This document shows, in pieces, positions 1 to 64,000 of a stretch of DNA of 64,000 nucleotides. How positions within the stretch are numbered: position 1 is the stretch's first letter; each line of letters starts with the position of its first letter. The position numbers were made by a program, and so were the translations under genes. This DNA is from Eledone cirrhosa (taxonomy: Eukaryota), in NCBI GenBank assembly GCA_964016885.1, contig OZ024742.1, positions 133,362,001-133,426,000 of the forward strand. The letters run 5' to 3'. Below the pieces are notes generated by a model. The model had not been told where the DNA came from. It ran no database searches and saw only the letters and a program-made list of their open reading frames with translations.

Positions 1-1110
1 GGACAGCCTCAACAATGAAACTTGTCCCTTCCACAAAAGGCGTAAGAGCAGAAGTTTCAAATCAATGAGGTGCGAATGGGTGCAGAATACAGTCAGGCGG
101 TAGTAGATGACGGACCCGATGCACGTGTTCACCACATCCACCCAACCTTTCAGCGATAGCTTGTCCTACTCTAATTTCTGGGTGCGAGTGGCCAACCTGC
201 TCGTTACATCGTCACAGTCCTTATCCATCTGGAGGTCCGCCCCAGACCCAGAGTATCTTCAAAGGTCCGTCCAACTAGCTTCCGCCGACACTGTTCAATG
301 GCATGGATTTGACACTCCAGGTGCCGAAATACCTAAAACAATCCACTTTTCCGTGTTCAGATTTGTTCCCGTCAACTTTCATATTCTTCTAAGAACGTGC
401 CGACCACATCCATTTCCAAGGTATTCGCCACCATCACGGTTGTGTCGTCCGTATATGCCGACACAGCCCTTTCACGACCCAGTCCGAGTGGGTCACCCTA
501 AAACAGCTCCAGATTGTGTAGTAATGGCACGAGAGTCAAGACGTACAGAAGGGAGAAGAGAGAGCATCCTTGACGAACCGATCCCTCGATCTGAAATGGT
601 TTCCAAAGGTAGCCAATTACGTTGGCCACCGAACAGATGCTACTAACATTGCAGTGATCAAGCCTCTGAAAATGGGACCGAGACAAGTGCCTAAGAGGTC
701 AGCCTCCAGTAATCGACTGATCTAAATTTGTCAGAGCCCCACTAAAGCCAGGTCTACAGCCCACGCTCTCTCTGATGTATTGCATAACATAGAGGTTGTC
801 GTGTATGGACCCAGTCGGGAGTGCGCAAGTTTACGGCACTCCTACCAGATCTTCGACAAGCGCTAACACCTTGGCCAAAATATTAAACTCTGTGTTTAAG
901 AGCGTTTTGTGTATGAAATTATTCACAGTATCCCTCTCTTTCACATCTTTCATCACCAGCGTTACCTGGAATGCCCGTTCTGTGACCAGTTGCAGTAGTG
1001 CGCTTCGAGGAGATCGGAGAACAAGCGTAGCATTTCAAAGCAATGGGTTGGTCATCAAAAACGGGTGATTTGCGCCTTGTGCAGCCAACCAGGGCAAACC
1101 AAATCTAGTA
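1..1110 (-). mobile_element. Decayed L1/Tx1-like LINE ORF2 fragment (reverse transcriptase region)
   Basis: Minus-strand frames give LLNTEFNILAKVL, SVRQGCSLFSLLYVLTLVPLL and AYTDDTTVMV, interrupted by stops and frameshifts. Homologous to 36050-38680 and 47470-48520. Confidence 0.75.
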
Positions 1111-1364
1111 GGCATGATTTGGAGTGGGGTGTAACCTACATTTATTTTTTTTTACAAAAAATAATTTAGAGAACAATTTCAAATTTAAAGTTCATATATT
1201 TGGACGAAGGACCCCTTATTGTTGGAAGTATCTTCTCCATGGTAAAGATAAAAACTCATTGTCCATTTCGTAACAAAGATAAAAAGCAATATAGACTGAT
1301 TGATATACACACACAAAACTAACGTAGCGAAAGCAGGTGTGGCCTATCTTTCAGAGACAAACAA

Positions 1365-1735
1365 TAATAATTGTTTCTAATTTAGGCAAAAAGCCAACAA
1401 TTTTGGGGAAGGGGAAAGCCATTTAAAACGACCGCAGTACATTACTGGTACTTTATTTTATCCACCCCGTAAGAATGAAAGGTAAATCTAACCTTTCCAG
1501 AAAGAAAAGAGACCGATGCTCTACCGGTATTGCCAATCATAATAATTGTTTCTACATTTGGCACAAGGCCAGCAATTACTCAGTGAATTAGTGGTACTTT
1601 ATTTTATCGATCCCGTGAGAATGAAAGGCAAAGTTAACCTCGGCGGGATTTGAACTCAGATCATAAAGGGCCGTAACTCTATGCTGCAAAGCATAGAGTC
1701 GGACTCTCTACCGATACTGACAATCCACTGCCAAT
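1365..1735 (-). mobile_element. tRNA-derived SINE copies (one partial plus one near full-length)
   Basis: Shared core ttttatcga(c/t)cccgt..gatgaaaggcaaagttaacctcggcgggatttgaactcaga; minus strand has B-box GAGTTCAAATCC and an (ATT)n tail. Confidence 0.85.
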
Positions 1736-4700
1736 AATAATAATATTACTACAAATACTAACACCACAATTACGAGATTTTAGCTGCATTTTATCCCCAA
1801 GTAAATATTCTATTAAATGATACCCAGGAAAACTAGTTGGCGTGGCCAATGACTATTTTCTGAGATGATCGGGTGTGATAAGCGAATGATTTGACTGCTA
1901 TTTCTCCTAGGTAAAATGACCATGTTAATGCTCAATTCTCATTAGCTCATTTAACTGGCTGCCTTGATTTTGACTAATGAGGCCGCCGTATGCTATTTCT
2001 GCTAGGTCAATTGATCATGTAGAAGGTCAATTCTTAGCTCATTTTACTTGCTGCGTTGAATTCGACTAATAAGGCCGCCATATGATTCGTTTCTACATCG
2101 CTCACCAAGAGTGCCAGCGCCGATGACATAGAGAATTGAGACAGGACTATCATAAGAAACCTTAACTAGTTAGCTGCTGTACTTAGAAGACATGAAATAT
2201 AAGACTGCGGTATAAGAACACCATCATACTTATTCGAATGCTTGCGCAGGTTTGGTAATGGAAGGAGTGAACAGAATCTGCCGGATACTACGGTTTATAA
2301 AGCAATCTGTCTTTGGGAATACCCAATTCGATATCCAGAAAAGATACAATAAGTTCACTGTGATTCGGGAAAATTACGGCTACTAAAGTATTACTCACGT
2401 AGAATCCATGTTCCCTGGTTATGCTAAAATTCACTTGGCCGAGTTGTATTGCTGTAGTTTTGACTCGGGATCCGAGATATTCCGTGATTCATAAACGCAA
2501 ATCAATAAAATATACGGGCTCATATTTTTTCAAAGTGCGTGACACATTATTCCAAATATATATGCACACTCAGTGAATCATGAGGTGATAAAGTTGGAAC
2601 TTGCAATTGCAGATGCACATTCACAAATTTACTTTGAAGCCAGCATTCAACGCATAGTTATAATAAAGTGCTACTCAGCAATGTAGTGGCGAAATGAACA
2701 CACTAACCCAACACCTGTCCATCCATATATATTATGCATAGTATTATTCGAAAATAACAAACAACATATACTACGGTTTTTAAAGCAATCTGTCTTTGGT
2801 AATACTTGTTACCACCTTGAAAACTGCGTTTATTGTTTAAGAGTGAGTGAGATTAAAAGCATTTTACTTAATAAATAACAGCTAGGGATTTATGAAATGG
2901 TTCTGAATTCAAAGTCTTCAAAGTTTCATCGGGTTCTAATACCAATTGATAAGAATATGAACAATTCCATTTTCTAAATGTTGTTCTTATATTTGAGTAA
3001 CACCATCTAAATAAGAGAACATTTAATACATGTTTGGCATGGCAACATCCCTTCATCCATTTACTTTATTTCCCTACTGTATCTCTGCTCGCCTCGGGTG
3101 TATATTTGTCGATGAATGAGGTGGAAGATATATTGTTTTTTCTTCTTCTATTTATTGTTCGTTGATTTATAGATTTTCTTAGTTTCACGAGATGAAAACA
3201 CTCCTGTTGTGCGCACCCTGCACACTTTCATTATTTTTGTAATTGCGTTTTGCATTTATATTTTTTTGTTACATTTATTGTATTGAAAATCTGTTCTACA
3301 CAATTTGAATTTTATTTTACATTACCTATTTATTTATTTTCTAAGGGGGCAATTATTTGATAGTTGAATTCTTTTGAGTTTCTAGTCATTATTTACTTGT
3401 TAAGGAAAATAAAAATAAATAATGTAATGTAAGATTAGGATGCCAGTTACAAAACAAGCCTACCGGGTTCTAATCTCTTTCTGTTTCTATGATGTGTATG
3501 TTTCATAATAGTTGATTCTGAAAATGTTCCCTTATTTCCTATTTGTCTCAGTTCTTTTGTTAACAACATAAAGTGCGATGTGTTTGGTATTTTGGCTTTC
3601 TGGAATGATCTCAATTAGAAAGCGTTGATATTCAACTTCTAAGGTTCGTCTGTGTTAACTGTATCTAAGTATCATTTATTTATCAATGTATGCCTTTTGT
3701 ACATTTCATCTGAAACTTTCCGCCCTTTTGAAGTGTTTTGCTATGTTTGTATTTAATCTCGAGTTTCAACATGTATAAAAATCTATTATAATAAGATGTT
3801 ATATGCACACATTAATGCATTAAACCTTATGCTGCAGGACGGTAAGGAATCTGTATATACGTGTGTAATATTTGATCTGCGGATATATTGACATGGTATA
3901 CTACTATATCAATATTTCTATACTAAAAAAAAAGGTATGATTTGTTCTCTAAAGCTTCAGTTAGTGATATTTAAATTTTCATATTTGGTATATATTTTTT
4001 ATATTTCCCTTGATATGTATAATTCTGTTTGCAATGTTTATACTAAAGCAAAGTATATATATATACAATTATAGCAACCAATAATAGCACACTCACTCAA
4101 AGAATGATTACGCAGGTTTAAATATCTCCTTGGTGACAACAGTGCATTTAGTAATCATCTATATAAAATCTGCAAAACAATAACCTGGTGCGATATAATT
4201 ACATATATAGACACTTTGCATCTGAAATACAGGAATGATTTGCTATATTTAGTCAACAGCCAGATAAACCCCCTGGTAGAAAAAATGGCAAAACAATATT
4301 TTGATTTGACATAAATACATATAGTCGAGACGTAAAATTATTGGATAAAAAAATATCCCAAAGTATTAAATTAAAAGACTAAATAGAGTTTATTGATAAA
4401 CGAAATGATAATAGCAATTTTTCCTAAAAATTCAAACTAAACAAATATATTGAATCTAAATAAATTATTAAAGTAAATACATACATAAAATACATATTAT
4501 ATAAATGAATTAAAATTGAAATTATCTTAAACGTTTAAAGTAAATTATCCAAGATAACTGAATAAAATTAAATTTGTTAAAGTTAATAAAAAGAAAACAC
4601 CTCATCTCAATTTCCAGGGGCTCCTATTCAGCATAGGTATCCGAAAATTTAAACTAGCATCTGGCAGCATTGAATCATTGGCTACTCCCGCCAACAAAAA

Positions 4701-5103
4701 TATTCGGAAAGCTATTGAAATAAAGTTAGATACATTACTAAATAATAATTTATCAATGTAAAAATTATCTGAATGGCAACCAAGCAAAATATAGAGCCAA
4801 GAAATATGGATGACTTATAGCAAAAATGATTAAAGGGGAGAAATAAAGAAAATGAAAAGGAGAAAAGAAAGAAGGATCAAGCAACGAAAGAAAGCGCAAG
4901 GAGGAGGGACAGTCACTGTTTTGTTTTGACGCGGAGCGTAGACAGGCGGGACGATGTTACTCTGAATATAAAAATATTTTGCCCTGATATAAAAGTAGAA
5001 TACGCAAATAAATGTTACGTAAGGTTTTCGTAATTACAAAATCCAATTAATATATATATATATATATATATATTAGTATGTAATAAACAACATAAGGCAA
5101 TTA

Positions 5104-5163
5104 TTCCATTTAACAGTGGTTTCTTAAAAGCAAAAGGTTTTGCTTTCAATCCTCAGAATGAAA
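5104..5163 (-). ncRNA. Type I hammerhead ribozyme (PLE 3'-terminus remnant)
   Basis: Minus strand ttcatt-CTGAGGA-ttgaaagcaaa(acct)tttgcttttaa-GAAA-ccactgtTA-aatggaa: stem I, core and long stem II present, stem III imperfect. Homologous to 7120-7178. Confidence 0.7.
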
Positions 5164-5299
5164 AAATCCTGGTTTGTTTATTGAATTTGGATCTTAAAAA
5201 CAAAAAAAGCAAGCTATATGAAAGTGAGGCTGGAGAAGGAAGAAGGAAAGGAAAAATAAAAATAAAATAAGACTACCCATACAACCACACGTACACGAA

Positions 5300-5314
5300 A
5301 AACACACACACACA

Positions 5315-5355
<41 letters not shown>

Positions 5356-5475
5356 ACACGCGCATACACACACACGTTATTCCGGGTTGAATCGGAGGCA
5401 GCCACAGTAAGCAAGGCACTCAGTACACCGCAGAGCATGAAGGTTATAATACAGATGAGAATCTGTGTATGTATA

Positions 5476-5551
<76 letters not shown>

Positions 5552-5930
5552 TGTGTATGCGCGCACGCACGCACGCGTATACAAATATAAATATATTTCC
5601 CCCATACACATGTGTGTGCGTGCATGCGCGCATACGCGCAGGGTATGTTCTGTTGAAAGTGTCTCGTGAATTTATGGCTACAGTTGTATAGATTATACTT
5701 AGAAATTGTCTACAGAATTCCCTAAACCTTCGTCAATTTACTAGAACCTTTAAGAATTTAGCTTTTAAGGAATCTCCCCTTCCTCCAAAACTATCTACCA
5801 TGACTGACCCCATACTGATCTTACAGACACCTGTAAGCTAAAGAGAAAGCCAATGATAAGGATTAGCTCCAATCTGAATACAGAAATCTGTCTTCCTTTG
5901 TTCCTCTAAGAACAAACATATACAAACATT

Positions 5931-5984
<54 letters not shown>

Positions 5985-6187
5985 TATCTACACACACACA
6001 CGCATACATATATATATATACACACACACACATACACACACACACATACACACACACATGCATATATACACACACATACACACACACACACACATATACA
6101 CACGCATATATATACACATATATATATATACACATGTATGCGCGTGTGTACACGCATACACATACGTACACATAGCCATACCCACAC

Positions 6188-6276
<89 letters not shown>

Positions 6277-6792
6277 CATACATTCACACAATCAAGCATA
6301 TATACACACGTACATGCATGCACATACATAAATGCACTCCTCTACATATTCACACACGCAAATAAATATAAGAAAAAATATATATATATATATTTTATAA
6401 AAATATTGAGACCGTTACATAAGGCAGCAAACTGGGCAGACAAGCGTGGTAAGAAACACACACAAAAGCACATATACATACGCACGAAATAGTCAACGCA
6501 TTCACACACTCTCACACATAAACAAATTTCAAATACAAATACATAACCGCATACATACGCATACATGCATAACCACGCACAAATGTACAATCTATACACA
6601 CACACATGTGTATACAACTATATGCACACACACACATATATGCATACATAAACACACATATATATACATAAATACAAACGTAAACACACACATATATATA
6701 CACGTACACATACACACACATATACATACATAGCTAAACAATTATACACATACAAATACGTATATATCATAAACACGCACAACAGAACACAA

Positions 6793-6845
<53 letters not shown>

Positions 6846-6894
6846 TACAATTATCAATATATACACACGCACATATGTACACACACAAATATAT

Positions 6895-6951
<57 letters not shown>

Positions 6952-7085
6952 CATGCATATACACATATACACACATACACAACCACGCACACACACATGC
7001 ATACGCATACACACACGTATATGCGTGTGTGTATGTAAAACTCAATCTTAGATAAATCATAAGGACCTTACATATACGTATATAT
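5300..7085. repeat. Compound (CA)n/(TA)n microsatellite field
   Basis: Long ACAC and TATA runs directly visible; source of the HTHT/YIYI ORFs. Confidence 0.95.
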
Positions 7086-7089
7086 AGTA

Positions 7090-7325
7090 GTAAAGTATTA
7101 AAGCAACATAAGTCAATTATTCCATTTACCAAGGGTTTCTTAAAAGCAAAAAAAATTTCCTACAATCTTCAGGATGAGAGAAACCTGGCTTATCCACACA
7201 TACAAATATATACACACACACACAAATACATACATATATAAATACATACACACAGGCACACACACACATACGTATACACATATATACATACACACATACA
7301 CACACATATCTATATATATCTATAT

Positions 7326-7358
<33 letters not shown>

Positions 7359-8500
7359 CACACAAATGTACACACAGATACACATAGGTATGTGGAGGGC
7401 AAGGCAAAAAGAATATATGTGGGGGGGGGGGCGCATAGGAGAAGGTAAAATATAAGGGGAGGTAGGGAGAAAAAAATATATAATAAATGTAAGTATACAA
7501 GAGTACAGAACGTAGAAACAGTAAAATAAAAACCGTAGCAGAAGTAAAGAGCGGGAGAAGGAGTTCAAGGCGGTTGATTTCTCATAGGAGTGTCAATCCA
7601 GTTACAGATCAGGTGCGGTCTCAGATGAGGACAGCATCTGAAGATCTGTCTTTGAATTAAGGCAAGCGGAAGTGTCTCGCAAGTTTAGCAAAATCCTATA
7701 CTTTTCTGTGGTACACAAAGAACAATTCTTTGTGCCCCTTTGTTACTCACTCGAATGGTCTAATATAGACCAATCAATAGAGTACGGGATGTTACTATCC
7801 TTGAGTTCCCACACCTTACTTGCGAGGGCCGTTGATGTTCGTTTATCGGAGTGCTTAAAAGAAGCGACATGTGAGTAAAATCTGGTTTTAAACCTGTCCT
7901 GGGTCATACCGACATGTCGCTCACTCCTGGCTGGCTGGTTGTTGATTACTGGTGTTATCGTAGCCTCATAAACGACAGATTTAGTGTTACATCTACCCTG
8001 CAATGGGCATTCGTCCGGCTTCCTGCAACTGCATCCTGGATTTATTCTCGTCCGGTTTGAGCTGGTGATTTTGGACTTCATAGATGGGCAACAAGAGTAG
8101 CTGATCTTGACTACGTTCCTATTAAATATCTTATAGTATCTATGATTAGGAGGAAAATGTTTGTCTAATAGTTCAAGGAATTTCCTTCCTACATTAGTTT
8201 TGACAGTTAGAGAGAAGGGGGGTGTGAACCAAATAATCTTCCTTTTCCTGTTATTGTGTTTAGTTTTAGGGGGGGGGGGGAGTAGGTAAATAAGAACTGT
8301 TTTCTGTAAAACCGCTGTTCTTAAGGGCTTTATTATAATAAGGGGCGGCTTTATTAAAAATGTCTATAGACGAAGATAAGGTAGAAATCCTACGGCTAAT
8401 GTTAGGAATAAGATTATTAAAAACTATAGGGGGATGGAAAGACTCTTTGTGTATATACCTAAGATTTTCGTTAGGTTTATGGTAGGGTTTAAAAATAATA
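7090..8500 (-). mobile_element. Penelope-like element, 3' part (RT thumb, GIY-YIG endonuclease, 3' UTR)
   Basis: Minus-strand RKIIWFTPPFSLTVKTNVGRKFLELLDKHFP, GCSCRKPDECPLQGRC and VVYEATI...HVGMTQDRFKTRFYSH (ORF 7743-8081), followed by a hammerhead-like terminus near 7120. Confidence 0.85.
7120..7178 (-). ncRNA. Degenerate type I hammerhead ribozyme at PLE 3' end
   Basis: Minus strand tcatc-CTGAAGA-...-GAAA-cccttgg-TA-aatgga; GUA cleavage triplet retained, stem II eroded. Confidence 0.6.
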
Positions 8501-8616
8501 ATTAAGCTCTGTTGCTTACATAGAGCACTCTTTTTTCCTGGACTTTTCCGACGGAATTACTTCATATATATATATATATATGTGGGAGGGTATGGGTGTG
8601 TGGGGGTGTATGTGTT

Positions 8617-8716
<100 letters not shown>

Positions 8717-8734
8717 TGTGTATGTGCATAATTA

Positions 8735-9080
8735 TTAAGGCCATGCCAGATTGGTTTAACTCCCTTAAGATATGGTTAGTGCGATATTCATCCAATTCGA
8801 TACCGTAGATTTTACTCGTCGATATCCAGTGTCTTACTCGAGAAGGCCCTGAGCCTCGCCTGTAAATTTAGTGATATACATGATTTGGACCGACTTTTAA
8901 TATCTCACTGTCGTAAAAACCTTGCTCTTCAACAATGTATAAGAAAATCAAGGACAAATTACAGCTTTTATGTTCCCATGGGATCGTTTGACAGTACATA
9001 CATTTATCCTGGATAATTTAGTGCGAAATTCCCAGATTTCCAGATTTCCAGGCAGGTTTATATCGAAGAGAATGATAGCT
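8735..9080 (+). mobile_element. PLE reverse-transcriptase fragment
   Basis: Frames read DWFNSLK, FIQFDTVDF and YVPMGSFDS, matching the RT motifs of the PLE at 31190-33010. Confidence 0.65.
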
Positions 9081-9565
9081 ATTTCCATGGTTATGGTAGG
9101 AACCGATGTTTTTTTTAATTAACTCAAACATTAGCTTACACGTTTCATTAACTCAAACATCAAGCATTAGCTTACACGTTTGTAATGTTGCTAAGCACAA
9201 CATGATGAGTACATAAAATAATTTGCAACGGGACTTTACTAAAGATCTACAGTCGAATATATGTTGTTGTTTTTTGTATTGAAACAGAAGTGCAACAACG
9301 TTCAAAACGATTATGTGTTTATATGATTGAATTTTCACAAAAGAATATATAATATATATATATATGTTACTGGAAAATAATTACAGATCATATCCATTTA
9401 ATTGTGTGTTTCTCTCATGCATATATATACATATCTATCCTGTTTTCGGTACGTTTCTCTCAGTAGATAAACCAAACACATTGCCATATATATAAGCTGA
9501 TGAGTGTATTGTTGTGCGTGGGTTTGTCAGCATGCGTGCATGTGTCTATGCGTTTGCGTGTAACG

Positions 9566-9613
<48 letters not shown>

Positions 9614-9798
9614 TAATATGTTTTATCATTCGTACACACCCTAAAACATTTGCAATCAATATCTGAACCACTATGTGTTCATTCTATATAAGTGTATAGA
9701 CGATAGAGACATGGCTATCAGACGACTGGGTGTTTTTTTTTACTTAATGTGAGTGAGAGTGAAGGTAGAGAAGAAAGACGGGAACGAGATACGTTGAG

Positions 9799-10125
9799 AT
9801 AATTGTTTCTACATTTGGCACAAGGTCCACAATTATTCAGTACATTACTGGTACTTTATTTTATCGACCCCGTAAGGATGAAAGGCAAAGTTAGCCTCGG
9901 CGGCATTTGAAGTCAGACCATAAAGTGCCGTAACTCTTTGCTGCAAAGCAAGGCGTCCGACGCTCTATCGATACTGCCAATCCACCGCCTAGATACGATG
10001 ATATAATTGTTTCTACCTCTGGCACAAGGCCGGAAATTACTCAGTACATCACCGGTACTTCATTTTATCGACACCCTAAGGATGAAAGGCAAAGCTAACC
10101 TCAGCCCGATATGAACTCAGATACG
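9799..10125 (-). mobile_element. tRNA-derived SINE, one full plus one 5'-truncated copy in tandem
   Basis: Same SINE core; short agatacg repeats at the junctions. Confidence 0.85.
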
Positions 10126-10553
10126 ATAAGATAATGATAATAAATTTGTAGCCGAGGAGTTAATACTCCACTAATAATGTTTAAACCCATCTTGCGAAAT
10201 AACAAGTTACATACATTATATATATATTTGAGAGATAACTTGGTTTTTCTGCGAATGATTTGAAAAATCAGTATGACGTCTTGCTTCCTAAGTTATTTAT
10301 TCTCTTCATATAATTTCCATAGCCGAGTGAATATAAGCTCTTGAAATATTAATTGACTACCTATCAACTACTCAAAACAAAAAGAAAAATGTGCGATAGT
10401 CTCAGTATTAAACACGAAAAAATCGATATATTTTAAATATCGCAGTAACATGATGTCATGTGGAGAGTTGATGTAACTTCAATGCATTTAACACGCGCAG
10501 ATATGTACCATAATTTAAATAAATTACAGAAGTAACGTACGTTTATATAATAT

Positions 10554-10610
<57 letters not shown>

Positions 10611-10866
10611 AGAAAAATGAAACGAAATTTCATTTCTCACTCTTAGTACGTCTGTTACTTAAATATAAGTATGTATACGCATATACATATATGAATACAG
10701 ACGTACAGTAGTATGTATATAAATACATGCACACATATATATATGTACGTATGGATTTACCAAACATGTATTATAATGCTCGGTTTGTTTGTAAACAAAC
10801 ATCCCGAATTAAGACTTACAGTGTTTAGCAACCAACGTTGCCATTTTGTTCAACACTGACAAAGGA

Positions 10867-10909
10867 ACGATATACTAGTTTCAAGCTTATTAGCTATCGT
10901 CAGCACCGT
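10867..10909 (-). ncRNA. Type I hammerhead ribozyme, intact core
   Basis: Minus strand acggtg-CTGACGA-tagc(taataa)gctt-GAAA-CTAG-TA-tatcgt: 6-bp stem I (with G-U pairs), palindromic ACTAGT stem III, GUA triplet. Confidence 0.8.
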
Positions 10910-11056
10910 ATACCTTCCTGCCAGATGATTGAACGTCTTAAAGTATATACTTTCCTTATGCATATTAACGGATGAGCAGCCTAATTTGCATATCGAGTGA
11001 GTTAATCGGCCGGGCGATATACTTTCAGACGTTCAATCATCTGGCCTGGAAGGTAT

Positions 11057-11099
11057 ACGGTGTCGACGATAGCAAATAAGCTTGAAACTAGTACATCGT
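11057..11099 (+). ncRNA. Hammerhead copy with mutated core (likely inactive)
   Basis: acggtg-TCGACGA-tagcaaataagctt-GAAACTAGTA-catcgt; CUGA replaced by UCGA. Confidence 0.65.
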
Positions 11100-11504
11100 C
11101 CCTTTTTCAGTGTTGAACAAAGGGGCAACGATGGTTGCTAAACACTACGGCTTAATTCGGGATGTTTGTTTACAAACAAACTGAGCATTATAATAAATGT
11201 TCGGTAAATCCATACGTACATATATATATGTGTGCATGTCTGTATATATATACATACTACTGTGCGTATGTATACATATATGTATGTACGTATACATACT
11301 TATATTTAAGTAACAGACGTACTAAGAATGAGAAATGAAATTTCGTTTCATTTTTTCCAGTTATCGTTTTCGGTGCGCCCAGCCGATTAACTTATTTCCG
11401 ATCTTCAGTGGTACTCAACACGTTAACTAAAACTACTGCTACAATGTCGGGGTGGAATTGAAAGCAGGCAAGCGAAACTCGTGTAGAATTGAAATAACAA
11501 AAAC

Positions 11505-11694
<190 letters not shown>

Positions 11695-12407
11695 TATGTG
11701 TGTGCGCGTGTGTGTGTATATATATACATACATACACGCATATATATATATGACTACGCGTATGTGTCTGTGTAGGTACCTTCTCGTTTAAACTTGGGCA
11801 CATACATGCGTATATATATATATATATATATATATACGTGTGTGTGTGTTTGCGTGTGTGCATATATATGTGTGGGCTGGAATGGAGGGTGATTTAGTGT
11901 GTGTAAGAGAATGTATAGAAAATATTAATATATTTTAGTAACAGCTATTTTGTGATTATATTTTTTCGGATATTCCTTCAAGGTATTGAGAACCCAGTAA
12001 TTGCATATGTTAAACACTATATAAATTGTATTTATTATATTATATCCTTTGTTATATTGTCAAAATGATTAGGTAAAATTTTAAGTTGTCATATAGCATA
12101 TATCTAGTATATTTATTTGCGATATCTATAGTCAACATCATTTTATACCAGTAAAACCCAAGAGCAGAAAGTCTTCATAAACTTATGCAAAAGTGTATCT
12201 GATATTGCCTATGCAAAATATGCAAAAACTGTATTATTTTCTTCCATAATTTATTCCTTGTTTCACTCATTAGTCTTGTATCATGCTCATTAAATTCCGG
12301 ATCGCAGTTCTTTATAACTGAGCAAGGCACTGCTCGCTGGAGCAGATACAAACTATGCTTCGTGGAAATGCCTAAATAAACTAAGATTTGTTGTTGAACG
12401 TGCAAAA

Positions 12408-12625
12408 GTTAATCTTTCAAAATGGGGATATTTAACGGATGGGGAAGTTGTGTGTGACTGCGGCATCCAACCACAGATTACGCAGCACCTCCTGGTATTC
12501 CCCTTGCTGGAACACCATTGCACAGCATTGGACTTGGCAGAGATTAATGAGTAAGGACAGCAATATGTTAAGCTGTGGCGGAACTACATCTAGCTAAGAT
12601 TTGTAACTGACTAGAAGCAGAAGTT
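12408..12625 (+). mobile_element. LINE 3'-end fragment with zinc-knuckle-like motif
   Basis: Reads NLSKWGYLTDGEVVCDCGIQPQITQHLLVFP, then a gactagaagcagaag tail. Confidence 0.55.
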
Positions 12626-12860
12626 CATTATATATATGTACCCCCCCCCCCCCCACCCACCCCACCCCGATGTAGAGAGAATTATTTTTCAAATTGATCA
12701 GACTAAATTATCAGCTATTATTTACGTTAATATGAGTGAAACCTTCTGTTTATCAGAAATCAAAGAATCAAAAGGAAAACAACTATACTAGATTGGCTCA
12801 GTAATTACACTATAAGTAAAAGAAAAAAATATAGAGTGTTATTGATATAGTTACGCCATT

Positions 12861-13144
12861 CATTTGACAGGAAGGTATACGGTACTGATCACAGCTAGTA
12901 AGCTAGAAGCTAGTTCATCGTTCCTTTGTCTGTGTTGAACAAAAGGGCAACGATGGTTGCCGAACACTGTACGGCTAATAATTAGGGCTCTTTATTTACA
13001 TACAAACCGAGCATTATAATAAATTGTCGGTAAACCCATACGTACATATATATATATATATATATATATGTGTGCATGTATGTATGTATATACATACTAC
13101 TGTACGTCTGTATACATATATGTATGTACGTATACATACTTATA
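12861..13144 (+). mobile_element. Third, decayed copy of retrozyme-like family B
   Basis: Aligns by eye with 11038-11304; the hammerhead at 12879-12921 has a mutated core (CTGATCA...GAAG). Confidence 0.75.
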
Positions 13145-13193
<49 letters not shown>

Positions 13194-14072
13194 GTTGTCC
13201 ATATTTTGGAGGAGTCCTCTAGTCCATTGAGGGCCCACTTATCACCTTCAATAACTTCAGCCACCGTGCAACTGACTGACACAGAAAGGATCTCCTGGAC
13301 CTTTTCATTGACCTGGAATACCGGATTACCATCCATCACCACCTAAGTTAAGTAGAATTCCTGGATGTCACATTGAATTTCAAAACCGGAATATATAATC
13401 CGGACATATAGACATAAAATAATATTCTATCTAAAGTCATTTATAATGAAGGTCTGCCTTCCATGGTTTCGTTGGCAGAAGGATTCTTATTGGAACCAAC
13501 AAAAATTGAACAATCCGCAATATTCTTCACGGAAGTTGAAATTCTTCAAATGTTAAGAGAAAATTGACAAACAAATTATACATATCGTTAACGAAAGAGG
13601 GTGTGTGGTGGGACAAGGTTGTAAGGACTGTAGTCTGACATTTTTATCTTCGGCCAATCCCTCGTAAACTTTTTCAAATTTCATTTGAAAAAGGAAGCTG
13701 AATGTGGGGAGATAAGTGCTATCCCCAGTACATTTGCTAAAAGGTGGGTGAATGTCGCAGGAATGGCCCGTGTCAATGGGTATACACTAAGCATACGGCT
13801 GTAGATTGGTTCAGTTTAGGATGTGGTGGCCTCATATCGGAGTAAACATGAACCGTCAGGCGGTTTAGGATTTGTGGTGTACTTTTGTCGCACCAGAGTG
13901 GTTATGCCTCCTATTGGGGATTGTTATTGTTTATATATTTTGTTAATTGTTTTTGTTATGATTTTTCATATACGATGTTATGTAAGCTCCCATTGTCCGT
14001 CTTTGTATTATTCCTTTAAGTTCGGCTTTTGTGGCCAACAGAAAAACATCATTATTACCATTATTATTATTA

Positions 14073-14650
14073 AGGCGGTGGATTGGCAGTATAGGTAGAG
14101 AGTCGGACACCATGCTTTGCGGCATAGAGTTACGGCTCTTTATGGTCTGAATTCAAATCCCGCCGAGGTTAACTTTACCTTTCATCCTTACGGAGTCGAT
14201 AAAATAAAGTACCAGTAATGCACTGGGTATTTGCTGGCCTTGTGCCAAAAGTAGAAACAATTAACATATTATTAACGGCGGTGGATTGGCCGCATCGTTA
14301 GTGTTGGACATTATGATTTGCATCATTTAGTAACAGTCCTTTACATTGCCTTTCAACCTTAAGGGGTCGATAAAATAAAGTACCAGCAATGAACTTTGTG
14401 TCGATTTAAGCGAGTTTCTCTTTCTTTTAAAATTGTTGGCCTTGAGAAACCATTATTAAATCAGAAACCATTATTAAACCGGTAGAGGGTTGGACACCAT
14501 GCTTTGACGCATAGAGTTACGGCCCTTGTCATTCTGAGTTCAAATCCCGCCGAGGTTAACTTTGTCTTTCATCCTTACGGGGTCGATAAAATAAAGTACC
14601 AGTAATGTACTGGGTAATTGCTGGCCTTGTACCAATAGTAGAAACAATTA
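14073..14650 (+). mobile_element. Cluster of three tRNA-derived SINE copies
   Basis: ggcggtggattggcagtat...gaattcaaatcccgccgaggttaac...ccttgtgccaaaagtagaaacaatta, repeated with variation at about 14073, 14277 and 14480. Confidence 0.85.
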
Positions 14651-15030
14651 TTAGATAGTAGAAATTATTATTTGTATTATTGTTGTTTTTCCTTGTTTCC
14701 TTTTTTTTTTCGAAATCTAGATTTATTGAAGTGGTGTTTGCATTGATTCCCTTGCAGAACAAACCAAATAATAAAAACAATTCAAGATGTAATAGTGTTT
14801 ACGTGGATGATTCACTCGAATACAATCATAAAACAACCTCAACCTATGACACTGATGTGTTTACTTTTCCAATCATGTTTGTATCGTGTTTTCCTTTCCT
14901 CATGTAACGACAAAAAAACACACACACACTCTCTCTCTTTCTCTCTCATTCTTTATTTGTCTCTCCCTCCATCTAGCTATCTATCTATCTCTATCTCTTC
15001 TCTATCTCTCTCTTTCTCTCTCTCTCTCTG

Positions 15031-15119
<89 letters not shown>

Positions 15120-15621
15120 GAACGTATATATGTATGTGTGGGTCATTTTCGTTTAGCTACCCATTACTGTATTCAACAAAATTCTTTTGATGTTTATGGC
15201 TCATTAAAATTTTTCTGACTCCCATTCTAATGTACTGCGTAACCCTCACAAATAAAATATTGATGTATGTCTCTTTAGTGCATTTTAAAAAGGTATGTAA
15301 ATCACGCAACATAATCACATGAAACCTTGCCTTAGCAGCGATACAAAAACTGTTGAATTAACATATATACAATGGCATAACACAAATTGTCTTTCTATCA
15401 TCTTTTTGTATCAACAACACTCGATTTCTGTTGAAATTACTAGTTTAACAATTTTACAAAAATAATACAAAATGAAATTGATGTTTCCGAAGCACTGATG
15501 GCTATTTTATTGATTAATGTTGTTCGAGGATACAATCTCTAAGGTTCGATAATTTGCGTTGATTTTCAATCAAAATTCCCTGATTTAAACATGTATTTCG
15601 CTTCGTCTATGGTAATTATTT

Positions 15622-15687
<66 letters not shown>

Positions 15688-15717
15688 GTAATATTCGACG
15701 ATATACCCGTATATATA

Positions 15718-15756
<39 letters not shown>

Positions 15757-15764
<8 letters not shown>

Positions 15765-17995
15765 ATGCTTTGGGAGGGTCATGTTGCCAATAAGAAACAC
15801 ACGCACCAGTCGCTTTCACTTCAATTTATTATAATAAATTTATAATAAATTTATAAATTTATAAATTTCTGGTTGGTTGGTTGGTTCCAAAACCAGATAG
15901 TTGTTTATATATTTTCATAGTTCTTTCGTCACACACTGCCCGTTTTATGGTCTTTTCGAAGCTCATACAACGCCGTCACGTCATTGTTCCAGGCCTGGAA
16001 GTTGTTGGCAGTCCTTTTGTTGGGCTGCTTTATATTCGTCCACATCACCATATGGGCATTGAGTGCTTTTTCTCTATCCTCATGCTCCTGTGGTGTTACC
16101 TCTCTTGTGTTAGTGGTGTGGGGTTGCATTGCCTGGATGTAGTTTGGCAGGCTGTCAACCGACATTCTGCCAGACTTGTCTGTTGGAAAGCATGCTATCT
16201 CTCCATTACGCGAGTGCTGCATGAGCTTACGCAAGCCATTTGCAGATTTTTCTCCCAGTTGCTGGGCTTCCATTCTATTATGCTTCTTGCTATACTGTTC
16301 TATAATATTTCTAAGTTCGGATCTAACTATACTAAATTGTGCTTCTGTTTGTTCATCGACCTGCGACGGCAATTGCGTGCGTTTGTTAAATGGTAAAGTC
16401 GTGGCGTGGACTCGTCGCAGGTCGAACGATTTATCGGAGGGATTATAAAAAGTAGAGTTCCAGGCTGCTGATTTATGTGTACTAGTGCTATTGTTATTGT
16501 TAGTTGTGTTGTTTCTATTTCTATTTCCACCAACAGCCTCATGGTTGTTTCTATGTCTCTCATAATTACTCCTGTCTCTTTCCACTGGCTCATTGTTGTT
16601 ATCTACCCTATTTTATGTGTCTGTGTGTTCGTCTTGGTTATTTTCTTTGTCCTTAGTCTCCCTTCTCCTTTTAATCCTATTACTTTCCCTTATTTCTGTG
16701 ATATCTGTGCTACTGTCATTACTTGTTTTCTGTGTCTGTGTGTTTGTTAAGATTGTGGTGGTGGTGAGAGGCATTGAATGTGCGTGTGTTGTTGTTGTTG
16801 ATGTGTGCTGTTGTTGATGTGTGTAGTTGTTGTCTCCGTGTGTGTTATTATTGTTGTGTGTTGTTATTGTTGTTTGTGTCTGCGTGTCTGTTGTTGTTGT
16901 TTCTGGGTATGTTATTATTGTTGTTGTTTTTGTTGTTGTTGTTGTTGTTGGTGTGTGTGTTGTTGTTATTGTTGTTTGTGTCTGTGTGTCTGTTGTTGTT
17001 GGGATGTGTATTGTATATGTGTGTGCGTATATTGTTACTTTTGTTTTTGTTTTTGTTTTTGTTTTTGAGGCTCCAGCGTAGTTTTGTAAATGATTTTTCT
17101 ATTTCTGACAGACAGCTAATCATATTTACCTTCTTGAATGTCGCAAATTTCTGTGGTAGATGTAATACAGATAACTCATCGTCATCTATTACTGTGTTGC
17201 CGTATATATTTGTGTTGTTGTTGTTGCTGAACTCATCTGTTAATGAGGTGTCGGCCATATTTTTACCGTCAATTTTGTCGGGATATCTATTGGTATTCTC
17301 TACAGTATCCTGATTTAGCTTTATCTGCTTAAGCCACTTTAGTTTCTTGTTAAAGTGCTTATAACATTCTTGAGTAATGTACTGTTGTTCAGGACGTATA
17401 AGGGTTATAAATATTAGTTTCTCTCTTGGTGTGGTGATCCTAGCTATTACTTGTATTAGGTTACGCTTATGTTTTTCTTGATGACTTAATTCTCTATAGA
17501 TCTTTTTTATGTTTAGAATTAGTGTTCGTTTTAGCCTATCTGCTTCTTTTTTGGTGAGTTGTAATCTTCTTACGCCGGTGTTGATGGTGTTGGTGCAAAC
17601 TCGGGACGAGGCACATTCTTTTATGAAGTGTAGTTGTCGAGATGTTATGGTTTTTCGTAGACAACACAACATGGTGGTTTTCAGTATCTTGTTAGCCTGG
17701 CTAAGGCTTACGATATTTCGTTTCTGAATTTGTTTAGCAAGATTCTTTATCTGAAATCGTGTGTTAAAACCGATATTGTTATACTTTGGGAGGGTCATGT
17801 TGCCAATAAGAAACACACGCACCTGTTGCTTTCACTTCAATTTATTATAATAAATTTATAATAAATTTATAAATTTATAAATTTCTGGTTGGTTGGTTGG
17901 TTCCACAACCAGATAGTTGTTTATATATTGTCATAGTTCTTTCGTCACACACTCTGTGACCTCTTCAGTGACTGGGGATTCCTTTCTTTGTTTTT
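15757..17995 (-). mobile_element. Internally deleted PLE flanked by ~181-bp direct repeats (pLTRs)
   Basis: Direct repeats at 15757-15937 and 17773-17953. Minus ORFs 16848-17822 (LHLPQKFA...EIEKSFTKLRW) and 15929-16585 (PTDKSG, ALYELRKDHK) are PLE N-terminal/early RT motifs; the RT core and endonuclease are absent. Confidence 0.75.
17930..17972 (-). ncRNA. Type I hammerhead ribozyme in pLTR
   Basis: Minus strand gtca-CTGAAGA-ggtcaca(gagtg)tgtgac-GAAA-gaac-TA-tgac. Confidence 0.75.
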
Positions 17996-17997
17996 GT

Positions 17998-20900
17998 GCC
18001 TCGTCAATTTCCTCAGCCACTGACTCCGCCTCCACCTTATCCCCCTCGGCTTCCGTCTACACTTCCACCCATCCCCCGCCGCTTCCCCCTCCACGCAACA
18101 TATCCTCACCCGATCCTCACGCCTCCTGATGCGCAACTCCATCCCGCCTTAACTCCACCTGCCACCCCCTCCTCGCCCAAGCCATCCTCTCCTTCATCCA
18201 AAACCTCAACCACAACCTCTTCTCCTTCCTCAGCTCCACCAAAGCCCGCAAGCTACACTCACTCCTCCCAAACACCCCATCCACCACCACCCGCCCATCC
18301 CCATACGCCCACCACTCTCCACCTCTCCCTCGACCCACACCCCTACCTAACCCCCCACCCCCACCACCACCCAAACCCCACCCCTTGCTGTCACCATACC
18401 CCCTGACCTCCCCCTCTCCGCACCTGAGCGCTCACTCCTTAGTAGAGGCCTTCGCTTCATACCCCGAACTCCGCACAGCGACGAGTTCCGCACCCGAACG
18501 GAAGTCGAGCGATTCGTGCGACGCACTAAGCTACAGGCACATTTCGGCCGAACCCCACCGGCTGCGGACGCCCCAGACCCGTTTCTCGCCCTGGGCCGAC
18601 GACCATCTTCTTGGACGCCAGCCCCAGGGCAATTTAGTACCCTGGACGCATTCGTCGATGCCAGCCGTAGCGCAGTAAATCGTTTCGACTTCCGCCACCG
18701 TTCCAAACGGTACAATATGTCACGGGGCGAACTCATCGCTCTCCACTCCCTCCGTAGCCGAGATGACATCGTCATCAAACCGGCGGACAAGGGAGGCGCC
18801 GTAGTAGTGTGGCGCGCGGACCCCTACACGGCCGAAGCCGTCAGGCAGCTCTGTAACCCCCTCTTTTACCGCCCTCTACCCTCCGATCCCACCCCCCTCT
18901 ACCAACAACAAGTCTCCTCCACCATCAAAGACCTTATCGCCTCCTCCCTACTCCCCTCACTGCTTCCCACCTCATCGTCCGCACCCCCCGCACCCCCACC
19001 ATCTACTTCCTCCCCAAACTCCACAAACCCGACAACCCCGGCCGCCCCATCGTCTCCGCTTGCAACTGCCCCCCCGAACTCATCTCCGCCTTTCTCGACT
19101 CCATCCTCGCCCCCCTTGTCACCAGCCTCCCCTCCCACATCTCCGACACCAACCACGCCCTGCGCCTTTTCGACTCCTTCACCTACCCACCCGGCCCACA
19201 GCCCTTCCTCTTCACCCTAGAATCAATTCCCTCTATACCGACATACCCCTGTACCGACGGCCTACGCGCCCTCAAACACTTCCTCGACCTTCTCCCCTCC
19301 CCCATTCCCTCCACCCCCACCCTCCTTCGCCTCGCCGAGCTGGTCCTCACCCTGAATTGTTTTTCCTTCTCGGGTGAGTTTTACCAACAGGTCACGGGGG
19401 TAGCCATGGGTACAAGAATGGGCCCGAACTATGCCAACCTTTTTGTTGGCCATGTTGAGCCCCAAATCTTTGCCCAGTACACCAGCCCCACGCCCGAACT
19501 GTACGGTCGTTACATTGACGACTGTATCGGAGCCACGACTCTCACCCGAGAACAGCTCGACTCCTTTCTCTCCTTCCACCACTCCCTCCACTTCACCACC
19601 TCTATCTCGACCACCCACGTCCACTTCTTACACATCTCCGTCGCCTTCGACCCCTCCCACCACTCCCTCGTCACCTCCGTCTTCTTCAAACCCACCGACT
19701 CCCACTCTTACCTCGACTTCACCTCTTCCCACCCCACCCACACTAAACACTCCATTCCCTACTCCCAACTTCTCAGGATCCGCCGCCTCTGTAGCCGAGA
19801 TGCTGACTTTGAGTCCCAGGCCCTTTCCCTAGTCAGCCATTTCATCCGCAGAGGTTACCCCCCCCCCCCCCTCTCTCGTCCACACCGCTCTCACCCGCGC
19901 CCGTGCTGTCCCACGCTCCACCACCCTCACCCCACGCCACCGCACACCCACCCACCGTATCCCCTTCCCCATCACCTACCACCCCTCCACCTTACCCCTC
20001 CACCGCACCATCCGTCGCCTCTTACGACGCCTCCAGTCCGACCCCTCCACCTCCCACATCTTCCCAACCCCACCACTCCCCTCCTTCAAACGCGCACACA
20101 ATCTCCGCACCCCCCTCGTCCACAGCTCCCTACCCCCAACCCACGCTCTGTTCCCCCCCCCGGTTCCTTTCCCTGTTCTAGGCCCCGCTGCAACACCTGT
20201 CCCCACATCACCAACACCACCACCTTCCAGGGTCCCAACGGCCACTCTCTCTCTCTGTCCGGCATGCCTTCCGCTGCACCTCCTCCAACCTAGTCTACGG
20301 ACTTTGCTGCACGGAGTGCAGCGCGACTTATGTCGGACAGACGGGAGGTCGCCTGGCGGATTGATTCACTGAACACCTCCGGGATATTCGTCTCGGGGGT
20401 AGTTCCCCCATCGCCCGCCACTTTGGTGGCCCTGGACATTCCACACGCCATCTCACAGTCTGTGGCCTACTCCAGTGCCACGGAACACCCGCCAATCGCC
20501 TTAGGGTCGAACAACGAACTATCTTCATCTTACAGACCCACACTCCCCCCAGCCTGAACTCTCCACCCTTATTCCTCTAGCCTTCGACCGTCCGCCCCCA
20601 CACTCACACACTTATCCCACACTAACATACCCCTCCTTTTCACCGCCCACCCCACAACTAACAATACTAACACCTCCACCCCACCCCTCATCTGACCACC
20701 CTTCCCCAACTAACATACTAACATCCCTCCCTTCTTCTCCTCCTCCCCCTCCTTATCACACGCACACACACACCGGCACATATATACACGCGCTCACACT
20801 AAACACACACCCTACTACCACCACTAACCATCACCCCCACATCTCTCACCCCCACACCTCCATCCCACCACCCCGCAACTAACCTCACTAACACCCCCTA

Positions 20901-21751
20901 ACCCCAAGCACACGAACACACGCACCCACTTACACCACCCACCCCACACGCAACTAACATCACTAACACCACCCAACCCCACGCACACGTACCCACACAC
21001 CCTCGTACTCCACCAACTCTACACACCCTACCACCACTAACCCCCACTCACACCTGCATTCAACCCCTCCCCACCTCCCGTATACTAACACACACCAACA
21101 CCCCTTCATCAAACTACACACACACCAGTACACCACACTCCCTTCATAGAACCACACACACCCTTCTCTCTCCCCGCTCCACCCACACCCTCGCTCCAGA
21201 CTCACTCATCCCACTAACACCTCTACTAATACACACACACACACCCTCCTCACTCCAACATTCACACCTACCCATCCTCGCCCCTTTACCATTCCACCGA
21301 CTGCTGCTATGCCCTCTGACCACCACCCAGCACAAACAGACACACAACACTCCCACTGCTTGACCACTTCCTGTTGCGCGCGCACCCCACATCTCTCCTC
21401 TTCCGACCATCGCTTCATGGAATACTCGCACGCAGAAATTGACCATCACAGAATCCACTAAACACCTTTGGATTTTACCAACTTTTCAACCATCCTCTTA
21501 CGTAATCACCTATATAACTCACCCACACACACACCCCAAAAAAATGTTTTTCTCCACACGCCACCTACACCCACAACACGCTTAAACCCCACACACACGT
21601 GCTTTCCACCACATATTTACACCCTCAGCCTCCTGATTCCTCTCCCCCCACCCCTCTATCCACACACGCACAGACACTCAGACCCCCCCCACACACACAC
21701 ACCTCTTCCTGAACATGCAACCCCGTTCTTCCCCCAACCCTTACTTTCACA

Positions 21752-21785
<34 letters not shown>

Positions 21786-22210
21786 ACACCTACACACACA
21801 CCACCTTCAGCCTTCCCCGCTGGGACACCCCGTCTCCCTCTCCCCACTCCACCCGCGGCCGCCCCTACACACCCCACACCCTTCCACCACCTGTTTTACC
21901 CCCCTTTTAATTTCAGTTTATTTTCATCATGCTTTTATATTTAAATTTATTTCATTCCTTGTATTTTGATCATGCTTTATTTTTATTTTTATTTTTATTT
22001 TTTTCATTCGCACTGTTTCCTTTCGCTATATGTCTATCCACCACTCCCCTACACACCCTTTAAACTCTGTTCCCACACACTTCTCACCTGAGGAAGGGCT
22101 TATGCCCGAAACGTCGTCCCCCACCAACACCCCACTTTCCAGAGCGTGAAATTAATAGACATTCGTTGTACTGCCTCTCTGTTTTGTCCCTATTCAAATT
22201 TTTCCATTAT
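17998..22210 (+). mobile_element. Near full-length C-rich PLE (Neptune-like); frameshifted RT-GIY-YIG ORF ~17998-20580 plus long 3' UTR
   Basis: LLSRGLRFIP, IKPADKGGAVVVW, YFLPKLHKPDNPGRPIVS, GVAMGTRMGPNYANLF, RYIDDC, KPTDSHSYL, CSRPRCNTC and LVYGLCCTECSATYVGQTG, split over several frames. Confidence 0.9.
22088..22118 (+). ncRNA. Minimal hammerhead core at PLE 3' end
   Basis: CTGAGGA-agggc(ttat)gccc-GAAACGTC; stem I is weak (about 2 bp), so activity is uncertain. Confidence 0.6.
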
Positions 22211-23280
22211 ATATATATATATATATATGCATACATACGTTTAAAAGTATGTTGAATATACCTTAATGTTCTGCAAAGGGGCTCATATTCGAATAAGAAA
22301 CTATATACGTAAATATATTTATATGGTATTTGAGCCTGTTCTTTTATTTAGCAAGGCATATTAATATATGTGGTCTTCATCTTTATGCATGATACATTAC
22401 CAATTCATGAATATTTTCTTGTATGTATCGAAAATTCGTTTTTAACTCCATTATATTTTATGGTGCGTTAAATTGAAAATATCGGCTTTGTAGTATATAT
22501 TTGATGTTAAGGAAGTTGGTATGATAAGTATTTTTCTTTAAATCAATAAATTAATAATCACTGAGTAAGAAGTAATTGATATAAGCATCGTCATTAAATC
22601 AATGTTTATAACGTTTAAATGTGATTGTATGCACCCTGCTATGAAATGTCTTATTAAATTCAACTGAATTAGAAAAATCCATAATATTGAATGGTTATTG
22701 CATTTTATATACCGTAAAGGAAAAACTAAATGAACCAAACAGGCAAAGCTCTCAACAATTTATTGTCTTTCTACGAATAGCCGCCATACCTCCCTTCAAG
22801 TTGAAACTTATTCGTGTGTGTTGAAAAACGGAATCCTTAATAGGGTATTTCATTCAAATGTCGACATTTGTCACGGTAATATCTTAATTTTATAAAACTG
22901 CAACAAACAAAAAGGCAACTCCTCGTATGTTAACAACACCCAAAACATTAAGAAATATACTTCATATAAAACGTAGGTAACACTATTGGAAACAGTGAAG
23001 TTAAAGGACATACACAAAACACCGAGTGTGCGACTCAGTGCTCGTTTGACCTGGTGGAAATAATACCACAATTTCCCTGAAATAACAATCTATTGTCTTG
23101 ATCATGAGATGACAAGTGGGCCACTGCTGCACTTGTTGTACATAGAAATTAGAGTATAATTTACAATTGCTTGAGTTTGAGTTGGATTTGGTTTAATTGC
23201 AATGTATTTATATCCAGGCTTATTTCAATTGGAAATTTTTATCGCATACTACAATTCAATTATATATTAAATTATATAAT

Positions 23281-23397
23281 AATATGCAAATATATATATG
23301 TACTGGTAGAAAGAGTAATAATATGCAAGTATATATCTTTACTGGTGGAAAGAGTAATACTATGCAAATATATATATGTACTGGTAGAAAGAGTACA
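23281..23397. repeat. 39-bp tandem repeat (~3 copies)
   Basis: atatgcaaatatatatatgtactggtagaaagagtaata repeated with few changes. Confidence 0.9.
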
Positions 23398-26300
23398 GTA
23401 TGAACAAACATTGCGTAATTATTTGGTTGACCATTGACATATTTAACATGTTGACTGCTTCGTATATTTTACACAGCTAAAGTTGCCACGATGAATTTTT
23501 CATTAGACAGCATGTATCCCAATGACACCCCTACTTTTCCATCAATATTGCAGAACCCACATTATTGCAGAATACACGCACCACAAAACAGTTTCGCTCA
23601 TTTACGAAACACGATAAACTAACTCGAAATTCTAAATAGAAATATCAATATCTTCCAGATACAATTACATGGGGCCTTACGTATTGTTGAACATCAATTA
23701 ACATTTATAAGAAATATATACCATAATGTCTATTTATACTATATGGAATTTTCGAAAAATGTAATATGACGTGTGATCCACACATAATTTAAAACAAGAC
23801 AGAGAAAAATGAAGCAAAAGTATTTTAAAGTATCCCTTGCACTTTTAAAATAATTTAAAAAATAAATCTTTACATGGAATTTAACACATCAAAACTATTT
23901 TCACTGGTAAGGATTCTGTAAATACTTATTTCTTTGATATTACATTCTCCCATTGCGATGAATAAAAGAAAGAAAAAAAGAACGGTAGACATAATGAATC
24001 TTAAATTTCAAAACTCTCTGCATAGAAGCATACATCTGTCCACACTTTCTCTTAAATGGAGAAATATAATAACAGTTCTATTTCATAATTTCTCCCGTCT
24101 CTCAATTAACTATTCCATTGTGTTTGATTTTGTTATTCATTCAGCAATGAGTCTAAGATTTGTCAATTTGTCAATAATTAAGTTTTCAGCGAAATGAAGA
24201 CTGATAAAGCTTCCGCTAAAGATTCACTATAGAGACGGAGGAAACATGTCTTGTATTTAAGAGACTGTTGTCCTTTAATTGTATTCATTTTAATTACATT
24301 TAGGATATTAATCTTTAGAATTCGGAGCCCTATCGATGGATGATTCTTCTTCTTTTTCTCACTTCTTGGTATCAATTGAATTGGTGCTTTGCCAAGGAAA
24401 AGAGAAACATTGATCAATTCGGTATCTCATAAAGGAAATTACTCTATTGTATACACATTATTGATAAAATTACTTCACACTCTACAACTTCGTATCTCAG
24501 TTTCTACTAAGTCTGATATCGGAGCGTTTGTCATCTTGGCCCATCCTTTGATTTTAGAGAAAAGATCTTATCTTTTCTGTCACTGACTCTCAACGTCATT
24601 AATTCATCATTCAAATGTCCAGTGCATGGTTTCCCTTAACATATGGAGGAAGAATGTACAGGAAGTAGAAACTTGTCCGGCGTAAGTCTATCCAAAGCGT
24701 TACAATTTGCTTTGCATTATTCAACTAAGATACCAACAAATAAAATGGATTTCCGAATAAACATGTTAAGTTTGGCGTGATTTGAACTTATTCAGATCAG
24801 TACATGTTAAATATATTCATTAATTAGATATTAAAAGTAAAATGTTTACCCTGTAAACGATCAACCAGTAGGTCCGAGAGATAATCTATTTAGTGAATTC
24901 CTTTTTTTTTGTGTTTTTGATTTCTTTTTGATGAGGGCTTTTTCCGTTTGAAATACATGATTCAGGAAGTGTTTAAATAAATATCTATATATTTTTGAAG
25001 TCAGTACATTTTATCATTTTATTCGGTTTGGATATATAAAATAAAATCCTAGCCGTGGGATAGCGGAATTGCTAGTGGATTGAACTATATGCAGTACATA
25101 CACTTTTCCAACTATTTGTCCTCCAAATCAAATCAGTCAATGGGTTACCTAAACCGTCATTTGCGTAACACCACCATAATGAAACCCTGGAATGGGGAAA
25201 CATCACAACCCTTCCAAACCTAAATGTTTAGCAAAAAAAACAAAAACAAAAAAACGTTTTTCAATTTAGATCGAAAATGTATACTTTATTTCTACTATTA
25301 AAGTAACCGGGAATAGCATTATAGCATTAACATATATTCCTCTTGAATGTAAACTTCGTAGACTCTTTCAAACAGAAATGCAAAGAAAAATGAAAAACAC
25401 AAAAATATATTCTTTAATGGTTGTTTACCAAAAATCGACTTGATCCAATAGATTTACAAATAGTATTGAAGAAAGCCATCTATTTATTAAAGAATCATGC
25501 ATTAAATGTATATTAACTGGTGATAGTTTAGCAGGGAACAGCATATCTTCAACGGTTCATGCTTGGACATATCAATATATTAGTATGCTTGAGAATATCG
25601 ACTAACAAATAAACATATGAACCTAAGATTGGTAGCTCGATATGCTGAAAAGAGCTGCCACGTCGTTTTCCAAGCACGTCTTAGAGTGTTCTTTTATATC
25701 ATAGCAATATAACATATTTAACATAATAATAATTAAAAACCCAATATAAAAAAAATGATTTGATACAATTCATTCCAAAATGTCTATTGCGACCAACATT
25801 ACATATATAACAACCTATATAACTTACAGTGTCTGTTCAAATTCCCATAAGATGTTTTTATAACTAGCTATAAGCTGATTCAATGTTCTGTAGTGTTGAT
25901 ATGAAAGCAACGCTCTATAAGTTTTGATCTGCCGAGGGAGCTCTGCGGTTATAGTACATGACCTATTTCCCTAGGGAGGTTCAATGTCTATTTGTTAAAC
26001 CTAAGCAGTAGATCATACAAACATACACAATCTCACGAATTTAGTTATTTCATAATTTATATAAGTATGTGCAAATGAAAGAGGCTATTGTTATCCATAA
26101 TTGTCTGCGTGTTGCTCTACCAACTCAAGAGCTAACTCGAGTAGCTACATAGATTGCACCGTCAATAAAAGTTGAATTACTTTGTTACAACTTGTTCCCA
26201 GGTTTCTTAAATAACGGCTTTATTCACAAAAGCGTTTGAAAGGAGGTTTATTAAACGCACGTCTGTGCTGTTATACTCAGTACATTCATAAAACACAAAC

Positions 26301-29300
26301 AAAACCCTTACAAAAACAGACAAACACATATATATACACACGCATATGTGTCTGCGAAGAATTATTTAAAATGCATATGTCGTCATGTAGATGAAGCCGT
26401 GTGTATGAAATTTATGTCGTCATGCATGTACGTTTAAAACTTTAATAATAAATTTCATTAAGCCATTAATAAAGAACAATATTCCATGAAAGAAGAAACT
26501 GAACACGCGCACACACATATAAACACACACATACACACATATATATATAAATATATATAAATTTTCGTTTCATTTCTCTCAATAATAATAATGCATCTAC
26601 AGAAAGAAATAAAAATATAAATTTAGATGATGGAAATACATTAAGAGAGTAATAATTCCAGGATCTTCTCATATATACGTGAATTTTATTGACTCGTCTA
26701 AGTTAAGTTACAACAAAAAAACACATAATCATCAACTTCAGTTTGAAGGCCTGTGCAACAACGGCGAACTTGGTTTACAAAAGATGATTGTAAACATCAC
26801 TTGTCAAAACGCAACAATAAAAATGACGCATGGTTGAATATATGTAGAATTTTATACATCCAATTTATAGAAATACAATAGTTTAAAACAAACATACACA
26901 TACATGCATACAGACATGCATAGAAACAAAGATACATATAGTACCAAGAGAAATCCAATATAATGTACATGTATAGCACTTGACCCCGACACAGACGAAT
27001 ATATAAATACACACACACACTCACACACACACATATATATATATATCCATATATATATATGTATATATATATGTATATATATATGTATACATATATACAC
27101 ATATTCATATACATATATATATATATATACACATACATACACATATATACTTATATATATATATATGTACATATGTATATATTTATATATACATATAAAT
27201 ATATATGTGTGTGTGTGGAGGTTGCGTGTATGTATGTAATGCAAGTTTGTTGTGCGCGTATCCATGTGTTCATATGATTGCCTTCAAATATTATTAATTC
27301 AAGCCTCATAAGAATGCTTTATAATAATAATTTTTTGAAGATTTTAGAAAATTTAAATTATTAGTTATTTTCTTCTAGTAAAGAAAAAACACCAGTGATT
27401 CCATTTAAATATTTCGGAGAGTGTGTTCCTTTATCTATCTGCTTATTACGCGAAATCACAACATGATATTCATGTCAATTAAACTGGATTATAGCTGCGG
27501 TGTCAAGAATATGGTTCACAAATTGGATTCATTTGAAACCCTATCACCCGAAAATATGTCGAAATAACTTTCGTTTGATATATAGCGCATTGAAACATGT
27601 ATTAGGCTGTACACTAGTAGAGGTATTCCAGTCTTAAAATAAACTTCCACCTACCGGGGATACAATCATGATTCATCCTCATTCACACGTACGACCAATC
27701 GGCTTTTTACTGATTATAGCCAGCTAAAACATTCCAAGCTCACGCCATTTCTATTGTTCTTGCTCTCTTGAAAATCGCCCAATATCCAGATATTTTTACT
27801 AGGGTAAACATATCTGTACCATCTTCTGACCAACTAGGCTGGCTTGTAGTAAGTCCAACAACCTTTTTTCCAACAATTTAAATGGAAAACTCTTCTATAT
27901 ACTCACTGGTATTTTAGTATACATTACATGCTATTTTCGTCGCGACATATTTAAGAGTAACATGAGTACTATTATCACCTCAAGATAGGCGTTGCTTGAA
28001 CCTTACAAAAGCAGAGTGATTTGAAAGATAACTTTCCAACGTCTCGTTGCCTTAGTTGTCACCCCCACCCCCAGTCTCCACCATGGAATGAAAAAGCCAG
28101 TGCCGTTTCCTGGTGTTTAATTTGGTGTTTAATTTGGTTGACATTCTTCCTTAATAAAACATTTTCCTTTTTAATGCACAAATCCAAATATAGCATGTAC
28201 TCCCTCTTAAAGGGACATTTCCCGTTTTCCTTATTGTCAACATTTTTATTTCTACTTCAAGCAAATCGCCTGCCCTAGACGAATGAGCGTGATAACATTC
28301 GTAACACTTTTCCAATGATGAAATGTTCCACTATTATTAGGGAATATTTGGTTTATTAACGTTCTAAAAAGAAAGAAATGTTGGATAGTGACTATATCTC
28401 TAGTTGTATCTATGTGATGCAAGCAGCTGCAGCTATAAAACCTGTGTAGTCATTTACATACAATGGTATCATACCATGAACAGGAATATTAGATATAATT
28501 ACAGTTAGCGAGATGGAAGATTATTCTCTGAATCCATAGTACTTGCATAGTGTGAAACCCTGATGAATGTGTTTGCTCTCTCAAAGAAAAAAATGTGGTA
28601 AAATATGCATCCTAATTTTACTACGTTAACTAAGGTTTAAGTTCAGTGATCTTAGTTATATACTAGGATATATTTTTTGTATATTAGCGTGAGGTCTAAA
28701 ATGCACTGTATTGAATAAATTGTATGTACTCCAAGAACACGTGACTCCTTCCATGTATTTAACATTTTAGTGATTCAAAAATTAAAGAAAGCCAGTGAAT
28801 ACAACATTAAAGAAATAAACATAAATGATGAATGACTATCGTGCTCGATCTAAAGTGCATTAACAACACTTTATAAATATAATGAAAACGTTCAAATTTA
28901 AATACCAGCGATTGAGTGGATTCCGTTTTAGACATTATATACTCAATGATAAATGTGCTAATTTTAATCTCAAGCGAAATTCATGAAAATATTAGCCGTG
29001 CAAATTAATGTTCATATAATTAAGTAGGAACCACACCCATGTTCCCCAACAACGTCTGCCAAGATTTTAGCAAAGTATAACAAGAAGCTACTTCAGTTGA
29101 ATCTATATTAATGTTATGTAAAATAAAATTTTTGTTTTAATTGGCTGAAATGTAGAGGCTTTACAGAGCCGACCGTTTCATGTTGTTCATGAAATTATTT
29201 ATAGATATCAATAATAGAAGATGAAAGATGCCAAAAATAACTTTCACTATGTTGCAGCATTGAGGTTTTATAACTTTAGGAAGACATACGAATGAAAAAG

Positions 29301-29398
29301 GTAGATAATAGTGCCGAGAAAAAGAAATAGTTACAGTCGTATATAAGAGGATGAATGATCGATTGAACATTATCTAACATCGAAATAACACAACAACC

Positions 29399-29439
<41 letters not shown>

Positions 29440-30040
29440 GGCTGCCCCCTCGTTAACGTGTATGGCCATTGAACGATATACCATTGTTAATAATTATTAA
29501 TTAATTATATCGTGCAATGCCTGTGCGTGAAGATATTTTTTAAAGTGAGGTAAGACTGTGCACTGAGCCAATCCCACTTTCTGGGAGACAGTAGCTATAA
29601 CCCAAAAAGAAGAAAAGATCAACATCATCGGTAACTACTGAGCTGCAGGTTTTATATTGGAGTTATCCCAGTCTCCTAAGTTACATTCTCCCAGAAGAAT
29701 GTTCTGACAAAGGCTATGGGTCCTTCACTCCCAGTGGTTTAACCGCGCGATCCAGTGACCAGCCCTACTATTTTTATGTCCCCGCGCATATACATACACA
29801 TGCACACATGTATATATACATATACATATACATACATATTTATACACTTTTGGATGGCCGTTGTCCCTCGTGAGTTCTTCCGCCCTTTGTCAGGTTTTGT
29901 TTTTTGTCCTGCAGGGTATCCAAAATCCCCCTCCTCACCAAGTAAACTTGGCGGGGTGCCGTTTTAGTCGTCGCTGACGACCCGACCTTGCGACAGGTTG
30001 TACTGGGTTAAATGTTACCAGTAGCACTCAAAAGTGATCC

Positions 30041-30080
<40 letters not shown>

Positions 30081-30451
30081 TATATATATATATTAAAATA
30101 ACAATAAATGTAATTTGAGTTTTTCGAATATTAATAACATTCGATTCGTTTGCAATTATACAAATTAAAGTTTAAGCAAAGAATAGTTGATTTCACCCTT
30201 AACGGGATCTTCTGACACTAAAAAAAATCATTCTGTGGACACAGAAGTAAGTATTTTGAAAAACGTTGCAGCCGTTGGAAATCAGGAAAACGATACTATG
30301 GTTTGTGAAGACGTTACCTGACATTGAACGGAAAAAGTCGAAGATAATACGTCGTTATGTGGAGTGTCGAGAACAATTTCACGTAAAGACAAAAATTAAT
30401 ATATATATATATAGGATGTTCTTGATGTGTGTATACATTTTTGGGACACCC

Positions 30452-30506
<55 letters not shown>

Positions 30507-30860
30507 CTGTGTGTGTCTGTGTTTATGTGTGTGTGTGTGCGTATGTGTGTGTATGTGTGTGTGTGTGTGTGCGCGCGTGTGCGTATGTGTGCGAGCGCAC
30601 GGTGGCACTACAGGTAAAATGCTTCACAGTATAAAAAGCGCATATTCGGGACACCGACAATGATATCGGCAAGCTCACTATGTCAGCTTAGTACGGAGTG
30701 TGATGCTTAAAATGCTGATGGATGAAAACCAAAACCCCTCAAAGGAAGCACCAATTCAAATATGCCATGGTCCATCAACAAGATTTCAAGGGTACGCGAT
30801 CAAAAGGGACTGATCTGTGTTTCGTCCGTTTCACCGGAGTGTTCGCGCCACATTGAATTT

Positions 30861-30965
<105 letters not shown>

Positions 30966-31005
30966 GACGTAAAATAAGAAAATTATAAAAATTAACTTAA
31001 TTCTT

Positions 31006-31040
<35 letters not shown>

Positions 31041-31081
31041 GAAAGACGTAAAATAAGAAAATTATAAAATTTAACTTAATT

Positions 31082-31125
<44 letters not shown>

Positions 31126-31189
31126 CGCGTGGTTTTATTGGCAGCATGACCCTTCCAAATTATAGCAATATATATGTATATATATATAT

Positions 31190-33010
31190 CCAAGTAAACG
31201 AGGTATCGTTTAAGGTTATCCAAGGAGAGGTTCTGAGTAATCTGTACCGTGGAGGATTTTTTAACGTTCGGCGTTGGTTGACTGAACAAGATGTTTACTT
31301 AGTTGTGGTGTTCGGAGGGCCGATTTCGGACAGTTCCGAGGTAAGGAGTTCCTGGAGTATTAATAACAAAAGAATGAAGATTAACATTGATAAGCTATAC
31401 AGTAGGGTTTTATTCCAAGCATTTAAATATGTAAAAAAAAACATACCCATAACTAAAAATAGTGATTATACTCTCTCATGACACTACGCACTATTGATTA
31501 TATCCGTCCCATCAGGTGGAAAGCATATCACTACGACAAGGGACATGCAAACACTGATGAGAGAAATACAAAGAAAAAATACGGATTTATATCGTGTAAA
31601 AACCCACCAATTAACCCCCAACTTGATGCATGTGAACTTGACCTCATGAATATGGTAAGCGGGATCAGATTCAAAAAAGCGCACAAACTGAAAAATGACA
31701 AAAATGCATCATTGAAAATATTATGCAATACCGATGGGATTATAGTCAAGGTGGTCAAAACATCGAATGTATACAGCATGAAGATAGGCACAGAGAACTG
31801 CATAAAAAGTACATGAAAACCTCCGAATAACTTGCAGTTATTAATCTTGAAGGATTTAATATAGTGAAAAACTCGTACTTGCTGAAAGAACAGAACCTTT
31901 AAATCCATGCAGCCCCACTTTCACCTGAAAGACCATAAAAGTAATTTCAAAACAGAACCTACAATTAGACTGATATGCCCACCCAAATCTGATATAGGTA
32001 GAATATACTAGATAGTGTAATAGCGCAACTCAAAGATAAACAAAGGGTAAAACTATGGGGTAGCACTAGTGAGACAAACGACTGGTTTAATAGAAGAGAC
32101 AATACGGGAGATCCCAAATTCATACAATTCGATATTAATGATTACTATTCATCCATATCCTTAGTCATCTTAAATAAGACAGTAACATTCGCTAAGCAAA
32201 ATCCAGATCTAATCATGGATGAAATTAGGATAGTAATAGCTGCTCGGAGAAAGATCATTAAATTCGAAAACCAATACTGGGAACGACGTGATAGAGAAAA
32301 TAGCTTTGATATTGCTATGGGATCTAGCGACCCTTTGCAAGTCACTGACATAGTCGAAATATATATGGTTAATAATATTCATGAGGAATTTCCTAAACTC
32401 CAAGGAGGAATTTATAAAGACAATGCGCTTCTACTAGCTAAAACACAAATAACCAGAACCTGGAAAGGTTACGAATGAACATAATGGTCTTATTTTGTAA
32501 ACTAGGCCTCGTAATTAGCTAATTCCTTAGATATAACACTTAACTTAAATATGGGATTAATAGAACCTATCCATAAATATAATGAAAACCTAGTGTATCA
32601 ATCAAACCATCCACGTTCCATAATGAAATCAGTAGCAAATAGTATAACCCTTAGAATATCCTGCCTATCATCTACACCAGAAATATATAAGGAACATGCA
32701 GACTGTTACAACACGGCATTAGGCAAGGCAGGTCACTTAGAGGGGCTCTAATACCTCTATGATCGCGACCATAACAATCATACACCTAGCGACAATTATG
32801 ATGCCCGCCATAATATAAATAACAGACATAGGACTAGACCTAAAAATAAGCAGCATATACAGGGAATAGCTGAACAAAATAAGAACATCAGAACTTCTAA
32901 GACGAAAATGTTTACAAACGGCGAACGGAAACAAACCCATCCCCGTGCACTAAATACAACAGCCAAATAACGGCCACGTAACCGCCACCACCACATCACC
33001 TATCCCATGA
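31190..33010 (+). mobile_element. Decayed PLE (N-terminal and RT region)
   Basis: KNIPITKNS, IRWKAYHYD, KYGFISCKNPP, FIQFDINDYYSSIS, FDIAMGSSD, GIYKDNAL and SNHPRSIMKS, with many stops. Confidence 0.8.
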
Positions 33011-33011
33011 T

Positions 33012-33630
33012 AATAATTGTTTCTACTTTTGGCACAAGTCCAGCAATTACGCCAGTGCATTACTGGTACTATATTTTATCGGCCCGGTAAGGAAGAAGGG
33101 TAAAGTTAAAATCGGTGTGATTGAACTGAGACCATAAAGGGCCATAACTTTATGCTGCAAAGCATGGCGTCCGACCCTCTACCGAGACTACCAATCCACT
33201 GCACAATCCTATGATAATAATGATTTCTATTATAGACACAAGGCCAGCAATTTAGAGGGCAGGGAAAGATGATTAAATCGACCCGTGTATTGCTGGTATT
33301 TTATTTTACCGACCGCGTAAGGATGAAAGGCAAAGCCAACCTCGGCGGGATGTGAACTGAGAATGTAAAGGGCCATAACTCTATGCTACCAGACATCTGC
33401 ACAATCCTATGATAACAATGATTTCTATTATAGACACAAGGCCAGCAATTTAGAGGGCAGGGAAAGATGATTAAATCGACCCGTGTATTGCTGGTATTTT
33501 ATTTTACCGACCGCGTAAGGATGAAAGGCAAAGCCAACCTCGGCGGGATGTGAACTGAGAACGTAAAGGGCCATAACTCTATGCTACCAGACATGGTGTC
33601 TGACGTTTACCGATACTACCAATCTACGGC
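33012..33630 (-). mobile_element. SINE cluster including a near-identical ~190-bp tandem duplication
   Basis: SINE core occurs three times; ~33200-33397 and ~33398-33592 are almost identical. Confidence 0.85.
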
Positions 33631-33694
33631 TCTTCATTCCCATGATGTAGTTTCCATATAGTTTCCAGCTGTTGTCTTCCTGTTTCTTCTACAA

Positions 33695-35305
33695 CAACTA
33701 CAACGGTACGCGATGGGGACCCACCCAGGCCCCGGCGGACAGAATGGAGAAGGCGTTTCCCCGGAGGACGGCAAGAGAGACGCGCTGAAAAAGCCGGTCC
33801 AACTCGCGGGGCTCACATCTGCGGATGGCCAGCTCAGCACCTATGCTGGTGAGTAAGGAGATAGCCCTGGTGCCGAGGACACCAGAAGTCTCCATTGCCA
33901 GGGGTACGCCCGCAAACCTGTCAGAGAGCGACCGACGTGTAGTAGAACCTGGGCCAGTCACAGACAGCACCAGGTTGCGGCTGCAGAAAGTGTCGGTGCA
34001 AGTGGCATCCCAGACGAGAGGTTTGCCACCGCGGAACGGGAAGAAGGTCATGCCATCTGGCCTTTTGCTGTCCCCTCGATCCAGCCCCACCGGCTCGAGC
34101 TTGGAAGGGAAGCCTGCAGCGTCCAAGCCATGCTTAATAACCTCGATGAGGGCAGCGTCGCGTGGAATGCGGCCGGCTCTGTGGCGACAGGAAAGTGGGT
34201 AGAGGCCGAAAGAGTCCATGAGGGAACCGCAACGACATTGGTTTGGCTGGCAGATCCGGAGGCCGAGCCTCATGGAAACGCCGATGCGCAGGCTATGGTT
34301 GTCTAGCTGCGTGCCAGTGAAGAAGGAGGGCAGGGCATGAGGCCAGGCACCACTCTGGGGTATGGAAGCCGCATGAAAACAAGAAACGCAGTGCTGGTTG
34401 AGCTGGCGCGTGAGCCTGTCTGAGGCCAAGCCGCAGTGGATGGCATCTCATGTGCGTTGGGGAACTTGACGTCAACAGAGCGAGAAGGAGGAGGGCGTCT
34501 ACTGGACTAAATACCAGCCGGTCCCACGTCTCACAGCCTGCCTCACGTTCTCTGAACACAGAGGGTTATGTTGTGTTTTGAAGAAACACTGCTGATGAGG
34601 ACCCGGCACTAGGTCACCGACGAAAGATACGCCGGCAAACCTAGTGAGATCGGGGACCGGAGGTCAAGGCCGCCATACCTGACAGGGAAAGTGGCCTGTT
34701 GCCACCCTATGTCGTCAAACTTGACAAGTATCGATGTCAGCGATGAGAGATGTCTGGGTGTAGCACGGAGTGCTGCGGAGTGTATAGTGGAACGTCGGCA
34801 TGGCGAAGCAGTTCCTCAGCAGAAAGAGAACTGGGTGGCCATCGATCAAGCCCAGTCGGCCCGTGTGAGTCTGGAGCTGTTGAAGGCTGGACCTGATGGT
34901 GGAGCGGATGGCCGGCGGGTAGATCGGTGACCTGAGGATGAGGACATCATCTTTGGGGGTCACCTGAACCTGGCGGAGATGGACCGCACGTCCAAGACGG
35001 ATACTGCAAAGCTCGCAACATCGGGGCTGACATTCACCATCTCCGACTTGGCCGAGTTGACCTGGAGGCCGATCCCGCCAGAGCAGGAACCACCGATTGA
35101 ACCTCATGGCAGAGCGTCTGTAGGGGCCCGCCTAACGTAGTATCATCCATATACCAAACGTTGAGAGGAGCTATGATACCCCGGGCGATGTGATCAATAC
35201 CAAGGACGAAGAGGAGGGGTCCAAAAGGGTCTCCCTATCGGGCCCCAGTAGCCGAGGGTATGACCGTATCAGCAGCAAGGAGCATGCTCTCGGCTCCATC
35301 TCGCA
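33695..35305 (-). mobile_element. CRE-like non-LTR retrotransposon fragment (RT plus restriction-like endonuclease)
   Basis: GDPFGPLLF and WYMDD (RT); ORF 33698-34429 has CRCG..., EPVGLDRGDSKRPDG and KPLVWDATCTDT, typical of the RLE domain of CRE-type elements. Confidence 0.8.
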
Positions 35306-35766
35306 AGTTTTCTCAAAATGTTTAATTCAAATATTAAAGAAGAGGAAGTTAGATGTCAACCTGTTTCTCAAATGTTAGTCGCAATGTTAGTAGCAAGATC
35401 AAAACACAGGCAAAACAAACACAATACCCTACAGACAAACACAAATACAACAGCCCGTTGTAATGGCTACAACATGTAGCCGAGACAAACACATAGACAT
35501 TAACTGGCAGCAACAACAACAGCCTCGTCACAACTAGCACCCTTACACCATCCATCGCTACCATCACTGCTACAGCACCCTCACCACCACATTACTCCAT
35601 CCCCGTCACCACCAGTACACCTTCACCACCGCCCTCTCCACTCCATCACCGCCGTCATCTCTACTTCCACATCACCAGCAGTACCACCTCTACCTCTCCC
35701 ATCACCACCAGCACCACTCCGCCACTTTCTGATTGCAACAAACAAATTAACTCTACTACAAATAAT

Positions 35767-35854
35767 TGTTTCTAGGTTTGGCACAAGGCCAGCAATTATC
35801 AAGTGCATTACTGGTACTTTATTTTATCGACCCCGTAAGGATAAAAGGCAAAGT
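35767..35854 (-). mobile_element. 5'-truncated SINE with 15-bp target-site duplication
   Basis: tctactacaaataat at both 35752-35766 and 35855-35869. Confidence 0.8.
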
Positions 35855-36049
35855 TCTACTACAAATAATATCACCTCCTCTCTTTCTCCTTTCTGTTAAC
35901 ATAAGAACAGACGCCATCAAAGTTATCGAGAAGGAGGGGGAAGGTAGCAGCCACACTAGACAAGGGTAGCTTCAATTTGCCAATCCCTTTTAGAGTAAAA
36001 AATATATATATAGCAATCATATTATTTTTTTTCTTTATTGTTAACAGGG

Positions 36050-38680
36050 GCGTACATATTGAAATATAATGATTCATTTATTGGCCACAAGACAAGGACA
36101 GTGAGGGTTAATAATAAGATTGAAGGGAAATACCCAAAAAACAAATCCATTTAAACAATGAAAAAAATATAAAAATATAATATATATATAAAATAACAAA
36201 ATAAATTCCCCAATGGCGGGGGGAGGGGCACATGTGCGACTCAGGTACACTACCGATCCTGAATCACACGACGGTGCGAGGGCCTATGATCAGAGTAGGT
36301 CCACTCACACATTCTCGCCACATTCTTTTAGCAAATGTTCTGGTGGGGCAGCACTTCTCTCTCCACCCCCACCTTCCTTTCCCTATGAAACTTGAAAAAG
36401 ATGAAGGATTGACCGATGAGAAAAGTGTCTGTCTTCAGTCCTTTCAAACTGGTCCACCATACAACTCCTTTCGCTATTGCCACCATACTGGAAAATTGCC
36501 AGCCCTTCCTAGCCAAAATAAGCGGCGGGTCGATCTTCATTATGGACTCGGCTGATAGACGGATGCGTTCTACCCGCGACAACAGCTGATCGACATAACT
36601 CCACAAGTCACTAGTAATACAGGGGGACACTGGACGACTGCGTGCAGAACGGTTTCGTCGCTCTGCGCGCATCTCGGGCAGATCCGTCTGACAGCACTTC
36701 CGAAACGGCAGTGCCCCCCGGTAGTACTGCGAAGGATTTCTAAAATTATCTATCGTCACCGGCTCGAAATTTCTCCGGAATAAAATGGTCGGTTCGGCTT
36801 CGTCGACGCCCAGAGCCTCTCCGAGTGCCTCGTCGCACTTTCCCCCCACTAATCCTCTATAGTACTCGAAAGTGGAAGTTCCACTAACAGCATTGCCCGC
36901 CTGGTGGAGGGCAGTGAGTGTCTGGCATCAATCCAGATCCCAGACCCCCAGTCTTGGTCTCTACTTAACCCAGCACTGCAGCTCCGTCAAAGAGACGAGC
37001 TGCGGAGAGGCCCGTCTGACAAACGTCTGGAAATGCCACAGCTTCAGCACATGTTTACGCATTTTATCCACGGCATACCCAGCCCCCCACCTTGAGGATG
37101 CTGGCAGCAGATAGACTGCCTCATCAACAGAATATTTCCCCTCCACAAGAAGTTGAAGGGGTGCCGTTCCAAATTGGCAAGGCGCGAAGGCGGCAAGGCG
37201 TTGATAGACGGGCGGTAGTTGATGACCTACGCCGTGTACGCGTTCGCCACCTTCGCTCCACCTTCCAGCAACAGCTTCCTCGTCGCTCATTTCTGGGTGG
37301 GAGTGGCTACCCTGATCGTCAACTCATCCCAATTCTTATCCACATTAATGTCTTGTCCGAACCAAACCCCGGTCTCTCCGTCCAGCGCCCGACGACACTG
37401 TTGGACGGCTTGGACTTGCCCCTCCAGGTGTCGAGCTGCAAGCCCACCGACTATTCCGGGTTAAGTTTCGCTTCCCAATAAAGTGCAATGTTGTCCGCAT
37501 AAGCCAACACAGCCTTTCCGCGTCCTGATTCGAGCGGGATACCCTACAAAATCCCCAGCTTCCACTGTAAGTGCTCGAGAGTCAATACGTACAGAAAAGA
37601 GATGAAAGGGGGCCCTTGACGGACCGATCAGGAGATCTGAAACGGTTTCGAATGGTGGCCATTAAAATTGACCACCGAACAGATGTCGCTGTTCATTGCA
37701 GCGAGCCAGCCTCTGAAGACGGGACCGAAGCCAGCTGCATTGAGGACAGCCTCCAGGTATCGATCGTCGAACATATCGAAAGCTTTCGATTGAACTAAAT
37801 TGATCAGAGCCCACAGAAGCCAGGTTTGTGCCCTACTCTCCATATGATGTATTGCATAAGGTTGTTGTATATGGACCTGGTCGGGATTGATCAAGTTTGC
37901 GCCTCCCCGACTAAATCCTCGATGACAAAGGCCAAGACTTTGACCAAAATCTTAAACTTGGTGCTGAGCTGAATTATGGGCCACAAGTTATCTAATGTGA
38001 CCCTCTTGTTCTCAACTTTCCTCCTCAGCGTCACTACATCCCGGATTACAGAACTGCACTTCTAGGACATCGGAGAACAAGTTTTGCATGTCTACGTAAA
38101 GCTCGTAGGGCAGATCATACAAACCTGGTGACATGTAGATCACGCAGCAAACTAGGGTGTTTTGAATTTCGGCCGAAGTTATCGGCCTTTCGCAGCGGTC
38201 AGTGTCGGCCGTCGAGAGACGCGGTAACCTGTTGAGGTAGCGACTGAAGTCCGCTAACGTCTCTGACCCGCCACTCCCCCGAACAACCAAGCAAAGCGCT
38301 GGAGAAAGGCTTCACAGACCAGCATGGAATCATTCAGCTCGTGTCCGTCTCGGTCCGTTGTAGACCTAAATTGTTGTTTTATTACCAGGCTGCACCTCTG
38401 CCACACAGGCCTATCGAACAGATTTGTTTCCCGCGTTTCTCCGAACACCCGCCTTATCTATGACAATACAGCCTTCATGTTTCTCATTGAAAATATGGTC
38501 TAATGCCATTCTTGCCACTAGCGCGTCAGTGGTAGCGCCACCACAAATAGCTCTTCTTATTTGACTACCAGCTCTCTCACCTTTCAATTTTTCTCTAACG
38601 CTCCATCTTTGATAAAACCTATCGACATTACTCTAATCTCTCCCTTGATTGTCGACGTTCGTCCTGTCAACTTTTGCTTA
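36050..38680 (-). mobile_element. Decayed L1/Tx1-like LINE ORF2
   Basis: CERPITSAEI...SPGLYDLPYELY, LVQSKAFD, VRQGPP and LAYADNI motifs on the minus strand, with stops and frameshifts. Confidence 0.8.
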
Positions 38681-38842
38681 ACTAAATTGAATAATGATTT
38701 ATGTATTGCTCTATTTATAGAATCGGCAAAATTATAATAATTTGGCAATGTTAAGTTTTCCTTAACAATGTATATATTGAGTCAGGGCTAATCACCTGAT
38801 TTACGTTTTCATAATCTGTTGAATATGTACTCTATATTCTGT

Positions 38843-38937
38843 CATAATTGTTTCTACCTTTGGCACAAGGCCAGCAAATACCCAGTACATTACTGGTACT
38901 TTATTTTACCGACCCCGTAAGGATGAAAAGCAAAGTT
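38843..38937 (-). mobile_element. SINE 3' fragment
   Basis: aattgtttctacctttggcacaaggccagc...gaccccgtaaggatgaaaagcaaagtt. Confidence 0.8.
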
Positions 38938-39369
38938 TTTACTTTGATGAAAGGTGTAACTTTACCACTTACACGGGAATTCTTTATGATAATTTGTAAT
39001 ATTGTTTCCTCTTGAAGTATAATTTAGGACCTTGAAATTCTACAGTTTGCATCGTTCTATTTTCTAACTTCAAAAATTATGTTTAATGTATTATGTTGGG
39101 CATTCGTAAATATGTTTTATAGTGAGTTTGCCTTATATTACTATACCTATTTGATATTTCTGTAATTGTCCTAAAATTGTACAAAATAAAACATTGGCTG
39201 GAAATACTCATCTGCATATAGGGCAAACTTCGTATCATATACCACATGATTTGTTAAGGTTATGCTGCTGTTAATTAAGCCTATTCCATCAAGAACATGA
39301 ATGCACTGAGTGGAAAGACCTTCTGCTGCCAATGTCTCTCTTTTTCAGCCTACACACACACACCAACAC

Positions 39370-39404
<35 letters not shown>

Positions 39405-39646
39405 GGTGTGTATTAAATGAATAAATATATATATATCTTTACACAAGTATAGATACATATAAAGACGTCCAACCGATACTAAGTGTTGCTCTATGAAAGA
39501 TGTAACACAGATCAACCCATTCAGAGCTTAATAAAATCATATCTGCGAAAAGCAAACAAGATGAGAAAAACAACTTTGTTTACTGACTTTAATGTCTCTT
39601 CTGCAGTTCCATTGAGAAAATAATTATATATATATATATATATTTA

Positions 39647-40163
39647 CTAGCCGAATTAACCGCGCCTTGCTGCGTTTCACACATTTTTTGTTTGTAAGAA
39701 AATGATGATTGATTCTAAATCAGTGATGTAATTTATGGAGAAAACTCTGCATTTCAATACTACTCAATGTAAAACGTAACGTAATGCATGAAATATTGGA
39801 AAACATTAATTTTTTGTAATATATCAAATCAAAATTACATTATTAAATCTTATTCTTATTTTGATTCTTGTAAATATTTTTTTTTTAAATATCAATTCAA
39901 ACTTTTGTGAATAGGCATCAAATGTTGTCATTTACCTATGGTTTAAATTTCATTTAAATCGAAGGGAAAACATTTTCAGCGGGGGTTTGTGCCTCCGGAG
40001 ATCCCTTTGATTAAAATGAGATATACTTATCCAAGTACCCTGGGCAATGTAGTTTCAGAATAGTATATGGTTATGGGGGTCTATCTCCAAAACCATAGGA
40101 GTAGTCCGTGAACAAACAAACAAACAAACAGACAGGAATACAAGTTTACATATATAAATATAT
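39647..40163 (-). mobile_element. Non-autonomous Helitron-like element
   Basis: Minus-strand 3' end is a GC hairpin (cgcagcaaggcgcg) followed by CTAG|T; the 5' part carries a (TTTG)n tract, as in Lep1-type rolling-circle elements. Confidence 0.65.
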
Positions 40164-40640
40164 ACACATACACACAATAATTAGGTTTAGGTTTATACAA
40201 ATAAAATATATATTATGTTACTAAACAGAAAGGCGCAATAATCATAATATATACAAATTGAAAAGGTATACAAACGCTTCTGTTCATATATAAAGATGTG
40301 AAACAACTAGTATTATGTACATACATATAGAACGAGAATTAAAAAGGGATTCGATTCCTGATTCTTTCTTTAGTACATATATTTTTCGTCGTTCTATATG
40401 TATCCAGTCCTTTAACACAATTGAGATATATACAGAAAAGTGTCCTCCCCCTAAAAATAATTTTGGTCTGTGAAAATACACAACTACCACCACTACTTCA
40501 GCTACTGCCATAACTACTTCTCTCTCTATATATATAAGGATCCATTTTAGACCCAGTCTTCTTGTCTACAAAAAAGATGAAGAGACCTTCTTCAACACTT
40601 AATTTTAAATTTCTAATTTTTTAAATTCTTTTTAAGTTGT

Positions 40641-40688
40641 AATATTTGATGAGGTGGATTACACCGATACATTGAAACCGGTTATATT
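40641..40688 (+). ncRNA. Degenerate type I hammerhead
   Basis: aatat-TTGATGA-ggtggattacaccgatacatt-GAAACCGGTT-atatt; palindromic ACCGGT stem III, C3 mutated to T. Confidence 0.5.
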
Positions 40689-40852
40689 TTATATATTTTA
40701 TATACATTATAAAAATCCTTTTTTTTTTAAATTGTTCCTCTCATTTTTTCAATAATTTCAATTTGACGGATCAAAAAAGAAAAGGTGAAAATGAGATCCT
40801 TTAAATATAATTTCCGTGCTGTTTCCAATTCCTATCTCTCTCTCTCTTGCTC

Positions 40853-40901
<49 letters not shown>

Positions 40902-40954
40902 CGGCGATGAATTAGTTTTGCGAGGTTTTTTATATGAAATCGTGTGTCGAAACA

Positions 40955-42545
40955 AATATTGTTATACTTGGGGAGGGTCATATTTGTGTAATATTGCCAG
41001 AATTAATAACAGAACACACTCACTGTTTGGTTGGTTTTCGCTTTTCGCTTCTGTGTCTTTTATATCGGTAATCTAACTTACTCGCTCCTCAATGTTGCCA
41101 TTGACTGACCGACTGTCAAAAATAATACAGATACAATGTAGACACAAACACATATATATATAGTTTATCATAAATCTTTCGTTGCACATCTGCAACATCG
41201 TCTGTGGTGCTATCGTTTCCTCCCGTTGCATTGTATGTCTACGCCATTTTTATTCAGTCTGTCTATATATTTATTTATTTATTTGCTTGTTTGTTTATTT
41301 TTTTTAATTTTGTCTTCTTTGCGCATGGGTTTGCGTGTGTGTATAGCGTTTTGTTTGATGTGTGATGGGTGACTAGTGTGTGTTTATGTGCTTGTTGTTA
41401 TTGTGCTTGTGTATGTATTTATTTATTTATTTATTTATTTTATTTTATTTACTTATTTATACTTCTCTTAGGTCAGTGTTGTTAGTTTGGGTGTTGTTGT
41501 TATTCCATTCATTCTTTCTGTTTAGTCTTGGTCTTCTAAGTTCTATTTCACTGGCCTCTCTGATTTGCCTATCTGCTGGGTCATTTCTATGTTTAGATAT
41601 TATTCTAATTTCTATGTTGTCTATGTTACCGTCATGTTGTTGTCTAGCATGTTCGTATAGTACTGACCCGTTTTTAGTCCTTTTAGTTCCCCCCAGTGTT
41701 GGTCTATCCTTTGACCTATGCTACGAGCTGCCTCACCTATGTATGTTGTTGTCATGTTTCTGCAAGTACCCTCTGTACATCTCATGCTACAGGCTACGTT
41801 TCTAGTTTTACAGTTTATCCGGGGGTTTACCTTACATATGATACATTTTCTATTGGTACAGTGGGTTTTCTTAAAAGGGTAGGTTTTGCTGATCAGGGAT
41901 TTTATGGTGTTTCCTGGCTTTTCTACCACCTTAATTTTTAAGTGGGTCTTTCTCAGGGCCTTTCTACACTGGTTAGCTAATTTCCCTCCAGGGGTAGCGT
42001 CCACAAACTTGACACTCTGGTATCTCTGGTTATCGTACCATGAGGTGGCTTTCCCTATCTTATGTCTAGCCCTATCTAAGCTATTCCATGATTTGCTCCT
42101 GTATAATAGGCAAATTCCTTTCATGTCCAGTTCTATGAGGGTCTTATACTTCTCCATGGCTCCTTCGTATACTCTGACTCTGTCTCTTTGGTTGTAGCCA
42201 GAGAACTGCATGCGGTTGATGAAGTGTTGGATGTGTCTTTCCATTTCTGTTGGGTCGCACATGCGGGATACATTCTTCATCACTCGTACCAAATCTGCGA
42301 TCAGAATATTAAACGTAGCACTACTGGACATTGCTGAGTCTTTGAGTATCAGGTATTTGGAGGCCATGGGTTTAGCATAGTGTGAGTGGAGAATTTGGGC
42401 TCTCCCGTCTATAGTGTTAATCCAGAGTTATGTGACTAATACAGGTAGTCTATTGTTAGGGTGTTTGGAAGGGAAGTCGATAGTTACAGTTATACTCTGG
42501 TGTATGGAATTAGCTATCTGCTGGACGCTTTCCATTCTGCTACGT
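40955..42545 (-). mobile_element. PLE 3' part (thumb, GIY-YIG, 3' terminus)
   Basis: ORF 41621-42367 has FVDATPGGKL, CTNRKCIIC and TYIGEAARSIGQRIDQH; the terminus resembles the pLTR at 15757. Confidence 0.85.
41167..41208 (-). ncRNA. Degenerate hammerhead at PLE 3' end
   Basis: Minus strand CAGACGA-tgttgca(gatg)tgcaac-GAAAgattTA; perfect stem II, U4 mutated to A. Confidence 0.55.
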
Positions 42546-42560
42546 TCTAAATCAAATTTG

Positions 42561-42632
<72 letters not shown>

Positions 42633-42739
42633 TAATGGCGGCCGACCGAGATGGAAGCTGCTAAATAGTCGGTCGTCCGCTTCTCTCTGATTTTCAGCCC
42701 CATGGATTTTATCTGTTATATTCCTTTGTTATGTTTTGA

Positions 42740-42797
42740 ATACCTGATGATGTCAGCGGATTCATACTGAACCCGGTCATTGAAATTATCATAGTAT
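42740..42797 (+). ncRNA. Type I hammerhead in an isolated pLTR-like stub
   Basis: atac-CTGATGA-...cggattca(tac)tgaacccg...-GAAAttatcaTA-gtat, immediately followed by AATAAA; the stub (~42630-42935) is flanked by (TA)n. Confidence 0.55.
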
Positions 42798-42929
42798 AAT
42801 AAACCTTTCAAGGATTTACACCAGTTCAGCCTCCTGTTATTTTATAATAATTAACTCCGTACTCGCACCACCAACTACACAAACGAAGACGGGTGACTTG
42901 CATTACGTTGAGAGCTCTCCATAATATTA

Positions 42930-42993
<64 letters not shown>

Positions 42994-45900
42994 GTGTGTG
43001 TGTGTAAGTATATGTCTATATATATATATATCATATATGGTCACGTTTTATGAATGAAATTCCGGATTTCATTTATTCGATGTCTATTAAGGTTGAATTT
43101 TGCTTTGAGCATTGACGCATTTGGTATCCTCTCATTGTTAGTATATGGGTGTCTGGGACATTCACACCATACACATTGCTCAAAGCCAGGTCACTGTTTC
43201 TGCTCTCCTGCTAAATTTCATTATCATATTTATAAGTTTCTTCGAAAATCTATTGTGGCACTTCCATCCGAGACTTCTCCTTTCTTTTCTCCTCTTAATT
43301 CACGCCAGCTGGACCAGGCGCTTCTTAACATAGTTGTAAAGCATTTTCAAAATCTAATTCACGCTTTTCTCTTGAATGAGGTAAATATTTTGGCTTTATC
43401 TTCCTGGCCTTTTCTTCTTCCCTTGTTTTTTTAATTCATTTCCTCGACACAGCAATATCAGGATGTATTCTTCCACTATCAGATCCTTCTTCATTTTGTC
43501 TTATATATTCTTCATCATTTTCGTAGTCCTTGTAGGTAGACAGTTCACTTATTTGAGACAATGCGATATGTAAAGGGGGCGTGTTCGTGGCACTAACGTA
43601 GTCACCAGATCCGTCCTGTAGGTTGTTACTCGGTTGGTTACTCGACAGAATTATGGCTTGGTGACACGAAAATAAAAGCCATGTCCACCCTGTAACGTGG
43701 TCGATTTGTTGCCACGACAAAAGGTGCTCATGATACACTGTAAAGTGGTCGTTTTGGTGACACGATAAATGACCCCCAGTCCGCACTGTAAATGTTGTTT
43801 GCGTTAGGAAGGTCATCCAGTCGCACACTCCAAACTGAAACAGTTTTATATGAGCAAGACAAGGTCATCTGACCTGACTTGAACCCCGGCGAGACAACTC
43901 GTCTACCCATGTTAGCGGAGAACAATGTATATGAGCTGAAGTATCTCATTGCCATACGGAGCATTAGCCGGCCACGTGTAAATTACCTCCTCTTCATGTT
44001 GCTGTGGTTAGTGTCTTAAAAATTCATAGCAAAAGGCTCTAAATGTTTTTTCACAAACATTCTGTATATCAATCAATATAAAATACGCACATTTATATTT
44101 ATAACGCTATGCTGGAACCCCAGTATAATTGTGTGTGTGCGATTCAATTTTACTGTATCTACAACATGCAAATAAATGGGATATAACAGCATGAATATTT
44201 GTATTATTATAAGAAGACAAATGGAAAAAATGTAACAGAAAAGGCTAACATGCAATGAGTTTGAGTGTACTATAATCATTGATCGTTTGTGAATATAGCT
44301 TGTCATATGCCTGGAGCTTTCTTCTTAATCAAATTAAATATAGTCAATTTCCTTGAAGCTTTAGATAAGTTGGGTGCCAGCACATTCATTATGAAGTAAC
44401 TATGTAAAACTTCCTGACTCACGCAACATTGATATATGAAATGGACAAAAAGTCACAGTTAAGGTCATGATCACATAACAAGAGCTGCCGTTAGAATGCA
44501 GTAGTGCTTGTCTGTACCCTCATTTTTTTCACCTTTCCTTGGTTATTTTTGCAGTTCTTTCGAATCAGTTCTCATTTCTAACAATATCTACATATCTATC
44601 TACTTACCTACGTACCTACTTACATACCACCTTACATACCCAACTACCTACATACATATATACGCACATACAAGCATACATGCATACACACATACACGCA
44701 TACTTGCATACACAAATAAATACATATATACATACATACACAAATATCACATTATGTTGCATTGAGAAATTGAATTTATAGAACGAATAAAAGAATAAGA
44801 TATGTAAATAAAAAAATATATCGCATGGACAAAGAATTTCAGCACAATATATATGCAATGGTGATATATCTAATAAAATATATGAGAAAAAAAAAATATT
44901 AAAAATCAACTACAAATGATCATATAATCGATATTTCTGCAAATTACAGACTCGTTGAATCGAAAAGCAATAGAGTGAAAAACCTTGGTGAATGAAAGAA
45001 TGAAAACAACACACTAATTATAATAATACAGTATTACAAAATGGGTGCTTCATAGAATCTTGGAATCACGGAGTCTGAAAATCAAATCAATTCACTGAAT
45101 CCCTGGCACGAGAATCACCATGTTGACATATATCGAACTTGTTATTTTTATGACTGTTTTTTTTTTTTTTGTATTCTACATGATTTCCTAAACAATCAAG
45201 ACATTCTTGTAAACATTTGAACATGCATATATTTGCACTGTAACAGTTTCGATGAGATTGTATACCAGAAAAAGTTATATACATAACTGTATAACCATAG
45301 CACCATATAGTCTATAATCAGTATACTTAAATTACGCTGGGTCAATCACCTTATCTTTAAATATGTATGATACATATACACTAACAAAAATCAATTGTAA
45401 AAAACCATATTCTAATATAAAGTATATGCCTAAAATAAAAAGAAAACTTTATTTTGCTTCCTCAAAGGAAAATCTGGTTATACATTCTAAATGTGTACCA
45501 TGGGATTTACCTGGCGCATATTTAACTCTCTAAACAGTTATGATTACGCAAATTCTATACCCATGCAGTCACGGGTCTGTATCACTGAACAACACATGTC
45601 TTGTTACTTACCTTCGGCGGGACTCTTGAGTTTCTTTCACTAAATCTATTTCAATCAAACTCTGCCAGATGATGGGGGTTTACATATTCTGAAATCTAGT
45701 TTTCCACAAGCAAACATTTCTCGAGTTGACCTAGCAACCGGATAGGTCACGACTATATTACATATTCGCTTCTTATAAAATTGCACGTATATTCATGACA
45801 TGAGTCGAAATTGCTTATAGAAATTATTTTAAAACATTCTTTTCCAGTATATCGCATGATCTAGAATTCATGATTGTCCTTGTTCATCATCATAAATTGT

Positions 45901-47469
45901 GTCTGCTGATATTTGGTTTGTATATCTTTCCTAAATGTGCTTTAAAAGTATTTCCCGAATATATTCACTGTTCCTATTTCATCTAATAATGATCTAGTAT
46001 TTCAAATTGTCAGATCTTCAAATTTTAAATATATATGTTTCCTTAAGACAATAAAATATGCCTGTGGATAATTTCGTCAAACCAACGAATCACATGCTCT
46101 CCAAATAACAAAAGCATGAAATCGTAGGATGTAAGAAATACCAGTACAACGTTGAAATATGCATTAAAAACCCTAATTATATACGGTTAAAATGTAACGT
46201 TATCATTGATTTGCAAGATATTCATCAACTTAATGTTTATAGCTTGCATCAGCTGATTGTAAAGTTTCATGTAACAGATGTAACAAGATTATGTTAATAA
46301 TCTCCTGTTATTGCTACACAAATCTAAAAAAAATAAGCAAAAATAATTAAAAAGATGCTGAAATCACACCGTGTTCGACATTTCTTTGATGGTTACACCA
46401 AACAAAAATCAAAATTTATTCTACTCTTTTGGTTAATCTTTTTGTAACCTTCCAGAATCCCAAGTATATATATCGAACCGAGATCGGATACTCGAAACCA
46501 GGCTAAAATAAAATAGTTTTTACCGCTCAATGTACATGAATGTCTACATTGTTCCACGTGAATAGATTTACTCATCATTCAAATTAGGATATCACAATTT
46601 ACATTGATAGGCATTCTGTTTACATTTTCTCGGCAGAACTGTATTATATTTGAGCGATATTAGCAACTGTTGCCTACGATTTAGGGAGTTAGATAATGTA
46701 ATCAACACTATCCTAAACTGTTCCCTATTTTAGAAGAGAATCACGAACCTAAAATTTACCAGTATATGCTATTACACAATTGATGGGATTGCGACTGGAT
46801 TGATTTTCTAAAACTTCCTGCTAATGAAGGGATAAAACAATTGCCTGCTGAGTGCAAGATGGTGGTTTTCTTAATGAAAGTGAAAGAATTCAATACCGAT
46901 TATTGGCAACAGAATTGATCCAACAGATGTCCCAGACAGAGCAGTGATATCCCAATGTAATGCTGTTGAAGATTTTATGAATGAGGAATTTATTTACATA
47001 ATTATTTAAGACTCACTCACCATAGCGGAGATTCTAATGATCCTTATAATTTGACTCTGAAACGGATATGCTATTCTGAAATGTGTATTAGTTATATATA
47101 CTTTATAATGAAACAGGAATTCAACCATGCGAAAGCATGCTATTGTAAACGAACATTCCGGAGAGAATATAATTTTCACAAAATTAAACTGAAAAATGCT
47201 GGGAACAATATCTCAGATATCCTTATGGAATTATAGCCTCCAGTTCGAAAGGCCTTCAATATGCCAATCAATATAACATTATACCAAATGCTTAGTAGAA
47301 TATGTGTGTTTGTTTCAAATGATTTCCATTTACACTTCAGAAGAAACTTAATTATGCTCGATCAAAATAACATTAAAATAAACTAAAAATATTTTTTAAC
47401 TTTGCGTACAAAGGTAATCTTCTGAATGATTTTCTCAGCCATACATTTTATTCCCATTTTGTATATTGG

Positions 47470-48520
47470 TATTTGTGTGTGTGCGTGTGTGCAATTTAAC
47501 CGGTCCGTCTCTCCAGAGCCAGACGACGTTTTTGAACGGAATGGATCTGCTTCTCCAGGTGCTGAGGTGAAAGTCCCTCCAGATACTGATGGTCGACCAC
47601 ATCGAATGCTTTTGACTGGTCTGAATTGATCAAGGCCCCAACCAATGGGCAGTTCCTTAGCAACCCTTTATCTGACGTATTACATGAGTTGGAGGTTGTC
47701 GTAGATGGATCTGTCTAGAATGGCGCATGTCTATGTCCCTCTCATCAGAATCCTTACGACAATCACCAAAGCTGTTGCTAATACTTCGGCCAAAATCTTG
47801 AAATCTGCGTTCAGCAGAGTTATGAGCCTGAAATTAATTATGTTGTCCTCCTTATTCTGGTCATTTCTCAGCAGCGCCACCGCTTCATCGTTCACAGCTG
47901 TGAATTCTCCCGTTCGGCTGCCAGTTGCATTAGACGACTGTCATGATGTCGCCGAACATATCTGGCATGTGAACGTAAAGTACGTATGGTAGATCATCCA
48001 ATCCCGGTGATTAACCCAGCGTCCAACCAACCATTGCCTCCCGTACTTCAGCGGATGCTATCAGATTTTCACAACACTCCGCCTCAATGGTCCACAGTGT
48101 GCCAGATTCTCAAGGTAGGCACTAAAGTACATCCCGCTATCCGTCCCGCCGCTGACCAAACAGCTGAGGGAATAGCCGATGAAAAGCCGGACACATTTGC
48201 TCTGGATCGAGTTGACATGTATCCGTCATTTTTTCACAAGACTGAATTGTAACTTTTTTTCCACGACACGCCTCCGGCACTCTGGCGCATCGAACGGCTT
48301 TCGTCCCTTCGTTTCTGAGTGCATGCGCCGTAGCTCTGACAATGCAGCCTTCTTTGCACATCGGTCACGATGCCTTTACTAAGCGCCTCGTCTAACTTTC
48401 TAAGTAGTTCTCCCCCTACTCTATTTTTTTCTATGGCTAAACCCTTACTAAACCTAATGTACACTATTATGCCCCAGTCAACGCCCGCTTAGCTAATTCA
48501 CTAATCCTGTTTCTACATGC
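47470..48520 (-). mobile_element. Decayed L1/Tx1-like LINE ORF2 fragment
   Basis: Minus strand gives LITLLNADFKILAEVLA and a DQFRPVKAFD-type motif; homologous to the 36-38 kb copy. Confidence 0.75.
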
Positions 48521-48594
48521 TTTGGGTCGTAAATATATGCCACAAAGCATGTTGTTCAAAGTCTAAACGATTCTGCCAATCCACCGATCTAAAC

Positions 48595-49075
48595 AATAAT
48601 AATTAAGATGGTTTTTGATTTAGGCAGGGGAAAATCGATTAAATCGAACCCAGTGTGTTATTAGTGCTTTATTTTATCGACCCTGTAAGGATGAAAGGCA
48701 AAGCTATCCTCGGTGTGATTTGAACTCAGAACATAAAGAGCCGTAACTTTAAGCTGCGGAGTATGATGTTCGACTCTCTACCGATACTGCCAATCCACCG
48801 CTATTGATAATGGTTTCTGAATCAGACACACGGCCAGCAATCTGCCAATCCACTACCCACAACAATAATAATTGTTTCTATTTTTGACACAAGGCCAGCA
48901 ATTATCCCAGTGCATTACTGGTACCCTGTTTTATCGACCCCGTAAAGATGAAAGGCAAGGTTAACCTCGGCAGGTTTGAACTCAGAACGTAAAGGGACGT
49001 AGCTCTATGCTGCAAAACATGGCGTCCGACCCGCTACTGATACTACCAATCCACCTCAATAATAATAATAATATT
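48595..49075 (-). mobile_element. SINE cluster (two near-full copies plus fragments)
   Basis: SINE core at about 48670 and 48930. Confidence 0.85.
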
Positions 49076-50790
49076 AAAGCTGAACGAATTGAAACACTTA
49101 AGATTTTACAGCAATTTTATTTATATCTGTCTACAAATATATTTACACTTACCTAAACAACATTGTATAGAAGGTACATATTCGGGCAAGCGTAGGTGTA
49201 TTTGAGTATGCTTGAAAATAGAAACAATTGAGAAATTATTGCTATATGGATGCTAACCAATAGATAGGAAGTTACATTGATAAACAGATAGATGGATTGA
49301 TAGTTTGATCGATTCATTGATTTATTATTTATTGATTGATTCATTCACATACATTTAGCAGATGGGAACTTTCTTTATACATAAATGTGTATGTTTCTAC
49401 ATAGAGAGTTAGGCTGATAAATCAAAATATATATAGATAGATGTGTATGGAGAGAGCGAACCATGTATATCAATTGATGCCTACCCATGCATACTCTTCC
49501 TCACATATCCATATTTAAATATATTGCTATTTTGTATCTAGAATCCACTCATCACACTTGATCGCTGGCAACACATAAAGTATGCGCATATTCTAATTCT
49601 ATTCATTTTAATCAATGCATTATTTCACCCTCTCACAATCTATTTCTTGATGTCTCTAATTCATTCACTCTCTATCTCTTTCTTTCAATCGATTTCACTG
49701 TCTCTATTTTCTAACGACCGTCCGTTTTTGCAAGTAAGAACGCATTTACATATTTCTCTTTGTTTCAGTCACTTGTTACTCTCTATATTATGCGTGTGTT
49801 TCTGACACAATGATACGCACTTTCCCTTTCATATCCCCACTAACATACACATACGCGCAAACACATAAAGTGTTTTCAGCACTCAGAATGAGTCATGCTG
49901 CCAGTAAAGAAATTAACCACTAGCCGTATAGCCATATATATTAATCATTGGAAGAATAACTAAAGTTTGAATATCTCCTTCACTGTGTCTCTATCTATTT
50001 CCTTCTTTCAGGCTAGAACTCTCTCACTCCCTCTCTCTACTAGTAAATATCCGTTTTATAACGCCGACACACACACGACATTACATCCACTCTCATTCAC
50101 ATGCGAAGGAATAGTGGGTCACTGTTTCGTTTGACATAAAAAAAGACATAAAATCCTTGATATGAAGAAATAAACATAAAAATAAGAAAAGAGCGTTAAA
50201 AAAGGACAAAAAAACAAACAAACAAACAAACAAACATACAAATGAAGAAATAATAAAGAATGACAAATAGAAACGTGGAATTAAATAATAAATAAATAAA
50301 TAAAACAGAAGCTCTACTTTATTCAGGAATGGATTGGGACTGTGATTCAAATATTCAGTGATTAGTTGTGTGTTCAATTTTGCGACTGTGTAATTTTGCA
50401 TTCCAGCAGTGCCTTGATTTTATGATTCAATGGTTTTGTGAAATATATGTGTGTATTGGAATCTGTGAATTTTTTGTGATTGCTGAATTCTGTTATTCGC
50501 TGATTCAATTATTCGCTGATTCTATGACTTTGAATTTCGAGGAATGTTCATTCCTGTGATTTAGTGATTTAGTTTGAGTTAGCTATTTCTAGATTTTGTA
50601 ATTTCACGATTCTATAATTTGACTGTCTTGTAATGACTTCATTTTAAGATTTTGCACTCTCTGATTCGGAACTTCGTTACGAAAATCATTCCTTCATCTA
50701 GTAATTCGTTCAAACTATATTTCTAGGATTTGATATTAGTGTATTCAGGTTCATTCGCATACATACGTGCAAGACTGTATACAAGTGTGA

Positions 50791-50828
<38 letters not shown>

Positions 50829-50834
50829 TATACA

Positions 50835-51110
50835 CACAACATCATCATCATCAGGTCGAGCTTGCTCGGCTTTCTACGACACGTTTCCTCCATCCATCTC
50901 TGTCTCTCATAGCGTTTGCCAGTTCTTCGGCAGCGCATCCAGTATCGTCCTCAAGTTGCTTGACGTATGTCTTCTTGGGACTCCATAACAACACATCACC
51001 TGCTATTTCTTCCTTGCTGCGCCAACAGCGGCCAGCAAATCTGAGTCTCTGTCCACGTATTGACCTGCTGATAGGTGGTATATTGCCATAGAGATCCTTA
51101 TTTGTTGGGT
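50835..51110 (-). mobile_element. RTE-like LINE 3' end
   Basis: RGQRLRFAGRCWRSKEEIAGDVLLW, followed by a (TGA)n tail. Confidence 0.7.
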
Positions 51111-51123
51111 GTTATATGTATAT

Positions 51124-51183
<60 letters not shown>

Positions 51184-51283
51184 TTGTGTGTGTATTTATA
51201 TATACATATCTATATATATATATTAATATATGTATATATAATCACACACACACACGCACGCCCCCCCCCCACACATATATATA

Positions 51284-51325
<42 letters not shown>

Positions 51326-52009
51326 CATATGTTCTAGTGACGGTGTATCCGTGTCCATATACATGTTTTTGTGTAATTGTGCATCGACGTATCTCTGTGT
51401 ATATCTGTATAGGTGTATTTCTTACAATTAACTTTACATTTACATCTATATTACGTTATTATGCCAGTATATGCATAAATAAAAAATCCTGTTGGATAGA
51501 CCGACATGTGGTGGAAAGAATGCAAAGTAAATAAAAAATGGATTAACATTCTGTGATATATGGTTACCACGATGAGTCAGCAATATTTTGACCATTGTGG
51601 TTGGTGGGATTAATGGTTCTATCTCGATTCAGCGTTTTATTTAATGGCGAATGTGTGCTAAAGACATTACGACATTCATATAAAAATTATTGCACATGAG
51701 TTCACGAAAAATACTTGTTTAAGAGAATTTTCATAGCCACTAATCTACTTATAAATTGCAGCCAAATTCAGCAAAAATGTGTCTTATTTTCTTCAATATG
51801 GATCATCACCTATGTTAATAAATTTAGAAGTGTATTATAGATACCCGAAAACCTGAAGCGGCACTCATCTTGATCGGAATTGAGTTATAGTAAGATAAAA
51901 ATTCCAGTTGAAAGAGCTTTCAATATAATTATGTGTTCAGCAATATTTCCATATGCAACAAATATATGAAATATATATTCACAGTGTTTTTTTTTTTTTT
52001 TTTTTTTTT

Positions 52010-53000
52010 GACAACGTGAAACTACCCAGCTTGTGGCAACTCTTAAACAAAACCTTAATTAAAAGAAATATATCAACCTACTGAAAGCAACTTACACCAA
52101 CCCAACAGCATATATCAAAGCAGATTTGGGAACTACACGATCTATAGTCAATAAGAAGGGAGTTACGCTTGTGTTCACTATCAGCACTTCTTTTCTGTAT
52201 AGTTACAGCTGCACTTATCTACCAAACTGAAGAAGAATGCTCCTCTGGCTATCACATAGAAGGAGAAATCCTTTCAAATCTTAGCTATGCAGATGATCTG
52301 GCCATCATGCGTTATTCAAGAACTGATCTGCAAAATCTTCTGAATGTACTGGCCAAACATTCACTAGAGGGTGGTCTACACATCAACATTTCCAAAAAAA
52401 TGTGTATGACAACTGATAAAAAAATGCCAACTCCAACTCTCAATCTAACACCAGGAAATTGCTAAGTAACGGAGTTTGTATATCTCGGTCACAAACTATC
52501 ATCAAACAACAATGGAATGGTCGCTGTACAATACTGCATCGCTCTAGGTTGGGCAGCTTTCAGCAGGAGCAAGTTTCATACAACTTGAAGGCTAAGATCT
52601 TCGGTACTAACATCCTACGAATTGTGTTATATGGTCTTGATTGTGTTAATTGGTCGACAAGGTCGCTTTAGAAGCACTCTAATTGCAGGACCACATCAAG
52701 AGACTTATGACTTCAGCGACCGTATCTGTATCAGTGAGCTGCAAAACATCATCAGGCTTTGACCAATCACATCAGTTGTCAGGTCAGGTTCTTAAACTGT
52801 ACGGTCATATCAAAATATCAACTCGTGGTGTAAGTTATGCCTAGAAGGAAAGTTGGCTCGTAAGAGAAGCAGAGTTCGGCAGCAAAAACGCTGGCACGAT
52901 AGTGTCAAATTAGGGCCTGGACTTGACCGTTGCTATTTAAACTCTGCTGCTGGTGATCGAACTTTGTGGAGAAATATATCTCATGTTGATGCGCAGTCTG
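52010..53000 (+). mobile_element. Decayed RTE-like LINE RT fragment
   Basis: ORF 52169-52465 has LSNLSYADDLAI...GLHINISKK; downstream LEGKLARKRSRVRQQKRW. Confidence 0.7.
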
Positions 53001-53466
53001 CAACTGGTGGAGTATAGCGTCTGGAGAAGGTTCTGTCCCATCTATTTGCAGAAGATGCCAGCTCGAGCCATGTTTGCTTCGAGTCCAATGTCGTTGAGCT
53101 TATCAACACAAATTTCTGCTATATTCTTCTATATTCGCTTTCAAGTTATTCTCTTCAGCTTGGTGATGAAACCATAATATCAATTATTTCCCTGGATCTA
53201 TGTAATGAATCATTGGCGTTTTCTCGCGTAACGCAAACACTGTTGATATTCACCCTATATATTCTTTCTTTCACTCTCTTTTATTCCTCTCTGTCTCGCT
53301 GTCACTCTCCCCCTCTCCTTTCTTCATCACTCTCTCTCTGTATATATATATATATATATATTACATTTTTTTTGTCGATGGACTTTCGTCAAATCGGACC
53401 CAGCTATGTTTCCGTTGGTCATTCCAATTGCTAATACTATCTATCGGTCGCAACTCCAGGTAGAAG

Positions 53467-53741
<275 letters not shown>

Positions 53742-53771
53742 TATATAAGTATATATATATATATATATATC

Positions 53772-53803
<32 letters not shown>

Positions 53804-53940
53804 TATATAGTAATAATAATAAATTTGAAGACTAAAATCCAAAAAAGCTTCACGGCACAGGCATTGCTTTATATCTTGAGATCTCTCTGCACTTGTCATC
53901 ACATGGTACTATGGGCCGAGCACTATGTGTCAGTAATTGT

Positions 53941-54018
53941 CACAAGTGTAGTGTTTGTACCAGAGTTTTCAAGTCGCTGGCTGGACTAAAAAGTCACACT
54001 CGTTCAGCGCATCAGTAG
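53941..54018 (+). pseudogene. Isolated C2H2 zinc-finger coding remnant
   Basis: Translates as [25 protein letters not shown] (C-x2-C-x12-H-x4-H); there is an upstream in-frame stop at 53833. Confidence 0.5.
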
Positions 54019-54592
54019 GGGTTCTCCTACATGGATATAAAGTAGTGGCCGTACTCGAAAACGAGTTGGCAACCACCATGTATATGTAAATTTATATAAA
54101 AAATAGATGAAATCGAAAATGCAACTGGAGTCTTGTTTTTAAAGAAATATATATATTTATTTGGTTCCTTTACAGGTTTCGCAGTTCTTCTGTAGAGTTG
54201 AGATGGAGGGTCTGTGGTTTTTCTCACATCTGGTTGATCTTTGAATGTTACTTGTGTGATATGGAAAAAAGTGGTTCGAAACGCCAGGTTTTTAGAGAAG
54301 TAATTTGATTGGTTGGTCAATAAGTATAATAAATTTCGCACCAGTTCGCGTTACAAAGTTCTTCAAACAAGGAGGGGGTGGGCGCTTTCAGGTTGTTTTT
54401 TTCATATATGAGTGTTTGAATTTCTTTTTACTTAAAAAAGGGGGCTCACGAAGGCTTTTTTTTATAAATGCAATGTGATTGGTTATAAATGAAATTATGG
54501 TTGTCGCGTGAACAAGTTCATTAAATTTCGCGTCCGTATTTTGGAATTTATTTTATAGTCTTTTAGAGAATTTTATGACAAACAAAAATAAT

Positions 54593-54779
54593 TGTTTCTA
54601 CTATTGGCACAAGGCCAGAAAATTACCCAGTACATTACTGGTACTTTATTTTATCGACCCCGTAAGGATGAAAGGCAAAGTTAACCTCGGCGGGATTTGA
54701 ACTCAGAATGGCAAGGGCCGTAACTCTATGCGTCAAAGCATGGCGTCCGAACCTCTGCCGATACTGCCAATCCACCGCC
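54593..54779 (-). mobile_element. Full-length tRNA-derived SINE with 18-bp target-site duplication
   Basis: atgacaaacaaaaataat at 54575-54592 and 54780-54797; A box tggcagtatcgg and B box gagttcaaatcc on the minus strand. Confidence 0.92.
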
Positions 54780-55247
54780 ATGACAAACAAAAATAATGGT
54801 CAAGAGAAATGGGATGAGGGAATTGTTCTGGTTCAGTGAATATAGCAGGTTGTTTTTTCATATATGAGTGAAGTTTGGTTGGTTGATGTAGTCACGTGAA
54901 TATGTATATCAGCTTTCGCGTAAGTTTGTTTGAATTTCTTTTTACTTTAAAGAAATGTGGCTCACGAAAGCATTTTCTTTATTTTTTTTGTTTTTAAATA
55001 TAATTTGATTGGTTATAAATGAAATTTTGACTCACGTCAACAAGTTCATTAAATTACGTGCCCGTATTTGGGAATTTATTTTGTAGCCTTTTAGAAAATT
55101 TTATGACAAGCATAAGATAATGGTCAAGAGAAATGGGATGGGAGAATTGTTCTGGTTCAGTGAATATGGCTGATTCGCTGGGGTGTCAGAATTCAGATTT
55201 TCTATTGAAATAAAGAAAATAAGGATAAGTATGTTTATTTGTGTGCT

Positions 55248-55311
<64 letters not shown>

Positions 55312-55859
55312 TGTGTATATGTGTGTGTGTGTGTATAGGAAGATGATTCTATTAGTAGAAATGTGGGAGGGAGTTGTGTGTGTGTGGGTGTATATGGGTG
55401 TTATATGTGTGTGTGTGTGGGAGAATGTTAAGATGGAGAGAATATATATATTTTGTATGTGTGTATATGTGTGTAGGAAAGTGATTCTATTAGTATGGGG
55501 GAGGGAGTTGTGTGTGGGGGGGTGTATGGGTGTTATGTGTGTGTGGGAGTATGGTTAGCATGTTAAGATGAAGAGAATATATATATATATATTGTGTGTG
55601 TGTGTATGTGTGTGTGTGTGTGTGTGTATGTGTGTGTTTGTGTGTGTGTGTGTGTAGGAAAATGATTCCGTTAGTAGGAATATTTTTGAATGAACATATT
55701 TTCCTTACTTATTCATATTTGTTCTGTTGTATTGTCAGCGCAAACGTATGTTAAGGTTTATTTAGTTCGGGTTTTTATTTTCTAAAGTAGAAGGTGTTAT
55801 GTGTGTGTATGTGTATGTTTGGATGGTTAACATGTTATGGTGTTGACATAATGTATATT

Positions 55860-57508
55860 AAACCATATTTAATGCAAGCCTATATTTTTGAATAAACATA
55901 TTTTCCTTATTTATTCGTATTTGTTCTGTTGTATTGTTAGTGCAAAGGTAAAATGGGAAGACTTGGAATTTGGGTGTCTTATTACTTGCGCATATGTCTA
56001 GATACGCGCTTAGTGGTATCTGTCTCGTGGTTGAATCTCGTAATTATTGGCGATGAACTGTTATTCTGTTTCTGAGTGTGAGTTTAGTTTGTCCTATATA
56101 TTGTTCATTGCATCCTTTACATTTAATGGCATAAAGTAAATTTTTTGATGAGCAAGTGAAGTCATTTTTTTACGGCAAAATTTTGTCCTGATTTAAATGT
56201 ATACGTGTTCCCTTCAATGAGGTGAGTGCAGGTTCCACAATTAGAGCGACCACATTTTTTGACAGTTGGTTGTGAGTTTGTGGTAGGTAATTTGGCATTG
56301 TTGAGTAATGTTTTCAGTGATTTCGGTTGTCTTTTGCTTTTGAATATGTTGTGTGTTTCAAGGGCTTTTTTCATTCTTGGGTCTTGTTTCAGTAGTGGGA
56401 TGTTCTTGTGAATAGTGTTGTAAGCTTCCGCATTTCTTGGGTTGTGTGTTGAGATATATGATAGAATATTGGATGTGCCTTGAATTTGTTTTTGTTTTCG
56501 TAATTCATCAATACCTATTGCTTTAGCCCTTTCTATTCCATTATTTATTAGTAATGGTCTTTCGAGCAGAATTTCCTTTAATTCTTGAAGTCTTTTATTT
56601 CGCGTTTCATAATTGGAGACAATTGTGCAAATTCTTCTTGCTAGGTTAAAAGGAATGTTCGTCTTCGTGTGATTTGGATTGTTGGAGGTGAATAGCAGGT
56701 ATTGTTTGGAATCTGTTGGTTTGTAATGTATGTCAGTTTCAATATTTGTGTCTTTTTTTAAGATTAAGATATCCAGAAATGGGAGTTGATCTTGGCTGTA
56801 TTCCATTGTGAATTGGATTTGGTTATTGATGCTGTTTATTAAGTTTTTGAAATATTCAGTTGGTTGAGTGTGTGGGGCCAAAGAATGAGACGATCATCCA
56901 AGTAGCGTTTCCAATTCTCTGATAAATATTTGTGGAAGTTCAATCCGTATTTTGATTTGGACTGTTCATATATCTGGACTTCTAAGTATGCCATGACTAA
57001 GTTGGTATAAGTTGGGGCGGCTTTAGTAACCATCGCAGTCCCCGATATTTGCTTGTAAGTACTACCATCGAAATCAAAAAAGTTGTTCTGTAAGATAAAT
57101 GTTAATCCCTCGGTGATGAAGCTTTTTTCTATTCTGCCAGGTATTTCATTGGGATATTTCTCTAGCCAGAATCCTATTGCTTCTAGTCCGTATTGGTGTG
57201 GGATCGTTGTGTAGAAATTCACTACATCGAAAGACACAATAATAGTGTCGTTGTTGGCATGTTTGGGGATGTGGTTTAAGAGGTCCAGATCATCTCTTCA
57301 ACGCCTTGGTATGTGTTTGAGAATTGGTTTTAGTAGTATGTCTATAAACTTGCTCAGTCTGTGTGTTTCACATTGCGGGCCCGCTACAATTGGTCTTAAT
57401 TTAGGGTCTGTGGGGTATTGTGTGTTCATGCAGGCTGAGGTGGATTGTTTACAGACACCGTTAATTATGTTACACTTGTGGTTCTTCGGAAGTCCGTAAA
57501 GGTTGATA
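55860..57508 (-). mobile_element. 5'-truncated Neptune-like PLE (RT, thumb, GIY-YIG); repetitive 3' UTR probably continues toward ~54100
   Basis: LYGLPKNHK, LRPIVAGP, SFDVVNFYTTIP, GTAMVTKAAPTY, RYLDD, KPTDSKQYL, CGRSNCGTC and LLYAIKCKGCNEQYIGQT. Confidence 0.9.
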
Positions 57509-57612
57509 CATATATATATATCTGTATGTAACCACACAGGCGGACCGGGTTTTAGAGTCATACGAGTTTTCAAGGAAACACATTTCCTCTATTTTCCAGA
57601 GGGCCAGACAGG

Positions 57613-57657
57613 AATATTGGACTAGTTTCGATGTTATTACATCTCATCAGCAATATT
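57613..57657 (-). ncRNA. Type I hammerhead ribozyme (array copy 1)
   Basis: Reverse complement of aatattg-CTGATGA-gatgt(aata)acatc-GAAA-CTAG-TC-caatatt. Confidence 0.9.
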
Positions 57658-58081
57658 TACCCATCTTCCGGCTTCTCTGGAGAATTGTAAAAGCACATAT
57701 CGTTATATGCTTTTTCTATGAAAATTAGTAGTGGGTAGACCAATTTGCATAGAACGTGAGTCATTGTACGCACCGGTTCAGCGGAAACGATAAAAACAAA
57801 TAACGAAACGAAATCAAACTTCGTTTCGCTTCTAACTCACTTTTGTATGACTGACGCTTAAACAATTAAGTTAAAGTGTACATCTACATATGTATACGGA
57901 AGTATTAGTATGCATATAAATACACACATGTATACATATGTACATGTACTCAGCTTTTCACTAGACACTTTACAGTGAGTGTCAGCTAGTCTGTATGTAA
58001 CCACACAGGCGGACCGGGTTTTAGAGTCATACGAGTTTTCAAGGAAACACATTTCCTCTATTCTCCAGAGGGCCAGACAGG

Positions 58082-58126
58082 AATATTGGACTAGTTTCGA
58101 TGTTATTACATCTCATCAGCAATATT
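58082..58126 (-). ncRNA. Type I hammerhead ribozyme (array copy 2)
   Basis: Same motif, 469 bp from copy 1. Confidence 0.9.
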
Positions 58127-58559
58127 TACCCATCTTCCGGCTTCTCTGGAGAATTGTAAAAGAAATGTGTTTCCTTGAAAACTCGTATGACTCTAAAACC
58201 CGGTCCGCCTGTGTGGTTACATACAGACTAGCTGACACTCACTGTAAAGTGTCTAGTGAAAAGCTGAGTACATGTACATATGTATACATGTGTGTATTTA
58301 TATGCATACTAATACTTCCGTATACATATGTAGATGTACACTTTAACTTAATTGTTTAAGCGTCAGTCATACAAAAGTGAGTTAGAAGCGAAACGAAGTT
58401 TGATTTCGTTTCGTTATTTGTTTTTATCGTTTCCGCTGAACCGGTGCGTACAATGACTCACGTTCTATGCAAATTGGTCTACCCACTACTAATTTTCATA
58501 GAAAAAGCATATAACGATATGTGCTTTTACAATTCTCCAGAGAAGCCGGAAGATGGGTA

Positions 58560-58604
58560 AATATTGCTGATGAGATGTAATAACATCGAAACTAGTCCAA
58601 TATT
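58560..58604 (+). ncRNA. Type I hammerhead ribozyme (array copy 3); predicted cleavage after GUC at 58597
   Basis: Stem I aatattg/caatatt, CUGAUGA 58567-58573, stem II gatgt/acatc, GAAA 58588-58591, palindromic ACUAGU stem III. Confidence 0.92.
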
Positions 58605-59028
58605 CCTGTCTGGCCCTCTGGAGAATAGAGGAAATGTGTTTCCTTGAAAACTCGTATGACTCTAAAACCCGGTCCGCCTGTGTGGTTACATACAGACTAG
58701 CTGACACTCACTGTAAAGTGTCTAGTGAAAAGCTGAGTACATGTACATATGTATACATGTGTGTATTTATATGCATACTAATACTTCCGTATACATATGT
58801 AGATGTACACTTTAACTTAATTGTTTAAGCGTCAGTCATACAAAAGTGAGTTAGAAGCGAAACGAAGTTTGATTTCGTTTCGTTATTTGTTTTTATCGTT
58901 TCCGCTGAACCGGTGCGTACAATGACTCACGTTCTATGCAAATTGGTCTACCCACTACTAATTTTCATAGAAAAAGCATATAACGATATGTGCTTTTACA
59001 ATTCTCCAGAGAAGCCGGAAGATGGGTA

Positions 59029-59073
59029 AATATTGCTGATGAGATGTAATAACATCGAAACTAGTCCAATATT
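59029..59073 (+). ncRNA. Type I hammerhead ribozyme (array copy 4); predicted cleavage after 59066
   Basis: Identical motif. Confidence 0.92.
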
Positions 59074-59497
59074 CCTGTCTGGCCCTCTGGAGAATAGAGG
59101 AAATGTGTTTCCTTGAAAACTCGTATGACTCTAAAACCCGGTCCGCCTGTGTGGTTACATACAGACTAGCTGACACTCACTGTAAAGTGTCTAGTGAAAA
59201 GCTGAGTACATGTACATATGTATACATGTGTGTATTTATATGCATACTAATACTTCCGTATACATATGTAGATGTACACTTTAACTTAATTGTTTAAGCG
59301 TCAGTCATACAAAAGTGAGTTAGAAGCGAAACGAAGTTTGATTTCGTTTCGTTATTTGTTTTTATCGTTTCCGCTGAACCGGTGCGTACAATGACTCACG
59401 TTCTATGCAAATTGGTCTACCCACTACTAATTTTCATAGAAAAAGCATATAACGATATGTGCTTTTACAATTCTCCAGAGAAGCCGGAAGATGGGTA

Positions 59498-59542
59498 AAT
59501 ATTGCTGATGAGATGTAATAACATCGAAACTAGTCCAATATT
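59498..59542 (+). ncRNA. Type I hammerhead ribozyme (array copy 5); predicted cleavage after 59535
   Basis: Identical motif. Confidence 0.92.
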
Positions 59543-59842
59543 CCTGTCTGGCCCTCTGGAGAATAGAGGAAATGTGTTTCCTTGAAAACTCGTATGACTC
59601 TAAAACCCGGTCCGCCTGTGTGGTTACATACAGACTAGCTGACACTCACTGTAAAGTGTCTAGTGAAAAGCTGAGTACATGTACATATGTATACATGTGT
59701 GTATTTATATGCATACTAATACTTCCGTATACATATGTAGATGTACACTTTAACTTAATTGTTTAAGCGTCAGTCATACAAAAGTGAGTTAGAAGCGAAA
59801 CGAAGTTTGATTTCGTTTCGTTATTTGTTTTTATATATATAT

Positions 59843-61900
59843 ATCATTATCCCTAAAAGGCAGATTGTTGTTGTTGTGTGTATGTGTGCGTATGTTCCAT
59901 GTTTATACATTTGCTCAATTTCAAACCAATTCGACTATTGAGTCGAATCGGTTTGAAATTGTGTCTGTAAGAATGTTGTAAATGGTCTAATTTAGGTCAA
60001 TAATTATTTATTTCATTCACACTCTCCCACAATTACAGAAATAATCGATAAAACTAAATACATGACGCTTTACCCTTCTAATACAATCTGAATTACTCTA
60101 CCTAACTCCCATACATACTGCAACTTTCTCTTATATACGCTTATAAACCCACTCCTTAATAATTTCCTTTAGAGAGAGAGAAAAACTTAAAGGAGGTAGC
60201 CAGAGAGACAGAGACAAACGTTAAATACATGACGCTTACATCTCTTACATACGCTTATAAACCCACTCCTTAATCATTTCACACAATTACATTTTGTGTA
60301 TAACATATTTACACGTTTATTAAGTGGAAAAAATACCACATAGGTATTTTTGGCCAAACAACTTCACATTGCTGCATATTCATACGTTTATTGCGTGAAA
60401 AAAAAACCACATAGGGATTTTTGGCCAAACAACTTCACATTGCTGACAGAAGCGCGCTTTAAACAAACTGTGAGTTATTTATTTGCCTCTGTAAGAATGT
60501 TGTCAATGGTCTAACTTAGGTCAACGACTATTTATTTATTTCAAAATCACCCACAATTACGGAAATAATTTCCTCTCTCTACTCCACATAAAAATCGAAA
60601 AACAAAAAATACATGCTCACACACAATTACATTTTGTGTATAACATATTTACACGTTTATTGAGTGAAAAAAAAAACAAATAGGGATTTTTGGCCAAACA
60701 ACTTCAAATTGCTGACAGAAGCGCTCTTTCAACAAACTGTGAGTAATTTATTTGCCGTTCGTTCTCTCATTATTTCCCCTGTGGAACGCAGACAGTTTTC
60801 AGCCTTATACTTTCGAAGGCAATGTTGCTGTAGAAGTAACTTTCACCCTTTCTTTTTCACATAAAATACCACCTAAAAAGAGAAGTCTCCTCGGTCGCCA
60901 TACCGCATCAGCGGCGGCGTAAAGGGCGATTTCAGCAAACGAGCCCCCCCGAGGAAACTGCTTTAAGACTTTCACAGAGCGCCTTACGTTTAGCGGAATG
61001 CAGAGCTGCTGAAAGTTTTCAACAACGCACCGCACGCCTAGCCAAGATGGCTTCATACGACGCCTCGAGACGTGCTGCGATGTGCGATTCAGAGTGGGCG
61101 ATATGTCATTAAAAAGAAAACGCTTCTACTGCTACTTCCAGGGCTTCAGAGGGCCTGGAACAAAGGTCGACTCGCCTGAATAGAAACGCTGCTGCTACTG
61201 CTGCTTCTAGGGCTTCAGAGGGCCCGGAACAAAGGGCGACTCGACTGAATAGAAAAGCTGCGGCTACTGCTGCTTCCAGGGCTTTGGAAGTTTTCGAACG
61301 GCGGACGAATCGCCTTGCTATGAACGCTGCGCCTATGACTGCTTCCATGGCTTCTGAAGATGAAGACAGCCGATCCATTAGGATTGCAAGGGTGGCTTCT
61401 GATACTGCTGCGAGAGCTTCCTACGACCCACATGAGCAACATTCTACAAGAAGCTGCCCGCGGTGTGACGAGCCCCGACAGCCCATACTGGCACCTACGG
61501 GCTTTCAAGTATGAGCCCAACGTTAACTACTCGATGCGTGCCGACATAAATATAGGGGAAATGTGCTTCAATTGCAAATTCTGTAACTGTAACTTCCGAC
61601 GCTGCCATGTTAGGCCTTCAAAACGACAATAGCAGGGACGAGGTCTCGGAGTACTTGGCAGGTCGATATATCAGCAGTGATGAAGCTTTTTGGCGGATAT
61701 TCGGGTTTCCACTTCACCAAAAACACCCCGCCATCATGCAATTAGTGGTTCATTTGGAAAACGGCCAGCGGGCTACTTTACTGAACAGATTGCTGCTGAT
61801 TTGGCCGCCAATCCAAAAGAAACAACTTTGACTGTTTTTTTTACGCTTTGCCAACTTGACACATTTGCAAAAACACTTTCATATCCTCAGGTCCCGTTAA
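59843..61900 (+). mobile_element. Internally deleted Helitron (5' end plus RepHel remnants)
   Basis: TC start followed by a TG tract and hairpin. ORF relic from ~60866 (PPKKRSLLGRHT), RASEGxEQR-type repeats and AFKYEPNVNYS...IGEMCFNCKFC, then DEVSEYLAGRYISSDEAFWRIFGFPLHQKHPAIMQLVVHLENGQR and TTLTVFFTLCQ. Confidence 0.85.
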
Positions 61901-62199
61901 TTGTACCAAATAAGGAAATACCCCCTAAGAAGTTCGGCTATTTATTTACCAGGCTAAACATTCTTATTTAGTCCAGAAATAGCCGTCGAACGGTTTGAGC
62001 TCTGCCGTCAGGATCATACTTGTTCCTATTATCCACTCTACTACCCTAAGTATTGAGTACTTTGGTGCGTTATGGTCCATCTGGTTGCTTAACACAATTC
62101 CGTCGTTATCTATCTCCTATCTCCGTAGTTGAGCACATTCCGACCCTACCACGCCTTATCCACACTTTTCCGCCCAGTTCAAGTTTTTTCAGCCGCACT

Positions 62200-64000
62200 A
62201 TGCGAAAACACAAATCGACTTCTCCACCAAGAACATGCCAGTTCCACCGAGAACACTTTACCTTCGGATGCTCACGCACAAAATTGACCTCTTTGCGAAA
62301 AGACTAAGATGGAGATCTTTTTTCTACGACAGATACCGTGACAATCAGGACTTCGATGCCAAAGAGAGATTCGGATTTAATACCTACAAATCTCCCCCTC
62401 CGAACCCTATGCTCTCACCCTTCGAGAACGACCTTTTCCAACTGGTCAAGAGCAATAAATTCAAACCCAGACACAACAGATTCCTACAAAAGCTCCGTAG
62501 AAAATTAACAGAGTATGAAAACACCAACGACATCATGGTGCACTCGGACAAAACTGGAAACCTCTACTTCGTCAACCCCGACAGATACCACACTCTGACC
62601 AGGAGCAGCATAAACTGCACCTATAAAAAGGCTAACCATTCAAGTATCGAGGACATAAATCGAGATGGACAACAAATTACCACAAGACTCGGGGTCGCCG
62701 ACCGCACTGAACCCCTAGACACATGGACACCCTACTTCACACTGAACGACCACGAATCCGACTTCGACCGCAAACCATCCATCAGGTTTACAAACCCAAC
62801 GAAGTCCGACCTAGGGAGAATCAGTAACTCTCTATGTAAAACTGGATGAATGTTGTGTCTCGTTTGTCCTCCATATTGCCGAACCATGAGATTACTTCCT
62901 GGGTGTTTATCCATAGGCTAAGTCTCGCGTTTTGCTTCACTTTTGTCATAACGCGGTCTAGGATTTTTTTTACTGATTCTTCCTAGGCAGATATTCGACG
63001 AGCATGTGCCTTATTACAACCAGGCCCTCAAGCGGAGTGGCTTCCGGGAGGAAATATCCTATTATCCAGCTTCCATTAGCGGAACCAGGCGACACCGCCG
63101 CTCACGCAACGTAACGTGGTTCAATCCTCCCCACAATGCCGAGGTGACCATACCTATCGGGAAAATCTTCTGTAGGCTGCTCGAAAAACACTTTCCACTA
63201 AAACACCGCTACCAGAACATAATCAACAAAAACACCATCAAACTCTCCTACAGCACCACACCTAACTTCGCACAAAACATCGTCTCCTCTAACAACAAAA
63301 TACTCTACCCCTATGGAAGAAATAACCTAGACACCAGTGGAGAGCCGACCAGGAGGTGTAACTGTCCTGATAGATCCATGTGCCCCTTCAACAACAGATG
63401 CCGAGATCGTAATGTGATCTACCAGTGCAACGTGAAGACGGACACCTTCAACAAATCTCATATAAGATTAACCGCTTGAGACTTCAAGACCCGGCTCTAC
63501 CAACACCGACATACTTTCCGAAACCCGGCCCGGTGACATGCCACTACACTTTCGGGCCACATCTGGGACCTCAAAGATAATAATATAACCTACAATCTCA
63601 CTTAGAGCTTACTGTCCAGAGCTAACTCTTACATGGAAGGATGCCGTCCGTGTAACTTATGCTCGGAGGAAACATTACAAATGATGTTTTCGAAGGACCA
63701 ACTCCTAAACAAGGAAGACGAACTGGTAACCGCATGCAAACACAGATTGCGTAGGACTTACCTCGCTCTCAAACCCCATAATGACCCAGGGGGAGGGGGG
63801 AGACAAGGGCTGATACCCCCCCCCACCTTGACGATTTTGTAAGGTGCTTACAAAGGTAGACGTAACTTTTTTATCTTTTCCTCTATGATTCCTTCTTCCC
63901 CCATCTCTTCCTAGTTATTCCACCCCAGATCTCCTTCCTCGTCTTTTTTTCACCTTTCGCCTACCCCGATGCAGCCCATCGACCCTCTGTAGCCTTAGTA
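62200..64000 (+). mobile_element. PLE with N-terminus, deleted RT core, internal inversion and GIY-YIG region
   Basis: ORF 62235-62849 (KRLRWRSFFY, SDKTGNLY, NPTKSDLGRIS) and ORF 63006-63479 (RNVTWFNPP, CNCPDRSMCPFNNRC, VIYQC), then CNLCSEE. Confidence 0.88.

Follow-up and report, generated by a model that had tools for sequence, protein, structure and literature searches.

The segment at 10609-11392 of the window (the whole 64,000-nucleotide stretch of Eledone cirrhosa DNA analysed here) is best read as one head-to-head insertion of two 5'-truncated 425-bp hammerhead units into a TA microsatellite, likely written by a Penelope-like element (PLE) from an RNA longer than one unit; we put the probability of this reading at about 0.8. 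The element itself is likely a decayed, non-autonomous non-LTR retrozyme of a known kind, carried as a PLE passenger. Directly visible are the unit, the continuity of its end with its start, its kinship to a 469-bp family, the hammerhead layout, the TA flanks, the head-to-head junction, and a 33-nt offset between the outer ends. The family evidence comprises three insertions in one 64-kb window of AT-rich, microsatellite-laden animal DNA; a tandem array of the 425-bp family is not among them.

The left arm (10609-11016, minus strand) carries 408 nt of the 425-bp unit, and its 3' end abuts the (TA)n tract. The right arm (11017-11392, plus strand) carries unit positions 69-425, followed by the first 17 nt of the unit once more. 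By BLAST, the arms are 91.2% identical over 341 nt (10948-10609 on the minus strand against 11017-11355 on the plus strand); their alignment of 334 columns holds 11 transitions, 12 transversions, and three gap blocks. Each arm reaches past the other at one end: the left by 68 bases at its 5' end, and the right by 33 nt at its 3' end (11360-11392, plus strand), a one-sided extension within the size range of the PLE "tail." The first-pass annotation had described the apparent palindrome as two diverged copies of a ~425-bp unit, and this description holds.

The same annotation proposed that the end of the unit runs into its own start. Indeed, the last 17 of the right arm's 33 extra bases (11376-11392, plus strand) match the first 17 of the left arm (11016-11000, minus strand) at 16 of 17 positions, and the unit closes on itself at 409 + 16 = 425 bp. 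The best matches to this block elsewhere in the 64-kb window, searched with up to four mismatches, were two with four mismatches. This 17-nt run beyond the unit end is the head-to-tail evidence for the 425-bp family within the window. Direct terminal repeats are absent from the layout of the arms, neither arm holds an open reading frame of at least 90 aa, and GC in the regions of both families is 33-37% (2-kb bins).

Set against a third copy of the family over 265 columns, the left and right arms each have 10 private changes and share 22. The equal private counts suggest that the arms were alike when made and have decayed equally since. An excess of A-to-G changes between the arms, the mark of an edited template, was not found (three of 20 polarised changes). 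A read-through transcript of the insertion is predicted to fold into a long hairpin with 320 arm-to-arm pairs; given this hairpin and at most one intact hammerhead, monomers are unlikely to arise from this copy. The copy at 10609-11392 is probably dead: its hammerheads lie on opposite strands, and one has a mutated core.

The third copy (12857 to about 13143-13148, plus strand), which the first-pass annotation did not list, is a single arm, ~82% identical by BLAST, with its 3' end at (TA)n. The sister family is represented by a minus arm (57521-58162; 642 nt, two hammerheads) and a plus arm (58162-59834) of 3.6 identical 469-bp units with three hammerheads and a 3' end at (TA)n. This element is likewise head-to-head. 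Its arms are 99-100% complementary, the 469-bp pieces differ at one of 1673 compared bases, and the array is very young. (As a separate observation, the TA-flanked array at 57521-59834, with its intact GUC hammerhead, is a better bench candidate than the 425-bp locus.)

The two units are related along their length. BLAST aligns the left arm to a 469-bp dimer at ~62% identity over 428 columns, and the local alignment score is 170, compared with 33 ± 5.5 in 300 dinucleotide shuffles (z 24.9); an alignment no better than shuffled controls, which would have told against kinship, is thus not what was found. The 5' part of the left arm, freed of its TA tract, retains a z of 14.2 and a score of 82, against a maximum of 61 in 264 real background segments. 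For the 95-nt 3' piece the local score is 49 (z 6.9), which does not separate it from real background of the same length, where 50 was reached. The hammerhead and the TA tract, being common to both units, were left out of a further comparison, in which four colinear pieces aligned globally with z values of 5.9, 3.3, 6.3, and 4.8 (reached by 0, 2, 0, and 0 of 1000 shuffles). All six wrong-order pairings of pieces scored negative. The weakest piece lies just downstream of the hammerhead, and its local score is not above that of unrelated loci. Thus the ordered blocks that the first-pass annotation had listed by eye hold up (z ~25 overall, 3-6 in four pieces), and colinearity together with a common hammerhead layout supports its proposal of two related hammerhead-bearing families. 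Moreover, the end-to-start order of the right arm is the order found within the perfect 469-bp tandem, which makes the permutation a property of the lineage rather than a one-off jump.

Direct parsing finds the core and stems in the left arm and in all five motifs of the 469-bp family. The left-arm hammerhead, placed by the first-pass annotation at 10867-10909 (minus strand), is there at the level of motif: type I, with an intact core, a 6-bp stem I, a GUA triplet, and a predicted cut at 10873/10872. Its counterpart in the right arm (11057-11099, plus strand) has C3U4 changed to UC (UCGACGA versus CUGANGA) and is predicted to be inactive; the third copy retains a decayed hammerhead with two core changes (CUGAUCA and GAAG). 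Both families share one layout: GUA-N; a 6-bp stem I; CUGANGA; a 4-bp stem II with the 6-nt loop WAAUAA; GAAA; and a helix III that is the palindrome ACUAGU. Pairing of this palindrome between two copies gives a 6-bp helix (-6.2 and -6.8 kcal/mol), and a dimer mode has been described for such palindromic-helix-III motifs (PMC4209133).

Between the left arm and the 469-bp unit, 24 of 27 non-stem bases are identical, versus seven of 20 stem bases. The earlier statement that the stems differ completely while pairing is kept was too strong in its first half, given those seven bases. Its second half stands for nine of 10 stem pairs: five changed on both sides and still pairing, one changed on one side, and three unchanged. 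The exception is the first stem II pair, 10.1-11.1, which is G-C in the 469-bp unit and U-U in both arms. A U-U at the base of helix II also occurs in axolotl HHR_Amex2, for which 22% monomer cleavage in one hour is reported (PMC7229834). In a four-sequence alignment, both members differ in five of 14 named pairs, and covariation scores 0.417, compared with 0.209 ± 0.065 in shuffles (reached by one of 500) and at most 0.167 in slid controls. This is one family-against-family contrast among four sequences, with a shuffle control that ignores relatedness and less power than R-scape would need. Because it amounts to a single evolutionary contrast, the putative stem compensation between the 425- and 469-bp families is suggestive at most.

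Several features speak against activity of the 425-bp hammerheads: the triplet is GUA, not GUC; the cores of the right arm and third copy are changed; and Rfam returned no hammerhead in 10780-11200 at E ≤ 10, missing both arms. The 469-bp unit was matched to HH9 (31.8 bits, E 2.3e-6), below the gathering score of 52, and over the whole window Rfam gave mainly TA-repeat microRNA noise. In the lowest-energy fold of the left arm, stem I extends into the core; the constrained hammerhead fold is ~3 kcal/mol worse.

The insertion sits within a (TA)n target tract (10558-10608), the last TA unit of which is apparently found past the insert, at 11393-11394. To the left lies (TA)25, while the sequence to the right starts TA-TTTCC, so that the empty site reads as a single tract interrupted close to its end. 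The next 172 bp to the right (11393-11564) match nothing else in the window or the loci examined and were taken as flank. (Farther along, at 11505-11567, a 22-bp unit repeated 2.9 times abuts a (TA)33 run.) TA runs also lie on both sides of the 469-bp element. All three insertions have 3' ends at TA tracts, a count in which, for the third copy, the TA-rich tract of the unit itself may introduce a bias; runs of (TA) with at least five repeats cover 1744 of the window's 64,000 bases. Both two-armed insertions, two of the three, are head-to-head with their 3' ends outward.

Relative to C3, the 3' ends of the five arms fall at +295, +329, +258, +330, and +130, and the 5' ends at -113, -46, -28, -43, and +64, too few to tell scatter from clustering. 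No arm ends at the predicted cut site, and every hammerhead-containing arm reads through it; such read-through calls for a template that is either an uncut multimer or a re-ligated circle. The two families also share a hairpin (11332-11349, plus strand; left-arm counterpart 10619-10636, minus strand). The left arm and the 469-bp plus arm stop 10 and 12-15 nt past this hairpin, and the right arm ends 33 nt beyond the left arm. With five ends, such near-coincidence by chance is not unlikely. The 3' ends of the 469-bp element lie 200 nt apart, which leaves the tail pattern in one of two head-to-head insertions.

In the literature, PLE insertions can carry an inverted 5'-truncated copy and a tail of 30-40 bp at one end, with a bias for (TA)n (PMC8557442); a tail of 31 bp, described as optional, and mostly head-to-head junctions are reported elsewhere (PMC3846280). 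In vitro work with a purified PLE protein showed cutting and extension on both strands of the target, initiation at two sites inside the RNA that bound the tail, and no need for hammerhead cleavage in insertion (PMC11167929). Head-to-head junctions have also been explained by self-priming on an antisense template (PMC3846280), so two-strand priming is not the sole model in print. The head-to-head layout, (TA)n target, and 33-nt extension are the published PLE insertion signature, which the first-pass annotation missed. From that signature the likely mobiliser can be named, and "circular permutation" becomes an expected outcome for a known class. Of the annotation's further proposal, copying from circular or multimeric RNA, the part that stands is a template longer than one unit, as the end-to-start continuity here and in the perfect 469-bp tandem indicates.

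The window also holds remains of PLE coding sequence. A broken, 5'-truncated ORF (55861-57501, minus strand) with reverse transcriptase, CxxxxCxxC linker, and GIY-YIG adjoins the 469-bp array. It lacks residues 1-221 of a 772-aa relative, to which it is 66-76% identical, and contains frameshifts and stops. The linker marks the Neptune and Nematis clades (PMC8557442), and by sequence the local remains look Neptune-type. Among 28 matches to a PLE reverse transcriptase frame in the window, the best named relative is from Octopus bimaculoides (75% identity); the other named relatives are from Argonauta, Octopus sinensis, bivalves, and a coral. The ORF beside the array probably predates it as a separate insertion, with a later hit at its TA-rich 5' edge. 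It attests to suitable machinery in the genome, not to the movement of the 425- and 469-bp units by a PLE. By eye, further decayed frames look Penelope-like (7743-8556, 15929-17831, and 41621-42427, minus strand; 18351-20562 and 62133-63479, plus strand; and 31466-32478). A tblastn search with the PLE relative confirmed only the frames near 56-57 kb and 19-20 kb, and Pfam recognised two of nine PLE-like frames, both below cut-off.

Might the arms instead be what is left of the pLTRs of an autonomous PLE? An inverted, head-to-head pair of pLTRs plus a tail is the classic arrangement for PLEs (PMC8557442, PMC3846280); the 469-bp array lies directly 5' of the PLE ORF, its minus arm on the same strand; and hammerheads of this class occur near PLE ORFs in two metagenome loci, L019 and L027. 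The permutation would then come from a one-off template jump that placed post-tail sequence before the left arm. However, the same end-to-start order recurs in the 3.6-unit 469-bp tandem, and the homology between families crosses the supposed jump point. The neighbouring ORF is broken and 66-76% identical to its relative, whereas the array differs at one of 1673 bases, and within the window no copy of either unit follows the 3' end of any PLE ORF, as the pLTR of an autonomous PLE would. We consider this account improbable. Alternatively, a single retrozyme copy may have undergone inverted duplication at the DNA level, by fold-back or break repair, in which case the palindrome would say nothing about reverse transcription. 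The equal divergence of the arms fits any event that once made them identical. Yet each arm has sequence missing from the other (the left 68 nt at its 5' end, the right 16 nt at its 3' end), and homology to the 469-bp family identifies both stretches as true unit sequence. In addition, the flanks rejoin into a single TA tract, and the sister family has the same layout independently. Such duplication has a slim chance of being the explanation.

The 340-bp inverted arms with TA on both sides also resemble a MITE of the Tc1/mariner type, with the arms as long TIRs and TA as the target duplication. Nevertheless, one outer end reaches 33 nt farther than the other, the third copy has one arm and different ends, the sister family forms a head-to-tail tandem, and a hammerhead with stem compensation lies inside. 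Fixed TIR-bounded palindromes, which the first-pass annotation had set against its own proposal, are not what the window holds: the ends differ in every arm. The MITE reading is very unlikely, and within the window it is largely refuted. An assembly artefact, a fold-back chimera, is scarcely credible. Arms that are 99-100% complementary, as in the 469-bp element, could come from a fold-back read; arms that differ by ~9% with indels, as in the 425-bp element, could not, and for both elements the unique flanking sequence differs from one side to the other. (A Helitron, with hairpin and CTAG, was also considered and rejected, as no arm ends at CTAG.)

If the insertion was written by a PLE from retrozyme RNA, the events may have run as follows. 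A tandem master array of the 425-bp family elsewhere would be transcribed. Its hammerheads, with their palindromic helix III, would cut only as dimers, releasing monomers that may be ligated into circles; alternatively, uncut multimers would serve directly as template. A Neptune-type PLE protein would then nick both strands of the (TA)n tract and extend both 3' ends, with two start points inside the RNA, 33 nt from each other and immediately 3' of the conserved hairpin. Both cDNAs would stop early and be joined in inverted orientation, and the arms would decay equally afterwards. On this PLE-retrozyme reading, a linear multimer would be a slightly better than even guess for the template, and a circle would fall somewhat short of one.

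A more specific idea is that the 33-nt offset and the common hairpin are the footprint of a PLE reverse transcriptase dimer starting at two fixed sites on circular retrozyme RNA. Two-site initiation is drawn from one insertion, and this fuller reading is rather unlikely as matters stand. If true, the hairpin, kept across families ~62% alike, would act in cis as the signal that lets cephalopod retrozymes exploit Neptune elements, and would provide the first defined substrate for an in vitro test of the PLE-retrozyme partnership.

Metazoan non-LTR retrozymes (Cervera and de la Pena 2020, PMC7229834) are similar in their short, low-GC, non-coding unit with one type I hammerhead of canonical size, and in a tandem arrangement, seen here in the 469-bp family. 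The axolotl pair Rtz_331 and Rtz_353 likewise comprises two related families, one with a U-U at the base of helix II. The 425-bp unit fits the size and GC range for retrozymes (~150-450 bp, GC below 45-50%), and the 469-bp unit lies slightly above it. Compared with retrozyme RNAs of 170-400 nt and repeats of 150-450 bp in that report, both units exceed the RNAs and are at or near the repeat range. On these sequence features the 469-bp family qualifies as a non-LTR retrozyme directly, and the 425-bp family would do so through kinship and continuity. Expression, cleavage, and circles were demonstrated in that report, whereas the present families are known from sequence alone. Its main text, as available, does not contain octopus, cephalopods, "opposite," or "orientation."

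That retrozymes are non-autonomous PLE derivatives was concluded by Li, Clavereau and Pollet (2026, bioRxiv 10.64898/2026.07.22.740005), who name the same mobiliser as here. Their case is built on co-occurrence and pLTR phylogeny in 35 genomes (31 vertebrates, three insects, and one coral); ours is built on insertion anatomy. They describe coexisting monomers, dimers, and multimers, family lengths of 51-972 bp, and cleavage in only one of nine tested Xenopus dimers. The word "inverted" occurs once in the available text, and the present window yielded no autonomous partner whose pLTR is related.

EN+ PLE insertions (Craig et al. 2021, PMC8557442; Arkhipova et al. 2013, PMC3846280) share with this one the 5' truncation, a head-to-head inverted copy, a one-sided tail (30-40 bp there, a candidate of 33 nt here), a microsatellite target, no readable TSD, and a hammerhead in the repeat. 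They differ in that here there is no ORF and the repeating unit is 425 bp rather than about 3 kb. The PAc protein (Frangieh et al. 2024, PMC11167929) belongs to the Poseidon clade, whereas the local ORF remains look Neptune-type. Earlier palindromic-helix-III hammerheads share the palindrome and likewise imply dimer action, and in Schistosoma opposite-strand motif pairs 100-700 bp apart have been noted. In contrast to those motifs, the present ones have canonical sizes (helix I of 6 bp, helix II of 4 bp, 6-nt loop), and position 10.1 directly follows position 9. Chlamys elements such as MRC1 (PMC8557442) are also PLE-dependent, non-coding, and inserted as multicopy head-to-tail arrays; their host is a green alga, and most are described as lacking canonical hammerheads.

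The retrozyme class, permutation, and inverted layout were thus each already known, and the PLE link is in print (PMC7229834; bioRxiv 10.64898/2026.07.22.740005). What is new is the cephalopod host, the pair of sister families whose hammerhead stems show putative compensation, and a retrozyme with the anatomy of a PLE insertion. (Full-text searches of open-licence papers, covering their main texts, turned up no account of retrozymes in cephalopods.) Mobilisation of animal retrozymes by PLEs has so far been argued from co-occurrence and pLTR phylogeny; PLE anatomy on a self-closing unit is more direct, if small, evidence, and it predicts where reverse transcription starts. A specialist may find the result tidy rather than surprising.

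Outside the window, the hammerhead core pattern was found at 31 metagenome loci. The hammerhead pattern had no match in viral contigs, nor the family-specific pattern in prokaryote contigs, and none of the 31 loci was found to be homologous to either unit beyond the core. Their upstream flanks score 8-24, compared with 43 for the 469-bp unit; downstream they score 10-30, a range from which the 469-bp unit (24) is not separated. In two of the 31 loci (L019 and L027), a hammerhead of this class shares its strand with a PLE ORF 1.5-2.4 kb away, so the type of ribozyme does not separate retrozymes from pLTRs.

Several of these loci merit mention in their own right. One core (L002, 753-782) is identical to the left arm at 29 of 30 positions, including the U-U pair and the GUA triplet, with a stem I that is different and still pairs; its flanks are unrelated to the units and score at background. 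That 1153-bp contig has a 78-bp terminal repeat, compatible with a 1075-bp tandem unit or circle, and short ACCCTA repeats. Eighteen of the 31 loci form one unrelated hammerhead family from one metagenome set (L001, L003, L004, L007-L009, L011, L012, L015-L018, L020, L021, L023, L024, L029, and L030). One member of that family, L016, has two motifs on opposite strands pointing apart, the same layout in an unrelated family.

Elsewhere in the window, the frames at 33698-35131 (minus strand) resemble, by eye, a decayed non-LTR retrotransposon that ends in a restriction-like endonuclease. A dispersed repeat family of ~200 bp (1542-1732, 9799-10120, 14068-14653, 33013-33632, 48612-49058, and 54589-54779) presumably resembles octopus SINEs.
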